Shown: positions 1 to 64,000 of the stretch, piece by piece
Numbering within the stretch: the stretch's first letter is position 1
How the letters are laid out: each line of letters opens with the position of its first letter
NCBI GenBank assembly: GCA_947252645.1
Contig: CAMXWF010000002.1
Location: forward strand, 8,632-72,631
Reading direction: 5' to 3'
Origin: an uncultured Bacteroidia bacterium
Lineage (GTDB): Bacteria; Bacteroidota; Bacteroidia; Bacteroidales; CAJPTX01
DNA: 64,000 bases
Translations under genes and position numbers: made by a program
The notes under the pieces: model-generated
Seen by the model: the letters and a program-made list of their open reading frames with translations, nothing else
Told to the model about the DNA's origin: nothing
Databases searched by the model: none

Positions 1-471
1 TTGCGCCTGTGCATGCCATGGTGAGGGCGACGATGGGCAAAGTATCCTCTTTGGTGCTTTGAGCCTACGTTTTCCGTGGCGATGCGGGTCAAATCCTCAA
101 TTTGTTGAATTGCATTAGGGTAACGGGGAGAGAATAGCTGTTTTTTGGTATCTACGGCCGATAGGGCTTCCTGGTGTACACGAGGTATACCCGCGTGCCC
201 AGCACGGTGGGGCGGGCGAAGTAGATCGCGGGCCGAGTAGTGTTTCCAGTTGCGGTCGACCAACGTGGGCTTGTTGTCCGTGGTCATTGCGGCCCGTAGT
301 GCTTGTGGGGCGTGAGCGCGTAGAACGCTTATCCACCCAGATTTTCTCGCGTGGGGGCGGTGGCGGCGTACCCTGCGCGTTACCCTTAGTTTGGCGTGGT
401 GCCAGCCTCCCTGGAGCACACTGGCGAGCAGTCGGATAATTTAAATCCATTATAAGTAAGTGTATTCTTAA

Positions 472-479
472 TACCTTTG
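472..479 (+). promoter_or_regulatory. Candidate Bacteroidota -7 promoter box (TAccTTTG) for the first LRR gene
   Basis: The sequence tacctttg matches the TAnnTTTG -7 consensus of the Bacteroidota housekeeping sigma factor. It lies 47 nt upstream of the ATG at 526 in an AT-rich stretch. Confidence 0.3.
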
Positions 480-525
480 CGGGGAAATGACGGAGTAAAC
501 GAACACTAAAACAGGCATTCAAGCC

Positions 526-2736
526 ATGAGAACGCATGTACTAACCACGGCAGGAGTGCTACTTGCGCTGCTGCTCTCCACCAACGACATTGTGCTGGGG
601 CAAGCCAAGCCCAGTAGCGGAGTTGCTGTGGTAGATGGCATAACGTGGGCGTGGAAAAAGGACTTTGACATCAGCAATGCGTGTTCTATCATGCCTCAGC
701 AGGTAGACTCGGTGATACAATCGCCCATCCCTGCGCAGCTGACGATTCCCTCGCGGGTGAATGGGATGGATGTAGTTGGGCTATTGCCCGATGCGTTCCG
801 CCGCTGTGAAACGCTTGAGGAGGTGACACTGCCCCCGAATTGCGTAGAGGTGGGGTCGACAGCATTCAAGCAATGCAAGAACTTAAGGCGCGTGGTGATT
901 CCTGATGGGAGTAGAGCATTAACGATTAGCACAGAGGTGTTTGCGCTGTGTCCATCGCTCAAGGAGATTCACCTCTCCGCGTGCGTGCAAACGATCTTGG
1001 ATGGAGCGTTCAAGTCCTCAGGCCTCGAAGCGATAACCATCCCTGGCAACGCTAGTCCCTGGCGGCGCGATACGTATGACCTGCCGTACGAGGCCTTTGT
1101 AAATTGCCCAAGTTTAAAAAGCGTAGACCTGCTCACGGGGATAAAATCAATCCATCAAAATGTGTTTGCCCGGGGGACAGAATTGGAGCGCATCACGATT
1201 CCCTCAAGCGTGAAGCAGATAGGCTTCAAGGAGCCCGCCACAGGCGAGTGGGGCACCATATATGGCGGTACCTTCGATGTCACTCCCAAACGCGTGGACT
1301 TCGTAGCCGATGCTGAGATTCCGATTCTTGATTCGGCTTTTGGGCATAGGGGCGATGTAGCCACGCTCTATGTTCGCAAGGGGGAAAAGAGCAAGGTAGA
1401 AGGCAAGGCGTGGGCAAAGGCGTTCAGCAATATAGTTGAAGGCCATTTGGTGACCTTCAAGGATGGTGGTGAGGTATTTGCCGAGCAGCTCTTGAGCCCC
1501 GAGGGCAATGAGTCGGCACGCCGACCGGGCATCACCCCCTGGAAGGAGGGGAAGTACTTCAAGGGGTGGTTTGCCCACGGTGAGGCCTACGATTTCAGTA
1601 GGCCCGTGGGCAACGATCTTACGCTGGAGGCGGGTTGGGGCAATCGCGTGACGTTTGATGCTAATGGCGGCGAGTTCAAGGGGGAAAGCACACGGGTGCT
1701 AGACGATGGCGAGAAGATTACTAAGCCGGACGACCCTACGAAGGCTGGTTGTGTATTCCAGGGGTGGTACGAATCGGAGGAGGCCACGGATCCATACGAC
1801 TTCGATAAGCCAGTGAGTGGCAATGTCGGCCTGGTGGCGGTGTGGGATAAATACACCGTTACCTTCGATCCGAACGGTGGGACGCTTGCGGGCCCCGGCT
1901 CGGCCGAGGTGGCGCGAGGCGGGCACGCAGAGGCGCCGGCCGCGCCCACCAAGGGTGAGTGCCAATTTCTCGGATGGGCAAAGGCCGGCGCAATTGACCT
2001 GTACCAGTTTGATGCCACGCCCGTCAACCGTGATATTACGCTTGTGGCGAGGTGGGATAAATACACCGTCACCTTTGACCCGAACGGGGGCGCCCCAGTG
2101 CCCGCGCAGCAGGCGGTGGGGGATGGTCAGATGGCGCAGCGCCCTGACGAACCGACTAAGGAGGGAGGCTACCGGGTCAAGTATTGGACAACGGAAGGGG
2201 CCAGTGGGCAGTCGATGTTCAATTTCATGACTCGTGTGACGACCGACTTAACGCTTACCGCGGTGTGGGTAAAGACCTTCGAGGTGCAATTTGACTGCGA
2301 TGGCGGAACGCCGGACCCAGGCACATCCATTGTAGACATCAACACGCCCGTCAAGGTGCCAGTGCCGCTGGTCAAATTGGGGTTCAACTTCAAGGGGTGG
2401 GCCCTCGATGGGAAGGACTACGATTTTAGCCGGCCTATAACACAAAACATCACGCTGAGGGCGATATGGGAGAAGCCCGACGCCGTGGAGAGCCAGCTGC
2501 TGGCAAAGACCACGGTGGTGCGCAACCCTGTGGGGGACGTGCTGGAGATTCAACACGTGGCGGCGGCCGAACGGCTGGAGGTGTATAGCCTTTTGGGCGT
2601 GCCGGTGCATCGGCAGGCACTGCACGGTGAGGATTACGTAGCGGTGGCGACTAACGGATGGCCCGATGGCGTTTACCTTGTGCGGGTTGTGGCGCGTGAT
2701 GGCCAGCGGATTCTGAAAATAGTTGTACGCAGGTAA
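526..2736 (+). CDS. Secreted BspA-type leucine-rich-repeat protein with Listeria-Bacteroides repeats and a T9SS C-terminal sorting domain
   Basis: 736-aa ORF with a signal peptide (MRTHVLTTAGVLLALLLS). LRR units are visible (CETLEEVTLPPN, CKNLRRVVIPDG, CPSLKEIHLSAC, CPSLKSVDLLTG). It has several ~70-aa modules of the form VTFDxNGG...GW, including WDKYTVTFDPNGG twice. The C-terminus VYSLLGVPV...GVYLVRVVARDGQRILKIVVRR is typical of Por/T9SS sorting domains. Confidence 0.9.
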   Translation: MRTHVLTTAGVLLALLLSTNDIVLGQAKPSSGVAVVDGITWAWKKDFDISNACSIMPQQVDSVIQSPIPAQLTIPSRVNGMDVVGLLPDAFRRCETLEEVTLPPNCVEVGSTAFKQCKNLRRVVIPDGSRALTISTEVFALCPSLKEIHLSACVQTILDGAFKSSGLEAITIPGNASPWRRDTYDLPYEAFVNCPSLKSVDLLTGIKSIHQNVFARGTELERITIPSSVKQIGFKEPATGEWGTIYGGTFDVTPKRVDFVADAEIPILDSAFGHRGDVATLYVRKGEKSKVEGKAWAKAFSNIVEGHLVTFKDGGEVFAEQLLSPEGNESARRPGITPWKEGKYFKGWFAHGEAYDFSRPVGNDLTLEAGWGNRVTFDANGGEFKGESTRVLDDGEKITKPDDPTKAGCVFQGWYESEEATDPYDFDKPVSGNVGLVAVWDKYTVTFDPNGGTLAGPGSAEVARGGHAEAPAAPTKGECQFLGWAKAGAIDLYQFDATPVNRDITLVARWDKYTVTFDPNGGAPVPAQQAVGDGQMAQRPDEPTKEGGYRVKYWTTEGASGQSMFNFMTRVTTDLTLTAVWVKTFEVQFDCDGGTPDPGTSIVDINTPVKVPVPLVKLGFNFKGWALDGKDYDFSRPITQNITLRAIWEKPDAVESQLLAKTTVVRNPVGDVLEIQHVAAAERLEVYSLLGVPVHRQALHGEDYVAVATNGWPDGVYLVRVVARDGQRILKIVVRR

Positions 2737-3001
2737 CCGATGCTAGGGCGAAGACTTGTATTGGGCGTATAGGGGACCAGTAGCTAGAGAGCCTGGCGCA
2801 AAGCATAGCTGCCTAGCTTTCTCCAGCTGCCCCCACGCCCCTGGAGCCAATCTACAGGCGTCCTTTTGGCCTCATTCTTTCCGAGGGCCTTTGTTGAACG
2901 ATGAGCTGCCGAGCTGCATTTGGTGGCGAGTGGGGTCTTGTATTTGCTTTCCAGTTGTTTTTGCTGAAAATTAAACACAAACACGAACATTTAATGGAGC
3001 A

Positions 3002-5365
3002 ATGACCATGAAAATTCATGTGGTTACCGCGGCCGTATTGCTGCTTGCGCTGCTGTGCGGTGCAGGTGAAAAGGTGTCGGGGCAGCATAGCTGGATGCCC
3101 CTTAATGCCCCTGTTGTGGAGATAGATGGGATTAGATGGGCAGTCCAGGAGCTCCCGGACAAGGGGACGTGCTGGATCTGGCCGGAAGTGCAAAAAGATC
3201 CCAATAGCCCTACTGGGAATGGTCTCGTCCGAAAGGCAAAGATGCCTAAGCACGTAATCATACCCTCAGAGGTTGAGGTAGAGCTGCCCAAAGAGGGCAA
3301 GGTGAAACTGCGCGTCCTAACTACCTTCTGGTCGGCGTTTGAGGGTTGCGATGAGCTGGAGGAGGTGACTATCCCAGAGAGTTTTACCGAGATAAGTGGC
3401 CACTCCTTTAAAAAGTGTAAGAATCTAAGGAAGGTCCACATAGGGCGGTTGCAAAAAATCAGAATCGGAGAAAATGCTTTCAGAGGGTGTACAAGCCTTG
3501 CATCAATAGATCTGCCCTTTGGGACCTTGTCAATCAAATCTGGAGCTTTTGATGGATCGGGCCTCACATCTATAGCAATTCCAGGTACAGTAGATACGAT
3601 ATACACATTTGCTTTTGAAAACTGTACCGCACTGAAAGAGGTCTATCTAATGCACGGAGTGAGAAACATACAACAGGGTGCATTTTCCACTTACGGCAAC
3701 CTGGATGCGATCACCATACCATCCAGCGTGAAGACGATTGGCAGTGAAGATTTTATAAATGGTGGGAGGGCAGGCTCTGTTGTTGGCGAAAGTGGAATCA
3801 AAGCAGTGTACCTCCTTGCCGATATGGATAATGTGGAGCATTCTGTTCGCCCATTTAGCGATGTGTCCACAGGTTTCGAGCTGTATGTGCATGAGGGGGT
3901 AAAAGACAAGATAAAGAGCGCGGATTGGGCTGCAGGGTTGGATATCAAAGAGTGCTATAAGGTGACTTTCAAGGATGGCGATGAGGTTTTTTACGAGCAG
4001 CTGGTGCCTGTTGATGCCCCTGAGAAGAAGGCCAAGACGCCCCCGTGCACCCCAGCGAACAAGGAGCGTAAGTTCGTCAACTGGGTCTTTGAAGGGCAAG
4101 AGTACCAATTCTCTGCTAAGGTGACGAAAGACATCACGCTGCAGGCGAAGTATGAGGGCAAATCGAGAGTGACATTCGATGCCAACGGCGGGACGCTCGG
4201 AGGGAAAACCGCGTGGGAGACCGAAACAGAAGATAAGGTGGAGAACCCAGGGACGCCGGAGCATCCAGATAAGCGAGCGTTTAAGTATTGGGTGGAAAAA
4301 GGGTCGAGCACTGCGTTTGATTTTACCAAAACGGTGGCGCGCGATATTGCGCTGCAGGCGTTGTGGGCGACGTATAAGGTGACGCTGAATCCCAATGGCG
4401 GTGTGCTGGCCGATGGGGTGGATAGGGAGCAGGTTCTAGCTTTTAACCTGCCGACCAGTAAGCCAGCGGACCCCACGAAGAAGGTGCCCGCTAGAAAGGC
4501 GGTCGAGGAGCAGACTGCGCCTGGCGCGACAGAGGATGCACAGTTTTTAGGTTGGGCGAAGATGTCGGCATCTGGGATCTATGAATTTGGCAAGGTGGAG
4601 ACCAGTGACGTTACGTTGACGGCGCAATGGGACAAATACATCCTGACGTTTGATGCCGATGGCGGTTCGTTTGCCTGCCCCTCTATGCAAGTAGCGGCCG
4701 GCGAAGCACCAGATATCCTGAAGGCAGATCCGCCTACAAAGGAGGGATACCGGTTCGTACAATGGACGTACAATGGCGAGCCATTTGTTTTCTCTGCCCA
4801 TCCAATGCACAGTGATATTACGGTTAAAGCAGAGTACCGGATAGTGCCCAGGATCGCCAAGATTGAGGTTGTGGGCAAGGGAGTACTGGAAGAGATGGTC
4901 AAGGTGGTTGAAAAATCGGTTGAGGAGGGTAAACCGGTAACCATTACGGTGGACGACAAGGTGAAGGATCGCCTGGCGAAGATAGAAGTTATCTACCGTG
5001 AGAACAATGAGGATAAGACGATAGAGGTAGACCCCAAAGCTGACCCTCTTACGTTTTTGATGCCTGCTGCGGTGGTGACCCTGAGGGTGTCGTTTTCTGA
5101 CGCAGTGAGCCCTGTAGAGAGCCGACTGCTGGCGAAGTCGTCGGTTGTGGCGAATCCGGTTAGCCAAGTGCTCGTGCTTCAAAATGTAGCGGAGGCCGAG
5201 CGCATAGAGGTTTATAGCCTTCTAGGCGTGCTACAGCATGCGCAGGCGGTACGGGGTGCCGACCAAGTGGCAGTGGATGTACGCGACTGGGCAAACGGGG
5301 TGTATCTTGTACGGCTTGTGGCGCGCGATGGGGATAGGTCGCTGCGGGTGGTAGTGAGTCGATAG
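3002..5365 (+). CDS. Paralogous BspA-type LRR / Listeria-Bacteroides-repeat protein with a T9SS C-terminal domain
   Basis: 787-aa ORF with a signal peptide ([20 protein letters not shown]). LRR units are visible (CDELEEVTIPES, CKNLRKVHIGRL, CTSLASIDLPFG, CTALKEVYLMHG). It has VTFDANGG, VTLNPNGG and LTFDADGG repeat modules. The C-terminus VYSLLGVLQ...GVYLVRLVARDGDRSLRVVVSR aligns with the tail of the upstream gene. Confidence 0.9.
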   Translation: MTMKIHVVTAAVLLLALLCGAGEKVSGQHSWMPLNAPVVEIDGIRWAVQELPDKGTCWIWPEVQKDPNSPTGNGLVRKAKMPKHVIIPSEVEVELPKEGKVKLRVLTTFWSAFEGCDELEEVTIPESFTEISGHSFKKCKNLRKVHIGRLQKIRIGENAFRGCTSLASIDLPFGTLSIKSGAFDGSGLTSIAIPGTVDTIYTFAFENCTALKEVYLMHGVRNIQQGAFSTYGNLDAITIPSSVKTIGSEDFINGGRAGSVVGESGIKAVYLLADMDNVEHSVRPFSDVSTGFELYVHEGVKDKIKSADWAAGLDIKECYKVTFKDGDEVFYEQLVPVDAPEKKAKTPPCTPANKERKFVNWVFEGQEYQFSAKVTKDITLQAKYEGKSRVTFDANGGTLGGKTAWETETEDKVENPGTPEHPDKRAFKYWVEKGSSTAFDFTKTVARDIALQALWATYKVTLNPNGGVLADGVDREQVLAFNLPTSKPADPTKKVPARKAVEEQTAPGATEDAQFLGWAKMSASGIYEFGKVETSDVTLTAQWDKYILTFDADGGSFACPSMQVAAGEAPDILKADPPTKEGYRFVQWTYNGEPFVFSAHPMHSDITVKAEYRIVPRIAKIEVVGKGVLEEMVKVVEKSVEEGKPVTITVDDKVKDRLAKIEVIYRENNEDKTIEVDPKADPLTFLMPAAVVTLRVSFSDAVSPVESRLLAKSSVVANPVSQVLVLQNVAEAERIEVYSLLGVLQHAQAVRGADQVAVDVRDWANGVYLVRLVARDGDRSLRVVVSR

Positions 5366-5398
5366 ATAGTTTTTGCCCCAGCGCCATTAGGGGAATCG

Positions 5399-5428
5399 GG
5401 GAGGCCTTGTCTGGGCCTCCCTATTTTT
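5399..5428 (+). terminator. Rho-independent terminator of the LRR gene pair
   Basis: The 8-bp stem gggaggcc / ggcctccc is followed by tattttta, 34 nt after the stop at 5365. Confidence 0.7.
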
Positions 5429-5503
5429 ATGGTGCAAGAAGAGAGTGCTGCTGAAAGGTGAATTGCGGCGTAGCACTCGCGATGGGAATCCGTCCATCTA
5501 CAT

Positions 5504-5514
5504 CCCCCCCCCCC
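5504..5514. repeat. Homopolymeric C(11) tract in non-coding DNA
   Basis: Eleven consecutive C residues counted directly in catCCCCCCCCCCCttcgcc. The tract lies between two convergent gene ends. Confidence 0.9.
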
Positions 5515-5936
5515 TTCGCCCGCGTGCTCAGGCCGTGCATTCCATCGCTGGTATTAGGCCCTGTGGTTGGAGGAAGATCGTTGAGAATCCAGACCATTGC
5601 CCGCTGGGCTGAAACGTAGGGTGCCCTGTAGGGTGCAACTAGCGAGGGATAGAGCGGGTGACCATCAGGTAGGCAAAAGGACTTCACAGGCGTTGCTCGC
5701 GTTGGGATCCACAGTTTGAGGCATTGTAGGCAGGTGAATGGCATTGGGGGGCGTTTACCCCGGTAGGCGGTGTGTAGCCGTGCGCAGCGCATCATGGGTG
5801 TGTGGCCAATGGCCCGTGGCCCTGTGGCTTTGCGTTCCCCAGTGATTTTACCTCTAGGCCTCAAACCCTACGCATTGTTGCGGCTGGTCGATATGTGGAG
5901 AGCTGTTTATGCAGTGAGCATCGTTATGGGAGCAAA

Positions 5937-5972
5937 ATAGGGGGCGTGCAGAGTGTACTGCACGCCCCCTAT
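5937..5972. terminator. Bidirectional hairpin terminator; ends the minus-strand TonB-receptor operon
   Basis: Perfect 15-bp inverted repeat atagggggcgtgcag / ctgcacgccccctat with a 6-nt loop. It is flanked by aaaa on the left and ttta on the right, 56 nt downstream of the stop at 6028. Confidence 0.8.
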
Positions 5973-6027
5973 TTTAACCTAGGATCTACTAAGGCCAGAC
6001 GATAGGAAGGTTACGTCCCGCTTCCCC

Positions 6028-7104
6028 CTATTTCTGCTTGGTCAAAGAAGCAGGTTTAATCTGGAAGTCAAGCGAGGAATTGTTGTTATCTACATAGTTT
6101 CTACCATCATGCCTACGGATAACAGCTTTTCCTGCATATTCCTTAGCGTTTTCTCTCTCATATTTTTTGACGCCAGTGCATTTTGCATCTAACGTTTTTG
6201 GCATATACAACCTTACAAATTCCTGGGTGGGGCATAGATTGACGGCATCTACTATCAACTCATACGGGACAGCCAGGCAGAAAAAGAATCTTGGGTGATT
6301 GTGCTGCTTATTTTTGGCGGCACTATACATGATTTCCTCTTTGAATTCCCACTTTTTCAATTTTGTTTCATCAAAATTCGCCAAGGCGAGCATAGATTCA
6401 GCAAAGGGGAAGGACTCTAAGATCTTTGGATAAAGAGCAAATACATCGTCGTCTTGTAAGAAGACGCACGTTAATGAGGGGACTGGAGTTTTTGGTTTTT
6501 CTTCTATGTATGCACTGGAGATTTGTTGCTCAGACCATATTTGGAAATTGGCCTGGGACAAGTCGTAGGAATTTTCAGCCCTTCCGAGTAGGCAGTACTC
6601 CTCATTGCCTATTTTTTTCGTGTGGTCGACTGCCACGAGCGCCACGGTGATGGAGGCTCCTGGCGCAATGGGGTAGTCCTTACCCGACCCTGGAAAGCGG
6701 TAGACAGCCGAAGCCGGGAAGTAGTTCTCGAGCGCCTTGATGTCTTCTTTTTCGAGTTTATAATGCAAACTGCTGGAGATGGCCGCTTGCATGAGGACCA
6801 TACCATCGATGTACTTTACCTCGAGAGAAGGATTGCAGATCTTGACGTAGTAGTCGTAGCCATAGCACTGCACTTTCTTGTCGCTATATATCACTGGGGC
6901 CCCTGCATAGGCGATCTCTTCAATCAGCAGATGGTCGACATTATGCTTTTTCTTTTCCTCTTCGACTGTGGCTGGGTTCTGATCCCATTTTTTCTCTTTG
7001 CCGCATCCTACAAGCGTAAGCGCAAGCAGAAAGACAAGAGCGAACTTACGCGATGTGAGTAAACTCTTGATTTTCATTTTCTTGAGTTGTTTATCGGTTG
7101 ACAA
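6028..7104 (-). CDS. Uncharacterised lipoprotein, last gene of the TonB-receptor operon, with a possible LTD-like beta-sandwich at the N-terminus
   Basis: 358-aa ORF with a lipobox (LALTLVGC; alternative start MKIKSLL at 7077). The segment HLLIEEIAYAGAPV...YYVKICNPSLEVKYIDGMVL resembles lamin-tail-like modules. The gene is AT-rich (25/60 GC hand-counted at 6061-6120). Confidence 0.75.
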   Translation of the reverse strand: MSTDKQLKKMKIKSLLTSRKFALVFLLALTLVGCGKEKKWDQNPATVEEEKKKHNVDHLLIEEIAYAGAPVIYSDKKVQCYGYDYYVKICNPSLEVKYIDGMVLMQAAISSSLHYKLEKEDIKALENYFPASAVYRFPGSGKDYPIAPGASITVALVAVDHTKKIGNEEYCLLGRAENSYDLSQANFQIWSEQQISSAYIEEKPKTPVPSLTCVFLQDDDVFALYPKILESFPFAESMLALANFDETKLKKWEFKEEIMYSAAKNKQHNHPRFFFCLAVPYELIVDAVNLCPTQEFVRLYMPKTLDAKCTGVKKYERENAKEYAGKAVIRRHDGRNYVDNNNSSLDFQIKPASLTKQK

Positions 7105-7146
7105 TTAGACTGAATGCACGAATTCCACCGAGCATGTTGCGTAATC

Positions 7147-8436
7147 CTACAGGAACCACGCGCCAAACCCCGTTGAGGCGCCCTCATTGTGGGTTATGAG
7201 ATTTTGCACGGCATCGTAGGCCTCTTGGTGGGTAATCCCGATCTCTCGGCCAAGGTGGAAAAAGTACGGATCCCTTGAGTCGATATCGTTGAAGTTGCAT
7301 TCATCGGAATTCGTGTAGACCTTGATGGGGATATTCATGCGGAAGAGTTCATTAAAAGCTTGGTCTGGTTTATAGAACGGTGAACATGCTTTACGATGGC
7401 TTCCGTCTTCGCGTGCAGTAAAGGGGACTACCTGTTTTTTCCCGTCAGGGCATTTCATCACGCGGATAGCTAGGAAGAACTGCGGCAACAGGCCTGTACC
7501 CTTGCTGTAGGTATACCCATATTCGTTTAGCGGCCAGCTGCCATTGGGGTCGATGGCCTCTTCTTGGTAATCGAAGCGGATATGACCTTTTAGCCCGACG
7601 CAATCGGTGTCCTCGGCCTGCGCCCGCTGGTAGTCATACTTGGTAAAGGGAGGGAAAAGCCGGATGTTGAACAGCTCTTGGACTCCATCGGCCATATCGT
7701 CGTCGAGCCAGGTGTCGCGGTATACGTAGGTGCACATAGCTGGGGTTGCCTCGCTGCGCTGCTCGAAAGAAGGCTTGTCCGAGAAATATTTTGATGGGAT
7801 GGGCTTCTCCTCCTCCATGGGCTTTTCGCCCCGATACCGCACATCCATCACCTCGTAGGGTTGACCTGCCGTGTCGAGATCGGAAATGGAGAAAAAGATT
7901 TGGTATTCCGAGGAGTGTTCCAAGATTTTATCGTTAATCCTCTCCCCATTTTTGTCGAAGAAGTACAGGCAAACGCCCCATAGCTTTGGGCGTCCACCAA
8001 TTATCCGTATATAGTCTGGCCCCTCTTTCTTCTTCGATGCTTCCAGCGCGGTGACGGTACTCTTCTTGTCGACCTTTACCTTTATGCCTGCGCTTGTGTT
8101 GTGAATCACGACGAACTCCTCCTGCTTCCAGGGCGCATTGGGGTAGACGAAATTGCCATGCAGCTTGTCCCCTCCGTGCGGGTGGCCTTCCTTAAACATG
8201 ATAAGGCATGTGGCCCAATCGTTGAAGGCACCCCCTTGGTCGGGGTTTGGGATGGACTCCGTTACTTTTGGGGCTTCAAATAGGTCGGCCGTTGTTTGGG
8301 GCATTTTTTTCTGTAGCCGCGGGTTCTCCTCATCCGGCACAGACATGTCGAAGAATAAGAACTTCTTGCACCCCCCCATGGTCATTATGGTTGCCAGAGC
8401 CAGGCACACCAGCACCAAACGCCTCACCTCTTTCAT
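7147..8436 (-). CDS. Uncharacterised lipoprotein with a His-rich motif
   Basis: I place the start at MKEVRRLVLVCLALATIMTMGGCKK (ATG at 8436) rather than the longer ORF start at 8508, which would overlap the upstream gene. It has a lipobox (MTMGGC) and the motif GHPHGGDKLHGN. It shares motifs with the 8468-9724 product. Confidence 0.75.
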   Translation of the reverse strand: MKEVRRLVLVCLALATIMTMGGCKKFLFFDMSVPDEENPRLQKKMPQTTADLFEAPKVTESIPNPDQGGAFNDWATCLIMFKEGHPHGGDKLHGNFVYPNAPWKQEEFVVIHNTSAGIKVKVDKKSTVTALEASKKKEGPDYIRIIGGRPKLWGVCLYFFDKNGERINDKILEHSSEYQIFFSISDLDTAGQPYEVMDVRYRGEKPMEEEKPIPSKYFSDKPSFEQRSEATPAMCTYVYRDTWLDDDMADGVQELFNIRLFPPFTKYDYQRAQAEDTDCVGLKGHIRFDYQEEAIDPNGSWPLNEYGYTYSKGTGLLPQFFLAIRVMKCPDGKKQVVPFTAREDGSHRKACSPFYKPDQAFNELFRMNIPIKVYTNSDECNFNDIDSRDPYFFHLGREIGITHQEAYDAVQNLITHNEGASTGFGAWFL

Positions 8437-8467
8437 ATCTTCTTCTCCTATGTAGCTATGGCCAACG

Positions 8468-9724
8468 CTAGAAATTAATTTGCGGATACATCCTAAAGTA
8501 CTCGCCATCGAGCTGGATAATTTTGCGTACCTCAGGTAAATCTTCGGGTTTTAGGTTGTAGAAGCGCTCTATATCCTTTAGGCATTTTTCAACGCCATCG
8601 TTCATGTTTCCAATCACTCTGAACGGTAGGGGATAGTCGATGTCGAAGCTGTTCCAAGCGGTGGAAATTTCATTGTAGCCATGCGCTTCTCCGTAGGAGT
8701 TGTATTTTCCCCCTTCGGTGAGCACATGGCAAATGCACACGCGCATCTGGAACGCCATTTCAGGGTGCTTAAAGGTGATGATGCCCTTAAACCCGAGTGC
8801 GTCGTAGGGGTCGCTTTCATCGAGGCTTCGGTTTTTTCGTAGCCTTACCACAGCCTGCCCAGCTCGCTGCCGCCCCAATTCGTCAAGCCCATCCACCGGT
8901 TTTCCCAACTCCTTTTCGATGGGGTCTGTATCGCGGTACTCGTAGGAGAACACCTTCTCCACATCCTGATTGAGGATCTGAATGCCCCTAGTTTTACAAA
9001 GCTTGTATGTTTTGCCTTCGAAGGTTTGCGGCTTAGTGGCCTCGATGGACATCGCATTCTTCACCGCTAATTCTGCCAGCTTACTGCTGTAGCGCAGTGT
9101 ATTTGGTACGTGGTCTTCGGGCACATAGATAGCGGTTGAGGCGCCGTTAGTCAACGGCTGGGGGGCACCACCGGCGAATGTGAATTCATCGTAGTAGAGG
9201 CTATCGTACGGTGTCATGGGGTAGGTGCCCTGTTGGCCAGAGAGTGCATATGACTGCAAGGAGAAGAAATGCTGGTGGACGGTTAAGGTGGAGCCCTCAA
9301 TATCCTTGGGGTCGTAGCGTCCGAACTGGTGGTTGATGAGTTGATTGTTCACATCGTAGTAGCGCAGCTCGAGGGCGTATTGGAAGTCAGGGCTGAGGAT
9401 GACATCGAAGTGCTTGCGTTTCGAGACGATCGTGACTTTCCCCTCGTCGTCTTTTGCCAGCTCAAGCTCCTGGTAGATAATAGGGCAGGGGAGCACTTTC
9501 GAGGTGATGTCGTAGGCACTATAGGTTTCCCCTTCGCCATTCTTTACGGCTATGCGCAGTATGGCCTGCACGCTGTATATTTGCTCGTGGCCCTTAACGA
9601 CGCGCTCTATCGTTGCCTCTGGGGCCTTCACAATTGACCCTAGCACGTAGGCGAGCTTGTCATCGTTGCAGCTGGGCATTGCGAAGGTGAGAGCAGCCAG
9701 GTATAACCAGTATTTAGCTTTCAT
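8468..9724 (-). CDS. Uncharacterised lipoprotein, probably surface-exposed
   Basis: 418-aa ORF with a signal and lipobox (LAALTFAMPSC). The Cys is followed by acidic NDDK, which resembles the Bacteroidota lipoprotein export signal. Its start is 7 nt downstream of the TonB-receptor stop. Confidence 0.8.
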   Translation of the reverse strand: MKAKYWLYLAALTFAMPSCNDDKLAYVLGSIVKAPEATIERVVKGHEQIYSVQAILRIAVKNGEGETYSAYDITSKVLPCPIIYQELELAKDDEGKVTIVSKRKHFDVILSPDFQYALELRYYDVNNQLINHQFGRYDPKDIEGSTLTVHQHFFSLQSYALSGQQGTYPMTPYDSLYYDEFTFAGGAPQPLTNGASTAIYVPEDHVPNTLRYSSKLAELAVKNAMSIEATKPQTFEGKTYKLCKTRGIQILNQDVEKVFSYEYRDTDPIEKELGKPVDGLDELGRQRAGQAVVRLRKNRSLDESDPYDALGFKGIITFKHPEMAFQMRVCICHVLTEGGKYNSYGEAHGYNEISTAWNSFDIDYPLPFRVIGNMNDGVEKCLKDIERFYNLKPEDLPEVRKIIQLDGEYFRMYPQINF

Positions 9725-9731
9725 CGTCTTG

Positions 9732-12101
9732 CTAGAATTTCAGTATTGTACGAAACGTGACCTGGGCCCCGCGCGCATGGGCGTAGTACCTGAACCGGTC
9801 AGTGTACTCTTTGTAGAGAGCGTTGAGGATATTCTCTCCCATCACGATGAACGTCAGCGAGCGGTTGCCCACAAAGTCCCATGTCACCTCTGCCGAAGCG
9901 TGCAGGAGGAAGTAGGCATCGGGTGACTCGGGCACTAGGTCCTTTGAGGGGTCGAAGCGGCGCTGTTTGGTTACATAGCTGCTTTCCAGCGCGAATGCAG
10001 AGTGCCACTGCATTTTTTTACCCCACGAGATCTGATAGTTTGCCCCCAGTCTGTAGCGATCCGAAGGCATGAAGGGCATCCAGTTGCCTTTGGATAGGTT
10101 TTTTGCGTTTATCCATTCGCCGGTAAACTTTATGGAGAGCCCTTCGTAGGGGATGCCGGTAATGGCGATGTCGCCACCAAAGAACCGTGCGTTGTCCTGG
10201 CCGTAGATAAACTTTGGGAACTTGCCCGAGGGGTGGTTGTGGAAACGGTTTTTCCCCTCGCCTATATTATCGTAGATAAAATTGCCGATGTACTGGAAGA
10301 ACATGCTTGGCTCGACCACTATCCACGCGTTGTGGTACTTTGCCCCGAGGACTGCCTTATAGCCCATTTCCGACTTAAGGTTCGGGTTACCCACCACCCA
10401 ATAGGTGCCGTGGTGTAGCCCGGTGGCGTACATTTCATTGACATCCGGCGGGCGCCATGACCACCCTATGTTTACCCTCGCCTCTATGTTTTTCGTTATC
10501 TGGTAGTAGGTAGCCAGCATGCCCGTGAAATTCCGGTAGAGCCTAAAGCCTCCGTAGTACGTGGCATTTGACGATATCGAGGAATACCCATTTACGTCCA
10601 TGGCTCGCAGGTCGTAGCGCATGCCCAGGGAGCACTGCACTGGGCCGAATTTTATTTTATGGAATCCAAAGATCCCCATCGTAAGTGCTGCGTAGTTGGG
10701 TATGAAAGCGGGGGTTTTAGTGCCGGGCACGTTGTAGTTGTACTGATACATGCCAGAGAGTCCCAGCTGCGACTCCATGCCAAGCAGGCCCCACTTGCCA
10801 TTCCACACGAGTTCTCCCGTCACGGAGGAGAGCTGTAGATCTTGCACGGGGAGCAGGCTGTACTTTGCCTGCTTGCGGTTTTCGAACTCCTGTCGTAGGT
10901 TCTCTTGGTAGGCCAGGGAAAGGTCGAGCGTGTGGTCGTTGGTCAATCGGAACTTAAAATCTGCCTTCCCCATGATGTGCTGCGTTTGCTGGAATGGGGG
11001 GATAATCTTGTAGCTAAAGGGTTGAATGGTATTTTCATCGGGCCTCCCAGCTAGGAAGCGCATCATTAGCTGATCGACATCGGAGACTTTGCTTGCGTAG
11101 TAAATCCCGCTCCGCGATGTGTAGATACTCCCATAGAGGGTTGCGGTCAGCCATTTGTAGCGCACGCCGGTCAGCACCGACATGCTGATATTTTTGAATC
11201 CGGTGTTGTTGAGCACATACTGCGCCGTGCGGTAATCGCCTGCCTGCTGGTACATGCCGTGCACGCGCAGCCCTACGGCCTTCCAGCCCAACTCGACCAT
11301 ACCCGTGCCGTTGTAGCCCCGGTCGTTGGTCGTGTAGCCTAGGTTCACCGAGCCGTTTACCTTGAGCTTATCATGGCCATACGGCAGCGGAGCCTGCGAG
11401 AAGATCACCACGCCTCCGATGGCGCCATAGCCGTATCGCACGGCCTCTGCACCCTTGACCACCTCAACCACATTGGAGCCCGTGTGGTCGATTTCTGGAG
11501 CGTGATCCTCCCCCCAGGACTGGCTCTCCAGCTTCACCCCGTTGTTAATCATCAGGATACGGCTGCTATGCATCCCCTGGATAACCGGTTTGTAAATTGT
11601 GCCGCCCGTGCTGATGGTACTGACGCCGGGAATCTGTTCGAGCATCTGCCCTAACGACTTCGAAGAGTTCCTTTCTATCACTTTGGCCGTAATTGCGGCT
11701 GCCTGCTGTAGCTTAGAGGTGGCGCGCTGTTGCGCTGTTACCCTCACCTCCTCTACATCGAAGCTTGTAGGGGTTATCTTCACCAAGATTCTCCAGTCCT
11801 TCGTGGTGGAAAATGTGGCTTCATTCACCTCGTCATAGCCTAACACCTTCACCGTTAGCTTAACGGTTGGGCCATCGTAGGGTACCTCGCACATCCCGTT
11901 ACCATCCGTGAGGTACCACTTCTCCGCCACCTTTATCGTGGCCGCCACGACCGGTGCGCCCGTTTCCGCATCCACTACCAGGACTGGTATCTTTTTTACG
12001 CCCTGCGCTTTTGCTTTAGGGATGCCAACAAATGCTACGATGCAGGTGCAAAGGCACACCACAAGCAAAAAGAACCTGCTTCCTTTCATTCGACCACGCA
12101 A
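9732..12101 (-). CDS. TonB-dependent outer-membrane receptor with an N-terminal carboxypeptidase-regulatory-like domain
   Basis: 789-aa ORF with a signal peptide. It has an N-terminal CarboxypepD_reg-like segment (IPVLVVDAETGAPVVAATIKV...GNGMCEV), a plug region (VEEVRVTA...SLGQMLEQIPGV) and a beta-barrel ending in an aromatic residue (FRTILKF). Confidence 0.9.
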   Translation of the reverse strand: MRGRMKGSRFFLLVVCLCTCIVAFVGIPKAKAQGVKKIPVLVVDAETGAPVVAATIKVAEKWYLTDGNGMCEVPYDGPTVKLTVKVLGYDEVNEATFSTTKDWRILVKITPTSFDVEEVRVTAQQRATSKLQQAAAITAKVIERNSSKSLGQMLEQIPGVSTISTGGTIYKPVIQGMHSSRILMINNGVKLESQSWGEDHAPEIDHTGSNVVEVVKGAEAVRYGYGAIGGVVIFSQAPLPYGHDKLKVNGSVNLGYTTNDRGYNGTGMVELGWKAVGLRVHGMYQQAGDYRTAQYVLNNTGFKNISMSVLTGVRYKWLTATLYGSIYTSRSGIYYASKVSDVDQLMMRFLAGRPDENTIQPFSYKIIPPFQQTQHIMGKADFKFRLTNDHTLDLSLAYQENLRQEFENRKQAKYSLLPVQDLQLSSVTGELVWNGKWGLLGMESQLGLSGMYQYNYNVPGTKTPAFIPNYAALTMGIFGFHKIKFGPVQCSLGMRYDLRAMDVNGYSSISSNATYYGGFRLYRNFTGMLATYYQITKNIEARVNIGWSWRPPDVNEMYATGLHHGTYWVVGNPNLKSEMGYKAVLGAKYHNAWIVVEPSMFFQYIGNFIYDNIGEGKNRFHNHPSGKFPKFIYGQDNARFFGGDIAITGIPYEGLSIKFTGEWINAKNLSKGNWMPFMPSDRYRLGANYQISWGKKMQWHSAFALESSYVTKQRRFDPSKDLVPESPDAYFLLHASAEVTWDFVGNRSLTFIVMGENILNALYKEYTDRFRYYAHARGAQVTFRTILKF

Positions 12102-12366
12102 TTGTTTGATGTTGATAAGCCAGTTTTACGGCCAGGTATCTTAATTGCTTCGGCTTGATTTAGACAGAGTACGGTCAAGACGAACGCTGGCGCGAAATAA
12201 GGTATCCTGACCGTCAATTCCAAATTTCCGTAAAAACTAGGCCATCTTCTGAAGTCTATTCAGTCCGCGCAGCAATTGCCCATCGCCTAGCAGGGCATCT
12301 CCATGATGTCGGAAATTTGCAATCTGCGGGGAAATCGTGTTTCAGGATTTTCCAAAGAAATAGTGC

Positions 12367-12374
12367 TAACTTTG
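12367..12374 (+). promoter_or_regulatory. Candidate -7 promoter box (TAacTTTG) upstream of the UbiD-family gene
   Basis: The sequence taactttg matches TAnnTTTG only 7 nt before the annotated ATG at 12382. This implies either a near-leaderless mRNA or a downstream true start such as the GTG of KVLG. Confidence 0.3.
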
Positions 12375-12381
12375 GGCTAGT

Positions 12382-14259
12382 ATGCGAGGGAGTAGGTGTA
12401 AGGTGCTAGGGTTGCGCAGCTACCTCGATGCCTTGGCCCGCGATGGGCTTTTGACAACGGTAGCGTATCCCTGTAGCCCGAATCTAGAGATAGGGGAGAT
12501 AGCCCACAGGGTACTGGGTGCTGTAGGTAGCCCGCATGCGTTGCTTTTTTCGAATCCTAGGGGTTACCAGTTTCCTGTAGCTATCAACCTCTATGCGTCT
12601 TCAGCGCAGATGCTTTCAGTGCTGCGCGGGTCGGGCTACAGCGAGCTTTCGCGGCGAGTGGATGGTTTCATCATGTCGTTGCTCTCCATGCCACACGACA
12701 AGGCGGGCAAGCTGCGCCAGTTGCGTTCGCTTCGGGGCGTGGCCTCCATTCTCCCTAGGGTATACAGGGGGCATGCGCCCAGCCAGCAGGAGTCGTTGGG
12801 CCCTGAGCTCTTGGACTTACTGCCGGCGCTGCAATGCTGGCCAGCCGATGGGGGCCGTTTTCTGACGCTGCCCATGGTCATCACGGAAGATCCAGAGACC
12901 CACGTGCGCAACGTGGGAATGTACCGTGCGCAGCTACTTTCCCGTGATCGGTTAGCTTTGCATTGGCATGTGCACAAGACGGGCGCGCGCCATTTCCGGG
13001 CCTACGCAGCGCAGGGAAAGCGTATGCCCGTGGCCATAGCGCTGGGGGGCGACCCCCTGCTGGCCTACTGCGCCACCGCACCTCTCCCCGAGGGGATAGA
13101 TGAGTGGCTTCTGGCGGGTTTTTTGCGCCAGGCGCCTGTGCGGCTGGTGCGGGCCAAGACGGTGCCGTTGATGGTGCCCGCAGAGGCCGACTTCATCATA
13201 GAGGGCTATGTGGATCCGAAGGAGCCACCTGTGCTTGAGGGCCCTTTTGGTGACCATACGGGCTTTTACTCCCTGCCGGATTACTACCCGAGTATGCGGG
13301 TGACGACCATCACGCATCGTGCGGATGCCGTGTACCCGGCGACTATTGTGGGTGTGCCACCCATGGAGGATGCGGAGATTGCCGAGGCGACGGCGAGCAT
13401 TTTCAAGGTGGCCATTGCGCGCACGGTGGCCCCAGAGCTGGTGGATTTTGCGTTGCCCAGCGCAGGCTGTAGCCATAACTTGGCCATTGTGGCTGTGAGG
13501 ACGGAGTACCCCGGGCAGGCGGAGCGACTGGCCAATCTGCTTTGGTCGTTTGGGCAGTTGATGTTTACCAAGTTCGTGGTGGTGGTGGATGCCGATGTGG
13601 ATCCCCACGATGCCCATGCAGTGCTGCGTGCGGTGGCCTCCAATGTGCGCAATGTGGCCCAGTTTTATTTCGGCCAGGGGCCTTTGGATGTGCTGGAGCA
13701 TGCTTCGCTGAAAGCCTGTGAGGGGGGGAAGCTCATGCTGGATGCTCGTCGCGGTGCGCACCAGTCGGTGGTGGAGGCCTCGGTGAGCTTGCGGCCTATC
13801 GACGAGACCGAGGCGCACGTGGCTGGGCTCGATGTGTGGGTAGGCGAAAGGCTGCTAGCACGCTTTGCGCGGGCACAGTCGGGCGGCCAGTCGGCCAGGG
13901 CGGTCTACGGGCTGGGGGGCGTTCAGGAGCATCCGTTACTCTTCGTGGTGGTGGATCAGGACATTTCCTTGGATTCGCCCTATTTGCTCTTGTGGTATTC
14001 GCTGGCCGGTGTTGCGCCCGAGGTGGATTGCGAGTTGCTCCACGAGGGTGAGGCATTCTGCCTGCTTGTGGATGCTCGGATGAAGGTTGGCCGCTTGGGT
14101 CGTCGCCCGTGGCCCAACGTGGTGGCCAGCGATAGGGCAACGGTAGAGCGGGTGGACGACATCTTCCCGCAGCTCAACTTGGGATCTTTTCTGGATTCGC
14201 CTTCCCGTACGCTGCAAGCCTATCAGCGGGGGCAGGAGGCCTTGGCTAAAGTGGATTGA
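12382..14259 (+). CDS. UbiD-family (prenyl-FMN-dependent) decarboxylase, menaquinone/ubiquinone-type
   Basis: 625-aa ORF with UbiD-like blocks: LEIGEIAHRVL, GGRFLTLPMVITEDPETHVRNVGMYRAQLL, ALHWHVHKTGARHF and FGDHTGFYS. Confidence 0.85.
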   Translation: MRGSRCKVLGLRSYLDALARDGLLTTVAYPCSPNLEIGEIAHRVLGAVGSPHALLFSNPRGYQFPVAINLYASSAQMLSVLRGSGYSELSRRVDGFIMSLLSMPHDKAGKLRQLRSLRGVASILPRVYRGHAPSQQESLGPELLDLLPALQCWPADGGRFLTLPMVITEDPETHVRNVGMYRAQLLSRDRLALHWHVHKTGARHFRAYAAQGKRMPVAIALGGDPLLAYCATAPLPEGIDEWLLAGFLRQAPVRLVRAKTVPLMVPAEADFIIEGYVDPKEPPVLEGPFGDHTGFYSLPDYYPSMRVTTITHRADAVYPATIVGVPPMEDAEIAEATASIFKVAIARTVAPELVDFALPSAGCSHNLAIVAVRTEYPGQAERLANLLWSFGQLMFTKFVVVVDADVDPHDAHAVLRAVASNVRNVAQFYFGQGPLDVLEHASLKACEGGKLMLDARRGAHQSVVEASVSLRPIDETEAHVAGLDVWVGERLLARFARAQSGGQSARAVYGLGGVQEHPLLFVVVDQDISLDSPYLLLWYSLAGVAPEVDCELLHEGEAFCLLVDARMKVGRLGRRPWPNVVASDRATVERVDDIFPQLNLGSFLDSPSRTLQAYQRGQEALAKVD

Positions 14260-14271
14260 ATGGGCTAGGGT

Positions 14272-17200
14272 ATGGTTCAATCTACTGGGAGGCTCGTGGG
14301 CGTAGCGGGGCTACTCGTACTGCTGCTTTTGCCCTGTGCGGGTGAGGCGCGCACGGCAGCGGATCGGGACACTGCCATACGGCTAGATTATTACGATTTG
14401 ACCGATCAGCTCCCCGGCGGGGAGAGCCTCTGCATTCTAGAGGACAGCATAGGGATGATGTGGATCGGCACGCGTTCGGGGCTGGTGCGCTACGACGCGG
14501 AGGAGTTCCACGTGTACTACCCTTCCCCGGAGGATTCGACGGCCATGGCGGAGGCCATGGTGATGGCCATTTGCGAGCGGCGGTTCGGGGAGATATGGGT
14601 GGTGAATCCGGGCAACGTGGCTTGCCTGAACACGCATACGGGCAAGTTTAAGAACTACCCGATGCCCGACACCCTTGAGCAGTACCGTAGTCTCTATGTG
14701 AGCTGGGGAATGGTGGTGGATCGGCAGGGCGAGCTGTGGGTGTTTGGGGAACACTGCGTGGGCCGTTACGACCAGGGGCAGGACAGGTTTGAATTCCGGC
14801 CGCATGAGTTGGGGCATCCTGGGGTGTCGGCGGTGTACCAGATCGAGCCGCAGCTGGGGCAGGGGGATGGCGTGTGGGTAAACATCAATGGGTCGCTCTA
14901 CCTTTTCCACACGAGCAGTTGGACCTTCGATCCCTTGCCTCAGATGGTCCCCCAGCTTGGGTTGACCAACGCGACACGGGTCAAGAGCCTTAGCATGGAG
15001 TCCAACGGCTCGCTGTGGATCTCTGCGGGGCAGGGGCTATTTCTCCGCCGCCCCACGAGCGATACGCTCCAGCCCATCCCCCTGCCTACCGTGGGGACGG
15101 GAGGCAAGCGGGTAAGCCCCGTGGCTGTGAGGGTAGACGGTGAGGGAAGCATTTGGTGTGCCATGAATGTGGGCCTGGGGCGTTTTTCCCTGTCCGATTC
15201 CACTTGGATGCTGGCCAACAAGTTCTACGGTGGGCGAGATTTACGGATGAACGATACGCTCACGCTATGCGTTTCGCGCGGGGGAGACTTGTGGATTCCT
15301 ATCCGCAACGGCCTGGGGCGAATGGGCTATCGCCCAAGGTACTTTCAGGAGCTGGCCTACGCGGCCAATGGCGACTATTTTTTCAATGGTATGCGCACGT
15401 CGTCGCTACTAACTCGCGACGATAGCATCCTCTGGGTGGGGAGCTGGGATAGGGGGATCACGCGCTTCAATCTCTACACTGGGGCGCGGACGTTTTACGG
15501 ACTTGATGTCCCTTCGCATCCCTTGCCGTCGAAGGAGGTGTATCGGTTGGCATTCCTCCACGATAGCACCATGGTAGCCTCCCTCCAGGGACATTTCTAC
15601 TACTACGACCCTGCTCGGGATCAATGGAAGGACTACTTCGTTTCCCAGGGGCTTCCAGGGGTGTCCCGGCAGCTCAAGAAGCTGTTCCTGTTGACTTTTT
15701 ACCAGCAGTCCAACGGGGACATATGGTTTGGTACATCGGTGGGCCTGTACCATTATAGCGACTCCGCACGCCAGTTGTCTGCTGTGACGGGGCTAGGCCA
15801 CGTGCAGATATTTTCTGTGACCGATGATGGTCGGGGCACGCTATGGCTTGGATCTAACTACGGCATCTACTCCTATCATCCTGGCCGCAATGAGCTGTTG
15901 CACTTTCCAATTTCTGGCCGCGATACGCTGACCTCCCAGGCCTATTCCTACATTGCGGCTTGTAGCCAACGTGGGGCCAGCGGTATCGTGTGGTTTGGCA
16001 CCAACGTGGGGCTCTACGCTCTGCCCCCCGGGGCTAGGCGGCCGCAGCTGGTGCGTGAGCGGATCAACCAGCACAGTAATCAGATCTACTCCCTGCAGGA
16101 GGATCGGCTTGGGATGCTTTGGTTAGGCACGGAGTGCGGCCTGGCGGTTTACGACCCCCTGGTCGACTCGCTGGTGCTGTTCGATGCCCACGATGGACTG
16201 GTGGCTCAGGATTACAGTCTCAATGCCTACTGCCGCTCCCCCAATGGGCACATGTATTTTGGCGGTCTCGATGGAGTGGTACATTTCGACGGGACGCAGC
16301 TCCACCCAGCCCCGCCGAAGCCGCTTGTTATGGTGCATGAATGCTTTGGCCTGAGCGAAGGCCCAGCCGAGCTAATCCCCCTGCGCAGCGACAATCTTCT
16401 GGAAGTAGAGGCTAAGTACAGCACAGTGACTCTTTCCTTGGCGATGCTCCGCTTTGACCGGAGGGCCAGGCCAGTCTACGAGTATAGGGTACCCGGGATC
16501 GCCGATCAATGGATGCCGGTGTTCTCGGGGCATCTTGTGACGCTGGGAGGGCTGCCGGAGGGGATGTTTACCTTTGAGTATCGCTGCCCGGTGGGGCAAG
16601 GGAGCTATGCCTACGGCACGCCGCTCAAGATAGTGATCCGGAAGCCGCTTTTGGTCAGTAGGGGGGCGAAGGTCATCTACTTGTTGCTGGGGTTGCTGGC
16701 GGTCTCCATCTACGCAGTGAGCCGCTGGATTGCCTACCATGAGCTCAAGGAGGCGGTGACGGTGAAGGAGCAAGCTGTGCAGGAGGCCACGCGCCAGAAG
16801 TGGCTTGTGGAGGAACGCAACCAGGAGCTGCGCTCCTCTCTGCAATATGCCTATCTGATGCAGAAGCAGCTGGTGGCTGGCCCGGCGGTCCTCGCCAACT
16901 ACCTCCAGGATTACTTCTTGCTTTTTCGCCCGCGCGACATCGTGGGGGGCGATTTTTGCTGGGCAGCACGCCATGCACAGACCATCCTGCTAGCCGTGGT
17001 GGACTGCACCGGCCACGGGGCCCCGGCGGCTATGATGTCGGTCATGGCCACTATATTCTTGGATAGGATAGTCAACCAACTGCATGAGTACAGCCCCAAG
17101 GCCATCCTCGCCGTCCTCAATACGATGATTTTGGAACAGTGGAGGCGGGATGCCCAGGGCGATCTCTACAACGATGGTCTTGACATCACCCTCTGTGCTA

Positions 17201-17577
17201 TCCATACCGACACCCAACGGGTGACCGTAGCTGGGGCTTTCCAGAAGCTCTACCACATAGGGGCCGCAGGCGTGCGCACCTATTCTGGGGATAGGATTTT
17301 CACCGGGGGCACCCCGCACGCCGTTTACCGGGAGGAGAGCTTTATCTACGCGCCCGACGACATGCTCTACCTCCTGAGCGATGGCTTTGCTGACCAGTTT
17401 GGGGGCAATTCGCACAAGCGCTATGGGGCAGACAACTTGCAGCAGTTGCTCCTAACGGTCTCGGTGCTGCCCACGGCGCAGCAGCTCAAGCAGCTGGAGA
17501 CCACGCTCAGCAGCTGGCAGGCTGGGGGAGCGCAAGTCGATGACATTACCGTGCTTGGAGTGCGGTGTAGGTTCTAG
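14272..17577 (+). CDS. Periplasmic beta-propeller / Y_Y_Y sensor fused to a cytoplasmic SpoIIE (PP2C-type) phosphatase
   Basis: 1101-aa ORF with a signal peptide. It has many Reg_prop-like blades (MWIGTRSGLVRYD, LWVFGEHCVGRYD, IWFGTSVGLYHYS, LWLGSNYGIYSY, VWFGTNVGLYAL, LWLGTECGLAVYD) and a Y_Y_Y region (YEYRVPG...FTFEYRC). A TM helix (VIYLLLGLLAVSIYAV) and a coiled coil follow. SpoIIE motifs are GGDFCW, DCTGHGAPAAMMS, DGFADQFGG and DDITVLGVR. Confidence 0.9.
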   Translation: MVQSTGRLVGVAGLLVLLLLPCAGEARTAADRDTAIRLDYYDLTDQLPGGESLCILEDSIGMMWIGTRSGLVRYDAEEFHVYYPSPEDSTAMAEAMVMAICERRFGEIWVVNPGNVACLNTHTGKFKNYPMPDTLEQYRSLYVSWGMVVDRQGELWVFGEHCVGRYDQGQDRFEFRPHELGHPGVSAVYQIEPQLGQGDGVWVNINGSLYLFHTSSWTFDPLPQMVPQLGLTNATRVKSLSMESNGSLWISAGQGLFLRRPTSDTLQPIPLPTVGTGGKRVSPVAVRVDGEGSIWCAMNVGLGRFSLSDSTWMLANKFYGGRDLRMNDTLTLCVSRGGDLWIPIRNGLGRMGYRPRYFQELAYAANGDYFFNGMRTSSLLTRDDSILWVGSWDRGITRFNLYTGARTFYGLDVPSHPLPSKEVYRLAFLHDSTMVASLQGHFYYYDPARDQWKDYFVSQGLPGVSRQLKKLFLLTFYQQSNGDIWFGTSVGLYHYSDSARQLSAVTGLGHVQIFSVTDDGRGTLWLGSNYGIYSYHPGRNELLHFPISGRDTLTSQAYSYIAACSQRGASGIVWFGTNVGLYALPPGARRPQLVRERINQHSNQIYSLQEDRLGMLWLGTECGLAVYDPLVDSLVLFDAHDGLVAQDYSLNAYCRSPNGHMYFGGLDGVVHFDGTQLHPAPPKPLVMVHECFGLSEGPAELIPLRSDNLLEVEAKYSTVTLSLAMLRFDRRARPVYEYRVPGIADQWMPVFSGHLVTLGGLPEGMFTFEYRCPVGQGSYAYGTPLKIVIRKPLLVSRGAKVIYLLLGLLAVSIYAVSRWIAYHELKEAVTVKEQAVQEATRQKWLVEERNQELRSSLQYAYLMQKQLVAGPAVLANYLQDYFLLFRPRDIVGGDFCWAARHAQTILLAVVDCTGHGAPAAMMSVMATIFLDRIVNQLHEYSPKAILAVLNTMILEQWRRDAQGDLYNDGLDITLCAIHTDTQRVTVAGAFQKLYHIGAAGVRTYSGDRIFTGGTPHAVYREESFIYAPDDMLYLLSDGFADQFGGNSHKRYGADNLQQLLLTVSVLPTAQQLKQLETTLSSWQAGGAQVDDITVLGVRCRF

Positions 17578-17710
17578 GTGGGCGGCGGCACATGGGGCGC
17601 ATTCCGCTGTTCCTTTACGCCTTTCGCACGTGGTCTCAAGGCAACCAATAAATAGCTACCTTCGCGTTAGGTGATGCAGTTTGTGCATCTTATGGGGCAG
17701 GGGCGAAGCC

Positions 17711-18229
17711 ATGAAGCAGAGCGTCTTTTACTATCTAGTGGGTGCCTTGTTGGTGCTGCTGTTGTCTGGCTGCCATTCCTCTACCAGCACGCAGGAGGGG
17801 GCGCAGTTCTACGATGCGAGCATCGATGGCTCGGTGCAGCTCGATGAGGCCTTGGCCAATGCCCGCGAGGAGGGGAAGAACCTATTGGTGCAGGTGGGCG
17901 GTGATTGGTGCCCGTGGTGCCGGAAGATTACCCGATTCATCCAGGACGACCAGCAGCTCGCCTCCCTCGTGGAGCAGAGCTACCTGTGGGTGCATCTCTA
18001 CTACGGCAAGGAGAATCACAATGAGACGGCCATGGCGCGCCTGGGTGACCCCATAGGGCAGGGCTTCCCATTTTTCGTGGTGGTTTCCCCGGAAGGGGTT
18101 GTGCTGCATCAGCAGGAGACAGGTTCTTTTGAGCGTGGTGAGACCTACGACCGTGAGGCCCTCCTGCGGTTTCTGCAGGCTTGGCAGGATGCCGGACCTG
18201 CGTCTTCCGAGGAAGGGTCGCCACGGTAG
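17711..18229 (+). CDS. Thioredoxin-fold lipoprotein (CPWC active site)
   Basis: Start at MKQSVFYYLVGALLVLLLSGC (lipobox). The motif VGGDWCPWCRK is a thioredoxin-like CxxC. The ORF track start at 17681 adds 10 aa before the signal peptide. Confidence 0.8.
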   Translation: MKQSVFYYLVGALLVLLLSGCHSSTSTQEGAQFYDASIDGSVQLDEALANAREEGKNLLVQVGGDWCPWCRKITRFIQDDQQLASLVEQSYLWVHLYYGKENHNETAMARLGDPIGQGFPFFVVVSPEGVVLHQQETGSFERGETYDREALLRFLQAWQDAGPASSEEGSPR

Positions 18230-18287
18230 AGCAGCTAGTAGGCACTATGGCTGAAACGGTAGGGATAGTTAAGTTTACGCATTAGGT

Positions 18288-19346
18288 ATGGCGAAGAGCG
18301 ATAACGGCCCCATGGCCAATTTTAGTAACCTCGACAGCGATAAGCTGCGCGCGTTGCAAATGGCCATGGAGAAGATCGATAAGGACTTTGGGCGTGGCAC
18401 AGTCATGACCTTGGGGGATAGAGCTACGGAGGACGTGCCCTGTATTCCCACGGGGGTTATTCAGCTGGATGCCGCCCTGGGTATCGGGGGCTATCCGCGG
18501 GGGCGCATCATAGAGATCTATGGCCCAGAGTCCTCGGGGAAGACCACTTTGGCTATCCACGCAATAGCCCAGGCGCAGCAGCAGGGGGGGGTGGCGGCCA
18601 TCATAGATGCTGAGCACGCCTTCGACCCCACCTATGCCAAGAATCTGGGCGTACAGGTGGATCAGCTACTCATATCGCAGCCAGACAACGGCGAGCAAGC
18701 TCTCGATGTGGCAGACCAACTTATCCGCTCTGGGGCGGTGGACATCGTGGTGGTCGACTCCGTGGCTGCTCTCACGCCCAAGGCTGAGCTTGAGGGCGAT
18801 ATGGGCGATTCCAAGGTCGGGCTCCAGGCTCGGCTGATGTCGCAGGCCATGCGTAAGCTGACGGCCACGATCAGCAAGACATCCACAGTGTGCATCTTCA
18901 TCAACCAGCTGCGCGACAAGATCGGCATGATGATGTATGGCGGGCCCACCGAGACCACTACGGGTGGCAATGCGCTGAAATTCTACTCCTCGGTGCGCCT
19001 GGACATCCGCAGGATAGGCTCCCTGAAAGACGCGGCCGACATCCAGTACGGTAACCGGGTGCGCATCAAGGTGGTGAAGAATAAGCTTGCCCCGCCCTTC
19101 CGGCGCGTAGAGGCCGATATGATCTTTGGTGAGGGTATATCGCGCAGTGCTGAGATAATGGATCTCGGGGTTGCGCTCAACATCGTCCAGAAGAGCGGGG
19201 CGTGGTTTTCCTATGGGGAGACACGGCTCGGTCAGGGGAAGGAGAATGCCCGTTGTATGCTGCTGGACAATCCTGACCTCATGCAGGAGATAGAGGCGAA
19301 GGTGCGCGCGGAGCTCAAGGAGCATCCCGAGAAACTGAAAGTGTAG
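18288..19346 (+). CDS. recA: Recombinase RecA
   Basis: 352-aa ORF with Walker A (GPESSGKTT), the IIDAEHAFD and VVDSVAAL blocks, and [17 protein letters not shown]. Confidence 0.98.
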
Positions 19347-19405
19347 TTTGATGGCCGTCCCCCACCCTACGCGTGTATGGGCGGGTGGCGGCGGAGGACA
19401 CGCAA

Positions 19406-19603
19406 ATGGGAAGAGTGAAAAATCTAAAGCTATTCTATAGCGAGCAGCCTGCCAACTGCCCGATGTGTGGTAAGCATACCGTGGTTACAGTGATGCCTGA
19501 GGAGCAGCAGAAGCTGGCGCAGACGGATGACCAAGGCAACCGGCACGTGCCTTCGTGGATGTGCGAATCGTGTGGGACTCTGCTATTCAAGCAGACAGAG
19601 TAG
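19406..19603 (+). CDS. Small hypothetical zinc-ribbon protein
   Basis: 65 aa from MGRVKNLKLF. It has two CxxC pairs (CPMCGK ... CESCGT) about 33 aa apart. It fills the recA to DUF349 gap on the same strand. I recognise no family. Confidence 0.45.
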   Translation: MGRVKNLKLFYSEQPANCPMCGKHTVVTVMPEEQQKLAQTDDQGNRHVPSWMCESCGTLLFKQTE

Positions 19604-19691
19604 CCGCGCTGCGGTTCTGTATACAAGCCAGTAAGAACTAGCGGGGGCGGTTGCGTGTGCATGCGAAATCACCCCAGGAGGAGATAGGGCG

Positions 19692-21824
19692 ATGGAAGAG
19701 AATATTTCCAACATCGAGCATGGGGGCGACCACGACCTGCCCCCCCAGGCCGTGGTGCCTGCAGTAGAGCAGCCGCAAGAAGAGGTGGCAGATTTGGCTG
19801 AGCCGTGCGTAGGGAGCAACGGGGAGCAGAAACCCGCTGCAGAGGCAGATGCCGTAGCCCCCGCAACCCCAGCCACCCCGGAGGTACCAGGGGGTGAGGA
19901 GGCTTCACCGCGTGAGGTAGCGTGTGGCGAGAGCTGCGCGGAAGAGGTCCATGCGTCGCTGCTTGACGTGGCATCGGCCGAAGCCCCAGACGAGGAACTC
20001 GAGGAGGAATCTACCCAGCCCCAAACTGCAGGAGAGAAGCCTGAGTCCCCATTGCCTGAATCTGTAGATCTGTCGCAGATGTCGCTCCAGGAACTCCTGG
20101 AGTGCCTGGAGAAGCTCTCTAAGCAGGAGCTCTCGCAGGAGCTGCAGCAGGCGGTGGAGCGCGTGAGGGCCAATTTTTATCGCAAGCGCAAGGTGCTCTT
20201 GGAGCAGGAGAAGCAGCTTTGGGTTTCGCAGGGGGGGCGGCCAGAGGAGTTTCAGCCTAGCGAGTCGGAGGTAGCCAGCCAGTTTGCCAAGCTTCACGAT
20301 GCCTATATTGCGCGCCGTCATGCGGCGGCCGCCGCGCAGGAGGCCGAGCAGAGGGACAACCTGGGCAAAAAGCTTGAGGTGTTAAAAAAGATCGAGGCAC
20401 TCACCCAGGGACAGGAGATTCAAGGGCAGACCTTCAGGGAGTTCGAAGCCCTGCGTGCCGAGTGGCGGAGCATAGGCCACGTGCCTCGTGCAGAGGCCGA
20501 GCATCTCTACCAGTCGTACAACCACCAAATAGAGGTCTTCTACGACTACGTCAAGCTTGACCGCGAGCTTCGCGACCTCGACTATAAGAAAAACCTTGAG
20601 GAAAAGACCCGGCTCTGCGAGCAGGCCGAGGATTTGATCGCTGAGACGAACGTCATCAAGGCCTTCCGTAGCCTGCAGGAACTCCACGCCACCTGGAAGG
20701 AGATCGGCCCTGTGCCCCGCGAGAAAAACGATGAGATATGGCAGCGATTCTCTCATGCCACGGCCATCATCAATGGCCGACACCGCGAGCATTTGCAGGA
20801 GCTGAAGGCCAAATTTGCTGAGAGCCTGAAGGTTAAGGAGTCGCTCTGCCTACAGGCCGAGGAGGTGCTCAAGCACGAGCGTGCACGCTATACCGACTGG
20901 ATTGCAGACACCCAGAAGATGGTGGAGCTCCAGCGGCAGTGGAAGGACTCTGGCCCGCTCTCTTCTAAGCGACAAGACGTTTGGGATCACTTCCAGTCCA
21001 TATGCCAGGAGTTCTTCTCAGCCCGACGGGCTCGTGAGAAGGAGAATAAGCAGCTGGGGAAGGAGAATCTTCAGAAAAAGACCGACCTCTGCCTACAGGC
21101 CGAGGCCCTGCAGGATAGCACCGATTGGCGGGGCACTACCCAGGAGCTGATTGCTCTCCAAAAGCAATGGAAAGAGATCGGCTTTACGCCCCGTAAACCT
21201 GGCCAGGAGCTATGGGAGCGCTTCAGGGCCGCCCAGGACCATTTCTTCGAGCGGCGCAACGAGGCCAACAGGGCCCAAAGCCAGGAATACCGTGATAACT
21301 TGGCCCGCAAGGAGGCCTTGATACACGATCTTGAGGTCTACGAGATGCCCGAGGACCCCAAGGAGGCCATCGAGGTACTCAAGCACTTCCAGAGCGTCTG
21401 GGGTAGCATAGGCTTTGTGCCCATCAAGAAAAAGGACGACCTCCAGCGACGTTATCGTGAGCTGCTCGATGCACATTACGGCAAGCTGCACCTAGAGCGC
21501 AAGGAACAGCGCGCTGCGGCCTATGGGAGTCGTCTCGATGCCGCCATGCAGGGCAATGAGGCCGAGCAGGAGCTACTCCACGAACGCCGTCGCCTCGACA
21601 GAAGGCTCCATGACCTAGAGTCCGAGCGCGCCCAGATAGAGAACAACATGAGCTTTGTCAGCGCCTCAGATCAGGATAACCCCATGCTGGCCCATGTGCG
21701 CCAGCGCGTGGATCAACTCTCGGAGGCCATAAGCGATCTCCAGGCGCAGCTCCGGGCTGTGGCCCAGCGACTGCAAGCTCTCCACGAGAAAAAAGACAAG
21801 CCCGAAACAGACACCAAGCAATGA
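19692..21824 (+). CDS. DUF349-repeat protein with an acidic low-complexity N-terminus
   Basis: 710-aa ORF. It has repeated ~75-aa units with the DUF349 signature W+xIG.VPR....LW.RF....D.FF.RR, for example WKEIGPVPREKNDEIWQRF and WKEIGFTPRKPGQELWERFRAAQDHFFERR. Confidence 0.85.
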   Translation: MEENISNIEHGGDHDLPPQAVVPAVEQPQEEVADLAEPCVGSNGEQKPAAEADAVAPATPATPEVPGGEEASPREVACGESCAEEVHASLLDVASAEAPDEELEEESTQPQTAGEKPESPLPESVDLSQMSLQELLECLEKLSKQELSQELQQAVERVRANFYRKRKVLLEQEKQLWVSQGGRPEEFQPSESEVASQFAKLHDAYIARRHAAAAAQEAEQRDNLGKKLEVLKKIEALTQGQEIQGQTFREFEALRAEWRSIGHVPRAEAEHLYQSYNHQIEVFYDYVKLDRELRDLDYKKNLEEKTRLCEQAEDLIAETNVIKAFRSLQELHATWKEIGPVPREKNDEIWQRFSHATAIINGRHREHLQELKAKFAESLKVKESLCLQAEEVLKHERARYTDWIADTQKMVELQRQWKDSGPLSSKRQDVWDHFQSICQEFFSARRAREKENKQLGKENLQKKTDLCLQAEALQDSTDWRGTTQELIALQKQWKEIGFTPRKPGQELWERFRAAQDHFFERRNEANRAQSQEYRDNLARKEALIHDLEVYEMPEDPKEAIEVLKHFQSVWGSIGFVPIKKKDDLQRRYRELLDAHYGKLHLERKEQRAAAYGSRLDAAMQGNEAEQELLHERRRLDRRLHDLESERAQIENNMSFVSASDQDNPMLAHVRQRVDQLSEAISDLQAQLRAVAQRLQALHEKKDKPETDTKQ

Positions 21825-23491
21825 TGGAACCGCAGGGGGATAGCACCGCGCAGGGTGCAGCGCTGGAGGCAGCACCAACCAACACTAAGTATGTCTTTGT
21901 CTCCGGGGGCGTGTGCTCCTCGCTAGGCAAAGGCATTATAGCGGCCTCGCTGGGTAAGCTCCTGCAGAGTAGAGGCTATAAGGTCTCCATCCAGAAACTC
22001 GACCCCTACCTGAATATCGACCCTGGCACCCTCAACCCCTATGAGCACGGGGAGTGCTACGTCACGCAGGATGGGGCTGAAACAGACCTGGACCTTGGCC
22101 ACTACGAGCGCTTCCTCAACCACCCCACCTCGCAGGCCAACAGCGTCAGCAGCGGACAAGTCTACCAGAGCGTCATCCAGAAGGAGCGGCGCGGGGAATA
22201 CCTGGGCAAAACGGTGCAGGTGATTCCGCACATCACCGATGAGATCAAGCGACGCATCAAACAGCTAGCCAGCAGGGGATGCTACGACGTATGCATCGTG
22301 GAGATTGGGGGCACGGTGGGCGACATCGAGTCCCTGCCCTATATAGAGGCCATACGGCAGCTTAAATGGGATCTGGGCCCTCGCGATACGGCCTTCGTCC
22401 ATCTGACCCTCGTGCCCTACTTGGCGGCTTCGGGTGAGCTGAAAACCAAGCCCACCCAGCATTCCGTCAAGGAAATGCTCCAGAACGGCATACAGCCCGA
22501 TATCATAGTGTTGCGCTCCGAGCATCAGCTCTCGCAAGATCTCAGGGCCAAGGTGGCGCACTTTTGCAATGTGAAGCCGGGGCACGTGGTGCAGTCCATC
22601 GATGTCCCCACTATCTACGAGGTGCCCCTGCGCATGCACGAGGAGGGACTCGATACCGCCGTACTCGAGAAGCTCGATCTCCCAGCCGAGCGGCAGCCCG
22701 ATCTGGCGCAGTGGAAGGATTTCTTGACTCGCTTCTACCACCCCAAGCATACCCTCAAGGTGGCCTTGGTGGGCAAGTACGTCAAGCTGCCCGATGCCTA
22801 CAAGTCCATCCACGAGGCCGTCATCCATGCGGGGGCTGCCTTGGAGACTCGCGTGGAGCTGGTGAGCATCTCCTCGGAGGAGCTCACAGCTGACAACGTT
22901 GGGGAACACCTCCACGATTGCCAGGCCATTATCGTGGCGCCAGGCTTTGGCCAGCGGGGCATCGAGGGGAAAATCTGCGCCGTGCAGTATGCACGGGAGC
23001 AGGGCTTGCCCTTCCTGGGTATTTGCCTTGGCATGCAGTGCGCAGTTGTAGAGTTTGCCCGCCACGTGCTCCACTTGGACAAGGCCACTTCCCGGGAATG
23101 GGATCCTGGCACCCACGAGCCTGTCATAGACCTGATGGAGTCCCAGAAGGATGTCATCGAAAAGGGCGGCACGATGCGTCTGGGCGCCTACCCTTGCCGC
23201 TTGTCGCATGGGTCTAAGGTGTACCAGGCCTATGGGGCAGACCTCATCAACGAGCGCCATCGCCATCGATACGAGTTCAACGAGGATTATTGCCAACGTT
23301 TTGCGCAGGCGGGTATGGTGGCCACAGGGCGTAACCCCCAAACCAACCTCGTGGAGGTGGTCGAGATTCCCAGCCATCCTTGGTTCGTGGGCGTGCAGTT
23401 CCACCCTGAGTACCAGAGCTCGGTGCTGACACCACATCCCCTCTTCGTGGCTCTCTTCAAGGCCGCACTCCAACAGGCCCAGTCGCGCTAA
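21821..23491 (+). CDS. pyrG: CTP synthase
   Basis: 556-aa ORF with KYVFVSGGVCSSLGKGI, the GATase nucleophile GICLGMQ, and HRHRYEFN. Its ATG overlaps the DUF349 stop (ATGA). It carries about 20 extra aa before the conserved N-terminus. Confidence 0.97.
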   Translation: MMEPQGDSTAQGAALEAAPTNTKYVFVSGGVCSSLGKGIIAASLGKLLQSRGYKVSIQKLDPYLNIDPGTLNPYEHGECYVTQDGAETDLDLGHYERFLNHPTSQANSVSSGQVYQSVIQKERRGEYLGKTVQVIPHITDEIKRRIKQLASRGCYDVCIVEIGGTVGDIESLPYIEAIRQLKWDLGPRDTAFVHLTLVPYLAASGELKTKPTQHSVKEMLQNGIQPDIIVLRSEHQLSQDLRAKVAHFCNVKPGHVVQSIDVPTIYEVPLRMHEEGLDTAVLEKLDLPAERQPDLAQWKDFLTRFYHPKHTLKVALVGKYVKLPDAYKSIHEAVIHAGAALETRVELVSISSEELTADNVGEHLHDCQAIIVAPGFGQRGIEGKICAVQYAREQGLPFLGICLGMQCAVVEFARHVLHLDKATSREWDPGTHEPVIDLMESQKDVIEKGGTMRLGAYPCRLSHGSKVYQAYGADLINERHRHRYEFNEDYCQRFAQAGMVATGRNPQTNLVEVVEIPSHPWFVGVQFHPEYQSSVLTPHPLFVALFKAALQQAQSR

Positions 23492-23543
23492 GGTGCCGAC
23501 GGCGGGCGCAGACTCATTAGCCGCAGCTTTTCCCTAATATAGC

Positions 23544-25391
23544 ATGGATAAAAACACCATCATCGGGCTAGTCCTGATTTTCCTAATCATCGTAGGTTTT
23601 TCTGTCCTCAATCGGCCTAGCAAGGAGGAATTGGCGAAGCGACAGCGAACCCTCGACTCTATTGCGCAGCTTGAGAACAAGCGCCAGGCCGACCTCCTAG
23701 CCTTCCAAAAGCGGCAGGCAGCCCAGGAAGACTCCGCACGGCTTGCAAATGCTGACTCGACTACCCTCCAGTGGACGGTCAATGGCGCGCCCGACACGCT
23801 CCTATTGGAGAATGACTTCCTCAAGCTACACCTCGTCACTGCGGGGGGGCGCATTGCCAAGGCACAGCTCAAGGGCTTTAAGACCTACCAGGGCGATTCC
23901 CTGTGCCTATTCCAGCATCCTGACGATACCTTTGGCTTCCTCTTCCTAGTAGGGGCAGCAGAGTTCAACACGTCCACCCTCCCGTTCCTTCCCCTGCGCA
24001 ACGCCAGTGTACAAAAAGCGCTACAGGCAGGCGATACGGCCCAGCTCACCCTGCGGTTTACGGCCTCGCCTACCGCCTATATCGATTATACCTATACCCT
24101 GCCCTACCATGACCACCAGGTCAAGCTTAGCGTGCAGTTTCACCAGATGGACCAGCTCATCACCTCCCAGCAAGGGTATATCGACATGGGGTGGCGGATG
24201 TTCTCTCCCCAGCAGGAGCGGGGTATTAAGCGAGAGCAGGACTATTCGACCATCGCCTACTCTACGGCCAACGGTGACTACGAGGAGCTGAATCGTCGCG
24301 AAGGCTACGACAGCGCCAACGTCAACACCAAGGTGCGCTGGGTAGCCTTCAAGGAGCAGTTCTTCATGACCGCGCTCAGCGTATCGGATGGCTTTATGCA
24401 GGGCAATTTCGTCATGAACGCTGCCAACCAAGGCGGCTACGTCCGCCAGTTCGATGCCAAGCTCATGCTGCCTTTCGAGGGCGGGGCTAATGATCGCTAT
24501 GCTCTCGACTTCTATCTGTGCCCAAACCACTATGAAACGCTCAAGGACTACGGCCTCGGCATGGAGAAGGTCATTCCGCTCGGGTGGTCGCTGGTCAGCT
24601 GGGTCAATAAGTACTTTGTCATCCCGGTCTTCAATTGGCTCAACAAGCGCATCAACAGCTATGGGCTCATCATTCTGATTCTGACGATTCTCATCAAGCT
24701 CATCGTCTTCCCGCTCACCTACAAGTCCTATGTGAGTAGTGCTAAGATGAGAGTCCTCAAGCCCATGGTGGATCAGATAGGGAGCAAGTTCCCCCGCAAG
24801 GAGGATGCAATGAAAAAGCAGCAAGCCATCATGGAGCTCTACAAGCGCGGTGGTGTCAACCCCATGGGGGGCTGCCTGCCCATGCTGATCCAGTTCCCCA
24901 TCCTGGTGGCCATGTTCTACTTCTTCCCGGCCTCCATCGAGCTCCGCCAGCAGAGCTTCCTGTGGGCCGATGACCTCTCAACCTACGACTCCATCTTCCA
25001 GCTCCCCTTCAGTATCCCCTTCTATGGAGACCACGTCAGCCTCTTTACCCTCTTGATGTGCGTCTCCATGTTCCTTACCTCCCTGATGAACCTCAAGCAG
25101 CAGGGCAATAGCAGTGCCAATTCGATGCCGGGGATGAAATTCATGATGCTCTACATGATGCCCATCATGATGCTCTTTTTCCTCAATAACTACTCCTCGG
25201 GCCTGAGCTACTACTACCTGCTGGCCAACCTGATTACCATAGGGCAGACCTTCCTAGTCCAGCGTCTCTTCGACGAGAAAAAACTACTAGAAAAGATCAA
25301 CTCCACACCGGCCAAAAAGCCCAAAAAGAGTCGCTTCATGCAGCGGCTCGAGCAAATGCAGAAGGAGCAAGAGCGCCGCAAACGACGCTAG
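23544..25391 (+). CDS. yidC: Membrane protein insertase YidC
   Basis: 615-aa ORF with an N-terminal TM, a large periplasmic domain and a C-terminal core (NPMGGCLPMLIQFPILVAMFYFF ... YYYLLANLITIGQ), followed by a basic tail. Confidence 0.95.
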   Translation: MDKNTIIGLVLIFLIIVGFSVLNRPSKEELAKRQRTLDSIAQLENKRQADLLAFQKRQAAQEDSARLANADSTTLQWTVNGAPDTLLLENDFLKLHLVTAGGRIAKAQLKGFKTYQGDSLCLFQHPDDTFGFLFLVGAAEFNTSTLPFLPLRNASVQKALQAGDTAQLTLRFTASPTAYIDYTYTLPYHDHQVKLSVQFHQMDQLITSQQGYIDMGWRMFSPQQERGIKREQDYSTIAYSTANGDYEELNRREGYDSANVNTKVRWVAFKEQFFMTALSVSDGFMQGNFVMNAANQGGYVRQFDAKLMLPFEGGANDRYALDFYLCPNHYETLKDYGLGMEKVIPLGWSLVSWVNKYFVIPVFNWLNKRINSYGLIILILTILIKLIVFPLTYKSYVSSAKMRVLKPMVDQIGSKFPRKEDAMKKQQAIMELYKRGGVNPMGGCLPMLIQFPILVAMFYFFPASIELRQQSFLWADDLSTYDSIFQLPFSIPFYGDHVSLFTLLMCVSMFLTSLMNLKQQGNSSANSMPGMKFMMLYMMPIMMLFFLNNYSSGLSYYYLLANLITIGQTFLVQRLFDEKKLLEKINSTPAKKPKKSRFMQRLEQMQKEQERRKRR

Positions 25392-25412
25392 CCTGTTGCC
25401 TAGTTTCTAACA

Positions 25413-26291
25413 ATGCGCATGGCTCGTCGCGCCCGTTTCTCTTGCTTGTTTTTGGCCCTGTGCCTAGCCCTGGCAGTGCTTGGCACTGCTAGCCGAGGCA
25501 TCAGTCGCCCCGCCGTGTGGGGGGCCATGCGTTGCCGCGGTGCAGGCCTAGCCGCCGCGGACTTATCCACAGTCGTTCCTGCTCGTGATGGGGGAGCAGG
25601 GCGGGAGGCCCTCGCCATCCCCGTGGCCAAGGATGTGGCCAGCTTGTCTATAATTCGGCATGCGCACTATACCATCGGCTATAGCACCAAGTGGCTTCAG
25701 CCCGCTTGGGTGGCCTATGCGCTTGAGCCTGAGGAGCTGAAAAAAAACGTTCCGAGGCAAAATAGCTTTGCCGACGACCCGCTCTACCTAGGGCGCGAGG
25801 CCACCCCGGCCGATTACAAGAATTCTGGCTACAGTCGGGGCCACCTGGCGCCCTCGGCCGACATGCGCTTCAGCCAGCAGGCCATGGAGGAGTGCTTCTA
25901 CTTTACCAACGTGGCCCCGCAGTTCATTGCGTTCAACAGCGGGATCTGGAATAGCTTGGAGCAAAAAGTGAGGGCTTGGGCCGCAGAGTTCGGTACTATC
26001 TTCATCGCCACTGGCCCCTGCTTCATCGGGAAGCCGCTCGACTATATAGGCCGTCAGCGCGTGCCAGTGCCTACTCACTTCTACAAGGCCTTGCTCATGC
26101 AACGCAACAACCAGTGGTATGGCATTGCATTCCTCATCCCGCATAGGACGCACAAAGGCAAGGTCAAGCAATTTGCCTGCTCTATCGATCAGCTGGAGGA
26201 GGCCGTGCAGATCGACTTCTTTCCCCAGCTGCCCGACTCCGTTGAGGAGCCGCTGGAAGCCCAGCTACAGCCTGCGCCCTGGTTTAACTGA
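25413..26291 (+). CDS. Secreted DNA/RNA non-specific endonuclease (Serratia-nuclease / EndoG family)
   Basis: 292-aa ORF with a signal peptide. The active-site block is SGYSRGHLAPSADM (the RGH motif) followed by FYFTNVAPQ. Confidence 0.85.
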   Translation: MRMARRARFSCLFLALCLALAVLGTASRGISRPAVWGAMRCRGAGLAAADLSTVVPARDGGAGREALAIPVAKDVASLSIIRHAHYTIGYSTKWLQPAWVAYALEPEELKKNVPRQNSFADDPLYLGREATPADYKNSGYSRGHLAPSADMRFSQQAMEECFYFTNVAPQFIAFNSGIWNSLEQKVRAWAAEFGTIFIATGPCFIGKPLDYIGRQRVPVPTHFYKALLMQRNNQWYGIAFLIPHRTHKGKVKQFACSIDQLEEAVQIDFFPQLPDSVEEPLEAQLQPAPWFN

Positions 26292-26295
26292 TGCC

Positions 26296-27195
26296 ATGCA
26301 ATGCCAACTATGTGCCTTTCGTTGTGGCGTTAATCGCGCCCAGCAGCTGGGCGTATGCCAAATAGATAGCGGCCTCTATGTGGCTGCCGTCTGCCAGCAT
26401 AGGGGCGAGGAGCCGGTACTCGGTAATGGCCTTGGGGTGTGCAATGTCTTCTTTGCCCACTGCAACCTCCAGTGCTGCTTTTGCCAAAACTGCCAGATTA
26501 GCAGCAATGCGCTCTCCCTGGCCCCCTACTCCACCAATTTACCAACGCTCGTGGAGCGCATATCGGCGTGCCTGCGTCTAGGGCTTGACACCCTAGGCTT
26601 GGTCTCCCCCACTCCCTATGTGCCTTGGATTCCCCCCCTGATCGAGGCGCTCCACCATCGCGGACTCGAGCCAACCGTGGTCTACAACACCAATGGCTAC
26701 GAAACACCCCAAGCCATAGAATCCCTCAAGGGGCTCGTGGACATCTACCTCCCCGACTACAAGTACGGGAGCTATGCCCTGGCCAAGGAGCTTTCCCGGG
26801 CGCCTCGCTACCCCGATGTGGCCTTGGAGGCCATCCAGGCCATGGCTGCGCAGGTCGGCGTGGGGCTGCAGCTCGATGCCCGTGGTAGCGCCCGACGAGG
26901 GCTCATTGTCCGCCACCTCGTATTGCCAGGCTACTTAGACAACTCCAAGGCGGCGCTTGTCAACTTGGCCACTGAGCTCTCCCCCGACATCTACCTTTCG
27001 CTCCTAGCGCAGTATGTGCCTTTTGGCAACGTGACTCGCTTCCCCAATTTGCAGCGTAGGCTGACGCAGCCAGAGTACGATGAGGTGGCGGAGTATGCCT
27101 ATGGGCTCGGGTTCAGCCACGGCTGGACGCAGGAGCTCTCTAGCGCAGCGTACTACGCCCCCGACTTCACCAAGCCCAATCCATTCGAGCACTAA
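26296..27195 (+). CDS. Radical SAM protein, PflX-like (related to pyruvate formate-lyase activase)
   Basis: I place the start at MQCQLCAFRCGV (ATG at 26296). The longer track ORF from 26119 overlaps the nuclease gene. The motif CNLQCCFCQN is Cx3Cx2C, and there is an N-terminal Cys cluster CxxCxxxC. Confidence 0.8.
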   Translation: MQCQLCAFRCGVNRAQQLGVCQIDSGLYVAAVCQHRGEEPVLGNGLGVCNVFFAHCNLQCCFCQNCQISSNALSLAPYSTNLPTLVERISACLRLGLDTLGLVSPTPYVPWIPPLIEALHHRGLEPTVVYNTNGYETPQAIESLKGLVDIYLPDYKYGSYALAKELSRAPRYPDVALEAIQAMAAQVGVGLQLDARGSARRGLIVRHLVLPGYLDNSKAALVNLATELSPDIYLSLLAQYVPFGNVTRFPNLQRRLTQPEYDEVAEYAYGLGFSHGWTQELSSAAYYAPDFTKPNPFEH

Positions 27196-27291
27196 TCCCC
27201 ACCTCCATAGCCGCCCACCCCACTGCAATAGCGTTTGCAACTTCTCCTTGCGCTAAAATAGTAAATTCGCCCCGTATCTATTTGGTCAGCA

Positions 27292-30200
27292 GTGCGCCTT
27301 ACTACAGCGTCCCCTATGAAAAACCTGGTATCGCGCAGTGCACTATATCACCCCAAGGCCTCTCCTGCCCGAACCCAATCCCTTGGGGGGCGTTGCCTTT
27401 CTGGGCTAGCGTACTGGGGCTTGTGGACGCTCCTGCTGCTTGCCCTCTTGCCCCTAACATCTACTCCCGGATTGGCGCAGCCCGGTCAGCGTGGACATAC
27501 CATGTTGCGCTACTTCTCCCCGCTACAGTACAAGTCGAGCGACCAGAATTGGGCTGTTGTCCAAGATGCTCTTGGGCGCATGTTCTTTGGGAGCACCGAC
27601 CACGGGGTTCTCGTCTACGATGGCGTGCGCTTCCACACCATTCCCTTGGCTTCTAGCCAGTTCGTCCGCTATATGGCCCTCGGGGCCTCAGGGCTAGTCT
27701 ACGTGGGGTCCATTGGTGATTTCGGTCGCCTCGTCCCAAACCAAGTCGGCGAGTTGCACTACGAGTCGCTCCTGCCTACCGTGCAAGACTCTGTGCCCGA
27801 ATTTCAAGATGTCTATAAGGTCTACGCCATCGGCCAAAAGATCTTCTTCTGCACCGTCAGAGAGTTCTTCGTCTACGATGAGGTCACGGGAACTACCAGC
27901 TATGTCCATATCCCTTCCGACCATTCTTTTTTGGCCTTCTCGCTCGGCCAAGAACTCGTCATCGGCTACGACGACACGGAGCTGATCTTCTATAAAGACG
28001 GGCAATTCTCACGAGATACCATTATTCCATCCGCCCGTTTTAGTGCCCCCCTCCTCCAATCCAAGCAGCTCTATGCGGTACTCCCGCTCAAGGACAATAG
28101 GCTTCTGCTCGCCTATGCCCCCGGAGGCCTCTTCTACTACGATCGCGCTACCCACCGTATTGAGGATCTCCCGTCCCATCTAGCCCCCACGGTCGACTCC
28201 TTGATCCGCATGGGTGCTACCATCTACTCCATGCATAGACTCCGCAATGGGAACATCGGCCTGGGCTTTATCTTCTCTGAGGATGTGGGCTACGTGGAGA
28301 TTACCCCGGAAGGTCAAGAGGTGGAGGTCCTCAGCGTTGGGCATGGGCTCGGCAACTCCTTCGTCACTGAGTTTGCCGAGTCCTCCGATGGTACCCTTTG
28401 GCTCACCCACAATGTGGGGATTACTGCGGCAGAGACCTGCTCCCCCTTCCATCGCTTTACTGAGCAAGATGGCATCAACGATGTCGTCCTATGCATGCAT
28501 GAGGACCGCGGCGCCATCTATTTCGGCACTATGGCTGGCCTCCAATATCTGCGCCAAACACCCCATGGCCCCACGATTGCCTCTGTCCAGGGCATCAGCG
28601 TCCCTGTTTGGGATTACCTCTCCTATTCCGATCCCTATTCAGGTGAGCAGTTTGGCATCGCCCAGGCCATGACCGATGTCTACGAGGTCCGAAATGGCAA
28701 GGCGACTTCCATCTCTGTCTGGAAAAAAGACCCCAACAGGATGGGACGACTTGTAGAGGTCAATCGGGGTAGCTACAAGGGCTATTCCCTCTTTGTCCCG
28801 CCCACAAGTCCCGACCTGCTCTTCATGGGTCTACAGAACTCCATTGCCGTGTTGCAGCGCCGCCCCAATGGCACCTGGCTCGATATGCACCCCACTATCG
28901 TCCCGGCCGTCAATGACGAAATCCGCGGCATCGACATCGATGACCAAGGCACCATCTGGCTCACCACGCTCACCACAGGCCTCTACCGACTTCGTAAAGT
29001 CGGTCTGGACATCCTCCGCTCCAAGCACATCACTGAGAAAAATGGCCTCCCTACCTTGCGGCAGAATGAGGTCTGCGTCCTCGACGGCAAGGCCTACATC
29101 ACCACCCCAACAGGGATCTTTGCCTATGATGCCACTCGCGACACGCTTGTCGCTGTAGAATCTGCACTCATTCCAGGCCTGGGGGTCTCAAACCTCACTG
29201 GACTTGGCAATAAGGTCGCCATGCAGCGCTTCACCCCGCGAGAGGACACCCTTTATGTGGAGGCCTACAACAACTTCTTCGACACTACCACTACCCCAGA
29301 CGACAATCTCTTCCGCCGACTACCCGCCCGGTGGATCGATGCCCTCACCTTCACACACGACTCCACCCTCTGGGCCGCTTTCTCCAAGGAGATATACTCC
29401 TATCGTCCCGTAACTAGCCAGGCTCTACCCCCAGTGGCCCAGGCTAGCATCGCTGGCGTTGTCGCCCTACGCAATGACTCCACGCTCTTCGCTGGCACCT
29501 ATTTTACTTGCCTGGACGGCACTCTCCAGCGCATTATTACCACCCAGCCCGACAGCATGCAGCTCGAAATCCCCCATGGGATGAATAGCCTCCTCTTCCG
29601 CTTCGGGGCCTCTAGCTTTGCGGGCGATGGCGTGGAGTTCCAGTGCCTACTCGAATCCAACGATAATGCCTGGTCCTCTTGGGAACGAACTGGCGAGGTA
29701 CGCTATACCAACCTCTTCGAGGGCAACTATACCCTCAAGGTCCGCATGCGCGATGCTTACCAGCGCCTCTCCCGGGTCACCACCTATCGCTTTACCATCC
29801 TACCCCCGTTCTATCGCACCTGGTGGGCCTACCTCATCTATGTGTGCTTGGCGGCCTTCGTCCTCTATATGGCCGCCAGGTGGAATAATCGCCGCCTCAT
29901 CAAGGAGAAGGAGCGTCTCGCTAAGCTCGTTGCCCAGCGCACTGCCGAGGTGGTGGCCCAGAAAGATGAAATTGAGCAGCAGCGGGATAAAATAGAACAC
30001 CAAAAGGCCGAGATTGAGGCTAGCATCAAGTATGCCAGCGAGATCCAGCATGCCATCCTTCCCCGCAAGGAGACTATGGACAGCATTTTCCCTGAACACT
30101 TCGTGCTCTTCCTGCCGCGCGATGTGGTGAGCGGTGACTTCTACTGGATGAACCAGATAGGCAATAAGAAGATCTGCTGTATCGCCGATTGTACCGGCCA

Positions 30201-30861
30201 CGGAGTGCCCGGGGGCTTCATGAGCATGCTCTCGGCCTCGCTGCTCTACCAGGTGACCCGCGACATGGCCAACGCCCTCGACACGGCCGAGGTCCTCAAC
30301 AGGGTGCGGGCTCTCATCATCTCCAGTCTCCACCAGACGGCAGATGCTGGCTCGAATAAGGACGGTATGGACCTCGTCCTCTTCATCCTCGATGCCGACA
30401 CCAACACCCTCCAATTCTCTGGGGCCAACAATCCTCTGATCATCGTACGCAATGGCCAGGTCCAGCTCTATAAGCCCGACCATATGCCAGTGGGGGTCTA
30501 CGTCCCCTCCAAGATGCTCCCATTTACCAGTCAGGTCATACAGCTAGAGCCTGGCGACATGATCTATGCCTTCTCCGATGGCTTTGAGGACCAGTTTGGC
30601 GGGCCCAAGAACCGCAAGTTCATGCAGAAGAATCTCACCGCGCTACTGCTCTCTATTAGTCAGCTTCCCGTGGAGGAGCAGCTCCAGCGGCTTCAGAAGG
30701 AGTTCTTCGCTTGGCTGGGTAGCTCCATGCGCATGGACGATGTGGAGGTCTTTGGGGCTAGAGTGGTTGACTGGAACGCGGCCGCGTCCAAAGAAGAGTT
30801 CTCTCCACAGCCCCAAGAGGGGGCGCAGGAGGTCTCCAAGCAGCCAGAGGCAGACAAGTAG
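27292..30861 (+). CDS. Second beta-propeller / Y_Y_Y sensor with a SpoIIE (PP2C) phosphatase output, paralogue of 14272-17577
   Basis: 1189-aa ORF (alternative start MKNLVSR at 27316). It has propeller blades (MFFGSTDHGVLVYD, LWLTHNVGITAAE, IYFGTMAGLQYL, IWLTTLTTGLYRL) and a Y_Y_Y region (VRYTNLFEGNYTLKVRMRD). A TM helix (WWAYLIYVCLAAFVLYMAA) and a coiled coil follow. SpoIIE motifs are SGDFYW, DCTGHGVPGGFMS, DGFEDQFGG and DDVEVFGAR. Confidence 0.9.
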   Translation: MRLTTASPMKNLVSRSALYHPKASPARTQSLGGRCLSGLAYWGLWTLLLLALLPLTSTPGLAQPGQRGHTMLRYFSPLQYKSSDQNWAVVQDALGRMFFGSTDHGVLVYDGVRFHTIPLASSQFVRYMALGASGLVYVGSIGDFGRLVPNQVGELHYESLLPTVQDSVPEFQDVYKVYAIGQKIFFCTVREFFVYDEVTGTTSYVHIPSDHSFLAFSLGQELVIGYDDTELIFYKDGQFSRDTIIPSARFSAPLLQSKQLYAVLPLKDNRLLLAYAPGGLFYYDRATHRIEDLPSHLAPTVDSLIRMGATIYSMHRLRNGNIGLGFIFSEDVGYVEITPEGQEVEVLSVGHGLGNSFVTEFAESSDGTLWLTHNVGITAAETCSPFHRFTEQDGINDVVLCMHEDRGAIYFGTMAGLQYLRQTPHGPTIASVQGISVPVWDYLSYSDPYSGEQFGIAQAMTDVYEVRNGKATSISVWKKDPNRMGRLVEVNRGSYKGYSLFVPPTSPDLLFMGLQNSIAVLQRRPNGTWLDMHPTIVPAVNDEIRGIDIDDQGTIWLTTLTTGLYRLRKVGLDILRSKHITEKNGLPTLRQNEVCVLDGKAYITTPTGIFAYDATRDTLVAVESALIPGLGVSNLTGLGNKVAMQRFTPREDTLYVEAYNNFFDTTTTPDDNLFRRLPARWIDALTFTHDSTLWAAFSKEIYSYRPVTSQALPPVAQASIAGVVALRNDSTLFAGTYFTCLDGTLQRIITTQPDSMQLEIPHGMNSLLFRFGASSFAGDGVEFQCLLESNDNAWSSWERTGEVRYTNLFEGNYTLKVRMRDAYQRLSRVTTYRFTILPPFYRTWWAYLIYVCLAAFVLYMAARWNNRRLIKEKERLAKLVAQRTAEVVAQKDEIEQQRDKIEHQKAEIEASIKYASEIQHAILPRKETMDSIFPEHFVLFLPRDVVSGDFYWMNQIGNKKICCIADCTGHGVPGGFMSMLSASLLYQVTRDMANALDTAEVLNRVRALIISSLHQTADAGSNKDGMDLVLFILDADTNTLQFSGANNPLIIVRNGQVQLYKPDHMPVGVYVPSKMLPFTSQVIQLEPGDMIYAFSDGFEDQFGGPKNRKFMQKNLTALLLSISQLPVEEQLQRLQKEFFAWLGSSMRMDDVEVFGARVVDWNAAASKEEFSPQPQEGAQEVSKQPEADK

Positions 30862-30873
30862 TCACGCTCAGCC

Positions 30874-32460
30874 CTACTGCTTCACAATGGCCTCAAAATC
30901 CACTTCTAGCGGCTTTCCTGTCTCTGGGTCATGCAGCGTGAGGCGTCGTAGCTCGTAGTAGAGCTGCCAGTAGGCCTGCATGGTGGACAAGTAGCGGATG
31001 CGGGCGTCATCACGATCGACTTGGGCCTTGTCGAGGTCGAGCACGTCGATTTTGCCCACCATATAGCGCTGCTTGGCTATGGCGTAGCGGCTCAGGGCGA
31101 TGGTGTCGGCCTTGGCAGCCAGGGCCAGCTGCTGGCCTTGTAGCGAATAGCGCGTGACCAGGAGCAAGAGTTCTTGCCTGAACTCAAGGAGGGCACTTTC
31201 CACCTGGCTCTCTACCAGCTCTAGGTTCGACTTGGCCATGCGCACTAGCCCTTTGCCACGCCCCCAGTCTAAGAGGGGGACGGTGATGCCAAGCTTGGCA
31301 GAGAGTTGGTCGAGTGGGCTGCGGTAGGCTGCAGGTATAGTGGTCCCCTGCTGCGTGAGCCCGTAGCTGGCCACGATGCTGGCCTCAAAGCCTCTTTGGG
31401 CGCGGGCCTGGGCGATATTTTTCTTTGCCTGCTGGCGCTGCACCTCAGTCTGGATAAACGCTGGGTTGGCCCGCATGGCCTGCACTAGTGCCGAGTCGAA
31501 GTTCACGGCTGCCTCCGGGACGCTGCTTGGCACCACCATCTTCCACTCCTTGTCCTCGCGGAGTCCTAAGTAGTTGACCAGTTTAAACCGTTGGAGTTGC
31601 ACCGCAAGCTTGGCCTCGCTCACTGCTTGCTGCGCGGTGAGCTTGTTGAGTTCCATTTGCAATAGCTCGTTCTCGGCAATGGTGCCAATGCTAAAGCGCC
31701 CTTGGGCTATGGTGTAGAGCGTGTCGGCATTGGCGTAGTTCAGCTGGGAAGTGGTCAAGGCTTGCTCGGCTATCACGAGCTGGAAGAAAAGACTATTGGC
31801 CCGATTAGCTATTTGCTCCAAGTCGCTCAGGTACACCCGTTTGCTCTGCTCATACTTCAGGGGCTCTATCTTTCGCTGCCAGCGCAGCTCATTGAACCCG
31901 AAGATATTCTGCCGTATACCTACCTGTAGAGGGGTGGAGAGGTAGGTGGTGTTGCGTTGCTCGCCAAATACATCGTTGCGCGTCAGGGCCGAGCTCACGT
32001 AGAGCTCCGTACCAGTAAACCACACCCGCTGCGTGGCCTCCAGCCGGAGCCCCATGTCGTTGGAGAACTCGTTGATAAACTTCACGGACCCATCGGGCAT
32101 TTGGTAGCGCGAGAGGCTCTTGTTGAAGCTAGGCAGCGAGCCGGTCAGCTTAACACTGGGGAGCAGTTCAGCCCGATAGGTGCGGTATTGCCAGTACCCC
32201 GCGAGGAAGCGATGCTTGGCCTCTATGGCTGCTGGGGAGTACTCCTTGGCCAATGCTATGGCCTCCCCCAAGGTCAGCCATTCTATGGGGGGCGGGGTAG
32301 AGTCGTAGGCATTGCTCGTTCCCCTGTTTCCCGTGTCTGCCAATCGTGCTTCCACGTGGCCGACCGTAGTACTCGTTTCCTGCGCCGTTAGGCAACAGGG
32401 GAGGGCAAGGGCGGTAACCAGCAAAACAACTCGGAACGGCACAGGGTAAGAGGTGACCAT
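30874..32460 (-). CDS. TolC-family outer-membrane efflux protein
   Basis: 528-aa ORF with a signal peptide (VVLLVTALALPCCLTAQ). It has the two-repeat helical/barrel layout typical of TolC/OprM and is the last gene of the adaptor-permease operon. Confidence 0.85.
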   Translation of the reverse strand: MVTSYPVPFRVVLLVTALALPCCLTAQETSTTVGHVEARLADTGNRGTSNAYDSTPPPIEWLTLGEAIALAKEYSPAAIEAKHRFLAGYWQYRTYRAELLPSVKLTGSLPSFNKSLSRYQMPDGSVKFINEFSNDMGLRLEATQRVWFTGTELYVSSALTRNDVFGEQRNTTYLSTPLQVGIRQNIFGFNELRWQRKIEPLKYEQSKRVYLSDLEQIANRANSLFFQLVIAEQALTTSQLNYANADTLYTIAQGRFSIGTIAENELLQMELNKLTAQQAVSEAKLAVQLQRFKLVNYLGLREDKEWKMVVPSSVPEAAVNFDSALVQAMRANPAFIQTEVQRQQAKKNIAQARAQRGFEASIVASYGLTQQGTTIPAAYRSPLDQLSAKLGITVPLLDWGRGKGLVRMAKSNLELVESQVESALLEFRQELLLLVTRYSLQGQQLALAAKADTIALSRYAIAKQRYMVGKIDVLDLDKAQVDRDDARIRYLSTMQAYWQLYYELRRLTLHDPETGKPLEVDFEAIVKQ

Positions 32461-32515
32461 TGTCTTGGGTGTAATTCGAGGATTCAGGCGGCCCAGAGGC
32501 GAGAGCTAGGAGTAG

Positions 32516-33850
32516 CTATTCGTGGCGTAGGGATTCGATGGGTGAGCGTTGTGCGGCTCGCCGGGCCGGGGCGTAGCCAAAAATTGCCCCCACCAGGGCG
32601 GCCACGCCGAAGGAGACGAGCAGAGAGGACCAGGTAATTACGGTCTTGATTGCCGCGAGGTGGGTGATGATGGCCGAGAGCACTATGCCGAGGAGGATGC
32701 CAATCAGTCCGCCTACCAGGCTTATGAGCAAAGCCTCCGCTAGGAATTGCACCGCGATGTCCGATTGCCGAGCCCCGATGGCTAGCCGGATGCCGATCTC
32801 CTTGATGCGCTCGAGTACAGATGCGAACATGATGTTCATGATGCCGATCCCCCCTACAAGGAGTGAGATGCCTGCAATGGCTCCCAGCACCCAGTTGAAC
32901 ACATCGTTGGTCCGTTGCTGCTGCTTAAGCACCTGCTCTGGCACGATCACCTCGAAGTCCCAGTGCCCAGCGTGACGGCGCGACAGGATGTGGTCTATCA
33001 CCTGTTTGCTTGCGGTCACCTGCTGCGCATCGTCTATTTGGACTATGATGCCGTCGAGGCCTGGGTAGCCGTTGGGCGATTTGCCTATGCCTGTCTTGGG
33101 GTGGTAGGTCTCTGTGCCTCGCTGCGAATAGCGCATGAGCAACGTTTGCGCGGGGATGTAGATATTGCTGTTGTCCATGTTGATGCCCATGCTGGCCAGT
33201 GCCTGGGAACCCGCATCCGTGTGCTGTAGCACGCCAACGACTAGTAGCCAAAGGTTTTCAAACTTCACATAGGCCCCTATCGGGTTGGTGGCCCCAAAGA
33301 GTCGCGTACGCACTTCGGCTCCAATCACGCACACTTGGGCGCCGCTCTGCTCCTGCAGTGGCGTGAAGTAGCTCCCCTGCTGCAGGGGCAGGTGGTAGAT
33401 GGAGAAGTAGCTGCTGTTGACTCCCACGGCTGCGCCATGCATGCGCTGGCTGCTGCACTGCAGGGCACCCGAGTAGTTTATTTGCACCGACAAGGCCGAG
33501 ACGGTAGGGAGCACCTGGGCAATGGCCTTGGCATCGGCGGTGGTGAGGCCAAAAGGCCAGCGGTTACCCTCTGGGCTGCTCTTCGAATTGCCAGACTCTT
33601 CTAGCTTCTCGGGCGCTATGGGGGTGACCACGATGTTATTGACCCCCACCAGCTCGAGCTGATGGAGGATCTCCTGCTTGGCCCCTTGCCCGATGGCCAG
33701 CATGCTGATCACGGCCGCCACGCCAAATATGATGCCTAGGGCGGTGAGCAGGGAGCGTAGTGCGTTGTCGCGAATGGCCTCTAGGGCTATGTACACGTCG
33801 TGTGCATAGCGTGCGTATTGCCGCGTGGATCTACCTGGGGAGGGCATCAT
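32516..33850 (-). CDS. MacB/FtsX-type ABC transporter permease with no fused ATPase domain
   Basis: 444-aa ORF. The N-terminus ALEAIRDNALRSLLTALGIIFGVAAVISMLAIGQGA is typical of MacB-like permeases. It has a large periplasmic domain and a C-terminal FtsX bundle (IGIRLAIGARQSDI...). It shows no Walker motifs. Confidence 0.88.
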   Translation of the reverse strand: MMPSPGRSTRQYARYAHDVYIALEAIRDNALRSLLTALGIIFGVAAVISMLAIGQGAKQEILHQLELVGVNNIVVTPIAPEKLEESGNSKSSPEGNRWPFGLTTADAKAIAQVLPTVSALSVQINYSGALQCSSQRMHGAAVGVNSSYFSIYHLPLQQGSYFTPLQEQSGAQVCVIGAEVRTRLFGATNPIGAYVKFENLWLLVVGVLQHTDAGSQALASMGINMDNSNIYIPAQTLLMRYSQRGTETYHPKTGIGKSPNGYPGLDGIIVQIDDAQQVTASKQVIDHILSRRHAGHWDFEVIVPEQVLKQQQRTNDVFNWVLGAIAGISLLVGGIGIMNIMFASVLERIKEIGIRLAIGARQSDIAVQFLAEALLISLVGGLIGILLGIVLSAIITHLAAIKTVITWSSLLVSFGVAALVGAIFGYAPARRAAQRSPIESLRHE

Positions 33851-35172
33851 CTACTGCCAGCCTGCCTTCGTGCCCCATCGTTCGCCTTGGGCTGTTCTGG
33901 CTTAGCTGGTAGGGGGGTCCAGCGGAAGCGCTCTGGCTTGGGGGGCATGGAGAGGTAGAGCCATTGCCCAGGTTTTAGGCCGCGGACTATCTCTGCGTGC
34001 GTGGCGTTGGTGAGCCCTGTTTCCACCTCTTGCCGCCGCCCGTCGCTCGTGTAGACGAAGGTGGCCGAGTCCGTGGCCTGCAGGCAGTCTAGGGGACAGG
34101 CGAGTACGGAGTCGCGGGTGGTCAAGATGATCTCATTGCGCGTGGTCATCGCGGGGCGTATCAGGCTATCCACGGCATCGAGCTTGATGACCACCTCAAA
34201 CACCTTCGTCGTGCCCCCCCTGACGGTTTCTCCCACGTTGGCCACCGAGGCCACTTGGCCCGTATAGCGCCGGTCTGGGAATGCATCCACTGTGATCGCT
34301 ACGGGCAACCCAGGCTTCACCTTGCTCACGTCCACCTCATTGACATAGCACTTCGATTGCATCTTCGAGAGGTCTGGGAGCGTGGCGATGGTGGATTCCC
34401 AAGGCGACACCTTGGAGCCCACCGTACGCTTCTCCCCGTTCCACTCCTTGTAGTAGATCACCATGCCACGCTTGGGAGCCCGGATGGTGAAAAGCTCCAG
34501 GAGCTCGTACATCTCGTTGAGGCTGCGCTGTTGCTTGGCCAGGTTGAGCTGGGCCTCGCGCACGGTGGCAGTCAGCTGCTTTTCTTTGAGCTTATTGCTC
34601 ACGTTGGCTTGGTCTATGGCGCGCTGGGCCTTCTCCAGGTCTATTTGCGCCTTGCGCTGCGTGGCGGGCGGCTCGAACTGCGATTGCGAGACTACGATTT
34701 TCTGTTCCTCTAGCGCAAAGTGCATGTTGACCATAGCGTTGCGCAGATCCCGGAGGGTCAGCGTGGTGTCGAGTTGGGCCTGTATTAGCTTTTGCTGCGC
34801 GGTCTCCACTTCGTCCTGCGCAGTCTTGATGAGCGAGGAGAGTGGGCTGGGGTCCAGACGGGCAACCACTTGCCCCTCCTCTACTATCGTCCCCTCGGGC
34901 ACTAGATCCTGGATGGTTATGTCCCCCAGGTGGAGGTTGCGAGAGCGCATCCGGTCGGCTGGGGCTTCTATGTTGGTGCTCGTCTGGGCCTCTAGCTCAC
35001 CAGTCACATCCACCGTGACCCGCAGGCTGCCCACTTCGGCTTTGATCATGAGCGATGCATCGGCCGCCTCCCGCCCACGCCACCACAGCACGATACCTGC
35101 CAGCACTACCAGCACCACCACCACCCACCAGAACCGCCGTGCCTTCGAGTTGATCCGTCCCATTTTCCGCAC
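33847..35172 (-). CDS. Periplasmic efflux adaptor (HlyD/MacA family membrane-fusion protein)
   Basis: 441-aa ORF with an N-terminal anchor (FWWVVVVLVVLAGIVLWW), lipoyl-like halves, a long coiled coil and a beta-barrel domain. Its stop overlaps the permease start (ATGA at 33847-33850). Confidence 0.85.
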   Translation of the reverse strand: MRKMGRINSKARRFWWVVVVLVVLAGIVLWWRGREAADASLMIKAEVGSLRVTVDVTGELEAQTSTNIEAPADRMRSRNLHLGDITIQDLVPEGTIVEEGQVVARLDPSPLSSLIKTAQDEVETAQQKLIQAQLDTTLTLRDLRNAMVNMHFALEEQKIVVSQSQFEPPATQRKAQIDLEKAQRAIDQANVSNKLKEKQLTATVREAQLNLAKQQRSLNEMYELLELFTIRAPKRGMVIYYKEWNGEKRTVGSKVSPWESTIATLPDLSKMQSKCYVNEVDVSKVKPGLPVAITVDAFPDRRYTGQVASVANVGETVRGGTTKVFEVVIKLDAVDSLIRPAMTTRNEIILTTRDSVLACPLDCLQATDSATFVYTSDGRRQEVETGLTNATHAEIVRGLKPGQWLYLSMPPKPERFRWTPLPAKPEQPKANDGARRQAGSR

Positions 35173-35307
35173 CTCTACTACCCACTACTAGGGTCTCTAA
35201 GTTATGGAAAACATCACAAATGGTGGCCAGCCCCTTCCGTAGCCGTTCCTGGCTGCGCCCCTCGCAGTTGCCAGTAGTGACTAGTGGCTAGAAGCGACCG
35301 CCACCCT

Positions 35308-35321
35308 GCGCACGTTGCGCT
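35308..35321 (+). repeat. Left copy of a 14-nt direct repeat (gcgcacgttgcgct)
   Basis: The same 14-mer recurs at 35782-35795. The two copies bracket the AT-rich palindromic island. Confidence 0.6.
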
Positions 35322-35654
35322 AAGACGCAACATCCCCTTGCCCCTCCCCCTAGTCGCAGCACTGCTCCCCGGCGCAGAAGCGTGGGACGTAGTTCCATGT
35401 AACCCTCGCTCCAGATCGTACGTAAAGCAATAGAATATACAAGCATGCTCATATTTTGAGGTGAAAACCTTTTACAAAAAATCTTGGTAGAATTGATAAT
35501 TCTGCGTAACCAATTGGTTGCGTGTAGAACATGTGTATGGTGCTTTTCTTTATTCTATTGTTAATTCTAGCCTCAATTCGCGGATTCCGCGGTTTCCGAG
35601 AGGTCTACGTGGGTTAGTATCGTGGTAGTAACATTAAGATAATCAATCTACTAT

Positions 35655-35716
35655 CTCCGTACCAACTCCGCTTCCAGAGCGTCCATATGCGGAGTTGGTA
35701 CGGAGTTGGTACGGAG
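35655..35716. repeat. 17-bp perfect inverted repeat followed by a tandem 11-mer
   Basis: The arm ctccgtaccaactccgc (35655-35671) pairs with gcggagttggtacggag (35689-35705) across a 17-nt loop. The 11-mer ttggtacggag (35695-35705) is then repeated at 35706-35716. Confidence 0.85.
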
Positions 35717-35781
35717 CGGGGGGTGCGATTACTGATTTGGGGGCCATGCTGGCCTGCTTGTGGGGCTTTCCTGGCGCCAAG

Positions 35782-35795
35782 GCGCACGTTGCGCT
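35782..35795 (+). repeat. Right copy of the 14-nt direct repeat (gcgcacgttgcgct)
   Basis: Identical to 35308-35321. Confidence 0.6.
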
Positions 35796-36026
35796 GGGGC
35801 TACGCAGCTACAGAAAGTGGTGTGACCGATGTTGCGGTTGGTCGGTCCAAGGCTTGCTCCGTCGGTGGTGATCTGCGCGCCGGGGTGGTGCACGGGTGTG
35901 CCTATAGGTCTTTGGTGCGGATGGTCTACCCCCTAACGTGTTTTGCCCTCCGTGCGAGAGGCTTACTAGGGTTGAGAGCCAGTACGCACCACGCGGTGCG
36001 TTCAGGTAGAGGCCTATAGCGAAGAA

Positions 36027-36051
36027 GGGAGCAGCCCACTGGGCGACTCCC
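36027..36051 (-). terminator. Possible terminator or processing hairpin after tRNA-Leu
   Basis: On the minus strand, gggagtcgcccagtgggctgctccc forms nested stems (gggag/ctccc and gccca/tgggc) followed by ttcttc. It begins 10 nt after the tRNA-Leu 3' end. Confidence 0.35.
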
Positions 36052-36060
36052 TAAGTCTAG

Positions 36061-36142
36061 TGCGGATAGTGGGACTCGAACCCACATGACTTACGTCACA
36101 AGATCCTAAGTCTTGCGCGGCTACCAATTACGCCATATCCGC
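36061..36142 (-). tRNA. tRNA-Leu (anticodon UAG)
   Basis: Hand-folded cloverleaf. The acceptor is GCGGATA/TATCCGC with discriminator A. The anticodon stem is CAAGA/TCTTG with loop CT-TAG-GA. It has a long variable arm (GAC-GTAA-GTC) and a T-arm GTGGG-TTCGAGT-CCCAC. No CCA is encoded. Confidence 0.93.
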
Positions 36143-36185
36143 TTAACGCCCCATGAGCGCGGACTGGTTTGAGCCAGCACCATCG

Positions 36186-36258
36186 TTGTCCTGCCAGGGT
36201 TCGAACCTGGACTCTTCTGATCCAGAGTCAGATGTGTTGCCAATTACACCACAGGACA
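36186..36258 (-). tRNA. tRNA-Gln (anticodon CUG)
   Basis: Hand-folded cloverleaf. The acceptor is TGTCCTG/CAGGACA, the D-arm GTGT-AATTGGCA-ACAC. The anticodon stem is TCTGA/TCAGA with loop CT-CTG-GA. The T-arm is CCAGG-TTCGAAC-CCTGG. Confidence 0.93.
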
Positions 36259-36706
36259 CCGCAACAGCCGGCCACAAAGATAGACTTTTTTCTTCACTTG
36301 CAAGTTGTGTGGGGGTGGGGAGGCTGGGAATCCTGGCGGATGCTGGGGGTTGCTGTTGCGTCTTGTTGGGGCTACTGGGGGATGGCAACGTCCTTCGCTA
36401 CAAGGCACTTGTTGGCTCCAAGGCCTTGGCCATGCTCCACGATGCTGTCTGCGGCGATGCGCTGAAATCCTTCCTGTAGAAGAAGAGAGATGGCTGGGCT
36501 TCTTGCGGATGAAGCTGGGGTCGGGGAGGTGTGTACTTAGCACCTTGCCCACGCGTCGCTTGGGTTGGCCGTCCTCGGGGTCGTGGGCCATTCCACCCCG
36601 TGGCACTAGATGTCTACTTGCGCTGCCTGTGCGTAGGGCGTGGCGGACGAACGATTTCAAACGTGCACCCGCGTATGGCGGTCTGGGGGGTTACGACAAA
36701 TCTTCG

Positions 36707-37387
36707 TCAAGGGTTCGTTTTGCCCTTTCGGCTTGGAGTCTCCTGGCGGTTGGGGCAGAGGTCGGCGAGGAAGCATTGGTTGCAGTTGGGGCGCTGGGCT
36801 TTGCAGACGTAACGCCCGTGCAGCAGGAGCCAGTGGTGGGCGTGCGCCCAGCTGTCCTCTGGCAGCAGGGCTTTGAGTTGTTTTTCTACTTTTTGCGGGG
36901 TATTGGCGTTGTGTACGAGGCCGAGCCTGTTGGCCACCCGGAGGACGTGGGTGTCCACAGGGAGAGCTGGTTTTCCGAAGGCTACGGCGAGCACCACGCT
37001 GGCGGTCTTATGGCCTACGCCGGGCAGGGCCTCAAGGGCTGCCAAGTCATCGGGGACTTGGCCGTGGTGCAGGGCCACGAGCTGGGTCGAGAGGTCGGCC
37101 AGGTAGCGGGCCTTGGAGTTGGGGTAGGTGACCGATTTGATGTGGTCTAGGATGGCCTTCTCCCCCGCTTGGGCCATCGTCTGGGGGGTGGGGTAGGCGG
37201 CAAAGAGCGCCTTGGTGACCTTGTTGATGCGCTCGTCGGTGCATTGCGCTGAGAGCACCACGGCCACCAGGAGCTGAAAGGACGAGCTGAATGCTAGCTC
37301 CGAGTGGGGGTGAGGATTTTGCGCTTGGAAGCGTGCAAAAATCTCTGCGGTGCGTGCTGGCCCCGGTTGCGCTGTTGCTTTGGCCAT
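36707..37387 (-). CDS. nth: Endonuclease III (DNA glycosylase/AP lyase)
   Basis: 226-aa ORF with an HhH-GPD block (LEALPGVGHKTASVVL) and the C-terminal 4Fe-4S ligands CKAQRPNCNQCFLADLC (C-x6-C-x2-C-x5-C). Confidence 0.95.
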   Translation of the reverse strand: MAKATAQPGPARTAEIFARFQAQNPHPHSELAFSSSFQLLVAVVLSAQCTDERINKVTKALFAAYPTPQTMAQAGEKAILDHIKSVTYPNSKARYLADLSTQLVALHHGQVPDDLAALEALPGVGHKTASVVLAVAFGKPALPVDTHVLRVANRLGLVHNANTPQKVEKQLKALLPEDSWAHAHHWLLLHGRYVCKAQRPNCNQCFLADLCPNRQETPSRKGKTNP

Positions 37388-37410
37388 GCGTGTCGGCCTG
37401 TCTAGTGCGC

Positions 37411-38757
37411 CTATTGGATTTTCCTGAAGAAGCGCGACCAGCGGATGTTCATGGGGAAGTGGCGTTCCTTGTCGAGTGAGAGCCAGATATACTTGGCCTT
37501 GCCCTCTATGCGGTCTTCGGGTACGAAGCCCCAGAAGCGGCTGTCGAGGGAGTTGTGCCGGTTGTCGCCCATCATGAAGAAGTAGTCCATCTGGAATGTA
37601 TAGCTCTCGGCGGGCTGGCCGTTGAGGTAGATGCGGCCGTTTTTGACCTCGAGGGCGTTGTGTTCGTAGACCTCGATGAGCCGACGGTAGAGGGGGAGGT
37701 TGCTGGTGGAGAGGGGGATGGTGAGGCCTTTCTTGGGGATCCAGATGGGGCCGAAGTCCGCTTCCGTCCAGGGGAAGCGCGGATCGTGGGGGAATATATA
37801 ATGGTAAGCTTGGGCGGGGTCAGGGTTTTGTCGCCGGGTGATGTTGACCACGTTGGCCAGCTGGGCTAGCTGCTGGCGGGCGGTGTCGGTCAGGGGGAGG
37901 TCGTAGCAGGATACGGTGGGGTTGTAGATGCGATCGCCGTGGTATATCCCGAGCTGATCGAGGAATAGCGGGTTGATGGTGGTGCCGTTGGTTTGGACGG
38001 CGTAGTTGAACTGCATGGTGGGGACGAAGGGCTGCTTTTGGCCGTTGACGTAGAGCTGATTGTCGATGATCTGGAGGGTGTCGCCCGGGAGGCCTACGCA
38101 GCGCTTGATGTAGTTTTCGCATTTATCCATGGGGCGGGTGATGAGGTGGTAGTTGGCCTTCACGTAGTTGCGCCCGAGCTGGCGGACGATGTCGTAGTAA
38201 TTGCGCTCGGGAAACTCGGTGATGACCGTGTCGCCCTCTGGGAAGTTGAACACCACCACGTCGTAGCGCTTCACGTGGCCAAGCCCAGGGCACCGGTTGT
38301 AGGGGAGCTGGATGGCCTCGGAGTAGGATTTGGTGGTGCGGGAGAAGAACATGGTGTTGTGGGTAAAGGGCATCGTGAGGGGCGTATTGGGCATTTTGGG
38401 CCCGTAGGCTACCTTGCTGACGAAGAGGTAGTCGCCCACTAGGAGCGTTTTTTCCATGGAGCCCGTGGGGATAGTGTAGGCGGCGAAAAGTAGCAGGCGG
38501 ATGAGCGAGGCCACGACCACGGCGAAAAGGAGTGCATCGAACCATTCCACCAGGGAGGATTGCCGCCTCACGCCCTTCTTGTGCCAGAAGAGCCAGTGGA
38601 CCTTCCGGGTGATGTAGTAGTCGAAGATGACGGGCAGGCCCAGCAGCCACCAGTAGTTGCCAATCCAGACTACTACCCCCACGTAGAGCAGCGTTACCAG
38701 CGCGAAGCTGAAGTAGCGACTGCGCAAAACCTGCTTGATTCTATTCATACTCTGCAT
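37411..38757 (-). CDS. lepB: Signal peptidase I (long Bacteroidota form)
   Basis: 448-aa ORF with N-terminal TMs. The catalytic Ser block is IPTGSMEKTLLVGDYLFVSK, the Lys block is YIKRCVGLPGD, and box E is MGDNRHNSLDSRFWGFV. Confidence 0.93.
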   Translation of the reverse strand: MQSMNRIKQVLRSRYFSFALVTLLYVGVVVWIGNYWWLLGLPVIFDYYITRKVHWLFWHKKGVRRQSSLVEWFDALLFAVVVASLIRLLLFAAYTIPTGSMEKTLLVGDYLFVSKVAYGPKMPNTPLTMPFTHNTMFFSRTTKSYSEAIQLPYNRCPGLGHVKRYDVVVFNFPEGDTVITEFPERNYYDIVRQLGRNYVKANYHLITRPMDKCENYIKRCVGLPGDTLQIIDNQLYVNGQKQPFVPTMQFNYAVQTNGTTINPLFLDQLGIYHGDRIYNPTVSCYDLPLTDTARQQLAQLANVVNITRRQNPDPAQAYHYIFPHDPRFPWTEADFGPIWIPKKGLTIPLSTSNLPLYRRLIEVYEHNALEVKNGRIYLNGQPAESYTFQMDYFFMMGDNRHNSLDSRFWGFVPEDRIEGKAKYIWLSLDKERHFPMNIRWSRFFRKIQ

Positions 38758-38877
38758 TGTGCGTTGTGGCGCATGGCCCAGGTGTCAACGCCCCGTTGGC
38801 CGCGCCACTGCGACTCCCCAAAGGTAAGCAAAGCGGGGGAAAGGGCAGGGGGCAGCTTCCTGCTCGCCTTTGGTGGG

Positions 38878-39939
38878 CTAGAGCTTTTTGACCAGGAGCT
38901 TTCCCCCGGCGAGCGCAACGGCCACCCCTTCCAGCCCTTCCAAGCAGGCCTCGACCCCCTCGGGGAGCCAAGCTATGGTGTTGCTGCACTCTTTGAAGGT
39001 CACCTGTCCCCTGGCCACGTTGCCTTGGGGGTCTTTGGGTAGGAGGTCGCGTACGGCCTGCCAGGTGCCCACGTCGGACCAGCCAATGCTGCTGGGGAGC
39101 ACCACGATGTTGTCGGCATGCTCTAGGACCCCATAGTCGATAGAGATGGGCTCAATGGCTGCATAGGCCTTTTCAAGGGCTACGCGAAAGGTGGTGGGGT
39201 CGCTATGGAAGGGTAGCCCCTCCATGGTTTCTAGGAGGCCAGGGAGATGCTTCCTGAGGGCTTGGGCGATGGTGGATACGCGCCAGACGAACATCCCGCT
39301 GTTCCAGAAGAAGTCGCCCTGCTTGAGGAACTCAAGGGCCGTTTCGAGGTTGGGCTTTTCGCGGAAGCGGCGTACGGGCTGAAAGCCCTGGGCCTCCTGT
39401 TGGGCTGCCTCTATGTAGCCGTATTCGGTAGCTGGTCGTGTGGGGGTGATGCCTAGGGTGACCATGCAGTTGTGCTGCGCGGCGTAGGCTATGGCCTTTT
39501 GCATGAGGAGTAGGAACTGCGGTTGGTTCTCCACTAGGTGGTCGCTTGGGAAAACACCCATGACCGTTTCTTCCCCGTGGGGCTGCGTGAGGCAGTGGGC
39601 TACGGCCAGCGCAATGCATGGGGCTGTGTTGCGGCGTTGCGGTTCCCCGTAGATGTTGCGTGCGGGAAGCTGTGGGAGTTGTTCAGCTGCTAGGGCGGTT
39701 TGGCGTTGGCTGGTTATTGCGAGTATGTGGTCTGGGGTGGTGAGCTGTTCGAGCCGGCGCGCCGTGGCCTGGAGCATGGATTCGCCTCGGCCTAGTATGT
39801 CGAGGAATTGCTTGGGTTTCTCCTCGGTGCTTACGGGCCAAAAGCGCGTGCCACCGCCCCCAGCCATGATGAGCGCGCAGAAGGTGGGCGTGTTGCCTAG
39901 GGGTGGTAGGGAGGAGGAGTTGGTCGCCATGGTATGCAA
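38878..39939 (-). CDS. Mannose-1-phosphate guanylyltransferase (nucleotidyltransferase only, no PMI domain)
   Basis: 353-aa ORF with ALIMAGGGGTRFWPVSTEEKPKQFLDI (the G-x-G-T-R-x-W-P signature) and FWNSGMFVW. Confidence 0.88.
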   Translation of the reverse strand: MHTMATNSSSLPPLGNTPTFCALIMAGGGGTRFWPVSTEEKPKQFLDILGRGESMLQATARRLEQLTTPDHILAITSQRQTALAAEQLPQLPARNIYGEPQRRNTAPCIALAVAHCLTQPHGEETVMGVFPSDHLVENQPQFLLLMQKAIAYAAQHNCMVTLGITPTRPATEYGYIEAAQQEAQGFQPVRRFREKPNLETALEFLKQGDFFWNSGMFVWRVSTIAQALRKHLPGLLETMEGLPFHSDPTTFRVALEKAYAAIEPISIDYGVLEHADNIVVLPSSIGWSDVGTWQAVRDLLPKDPQGNVARGQVTFKECSNTIAWLPEGVEACLEGLEGVAVALAGGKLLVKKL

Positions 39940-39955
39940 AGGGTTGAGTGGGCGG

Positions 39956-41323
39956 CTATAAGGTTCTTACCAGATTGTTGACTAGGTCGACGATGGAGGC
40001 CAGCGGTCGGCAGAGACCATGGTTGCTCCCTTGGGGCGCGCTTGGGAGCCCTTGCTGGGCCAGGTAGACGGCTTGGAAGCCGAGCCGCTCGGCTTCGCGG
40101 ATCCGCTGCTCAATACGCACCACCTGCCGTATTTCGCCAGAGAGGCCCACCTCGGCGGTAAAGCAAATGTTGGGTGGATAGGCCACGTCGAAGTAGGAAG
40201 AGAGCACGGCGGCCACCACGGCCAAATCGATGCCGGGATCGTTGATGCGCAGCCCTCCAGCGATGTTGAGAAAGACATCTTTGGCCCCTAGCTTGAAGCC
40301 TGCCCGTTTCTCTAGGACGGCCAGGAGCATATTGAGTCGTCGGGGGTCGTAGCCCGTGGTGCTCCGCTGCGGTACGCCGTAGACCGCCGAGCTGACCAAG
40401 GCCTGTACCTCCACCAGTATGGGGCGGACGCCCTCCACGCTGGCTGCTACCGCCGAGCCGCTCAGCTGTGTGCCCCGCTGGTGGATGAGGAGCTCTGAGG
40501 GGTTGGCTATCTCCCGCAGGCCTTGCTGCTGCATCTCGAACATGGCTAGCTCATTGGAGGCGCCGAAGCGATTCTTGATGCCGCGCAGGATGCGGTATGT
40601 GAAAGAACTATCGCCCTCGAATTGGAGCACCACGTCCACGATGTGCTCTAGGAGCTTGGGCCCAGCCAGGGTGCCTTCCTTGTTGATGTGTCCGATCAGG
40701 AGTACGGGCACGCCGCTGGTTTTTGCGTAGCGTAGGAGGGTGGCAGCGCATTCGCGGATTTGCGACACGGTGCCTGGGGAGGATTCTAGCCCTTCGCGGT
40801 AGAGGGTCTGGATGGAGTCAACGACTAGGAAGTTTGGCTCGAGCTGGCCAGCTTGGGTCAGGACGTTGTCGAGGAGGGTCTCGTTGAGGATAAAGCAGTG
40901 ATCGAGCTGGCCTTGGAGCCTGTCGGCGCGCATGCGTACTTGGTTGGCGCTCTCCTCGCCCGACACGTAGAGCACTTTCCCGAGGTGGCCGCTTAGAGCC
41001 AGCTGGAGCGCTAGGGTCGATTTGCCGATGCCAGGTTCGCCACCCAGCAGCACCAGGGATCCCGGCACGAGGCCTCCGCCAAGCACACGGTTGACTTCCT
41101 GTAGCCCCACGTCGAGACGCTGCTCGTTGGAGCTTGCCACGGTGGCCAGCGGCATCGCCACGGCCTGGCGCGAGATATCGATCATATGGCCTTTGCGGGG
41201 CTGCTGCACGACTCGCTGCTCCACGTAGGTGTTCCACTGGCCGCAGGCTGGGCAGCGCCCGAGCCACTTGGCGGCCTCCGCGCCGCAGTTCTGGCACACG
41301 TAGCTACTCTTGGCTTTTGCCAT
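39956..41323 (-). CDS. radA: DNA repair protein RadA/Sms
   Basis: 455-aa ORF with a zinc finger (CQNCGAEAAKWLGRCPACGQWNT), Walker A (GGEPGIGKST), the KNRFG motif (GIKNRFGASNE) and a Lon-like C-terminal domain. Confidence 0.96.
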   Translation of the reverse strand: MAKAKSSYVCQNCGAEAAKWLGRCPACGQWNTYVEQRVVQQPRKGHMIDISRQAVAMPLATVASSNEQRLDVGLQEVNRVLGGGLVPGSLVLLGGEPGIGKSTLALQLALSGHLGKVLYVSGEESANQVRMRADRLQGQLDHCFILNETLLDNVLTQAGQLEPNFLVVDSIQTLYREGLESSPGTVSQIRECAATLLRYAKTSGVPVLLIGHINKEGTLAGPKLLEHIVDVVLQFEGDSSFTYRILRGIKNRFGASNELAMFEMQQQGLREIANPSELLIHQRGTQLSGSAVAASVEGVRPILVEVQALVSSAVYGVPQRSTTGYDPRRLNMLLAVLEKRAGFKLGAKDVFLNIAGGLRINDPGIDLAVVAAVLSSYFDVAYPPNICFTAEVGLSGEIRQVVRIEQRIREAERLGFQAVYLAQQGLPSAPQGSNHGLCRPLASIVDLVNNLVRTL

Positions 41324-41332
41324 GTGTCCTCC

Positions 41333-42403
41333 TCAAGCCTGCATGGGGGCCTTGGTCTCTAACCTGCGTTGCGCAATGCGACGGATGAGCATGAGTAGCA
41401 GGAATACGATGAGTAGATTGATGGCCTGCGCGCCGTGGGCCAAGGTGGCGTAGGCCAGGCCATCTTCACGACTTAGGCCCACAACTAGGAGCCAGAGCAT
41501 GACGGCGTAGTGGTAGGCCCCGATGCCCCCTTGGACTGGGATAAGGATGCCAAAGGTGCCCACTACGAGCAGGGTGAAGCTTGTGCGCGGGGTAAGGTGG
41601 GCAGTGGCGGGGAGGGCAAGGCAAAAAAGATGGGTCGCAAGCCAGTAAAGTAGCCAGAGGAGAACGGTCTGGAAGAGCAGGGCCCAGGGGTGCTGCGCGC
41701 GCAGCATGGTGTTGAAGCCCTGCGTAAAGCCGCGCATGGCTCTCAGCGTCCGAATCTTGAGCCGTCGGCCGAGGAGGTTGGACACCAGGGCCCAGTAGAA
41801 GCCTATAGACCCTAGGATCACTGCCAGTAGGGCCAGGGAAAGACCGATCCACGTGCTGGTGGCTAGGCTGGTCAGGAAGGGATGGAGCACCTCGTGCCAG
41901 AGGAAACCGCCAAAACTGGTGAGGCTTAGGCCCACGGCCACGAGCGTGAGGAGAAGGAACATGAGGAAGTCGAAAATCCGCTCGGCCATCAGGGTGCCGA
42001 AGGTTCTATCGAATGATAGGTGTTTTTGCCGGGCTACCAGGGCGCAGCGGAGTAGCTCGCCCCCCCGTGGCACGAGCATGTTGGCGTTGTAGCCTAGCAC
42101 CACGGCGTAGAAGGCATCCCAGAGGGTGATGTGGACGTGGAGCTGGTTGATCTGACCTTGCCAGCGCCATGCGCGTACAACGTGGGAGGCCAGGCTGACC
42201 GTTAGCGCTGCGGCTACCCACCCCCAGTTGGTGGCCTGTAGGCTGCTGCCCAGCGCGCTGAAATCGACGTGGCGCAGGGTGAGGTAGATGAGTAGGGCGA
42301 GCAGCGGCAAAAACGCCAGGGCCTGAAGGACTAGGCCATGCTTGCCTTGCCAGAGCCTGACCCATGGGGAACGCCCCGCTTGTGCAGCAGCTTGCTTCGG
42401 CAC
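41333..42403 (-). CDS. Flippase-like polytopic membrane protein (LPG-synthase TM / UPF0104, YbhN-like)
   Basis: 356-aa ORF with about 8 hydrophobic segments. The layout and the RAWRW, YNANMLVPRGGELLR block are typical of the lysylphosphatidylglycerol-synthase TM-region family. Confidence 0.7.
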   Translation of the reverse strand: MPKQAAAQAGRSPWVRLWQGKHGLVLQALAFLPLLALLIYLTLRHVDFSALGSSLQATNWGWVAAALTVSLASHVVRAWRWQGQINQLHVHITLWDAFYAVVLGYNANMLVPRGGELLRCALVARQKHLSFDRTFGTLMAERIFDFLMFLLLTLVAVGLSLTSFGGFLWHEVLHPFLTSLATSTWIGLSLALLAVILGSIGFYWALVSNLLGRRLKIRTLRAMRGFTQGFNTMLRAQHPWALLFQTVLLWLLYWLATHLFCLALPATAHLTPRTSFTLLVVGTFGILIPVQGGIGAYHYAVMLWLLVVGLSREDGLAYATLAHGAQAINLLIVFLLLMLIRRIAQRRLETKAPMQA

Positions 42404-42428
42404 TGCCAGTGTTGAGCTTATGGGGTGG

Positions 42429-42791
42429 CTATTGGTCGCTTGGGGAAAGCCGGTTGGTATCGGTATTGGGGAAGATGACGGTGGGCTTCAAGGTGCGGGC
42501 CTCCTCTGGGGTCACCAGGGCGTAGGCCACTACGATGATCACGTCGCCCACGAGGGCTTTCCGGGCGGCAGGGCCATTGAGGCAGACCTCTCCACTGCCT
42601 GCGGGGCCCGCAATCGTGTAGGTCTCCAGACGTTCGCCATTGTTGACGTTCACCACCTGCACTCTCTCCCCCGGGAGGATGTTGGCCGCTTCGAGTAGGG
42701 CGGCATCGATGGTGATGCTCCCGATGTAGTCGATCTTGGCCTGCGTCACGTGGACGCGGTGGATTTTTGATTTGAGTACTTGCAGGAGCAT
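42429..42791 (-). CDS. panD: Aspartate 1-decarboxylase
   Basis: 120-aa ORF starting MLLQVLKSKIHRVHVTQAKIDYIGSITID, with the self-processing Gly-Ser site in YIGSITID. Confidence 0.96.
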   Translation of the reverse strand: MLLQVLKSKIHRVHVTQAKIDYIGSITIDAALLEAANILPGERVQVVNVNNGERLETYTIAGPAGSGEVCLNGPAARKALVGDVIIVVAYALVTPEEARTLKPTVIFPNTDTNRLSPSDQ

Positions 42792-42799
42792 GTCGTTGG

Positions 42800-43645
42800 C
42801 TAATATTTGAAGTTGTCTATGAGCCTGACGTTGCCTGCGTGGACGGCCACGAAGGCCATGGAGCAGTTGGGCTGGTATTCGGCCTCAGGGGCGAGCGTGT
42901 GGCGGTTGGCAATCTCGACGTATTCGCATTGGAGCAGTGGGGCGGCTGCGTTGATGTGTTCAACGATGTAGGCAGCGGTTTCAGGCACGGAGTGCTGCTG
43001 GATGTAGTCGGCCGAGGCGCGCAGCGTTTGGTATATTCGGGGCGCAGCCTCCCGGTGCGCTGGGGAGAGGAGGGCGTTGCGCGAGCTGACCGCCAGGCCA
43101 GAGGCCTCCCGGACGATGGGGCATCCGACGATTTCCACGGGGCTGTGCATCTGCTCGGCCATCTTGCGCACGATGAGCAGCTGCTGGTAGTCTTTTTCGC
43201 CGAAGTAGGCCCTGGTGGGCTTGGTCAAGTCGAGGAGTCGGCTGACGATGCGGCAAACGCCTTGGAAGTGGCCGGGGCGTTGGGTGCCCTCCATGTATTG
43301 GTCGAGGGGGTGGAGATTGAACTCGTAGCGGTCGGGCAGCCTGTAGATGTCGTCTTCCTCTGGGGTGAAGATGTAGAGCGGTTGCATCAGCTCAGCCAGG
43401 AAGGCCAGGTCGGCATCGAGGGTGCGGGGGTAGGTCTTGTAGTCGTTTGGGTTGTTGAACTGGGTGGGGTTGACGAAGATGGAGACGACCACGTGGTCGT
43501 TTTCTTGGAGGGCTTGCTTGACCAAGGAGAGATGCCCTTGATGGAGCGCACCCATGGTGGGGACGAGCCCCCAGGTTTCCGCAGGCCTGCCCGAAGCTTC
43601 TCGCCGTAGGGCGATTAATTCATCGACTGTCGCTATGCGTGTCAT
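42800..43645 (-). CDS. panC: Pantoate--beta-alanine ligase
   Basis: 281-aa ORF with VPTMGALHQGHLSLV (the HxGH motif) and YFGEKDYQQL. Confidence 0.96.
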   Translation of the reverse strand: MTRIATVDELIALRREASGRPAETWGLVPTMGALHQGHLSLVKQALQENDHVVVSIFVNPTQFNNPNDYKTYPRTLDADLAFLAELMQPLYIFTPEEDDIYRLPDRYEFNLHPLDQYMEGTQRPGHFQGVCRIVSRLLDLTKPTRAYFGEKDYQQLLIVRKMAEQMHSPVEIVGCPIVREASGLAVSSRNALLSPAHREAAPRIYQTLRASADYIQQHSVPETAAYIVEHINAAAPLLQCEYVEIANRHTLAPEAEYQPNCSMAFVAVHAGNVRLIDNFKY

Positions 43646-43674
43646 ATTGTGCGCATTTTCTCTATGACCTATTG

Positions 43675-44127
43675 CTAGTAGTCTTTTTGCTGGGCGCGCT
43701 GAAGCTCGCGGGCCGATTCCCTGGCTTTGATGGCTTCGCGCTTATCGTGGGCCTGCTTGCCCCTCGCCAGGGCGATGCGCAGCTTGGCGTAGCCGCGCTC
43801 GTTGATGAAGAGTTGTGTGGCCACAATGGTCGAACCCTTGGCCTGCACGGCGCGCTCGAGCTTGGTGAGCTCTTTGCGGCTGAGTAGGAGCTTGCGGTCG
43901 CGCCGAGGGTTGTGGTTGGAGTAGGTGCCAAACTGGTATTCGGGGATCTGCATGTTGCGGATCCACAGTTCGTGGTTGAGGAAAAGGGCGTAGGCATCCA
44001 CTAGGCTGGCGTGCCCCTGGCGTAGGGACTTGATCTCCGTGCCGCTCAGCACTATGCCGGCGGTATAGCGATCCAGTAGCTCGTAGCTAAAGCCTGCCTT
44101 CCTATTCTTGGCAATTACCCTTTCCAC
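43675..44127 (-). CDS. smpB: SsrA-binding protein
   Basis: 150-aa ORF with [32 protein letters not shown] and [20 protein letters not shown]. Confidence 0.96.
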
Positions 44128-44438
44128 GCGTCGGCTAGGTTCGTGCCCCTAGGTATGACCTAGGGATGCGCAAAGGTAACGCTTTGCTAGGATTGGTTGC
44201 ATTGGCTACAGTGGGTGTAGTAGCAGCGGGCTCGCTCACTAATAGGTAGGTTTTGCGCCCCGACCCTGTGGGATGCAGGGGCGGCCGCGAGGTATAGTAG
44301 CCCGCAATCAGTTCGCGGGGAGACTTCATCATTCCGGGCGTGGAGTCCGTAACTGAAATGAGCTATTCTCTTGGTGTACCCGTGATAATAATCCATGACC
44401 TTTGCGCCGTAGGATTGTGAGGAGAAACATAGTAACCC

Positions 44439-47400
44439 ATGAATGTCAAAGAGGTAAGGGGTGTGAGCTTGCTGCTCTTAGGGCTTATGCTTTGGTGGCA
44501 GGCATTGGGGCAGGTGCCCCCATCGGTGCGCGGTGTGGTGGTGGATGCTGGGAGTCGTCAGCCGATAGTGGCGGCCACGGTGGTAGACGGCGTGCAAGCA
44601 GTATCGACGATCACGGGAGTAGACGGTACATGGCATTTGGAGACCGCGTTGCCGGCGACACTGCGGGTGAGCTGCATAGGCTACGAGCCGCAGGAGTTCA
44701 CGGTGACTACGCCGGGGATGACGGATACGTTGTCCTTACAGCCGGAGGCGCACAACATCGATGAGGTAGTGGTGATAGGCTTCGGGCAGATGAAAAAGTC
44801 GGACATCTCCACCTCCGTGGCTTCGGTGGAGAACATGCCGCTGGTGAAGCAGCGCTACGTGCCCTCGCTGGCGCACATGATGCAGGGGCAGATCCCTGGG
44901 GTGACGGTGGTGAACCAAGGAGGACACCCTACTGGGGGGCCCCAGCTCTTCATCCGCGGCGTGGGGTCGGTGAGTGGGGAGTCGCCGCTAGTGGTGGTCG
45001 ATGGCGTGCCCGGGGCACCCTATACCCTGGCAGACGTGGAGAACATCACGGTCCTGCGGGATGCGGCCTCTGCGTCGGTGTATGGGGCACACGCGGGGGC
45101 GGCAGGGATTATCTTGGTGACTACAAAGCGGGCTCGTGCGGGCGCCGTGCACGTGGAGTTGTCGCATGGCACCACGTTCAGCCTCCCGCGCAATTTGCCC
45201 CAGTCGTTGACCATAGCGGAGGAGCGTCGGGTGCGTGCCGTGGCTCTAGGTGGGGAAAACAACCTCCCCACGGGCTGGGACCCGCAGATCAATCCCTTCA
45301 TTGCGGAGACGCGGACCGATTGGGTAGGCGCCATCTTCCGTACGGGGGTATCGCACCGTTCGAGCTTCTCCGTCAATGGGGGTAATGCGCGCATAGCCGC
45401 ACGGGGGTCGTTCGAGAGTGACCTCAGGCAGGGCACGCTGCGCCATACCTATAGCGATGATTATACCACGCGCCTCTCGTTGGCTTGGAGAATCTTCCCC
45501 CACGTGCGACTTCGCGAGGAGCTGGGGTGGTATTACAATAGCAATCGCGATGCCAACACCTCGAGTGCTGAGACCGGTGTGCTGCTTTCGGCGCTGGCTA
45601 TGCCGCGCAATGCCACGGTCTACGACCCGCTGACGGTGTATGGGGGCACGGCGCCCTCGGATCCAGCCTATGCGGCCAAGTATGGAAGCAATTATGCGGA
45701 TATCCATGGGGACGTGGTCAACCCGATGCGGCTCCTGGAGGGCAATCGCTACAAGAATAACCACCATTACCTCAACACCTCGACGTTCCTAGAGCTGCTA
45801 TCGCCAGTGCCAGGATTAGACTTCACGTCGCGCTTTTCCTATTCCTTCGTCCGTGATAACAGCTTGAGCTTCACGCCCCGGCGCTTAGAACCGGGGAAAC
45901 CCGATAAGGAGAATTACCTCTCCTACAATAACCAGCGCAGCATGGACTGGGAGGTGGAAAATCGCATCAACTACGACACGTTGATTTCTGGCCATAGCAT
46001 AGGGCTGATGCTGGCGCACACGGCCCAAGGGGCCGATTACCGAAGCTTCTCTGCAGAGGCGCATGATTTTGAGCGCGAGGCCTCCTCTCTTGCCTATTTC
46101 AACATGGCGCAGGCCAACTACCCGCCTACGGATGGCCGGGCACAAGATCGAAACTTGGGGCTGGTGGGTCGCATCTCCTACAATTGGGCAGATCGGTATT
46201 TTATCATGGCTTCGTGGAGAACAGACTGGGCAGGTCGGTTGCCCAAGGGGCACAAGATGGGGATGTTCCCATCGGTATCTGGAGCGTGGAAGATATCCTC
46301 AGAGCCGTTCATGTCGGGGCTGAAGTGGGTGAATCTGCTTAAGCTTCGGGCCTCCTGGGGTCGTATAGGCAATCTGGGCTCCATTCCCCTAGGGTACAGC
46401 TATCCTACCATTGGTACAAGCTACTTCTTCATGGGAGGCGGAGGCCGCACGGGCGGTCAGACGGGGCTGCACCCTGGGGCCGTGAAGCCGAGAGCCCTGC
46501 TGAGCGCCTACAATGACAGGCTCACCTGGGAGACCTCAGATCAGCAGAACTATGGGCTAGACGTGACGCTATTCAACTATAGGCTCGCATTCACCTTTGA
46601 CTTCTTCATCAAGAATACCCTAGGCATTATCCGTAGTCAGGATTACGGCTTCCCCACGATCATCGGCATGGGGGCTCCGCTCATCAACAATGGGAAGATC
46701 CGGAACATGGGGGTTGAGGTCTCGCTTGGCTGGAAGGATCAAGTGAGGAACTTCAGCTACAATGTCAGCGCCAACGTGGCCTACCTTCGCAATCGCGTGG
46801 TGGACATGGGCGAGGGCGACGGCGATGAGCCAGTGATATGGACCGACGGGCCAAAATTTAAGGTCCTGCATCCGTACCAGACTGAGGTTGGGCAACCGCT
46901 CTACTCGTTCTATCTCTATCAAACGGACGGGGTGTTCCAAACGGATGCCCAGGCCGAAGGCTACGTGAATGCAAAGGGCGTGCGACTACAGCCAGCGGCG
47001 AAGGCAGGCGACCTGAAATTCATAGACTTGAACGGCGATGGCGTCATTGACCCGCTCGACCGGGAATACATGGGCAACGCCATGCCGAAGCTCACCTATG
47101 CCTGCAACCTCGGGGTGGGTTACAAGGGCCTTTCCCTCTCGGTGATGCTGCAGGGCGTGCAGGGCGTGCAGATCTTCAACGCAATTAAATACGTCACGCT
47201 CAACGAATCGGAGAAGGCGTTTAACCGCGATAATCGGATACTCAAGGCCCTCGATGGCCCCACCTACGCCGTACCGCGTATATCTGCCTCCGATGACAAT
47301 GGGAACTTCTCGCGTGCTAGCAATTGGTACCTGGAGGACGGGAGCTACCTGCGGGTGAAAAACATCACGGTGGCGTACGATTTTTCGTCCCTACTCTACC

Positions 47401-47576
47401 GTTGGAATTGGTTCCGTAATCGCTACGGGAGTGCAGTGCTCTCCTTCAATGCTTCCAACGTGTACACGTTCACCCGGTATACGGGGAGCGATCCTGAGGT
47501 TGGAGGTCAGGGGCTAGACGGGGGGCAATACCCCCTATCAACGGATCTGACAGTCGGACTTAAGCTCACCTTTTAA
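44439..47576 (+). CDS. SusC/RagA-family TonB-linked outer-membrane transporter
   Basis: 1045-aa ORF with a signal peptide and a CarboxypepD_reg-like N-domain (VRGVVVDAGSRQPIVAATVV). The SusC-type block is IDEVVVIGFGQMKKSDISTSVASV. The plug contains IPGVTVV and ITVLRDAASASVYG, and the barrel ends LKLTF. It has no STN/anti-sigma signalling extension. Confidence 0.93.
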   Translation: MNVKEVRGVSLLLLGLMLWWQALGQVPPSVRGVVVDAGSRQPIVAATVVDGVQAVSTITGVDGTWHLETALPATLRVSCIGYEPQEFTVTTPGMTDTLSLQPEAHNIDEVVVIGFGQMKKSDISTSVASVENMPLVKQRYVPSLAHMMQGQIPGVTVVNQGGHPTGGPQLFIRGVGSVSGESPLVVVDGVPGAPYTLADVENITVLRDAASASVYGAHAGAAGIILVTTKRARAGAVHVELSHGTTFSLPRNLPQSLTIAEERRVRAVALGGENNLPTGWDPQINPFIAETRTDWVGAIFRTGVSHRSSFSVNGGNARIAARGSFESDLRQGTLRHTYSDDYTTRLSLAWRIFPHVRLREELGWYYNSNRDANTSSAETGVLLSALAMPRNATVYDPLTVYGGTAPSDPAYAAKYGSNYADIHGDVVNPMRLLEGNRYKNNHHYLNTSTFLELLSPVPGLDFTSRFSYSFVRDNSLSFTPRRLEPGKPDKENYLSYNNQRSMDWEVENRINYDTLISGHSIGLMLAHTAQGADYRSFSAEAHDFEREASSLAYFNMAQANYPPTDGRAQDRNLGLVGRISYNWADRYFIMASWRTDWAGRLPKGHKMGMFPSVSGAWKISSEPFMSGLKWVNLLKLRASWGRIGNLGSIPLGYSYPTIGTSYFFMGGGGRTGGQTGLHPGAVKPRALLSAYNDRLTWETSDQQNYGLDVTLFNYRLAFTFDFFIKNTLGIIRSQDYGFPTIIGMGAPLINNGKIRNMGVEVSLGWKDQVRNFSYNVSANVAYLRNRVVDMGEGDGDEPVIWTDGPKFKVLHPYQTEVGQPLYSFYLYQTDGVFQTDAQAEGYVNAKGVRLQPAAKAGDLKFIDLNGDGVIDPLDREYMGNAMPKLTYACNLGVGYKGLSLSVMLQGVQGVQIFNAIKYVTLNESEKAFNRDNRILKALDGPTYAVPRISASDDNGNFSRASNWYLEDGSYLRVKNITVAYDFSSLLYRWNWFRNRYGSAVLSFNASNVYTFTRYTGSDPEVGGQGLDGGQYPLSTDLTVGLKLTF

Positions 47577-47589
47577 TTTTTTGTAGAAA

Positions 47590-49293
47590 ATGACGTTGCC
47601 AAATATGATACGCGCGCGGCAAGCGCTGATGGTGGGGTTGGCTTGTTTGGTAGTGACGCTTTCCCCCTCGTGCAAGAAGTGGCTCGATGTTCCGGTGGAA
47701 GGGGCGCCCAACACAGGGAATTACTGGAAGACCGAGAGTGATTTCTCGCAGGCACTCGATGCCTGCTACACCCCCTTTGGCGCAGAGGAGGCCTATGGCC
47801 GCGACCAGTTTGCCGAGCAGGTGGCGGGGGATGATTTCGTGTCGAAGAAATCGGACTGGGATCCCTTTGCCAACTTGTCCATGAATGGGGAGACAGAAGA
47901 GTCGATGAATACCCTCTACGAGCTCTACACCCAGATGCTCCAGCAGGCAAACCGGATCGTGTACTACGCGCTGAAGGTGGACAAACCTTCGCCCCGTATG
48001 CGCATGCATACGGGCGAGGCCTATTTCTGCCGTGGATTCGCACATTTCCAACTGGCCTATCGCTTTGGTCGCGCAGATCAGGGATTCCCGTTCTGCCGCT
48101 ACGAGGAATTCCCTGAGCTGCAGGACATGAGGATTCCACCGCAGCTTGCCAGCGTGTGTGACAACTACGCGGCCATCTGCCAAGACATGGACAAGGCCAT
48201 CGCCCTGCTGCCACCCTTCAAGGAGTATGAGGAAAAGGACTATGGGCGCGCAACGCGCGATGCGGCCATTGCGCTCAAGGTGAAAACGCTGGCCTATTGG
48301 GCGCAGCACGACCCATCGAAGTGGGCGCAGATCCCCCCGCTGGTCGACCGCCTAGAGAAAGAGTGTGGACGAGCACTGCTGCCGAGCTTTGCTGACGTGT
48401 TCAAAACAGAGAACGAGTGGGGCCCTGAGTTCATTTTTTCCTGCAACAACGATGTATCGATGCGCTCCGGGAGCTTTATCGCGGGGATCTTCCTAGAGGA
48501 AAAAGCCTGGGGCATCTACAATGGGTGGGGTACACTCCAGCCCACGCTAGAGCTTTTCGCAGAATATAAGCAAGGGGATGAGCGCCGGGGCTTGACGCTT
48601 TTCCAGTACAACGATCCATTTAAGTTCTTTGGCTACGAACGCCATTTCTACTCCGTCAGCAAGGTGGAGACGGGGTTCATGCTGGCCAAATACATGCAGA
48701 GCTTCCAGAGTGGAGAACGCCGGCAAACAGGCGTGGATAGTGAGGGGAAGCCAGTCTATTCATACTGGTCGAATGATGTTAGCAATGACGGGAACAGACC
48801 GCTATCCAACCTCAACATCCCGGTTTTCCGCCATGCTGAGATGGTGCTTTTCAAGGCAGAGGCGCTCATAGAGATGGGGCAAGGTGCAGAGGCAGCCAAA
48901 GAGCTAAATCGCCTCACGAGCCGTGCGGGCCTGGGAACGCCCTACACCACGGCCACCATGCGCGATCTCATGCACGAGCGTCGCTGCGAGCTGGCAGGAG
49001 AGTTTACCAATAGGTTCATGGATCTCAAGCGTTGGGCCCCTAGATATCCCGAGGCACTTGAGAAGCTCCAGGCTGCCAAGCATGGCATCAAGCACCTAGA
49101 GCGCAGCAACCCAGCCTCTGCCGTGGATAACGTCAAAGGCACTGACTGTACCATCAACGGGGTGACCTACCAGGGGACGGTGCAGATTTGGAAAGCCAAA
49201 ACCTACAAGCCCGATGTCCATTGCGTCTTCCCCTACCCCCGTCAGGAGATAGTGAAAGCTCGTGGGGCCATAAGGCAGAATCCGGGCTACTAG
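47590..49293 (+). CDS. SusD/RagB-family outer-membrane lipoprotein
   Basis: 567-aa ORF, 13 nt after the SusC-family gene. It has a lipobox (LVVTLSPSC) and SusD-like helical/TPR blocks (EAYFCRGFAHFQLAYRFG, HERRCELAGEFTNRFMDLKRW). Confidence 0.92.
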   Translation: MTLPNMIRARQALMVGLACLVVTLSPSCKKWLDVPVEGAPNTGNYWKTESDFSQALDACYTPFGAEEAYGRDQFAEQVAGDDFVSKKSDWDPFANLSMNGETEESMNTLYELYTQMLQQANRIVYYALKVDKPSPRMRMHTGEAYFCRGFAHFQLAYRFGRADQGFPFCRYEEFPELQDMRIPPQLASVCDNYAAICQDMDKAIALLPPFKEYEEKDYGRATRDAAIALKVKTLAYWAQHDPSKWAQIPPLVDRLEKECGRALLPSFADVFKTENEWGPEFIFSCNNDVSMRSGSFIAGIFLEEKAWGIYNGWGTLQPTLELFAEYKQGDERRGLTLFQYNDPFKFFGYERHFYSVSKVETGFMLAKYMQSFQSGERRQTGVDSEGKPVYSYWSNDVSNDGNRPLSNLNIPVFRHAEMVLFKAEALIEMGQGAEAAKELNRLTSRAGLGTPYTTATMRDLMHERRCELAGEFTNRFMDLKRWAPRYPEALEKLQAAKHGIKHLERSNPASAVDNVKGTDCTINGVTYQGTVQIWKAKTYKPDVHCVFPYPRQEIVKARGAIRQNPGY

Positions 49294-49488
49294 ACTACGG
49301 GATGGGTGCCTATGCGACGCCAGCGAGGCGATTCATCGCGCCTTGCTCCCCAGGGGAAGGTGTGCGTAGGGAGTTGACTAGGGGCTCAGGGTGTACGCAC
49401 AGTATCGAAATACTGCATCGTATGGACGTTTGGCCAAGCCTGCCAGGCTTGGTAGGCAGGAAGAATTAACCAGAGGAGCGAATAGAAA

Positions 49489-51138
49489 ATGCTTATCAAG
49501 AGTGAGTGGATTGTATTGATGTTGTTGCCGCTCTGTTTTGCCGGATGCGCTCCGATTCAGCGGGGCGATGGAGGGCACAGCATAGTGGCAGCAAAACAAC
49601 GGCCAAAGCACGTTATTCTGCTAGGCTTCGATGCCATGGGGAGCTTTGGGATTCAGCGCGCGAACACCCCGAACCTCAACTGGATCATGGCGCATGGCAG
49701 CGGTTCGCTGTCGGCGCGTAGCGTGCGCCCATCGGTCAGTAGCCCCAATTGGATGAGTATGCTCACGGGAGCGGAGCCAGAAATGCATGGTGTGACCTCC
49801 AACGATTGGATGCCGGGAGGCATCGAGGAGATAACTCCCGCCGTGAAGAATAAGGTGGGTCTCTACCCCACTGTGCTGGAGCTTTTCAAGCAGCGCTATC
49901 CAGACAAGAAGCTTTATGCCTACTATGAGTGGTCTGGGCAGGATAGGATGTACGACATGGGCCTAGTGGACAAGGCGGTGACCGGAAAGACGGGCGAGGT
50001 GCTCATGCGTATGGCCACAGAGGACTTCTTCCGCGACCGGCCCGATTTCCTCTATGTGTCGATCCTCGAGATCGATGATGTCGGCCATGCCAAGACCCAT
50101 GAGTCCGATGAGTACTTGGGCTGCATAGCGAAGTACGATGCACTCATTGGGGAGTTCATCAAGAAGCTCCGCACGACGGGCCTAGACAAAGAGTCAGTGG
50201 TGATCATTACGGCCGACCATGGGGGGCTGGAGGGGAGCCATGGGGGCGATAACGTGGCGGAAACGTCCATCCCGCTGCTCCTTTACGGCCAGGGGGTAAC
50301 CCCCGGGAAAATGCTCAGCTATGCGCCCTCCATCACGGATGTGGCGGGGACGTTGGCAGAGTTGACAGGCACCCCGCTGGACGGTTCGGCCGCTGGACGT
50401 TTCCTAGCAGAGTGCTTTACCCCGCTAGGGGACCAAGGAGGCTCCTTTACGCCCAGTATGCCGCGCGTGCAGCCCTATAAGGGCCGCTTTGACCACCCCG
50501 TGGCGCTCACCATCACGCAGGACAACGACTCCACGGTCTCGCTCTACTATACGACCGATGGCCTGCCCCCAACCGCCCAGAGCGCACGCTATACGGGCCC
50601 CATCACCGTGGACTCCTCGATGCTCATTAGGGCTGTCGCCATCGGGTCCCAGGGCGAAAGCATGGAGTCCACTGCGGATATCCGTATCTGCAGACCTAGC
50701 GACCAAGCCTGCGTGCGATTCCAGAAGTACGCCAATTACCGGGGCAAACAGGTGCCAGACTTCTCTAGGCTCGGCGCACCTACCACCACGGGCTATGTCC
50801 ACGAGTTCTCGCTAGATGAGATTGTGCAGGGTGTGGAGGATCATTTTGCCGTCAGGCTGACAGCGGGGCTGCAAGTTGCCTCTGCAGGCCGTTATATGCT
50901 GGCGCTGCGCGCCGACGATGGCGCCAAGCTCTACCTGGATGGCAAGCTACTCATCGACAACGATGGCTCCCATTCCCCTATCACCAAGAAGGCCTGGTGC
51001 GACCTCAAGGAGGGCCAACATACGCTTGAAGTAGGGTACTTTGAGGATTATATGGGGGAGCATCTCTCGGTGTATATTGCCTTGCCGGGTAGGGGGCTGC
51101 AGACGCTCCCGATGCGCATGATGAGTCGCCCAGAGTAG
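49489..51138 (+). CDS. Alkaline-phosphatase-superfamily phosphodiesterase (NPP-like) with a chitobiase-C-like domain and a PA14 domain
   Basis: 549-aa ORF with a lipoprotein-type signal (LPLCFAGC). The NPP core shows VILLGFDAMG, SPNWMSMLTGAEPEMHGV, DDVGHAKTHES and ITADHGG. VSLYYTTDGLPPTAQSARYTGPITVDSSMLIRAVA is CHB_HEX_C-like. The C-terminus HFAVRLTAGLQVASAGRYMLALRADDGAKLYLDGKLLIDNDG...HTLEVGYFE is PA14-like. Confidence 0.85.
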   Translation: MLIKSEWIVLMLLPLCFAGCAPIQRGDGGHSIVAAKQRPKHVILLGFDAMGSFGIQRANTPNLNWIMAHGSGSLSARSVRPSVSSPNWMSMLTGAEPEMHGVTSNDWMPGGIEEITPAVKNKVGLYPTVLELFKQRYPDKKLYAYYEWSGQDRMYDMGLVDKAVTGKTGEVLMRMATEDFFRDRPDFLYVSILEIDDVGHAKTHESDEYLGCIAKYDALIGEFIKKLRTTGLDKESVVIITADHGGLEGSHGGDNVAETSIPLLLYGQGVTPGKMLSYAPSITDVAGTLAELTGTPLDGSAAGRFLAECFTPLGDQGGSFTPSMPRVQPYKGRFDHPVALTITQDNDSTVSLYYTTDGLPPTAQSARYTGPITVDSSMLIRAVAIGSQGESMESTADIRICRPSDQACVRFQKYANYRGKQVPDFSRLGAPTTTGYVHEFSLDEIVQGVEDHFAVRLTAGLQVASAGRYMLALRADDGAKLYLDGKLLIDNDGSHSPITKKAWCDLKEGQHTLEVGYFEDYMGEHLSVYIALPGRGLQTLPMRMMSRPE

Positions 51139-51141
51139 TCC

Positions 51142-52746
51142 TCAGAAGCCTTGTAGCTGTATCAGCACCGTGGGCAGTAAGAGCAGAAGCCCTAGCACCA
51201 TCAGAAGAACCAAGAGCGGCCAGAACCATTTGAGCCACTTGACGTAGGGGATGTGGGCCATGGCCAATACGCCCACCATGACCCCCGAGGTGGGCGTGGC
51301 TAAGTTGGTGAAGCCGCCCCCCAGCTGGTAGGCTGTCACGGTAGTTTGCCGTGATAGGCCTACCAAGTCTGCAAATTGCGCCATGAGGGGAATGGTGAGT
51401 GCAGCCTTCGCCGAGCCTGAGGCAATGATCAGGTTGAGCAGGGTGTAGAAAATGTACATCACCACCACGGCCCCAACGGTCCCGAAACCGGCCATCGCGT
51501 CGGCAGCACCAGCTAGTAGCGTATCGATGATTTGCCCCTGCTCTAGAATCACCACGATCCCCGATGCGAATCCCACCACCAGGGCCGCCGAGAGGATATC
51601 GGCCGCCCCAGCTATAAAGAGCTTGGTGATGGCGTTGGCCCCTTGGCCTGCGGCTATGCCCGTGGCAATGCCCATGGCAAGAAAGAGCGAGGCGATCTCC
51701 TGGATATACCACTTATAGCCCATCACCCCCACTACCAGCACCACGATAGCGAGCAGCAGCAAACCCACGTTGAGCATTTGTACGGAGTGGCGAGTGCTAT
51801 AGTAGCCGGCGATAGCCCAGGTAGCGGCAATAGGGGGCAATAGGACCCAGCTGCTTGTCTTGGCCCCAATACCCAGGGTGGTAATGGGATAGAGGATGGC
51901 TGCAGTGGCCAGCACGAGCAGTACCACTACGTACACGCCCCATCCAGCCCTCCCAGCCTTACTGGGCTTCAGCCCTTGGTTTTCCTCCACGCGGGCGCGC
52001 CACTGCGCATCTTCCCCGTAGACCGGTGACAGCGTGGGGTCGCGGCGCAGGCGCCGCATGTAGCGCAGTACGTAGGATATCCCCACGAAGTTTATTGCGG
52101 CCCAGATTACTAGCCGATAGCCAAGCCCGCTGAAGAGGGGAAGCCCGGCCAGCCCTTGCGCAATGCCGATAGTAAAAGGGTTGAGCAGGGCCCCCGCAAA
52201 GCCCAGGCCCGCCGCGAGGAAGCACATGGATACCCCCACGATGCTGTCGTAGCCCATCGAGATGGCCAGCGGTACGAAGATGACCACAAAGGCGATGGTC
52301 TCCTCACTCATGCCAATGACGGCGCCGAAGAAGCTAAAGCAGAGCATGATGAGGGTGACGATGAGGTTGTCGATGCCGATGAAGCGCAACCAGCGCTGCC
52401 GCTCCAAGCGCCGAGCACTGCGCACGAAGCCACCAATAGCCACATCGAGCGCGTGGCTGGAGTTTAAGATCCAAAACGCCCCCCCGATGATGAGGATGTA
52501 GAAAATGATGCTGGAGGTGCGGGTCATACCGTCGAAGAGGGCCGTGAACACCTGGTAGCTTTGCCCACTGCTTGCCACACGCTCGTATGAGCCTGGCACA
52601 ACCACGTGCCGAGGAACCCCGTTGACTACCACTTCTTGGCGTGCGAAGCGGCCTCCAGGCACTATCCAGGTAAGTATGGATCCCAGCACAATGAGACTGA
52701 ATACAATCACGTAGGTGTGCGGGAAGGGGTGCTTCTTCTTGGCCAT
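51142..52746 (-). CDS. YfcC/DcuC-family polytopic transporter
   Basis: 534-aa ORF. The N-terminus MAKKKHPFPHTYVIVFSLIVLGSILTWIVPGG is characteristic of YfcC-family carriers. It has at least 10 hydrophobic segments. Confidence 0.85.
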   Translation of the reverse strand: MAKKKHPFPHTYVIVFSLIVLGSILTWIVPGGRFARQEVVVNGVPRHVVVPGSYERVASSGQSYQVFTALFDGMTRTSSIIFYILIIGGAFWILNSSHALDVAIGGFVRSARRLERQRWLRFIGIDNLIVTLIMLCFSFFGAVIGMSEETIAFVVIFVPLAISMGYDSIVGVSMCFLAAGLGFAGALLNPFTIGIAQGLAGLPLFSGLGYRLVIWAAINFVGISYVLRYMRRLRRDPTLSPVYGEDAQWRARVEENQGLKPSKAGRAGWGVYVVVLLVLATAAILYPITTLGIGAKTSSWVLLPPIAATWAIAGYYSTRHSVQMLNVGLLLLAIVVLVVGVMGYKWYIQEIASLFLAMGIATGIAAGQGANAITKLFIAGAADILSAALVVGFASGIVVILEQGQIIDTLLAGAADAMAGFGTVGAVVVMYIFYTLLNLIIASGSAKAALTIPLMAQFADLVGLSRQTTVTAYQLGGGFTNLATPTSGVMVGVLAMAHIPYVKWLKWFWPLLVLLMVLGLLLLLPTVLIQLQGF

Positions 52747-52803
52747 GGAGCAGAGGCTGTAGTATTGCGCTGCAAAGGTAGGTGTTTGTAGTTGTTGGGT
52801 TGT

Positions 52804-54054
52804 CTAGAAGGCAAAGCGTAGTCGTACCCAGAGCTGGGAGTTGTTGCGATAGGGGAAGAACATCCCGCCCTTGGCGTAGAAGAGGTCGTAGGCGAGTTCG
52901 CCGCTCAGCTGGTCGGAGAAGGCGTAGTGGGCAGAGATGCGGTTGAACAGGCCTATGTGCGTGACATCGAAGTAGGCGAAGTTGGAGAGGGTCAGGGTGT
53001 TGCCGAGCATGTTTTTGGCTATCCGTAGGGTTGCCAAGCCGGCATTCCCGACAGCGGGCAGCTCCTCGGCCTTCGGGATGAAGTTGTGGAAGTATTGCGC
53101 GCTGAGCGTCCACTCGTGTGGGGCGTACCAGTCGATGCCAATCAGGCCATGGAGGGTGTGTCGGAATTGGATTTCTTGGTTTGGTAGAGGAGACTGAGCC
53201 TCATGGAGATATGCGGCGGCCTCAGCACGTAGTACGAGTGGCCCGGCCGAGACGGAGAGGTCGCCCCCGACTAGGGTCATCCGAGCGTGGTGGGCTGCTA
53301 AGGCAAGTCCATCGCTAGTGCGCGTGTAGGTGAAGACAGGCATTTTGTTCCATGTACGCAAGGCGCAGAGCGAGAAGTCCACACTGGGCAGAAAGAAGCG
53401 GATGCGCCCGCCGTATTCAGCACTTTTGATGGAGAGAGGAGGTTGGTGACTGGATAGGTCGAGCTGCACGTGCTGCCCCGCGGGGAAGGGAGTCCAGGGG
53501 TTATCGGGTTCGGTGGGCAGGGTGTAGAAGTTGGGTATGGGGATAGCGATGGCACTCACGCTCATGACGGTGTTGCTGTAGGTACACTCGATGACGTTGA
53601 CTGGGGTGCGTATCTCATCGAAGTCTTTTGTGATGAACTCGGTCAGGTCGAGTGGGGAGACGATGTCGGTGACCCTGAGCGCATCGGCTAGCCCCCAGAT
53701 GATAATGCGACGGCCGGCGCAGAGCGTGAAATGGTCGGTGGCGTAGCTCAGGTAGGCTTCGCGTAGGTTGATACCCGACTTGCTGGGTAGGAGGCCGTTG
53801 GCCGTGGCCATAAGAGAAACAAAGGCATTTGCGCCCCATTTGCCTAGCTGTAGCTCTCCGCGGACTTGGGTGCGTGAGGCCATCCATTGCCCGTTGACGA
53901 GCCCGAGCGCGTGGTAGGAGTCGACAAAACCTTTTGTCCGCACGCTGAGCATATCGTTGGTCTCTTCAGGGGCATCTTGCGCCCATGCTGCCGCTTGTCC
54001 TCCAAGACCTAGAAGCAGCACCATGAACGCAATGCTGGCGTATAGAGTTTTCAT
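52804..54054 (-). CDS. Outer-membrane beta-barrel protein of the MMPL/LolA-like module (DUF1302-like)
   Basis: 416-aa ORF with a signal peptide ([16 protein letters not shown]), alternating amphipathic beta pattern and the terminal LWVRLRFAF. Its ATG overlaps the upstream stop (ATGA at 54051-54054). Confidence 0.75.
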
Positions 54055-54824
54055 AGTCCCTGTTCGAGTCGTGCAACGGTGAAGAGGTTGGCCGCCAGCT
54101 TGATGTTGAACTTAGGGTCTTCAAACAGGAGCAGGGTGGAGTGACCCGTTTGCACATTGCGCATCAGCATGCGCTTGGCCATCCAGAAGCCTTGGACCTT
54201 CTCTATCTCTGAGGCCTCAAACTGGCGCTGTAGCTTGTTGAGCTTGTCGTAGTACTCGACCTTTATCACCAAGTTGGCCTCCTGTCGAACCCACGAGACT
54301 TTCCTGGAGTAGGCTCCATTCTTCTCTTTAGGTACGGACTCCACCACCCAGCAGGGGAAGGCGTTGAGGTTTTCTTCCCGGAGTAGGGAGTGGGAGTCCT
54401 CATCGACATTGCGGCTTCCCATGTCGTCGTAGGTGAAGTCGCTGCCCATGAAGTAGTCGGTTTTGGCGGACTTTCCGCTGATGCGTCGGGTTTTCTTCAT
54501 GGCGGGGAGGTAGAGCCATTTGTCGTCGTTGCGCTTGGGGTCATCGTAATCCCAGGTGAGGAAGCCCGTGCCTTTTACATCGCCTGGGTAGGTGAAGAAC
54601 ATGATGGTTTTGGTGTCCTTGCCGATGTCCATGGAGAAGGAAGAGAGTTTACGCTCCCGGGCGCGGCCATTTTTGTTGGTGAGGGTCATGGTCATTTGCG
54701 CGGAGCGTGTGTCGCCATTGTCGCGATCCTTGACCTTTTGCATGATGTCGCGTCCGGTGAGGCCTTGGGCCTGGAGGAGGTTGCCGCAGAGAAGCGCGAG
54801 CAGGAGGAAAATGGTAGTTCTCAT
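54051..54824 (-). CDS. LolA-like outer-membrane lipoprotein-sorting family protein
   Basis: 257-aa ORF with a signal peptide ([15 protein letters not shown]). Its blocks are typical of the LolA_like family: [42 protein letters not shown] and [12 protein letters not shown]. Confidence 0.85.
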
Positions 54825-54829
54825 GATAG

Positions 54830-57181
54830 CTAATTCTTGGAGTTACGTTTCTTGAAGAGCTTGAGATACTTGAGCAGGAGAGGCGTGATGAAGAGGTCGG
54901 CGAGCAGGGCAGAAATCATGCCTAGGTCGGCTAGGATGCCCCAGTTGCGCGTCTGGGTGGCGCTGCTGAAGATGAAGCCACTGTAGGCGAAGGTGATGAC
55001 TAGGGTAGACATCACGATAGCCAGCCCGGCCACGCGGAAGGTGCGCTTGACGGCCTGGTCGTATGAGCCGCACTCATCGTAGGCTATGTGCATATGGTTG
55101 ATGAAGTGTACCGTGTCGTCCACGGCGATACCTAGTATCATGGGGATGAGCGAGGCGGTCATCATGTCGAGCGGGTAGTCGAGCCAGCCCATCATGCCTC
55201 CCACGATGATGGCTGGCATGAGGTTGGGGATCATGCCCACCAGGGCCACTTTCCAGCTGGAGAAGACCAGCAGCAAGACCAGCCCAATGACGAGGACCGA
55301 GAGGAACATGGACCAGATCTGTCCCCGCTCCACGTATTGCTGCATGACAGTAAACTGAGGTAGATTGCCCACCGCGGCCACTTGGGCATCGGGGAAGAGC
55401 TTTTGGGCGTAGTTCTGCACGGCAATCAGCTCTTTTTCGGCCTCGTTGCTGTTGAAGCTATTGAGTTCCACTTGTAGGCGCAGGTGCTGGTAGTCGTAGT
55501 CGAGCCAGTACTCCGACTCGGTGCCGCCAGCGTTTTCATAGAGCAGGAGCAGTTGGGCCACCAAGTCGGGCGATGAGGGTACGCAGTAGGCCGTAGGGTT
55601 GCCTTCGTTGAGGGTGCAGTTGAGGTCCTTTACAATGTCGAGGATGGAGTTGGTGCGCTTGGAGAGGGGGTAGATAGCCACCTCTTTGGCGAGCTGTTCG
55701 AGCCGTAGGAGGTTCTCTGGCAGCTTGGCTTGCCCTGGCTGGGGGAGTGTGACCATGATGTCGTAGGAGTACATGGAGCCCAGCTCAGTGGCGCACAGGT
55801 CGAGGAAATTGCGCACGTAGGGGACCTTGCGCCCCATGGAGCGTTCGATGTCGAAGGCAGGCTCTATTCGGTAGAGGCCTATGCCGCACAGGAGTGTGAT
55901 GATGGTGGCAGAGATGATGATGGGCCTATGCTTTTTCAGCACAAAGTTGCCGAAGTGCTCGAAGCTATTGCTCGCACGTCCCTCTAGACTTTTGGCCATT
56001 TCTGGATGGGGAGTTCTATTGCGTCCGAACGACAAGAGGGCTGGTGTGAGGAAAATGCAGCAGCAGAGGACAGAGAGCAAGCATAGGGCCGACACGTAGC
56101 CCATGGCCTGTAGGGGTGCTATGCTGATGGCCAGGAAGGTCATCATGGCCAGCATGGTGGTTAGGGCCGAGAGGGTGACTCCGTAGCCTGTGCTAGCGAT
56201 GGCGTAGGTGACCGCGATTTTGCGCTGACCAGTGGCCACAAAGTGGGTCTTGAAGCTATTGTAGACGTGTACATTGTAGGCAATAGAGCAGGCGAAGGTG
56301 AGGATCATGGCCACCATCATGACGGACATGTCGATATAGAGCCCAAGCCAGCCAACCACGCCCATTCCTATGAGAAGGCCCGCGAAGGTGGTGAGCAAGG
56401 GCAATATCACGCCCCGTAGCGTGCGGGTGATGATGATGAGTACCACCAGCGCTGCCAGTAGCCCGAAGAGGAAGAGTCGGCTCATCTCCCCCTTGAGGAA
56501 CACCGTTTTCTTGTACGACAGGTAGGGCATTCCGGCAGCGTTGGGGTGTAGCGAAGAGTAGCAGGGCTTGGAGATGATGCGCTCGGTTTGGAGGCCTGAG
56601 ACCATGTCGGGACTCATGCTGCTAGTTTTAGTCCACTCCTCGGCCGGGGGGAAGGGACGCAGCTTGACCATGAGCCAGGTCATAGAGCCATCGCTCGAGA
56701 TGAGTTTCTTGGCCAGGTAGGGCTTGCTGAAGGCCTTTTGCCGTATTGCCTCGAGGGCTTGAGCGTCCGTGGGGATTTCTTCAGGCACAATCTGCTCTAT
56801 CTGTATCCCCTCCTTGTTGCCTGCCATGAACTCTAGGTCGGTGAGGGAGGTGATCTTCTCTGCGTAGGAGAGGCTGTCCATGAGTTCTTGGCTGAGCTGT
56901 CGGATGAGGCTCAGATTCTTATGGGTAAACACGTCATCGCACCGCACTAGGACGGCCACGTAGTAGTCGTTGCCAAAGATGGACTTGAACTCCTCGGTTT
57001 TCACCAGCATGGGGTCATCCTTGATGAAGTAGTCATCGAAAGTGGTCTTCATCTCTATGCGCTTGGTGCCCAAGAATGCGCCAATAAGCAGTAGGGCAAA
57101 GATGGCTATCACCCCCCATCGGTGTCGGATGCTCCAGTCGACCAGTAGGCCGAAGGAGGTATTGATCTTCTCTATTGTCAT
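54830..57181 (-). CDS. MMPL/RND-superfamily exporter (COG1033-type)
   Basis: 783-aa ORF with two 6-TM bundles, each preceded by a large loop. The N-terminus [23 protein letters not shown]...[10 protein letters not shown] is typical of MMPL exporters. Confidence 0.88.
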
Positions 57182-57202
57182 GATAATGGTAGTATTGGTT
57201 TT

Positions 57203-64000: not shown

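Follow-up and report, generated by a model that had tools for sequence, protein, structure and literature searches.

The cataloguing of non-SusC TonB-dependent transporters in Bacteroidota, and of the alternate lids that go with them, has only begun. A 2023 preprint proposes that DUF4876 lipoproteins act as lids for such transporters, and published predictions place two of them, BT1938 and BT3632, on the outer face of the receptor. Loci with a DUF4876 gene and a receptor gene are induced by iron depletion: PG1019-22 by 20-214-fold, BT3625-33 by 38-128-fold, and BT1933-39 by 3.5-7.4-fold (PMC10434189). PG1019 and PG1020 are likewise up when haem is limiting in a hemH mutant (PMC13096392). The loci behind these iron-regulation data are DUF4876-receptor pairs without the two further lipoproteins, LP1 and LP2, of the locus analysed here. 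A five-gene locus of P. intermedia, PIOMA14_I_0804-08, is iron-induced as well (5-33-fold), and it may be the five-gene Prevotella version of our locus.

The window, a stretch of 64,000 nucleotides from an uncultured Bacteroidia bacterium, contains a quartet of genes for a TonB-dependent receptor and three lipoproteins, LP1, LP2, and LP3. We found no experiment in the literature on the quartet itself, and it is missing from the B. thetaiotaomicron-based survey.

Operon structure

The quartet is indeed an operon of four genes for outer-membrane uptake. Its features are as follows.

12102..12381, minus strand: upstream intergenic region (presumed promoter), common to a divergent UbiD-family gene
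12101-6028, minus strand: four-gene operon, with four intact co-directional ORFs and a strong hairpin at the end
9732..12101, minus strand: receptor gene, 789 aa, with a likely ATG at 12089
8468..9724, minus strand: LP1 gene, lipoprotein of 418 aa
7147..8439, minus strand: LP2 gene, lipoprotein of 430 aa from an internal ATG (the longest ORF is 453 aa)
8152..8193, minus strand: codons of LP2 residues 83-96 (K-E-G-H-P-H-G-G-D-K-L-H-G-N), candidate tri-His ligand site in a predicted beta-hairpin
6028..7104, minus strand: LP3 gene, DUF4876 lipoprotein, 358 aa from TTG; a likelier ATG at 7077 gives 349 aa
5934..5975, minus strand: terminator-type hairpin closing the operon, from sequence reading and RNAfold

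The four co-directional genes described in the first-pass annotation are thus present as intact ORFs. The spacers between them are 7, 28, and 42 nt; the second had been given as 31 nt because the stop codon was counted in. The reported drift toward AT along the operon is borne out by the gene GC values, which are 0.541, 0.515, 0.524, and 0.448 from the receptor to LP3, the lowest, against a whole-window value of 0.573 and roughly 0.60 in the genes on the other side. The count of 25 G+C in the 60 nt at 6061-6120 was reproduced. The closing hairpin is real, and it is stronger than the perfect 15-bp stem first placed at 5937-5972, which is its G+C core. The stem is 18-19 bp, with perfect arms of 18 nt each (5975-5958 and 5951-5934) and the loop TACACT, and RNAfold gives 19 pairs with a dG of -37.4 kcal/mol. 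Because the arms carry an A-tract and a T-tract, the hairpin is potentially bidirectional.

Fur/Zur-type boxes had been suggested as something to look for in 12102-12381, and none was found there. The scan of this region returned no TAnnTTTG box, no inverted repeat, and no copy of the palindrome AATACC-N8-GGTATT that is described below, which was for that reason rejected as an operator of the window operon. A riboswitch search of the upstream region also gave none, neither cobalamin nor TPP.

The receptor

The receptor consists of a signal peptide, a weak CarboxypepD_reg-like N-domain (residues 41-121), a TonB-box-like sequence DVEEVRVTA, a plug, and a 22-strand-type barrel. Its earlier identification as a TonB-dependent receptor holds, with Plug (PF07715, 57.5 bits, cut-off 23.9) and barrel (PF00593, 91.8 bits, cut-off 27) both passing Pfam, but the CarboxypepD_reg domain named with it is sub-threshold (CarbopepD_reg_2, 17.6 bits, E 0.004, cut-off 32.2). 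All substrate-specific NCBIfam models score far below threshold. The best is TonB-hemin (TIGR01785), at 138.7 bits against a cut-off of 316.85, while ZnuD (NF038289) reaches 89.4 bits, far under its cut-off of 950. SusC/RagA (TIGR04056) does not appear for this receptor among the NCBIfam results at E ≤ 1. Among PDB sequences, ZnuD ranks first (4rdr, E 2e-17), only over N-terminal residues 110-295, and OprC comes next. The homologous receptors in 82 loci are 50-60% identical, and the barrel region holds a conserved H-x-H (H621, H623). The haem signature WRPP...HH...NPNL was considered for the window receptor, but among 81 orthologues only WRPPD is conserved; because NPNL and HH vary, we dropped the signature as evidence. 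The receptor is a non-SusC, non-SusD transporter, and its nearest characterised relatives, as judged from sequence, are the haem, ZnuD, and OprC receptors.

The lipoproteins

The three accessory proteins had been described as unrecognised lipoproteins, each with a lipobox, forming a non-SusD set. The lipoboxes are there (AMPSC in LP1, with Cys19; TMGGC in LP2, with Cys24; LVGC in LP3), and none of the three has a SusD Pfam match. However, LP3 belongs to DUF4876 (PF16215), with 74 bits and E 2e-20 over residues 147-350 against a cut-off of 27.9, and it matches PDB 4q1z, a 'putative lipoprotein', at E 7.6e-11. LP1 and LP2 did prove unrecognised. No Pfam, NCBIfam, or PDB match was obtained for LP2, or for LP1 either singly or as a 42-member profile. 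A Foldseek search of their AlphaFold models against the PDB returned no neighbour for either. The 155 homologues of LP1 are all 'hypothetical'; LP2 has 139 homologues, and its relatives are rare, with 62 representative clusters among 1.84 billion.

The three proteins had also been treated as alike, and they are not. The LP2 family aligns with the LP1 family in hhalign (probability 96.6%, E 7e-10), and the LP2 profile picks up the LP1-type protein P0358 at E 6e-5, while the comparison of LP3 with LP2 shows no relationship. The family core has common motifs, G-H on the first strand, Y-x-Y-R-D-T, and G-[LF]-K-G. By these profile comparisons, LP1 and LP2 are distant paralogues of one unannotated family. 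LP1 is the paralogue without the His motif of LP2, and its hallmarks are K-G-H-E-Q, H-Q-H-F-F, Y-x-Y-R-D-T-D-P, and G-F-K-G.

The AF2 models of LP1 (pLDDT 91.2, pTM 0.85) and LP2 (pLDDT 88.7, pTM 0.86) are predicted to be large and beta-sandwich-rich. Many glycan binders are built in this way, and some alternate-lid transporters have non-metal cargo, namely cobamides and possibly lysine. The operon might then import a non-metal nutrient, such as a vitamin, peptide, nucleoside, or small glycan, with SusE/F-like or BtuG-like binders and a His motif that is structural or catalytic. We consider this quite improbable, since the receptor is not SusC-type, the conserved block has no SusD, glycoside hydrolase, or peptidase gene, the cobalamin and TPP riboswitches are missing, and the DUF4876 relatives respond to iron.

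The paralogues also differ in that the acidic export signal is found only in LP1. The sequence C-N-D-D-K from its lipidated Cys onward was read correctly, and the N-termini of the LP1 family, mostly C-S-D-D, C-S-D-E, or C-S-N-D, fit a surface-export signal. The LP2 family begins with C-x-x-F-[VI]-F-G and has at least two acidic residues in only 5 of 37 members. Because it lacks the acidic signal, the surface location of LP2 is uncertain, although BtuG2 is surface-exposed without such a signal. The N-terminus of LP3 is C-G-K-E-K-K-W-D.

The His-rich motif already noticed in the middle protein turned out to be a family trait, K-E-G-H-x-H-G-x-x-K-x-H-G-N. Residues E84, G85, H86, H88, H94, and N96 are invariant in 42 diverse LP2 sequences (42-60% identity), and the motif is kept in the remote homologues P0318, P0323, P0329, P0335, and P0362. 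In P0362, an HHEHEHEH linker joins the LP2-type domain to DUF4625. DSSP on the LP2 model gives a strand at 75-87, a turn, and a strand at 93-95 around the motif. Thus modelled, the H-x-H and the third His on adjoining beta-hairpin strands resemble classic Zn sites. The tri-His site could then capture Zn2+ at the surface and pass it to a ZnuD-like receptor, in a piracy of zinc or another divalent cation. ZnuD as the best solved receptor relative, followed by the copper receptor OprC, the HHEHEHEH linker, H621/H623 in the receptor, and the H-x-H tracts of a small upstream ORF would all suit this reading. Nevertheless, we judge it unlikely, as the ZnuD match is N-terminal only, with an NCBIfam score of 89 against 950, the neighborhood has no Zur box, znuABC, or zinc-paralogue gene, and the sole expression data for DUF4876 loci concern iron or haem.

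Conservation and gene neighborhood

The same four genes occur in the same order in essentially all of 83 related loci with a long enough contig, in agreement with the claim that the lipoproteins are dedicated and co-conserved with the receptor. Because the order recurs across these loci, the quartet is not a chance grouping. The order receptor-LP1-LP2-DUF4876 is found in about 80 host-associated Bacteroidales species of the genera Porphyromonas, Prevotella, Hoylesella, Segatella, Alloprevotella, Bacteroides, and Cryptobacteroides. The hosts include Prevotella bivia, P. amnii, P. denticola, and Hoylesella timonensis, and further Porphyromonas somerae, P. bennonis, P. catoniae, and Bacteroides pyogenes. 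LP3 shares an operon with the receptor in the window and in the related loci, and the DUF4876 gene comes after LP2 in nearly all of them and is duplicated in some. Three other loci, one in a Flavobacteriaceae MAG, have the receptor with LP1-like and LP2-like genes but without DUF4876. Copies of the quartet are near-identical between some Prevotellaceae genera, which suggests that it has been selected and transferred.

The lipoproteins might still be merely co-transcribed with the receptor, for example as periplasmic or outer-membrane-vesicle cargo. The LP2 family has no acidic export signal, and there is a precedent in BT1798, a TBDT-adjacent lipoprotein without confident contacts in the 2023 preprint. 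This explanation is very improbable, since adjacency and order are strictly kept across Bacteroidales families and the Flavobacteriaceae MAG, an LP2-like domain occurs in fusion with DUF4625, itself a family of lipoproteins linked to receptors, and LP1 has a good export signal.

In related loci, the conserved palindrome AATACC-N8-GGTATT lies ahead of the receptor gene. It also precedes an HmuY-LRR gene and an ABC exporter, and this pattern points to possible co-regulation. A metagenome scan for AAATACC-N8-GGTATTT gave 121 matches in 120 stretches, mostly environmental, and these are probably due to chance. A -7 box lies nearby at 21 of the 121, and three of those precede receptor-related or metal-efflux-related genes; three suitably placed matches are too weak to name a regulon. 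The neighbouring regulators, TetR in P. pallens and an AraC-type protein in Bacteroides sp. AN502, are not a conserved part of the locus.

Some loci begin with a small His-rich membrane ORF that has H-x-H tracts. These ORFs gave no Pfam or NCBIfam match, and a candidate assignment to an 'HYC_CC_PP' family could not be confirmed. In P. cangingivalis, an HmuY-LRR_5 gene adjoins the quartet and bears the same palindrome, and in the Prevotella island the quartet is followed by the gene for a peptidase of family C10, to which the haemoglobin-degrading interpain A belongs. BspA-type LRR_5 genes flank the operon within the window.

These neighbors bear on the acquisition of haem or haemoproteins, in which LP2 would be a new hemophore-like, His-ligating haem binder acting with a haem-type receptor, as in HmuY/HmuR. 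TonB-hemin is the best NCBIfam model of the receptor, the expression of the DUF4876-receptor pairs follows that of hmu genes when haem or iron is limiting, and the HmuY-LRR_5, C10 peptidase, and LRR_5 genes would fit. We nonetheless hold this to be rather unlikely. The TonB-hemin score is less than half of the cut-off, the orthologues do not keep NPNL or the inter-box His, and LP1-3 have no HmuY domain. Furthermore, His-rich linkers and tracts are more typical of divalent-cation capture, and the neighborhood links are few and come partly from one transferred island.

Proposed mechanism

We suggest that the operon probably encodes a multi-lipoprotein outer-membrane machine for the capture and uptake of a metal or metal chelate. 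The invariant tri-His motif, the HHEHEHEH fusion linker, the His-rich small ORFs, and the iron-induced DUF4876 loci were counted for the metal. The transporter would be of the 22-strand TonB-dependent type, from the haem/zinc/copper-receptor branch. We infer a physical complex with the lipoproteins on or at the extracellular face of the barrel, where DUF4876 is predicted to lie and for which HmuY, BtuG, and XusB are precedents. Ligand binding would fall to the invariant His-x-His...His site of LP2. LP1, whose surface-export signal is of the classic kind, would be a degenerate paralogue that serves as partner or scaffold, and the DUF4876 lipoprotein may form a partial lid. With energy from TonB, the ligand would then be drawn in through the barrel. 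Its most likely identity is a metal ion or metal chelate (iron/haem or zinc) that the cell would import when the host starves it of metals.

A bolder proposal, which we offer tentatively and would not expect to hold in full, is that LP1 and LP2 represent a new fold family among the lipoproteins associated with receptors, LP2 being the tri-His binder, and that the paralogue pair acts with or without the DUF4876 lid in a multi-lipoprotein TonB complex. This would be an undescribed metal piracy of oral, vaginal, and gut Bacteroidales, horizontally spread among Prevotella and in many species under a regulator that binds AATACC-N8-GGTATT.

The host species are clinically relevant, and little is understood of how they acquire metals under nutritional immunity. 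LP1 and LP2 are a good structural and biochemical target because the family is compact, the models are confident, there is no solved relative, and the tri-His is invariant. The conserved palindrome may help to find the starvation regulator of these bacteria.

Comparison with known systems

By layout and DUF4876 family, the quartet resembles the DUF4876 and receptor pairs (BT1938/BT1939, BT3631-32/BT3633, and PG1019/PG1020), which are restricted to Bacteroidota and have a non-SusC receptor followed by DUF4876 on the same strand. Here, however, two paralogous lipoproteins stand between receptor and DUF4876, and this pair can occur without DUF4876. HmuY-HmuR of Porphyromonas, Bacteroides, and Prevotella likewise combines a surface lipoprotein with a TonB receptor of the haem-like branch, and it shares a starvation stimulon with the DUF4876 loci. 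In contrast, LP1-3 have no HmuY domain (no Pfam match to PF14064 in LP1, LP2, LP3, or 84 family members) and a different predicted fold, and the receptor is below the haem-family threshold.

ZnuD (Neisseria, Acinetobacter) and OprC are the closest solved receptor relatives by sequence, and His-based metal capture is plausible, but the resemblance is confined to the N-terminal part of the receptor. Neither ZnuD nor OprC is known to work with lipoproteins of its own. The DUF4625 and receptor system (BT1419/BT1420), another candidate lid family, is linked to the quartet by the fusion in P0362, although the window proteins have no DUF4625 domain. With BtuG-BtuB, XusB-XusA, and SusD-SusC, the quartet would share the general architecture and logic of a lipoprotein-assisted TonB transporter, in which the ligand is caught by a lipoprotein at the surface. 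It differs from them in its unrelated lipoprotein families, in having three lipoproteins instead of one, and in a receptor that is not SusC-type.

Organisation and composition of the operon

The genes for the TonB-dependent receptor and the three lipoproteins downstream of it (LP1, LP2 and LP3) are four intact ORFs, all in the same direction on the minus strand. They are listed here with neighbouring features.

526-2736 and 3002-5365, plus strand: two tandem BspA-type proteins, with LRR_5 and Listeria-Bacteroides repeats, convergent to the operon
5975-5958 and 5951-5934: terminal hairpin of the operon, perfect 18-nt arms, dG -37.4 kcal/mol
7104-6028, minus strand: LP3, 358 aa from TTG; likely ATG at 7077
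8439-7147, minus strand: LP2, 430 aa
9724-8468, minus strand: LP1, 418 aa
12101-9732, minus strand: receptor, 789 aa; likely ATG at 12089
14272-17577, plus strand: protein of 1101 aa that combines two-component-regulator propeller repeats with a SpoIIE/PP2C phosphatase domain at its C-terminus

Spacers of 7, 28 and 42 nt separate the genes; the first-pass annotation had the outer two right but gave 31 nt for the second, with the stop codon counted in. The closing hairpin that it described is present, although the arms are 18 nt rather than 15 bp, and the lipobox Cys was found in all three accessory proteins, as it had stated. A separate terminator-like hairpin at 5398-5422 (plus strand), GGGGAGGCC...GGCCTCCC and then a T-run, closes the convergent LRR_5 gene. 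Thus, with the hairpin at 5934-5975, the convergent units each have their own terminator, about 500 nt apart. The two LRR_5 proteins match the T9SS C-terminal sorting domain weakly, below threshold. The 1101-aa protein is encoded two genes upstream of the operon, on the opposite strand.

The drift toward AT noticed along the operon is real, with GC of 0.541, 0.515, 0.524 and 0.448 from the receptor to LP3. The GC of the window is 0.573 and that of the upstream UbiD-family and regulator genes is about 0.60. The operon lies 4-13 points under these neighbours, with its minimum in the LP3 gene (GC3 0.53).

The receptor

The Plug and barrel domains of the receptor pass the Pfam thresholds. The CarboxypepD_reg N-domain assigned to it earlier is there as a resemblance, but the match scores below threshold. 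The receptor is not of the SusC type. The top NCBIfam models are TonB-hemin, at 138.7 bits (cut-off 316.85), and ZnuD, at 89 bits (cut-off 950), and the closest solved relatives are ZnuD and OprC, with the match confined to the N-terminal part. The similarity to ZnuD and OprC, together with a partly conserved H621-x-H623 of the receptor, favours zinc or another cation as the cargo. Iron or haem is also a candidate cargo. The haem-receptor signature is not conserved among orthologues of the receptor.

LP1 and LP2 form a family of their own

Neither LP1 nor LP2 matched anything in Pfam, NCBIfam or PDB sequences, whether searched as single proteins, as 42-member profiles or member by member, which bears out the earlier remark that they belong to no nameable family. 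For each of them there are over 130 homologues, without exception labelled hypothetical or lipoprotein. Profile-profile comparison of the two families gives a probability of 96.6% (E 7e-10), which shows LP1 and LP2 to be distant paralogues. The motifs G-H, Y-x-Y-R-D-T and G-x-K-G are common to both. The family is small and comprises, among 1.84 billion proteins, 62 representative clusters, six of them full length.

The AlphaFold models are confident, with pLDDT 88.7 and pTM 0.86 for LP2, and pLDDT 91.2 and pTM 0.85 for LP1. Foldseek found no neighbour for either model in the PDB (best E 0.06 for LP2 and 0.01 for LP1, TM-scores < 0.2); a new fold is not established by these predicted structures. 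The LP1 family carries at its N-terminus an acidic export signal of the kind that is typical for lipoproteins of the cell surface. Since the LP2 family has a conserved C-x-x-F-[VI]-F-G in its place, surface exposure of LP2 is uncertain. BtuG2 is surface-exposed though it is without a canonical export signal (bioRxiv 10.1101/2023.03.17.533168).

The His motif of LP2

The His-rich motif pointed out in the middle protein proved to be invariant: E84, G85, H86, H88, H94 and N96 of LP2 are retained in all 42 homologues, at 42-60% identity, on a predicted strand-turn-strand. The motif is also kept in remote relatives of 340-383 aa. LP1-type proteins are without the tri-His motif and have K-G-H-E-Q and H-Q-H-F-F instead. 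In P0362, a metagenomic protein of 441 aa, a DUF4625 domain (E 6.5e-32) is followed by an HHEHEHEH linker and then by an LP2-type domain, in which the motif reads G-H-x-H-G...H-x-N. Like DUF4876 (below), DUF4625 has been put forward as a family of lid lipoproteins for TonB transporters, and its member BT1419 is cofit with its receptor (bioRxiv 10.1101/2023.03.17.533168). Judged by its domains, this fusion links two receptor-associated lipoprotein families. The H-x-H...H geometry of the LP2 motif and the His-rich linker again favour zinc or another cation. A non-metal substrate has little support. The best-supported reading is that the TonB transporter is assisted by several lipoproteins, among which LP2 would be the ligand binder, and that the cargo would be a metal or metal chelate.

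Conservation and probable transfer

Related loci were collected by a scan at one genome per species (80) and by exact protein look-up (3). The order and orientation receptor-LP1-LP2-DUF4876, the last being the family of LP3, are kept in essentially all loci of sufficient length, so the co-conservation expected of partners was found; lipoproteins that are not partners of the receptor have little support. The quartet occurs, among other taxa, in Porphyromonas (bennonis, somerae, catoniae, pasteri and cangingivalis), Prevotella, Hoylesella, Segatella, Hallella, Alloprevotella and Cryptobacteroides, and in Bacteroides heparinolyticus and B. pyogenes. In some lineages, DUF4876 is present as two paralogues. 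It is missing from a shorter subfamily of three loci, receptor-LP1-like-LP2-like, of which one comes from a Flavobacteriaceae MAG. Thus, the conserved core is the receptor with the paralogue pair.

The Prevotella version (L062-L082; Prevotella pallens, bivia, amnii, corporis, brunnea and ihumii, Hoylesella timonensis and Hallella) also contains an LRR_5 gene, a further DUF4876 paralogue and, in many cases, a C10 peptidase. Copies from different species and genera are nearly identical, which indicates recent horizontal transfer. At 90% identity, LP2 of P. pallens, Segatella oris and P. bivia clusters together; the additional DUF4876 paralogue has 88-95% identity in 12 of the 14 other loci of the Prevotella group and about 70% in the remaining two. 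The low GC of the window operon relative to its flanks suggests that it was acquired by transfer in this genome too.

As in the window, LRR_5 genes flank the locus in several other lineages (16 of 86 loci, chiefly the Prevotella island), and an HmuY-LRR_5 fusion was seen once (L001, 2161-3594). The HmuY-LRR gene, and the LRR_5 and C10 peptidase genes of the island, are neighbourhood hints of iron or haem as the cargo.

Upstream regions

In many genera, a palindrome, AAATACC-N8-GGTATTT (AAATACCTATTTTTGGGTATG in P. pallens), lies about 20-30 nt upstream of the Bacteroidetes -7 box (TAnnTTTG) before the receptor gene. Examples are L080 2782-2803, L044 2991-3012, L003 4260-4281, L072 927-948, and L001 5403 and 3678. 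With at most one mismatch, it is present in 33 of the 78 upstream regions (23.6 kb); the loci as a whole (1.12 Mb) contain 124 matches. A metagenome scan for it returned mostly apparent chance matches. The palindrome is probably the operator of a putative, possibly metal-starvation, regulator. It is also found ahead of genes for the HmuY-LRR_5 protein (L001), for an LRR_5 protein (L025) and for an ABC exporter (L044), and the resemblance of these gene types to a published iron stimulon hints at a common starvation regulator. Upstream of the window operon, the palindrome is absent and there is no inverted repeat. Neither the window operon nor any of eight related loci has a riboswitch.

In some species, the operon opens with a small ORF of about 95-133 aa (L010 2497-2898, L012 2581-2895, L013 2572-2883, L014 2696-3061, L019 1990-2370, L020 2131-2520, L084 4041-4328, L086 4074-4457), which is absent from the window. 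Its product, with a single predicted membrane helix, carries H-x-H tracts (such as THSHVVNGVIISHSHPFKGEHEHS, or HYH plus C-x-I-C) and, at the C-terminus, (R/H)(A/S)PP; it matches nothing in Pfam or NCBIfam. These His-rich ORFs are a further point for zinc or another cation. In the metagenome locus L105, a similar small H-Y-C/C-C protein has the same palindrome ahead of it and is followed by a CzcA-like RND pump.

Comparison with known systems

LP3 belongs to DUF4876 (PF16215; 74 bits, cut-off 27.9) and matches 4q1z, a solved 'putative lipoprotein', so one of the three lipoproteins first described as unrecognised has a named family. Price, Deutschbauer and Arkin list DUF4876 (BT1938, BT3632) as one of six candidate lid families of non-SusC transporters, on the basis of outer-face multimer predictions, proximity conserved across 59-81 genera and exposure of a B. 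fragilis homologue at the surface, and had no phenotype for DUF4876 (bioRxiv 10.1101/2023.03.17.533168). In iron-depleted cultures, PG1019-22 rose 20-214-fold, BT3625-33 38-128-fold and BT1933-39 3.5-7.4-fold (Lewis and Gui, PMC10434189). PG1019/PG1020, induced alongside hmu genes under haem limitation, was still called an uncharacterised transport system in 2026 (PMC13096392). This regulation of DUF4876 relatives favours iron or haem as the cargo. However, unlike the window operon, these three loci are without LP1 and LP2. The iron-induced 'TonB-dependent transport system' of P. intermedia, PIOMA14_I_0804-08, has five genes, as does the Prevotella version of the operon, to which it may correspond.

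Bacteroidota TonB transporters with non-SusD lipoproteins are already known as a kind, and DUF4876 as one component. What is new is the LP1/LP2 family, with its organisation as a paralogue pair and its connection with DUF4876 and DUF4625, together with the three-lipoprotein architecture and the invariant tri-His motif.
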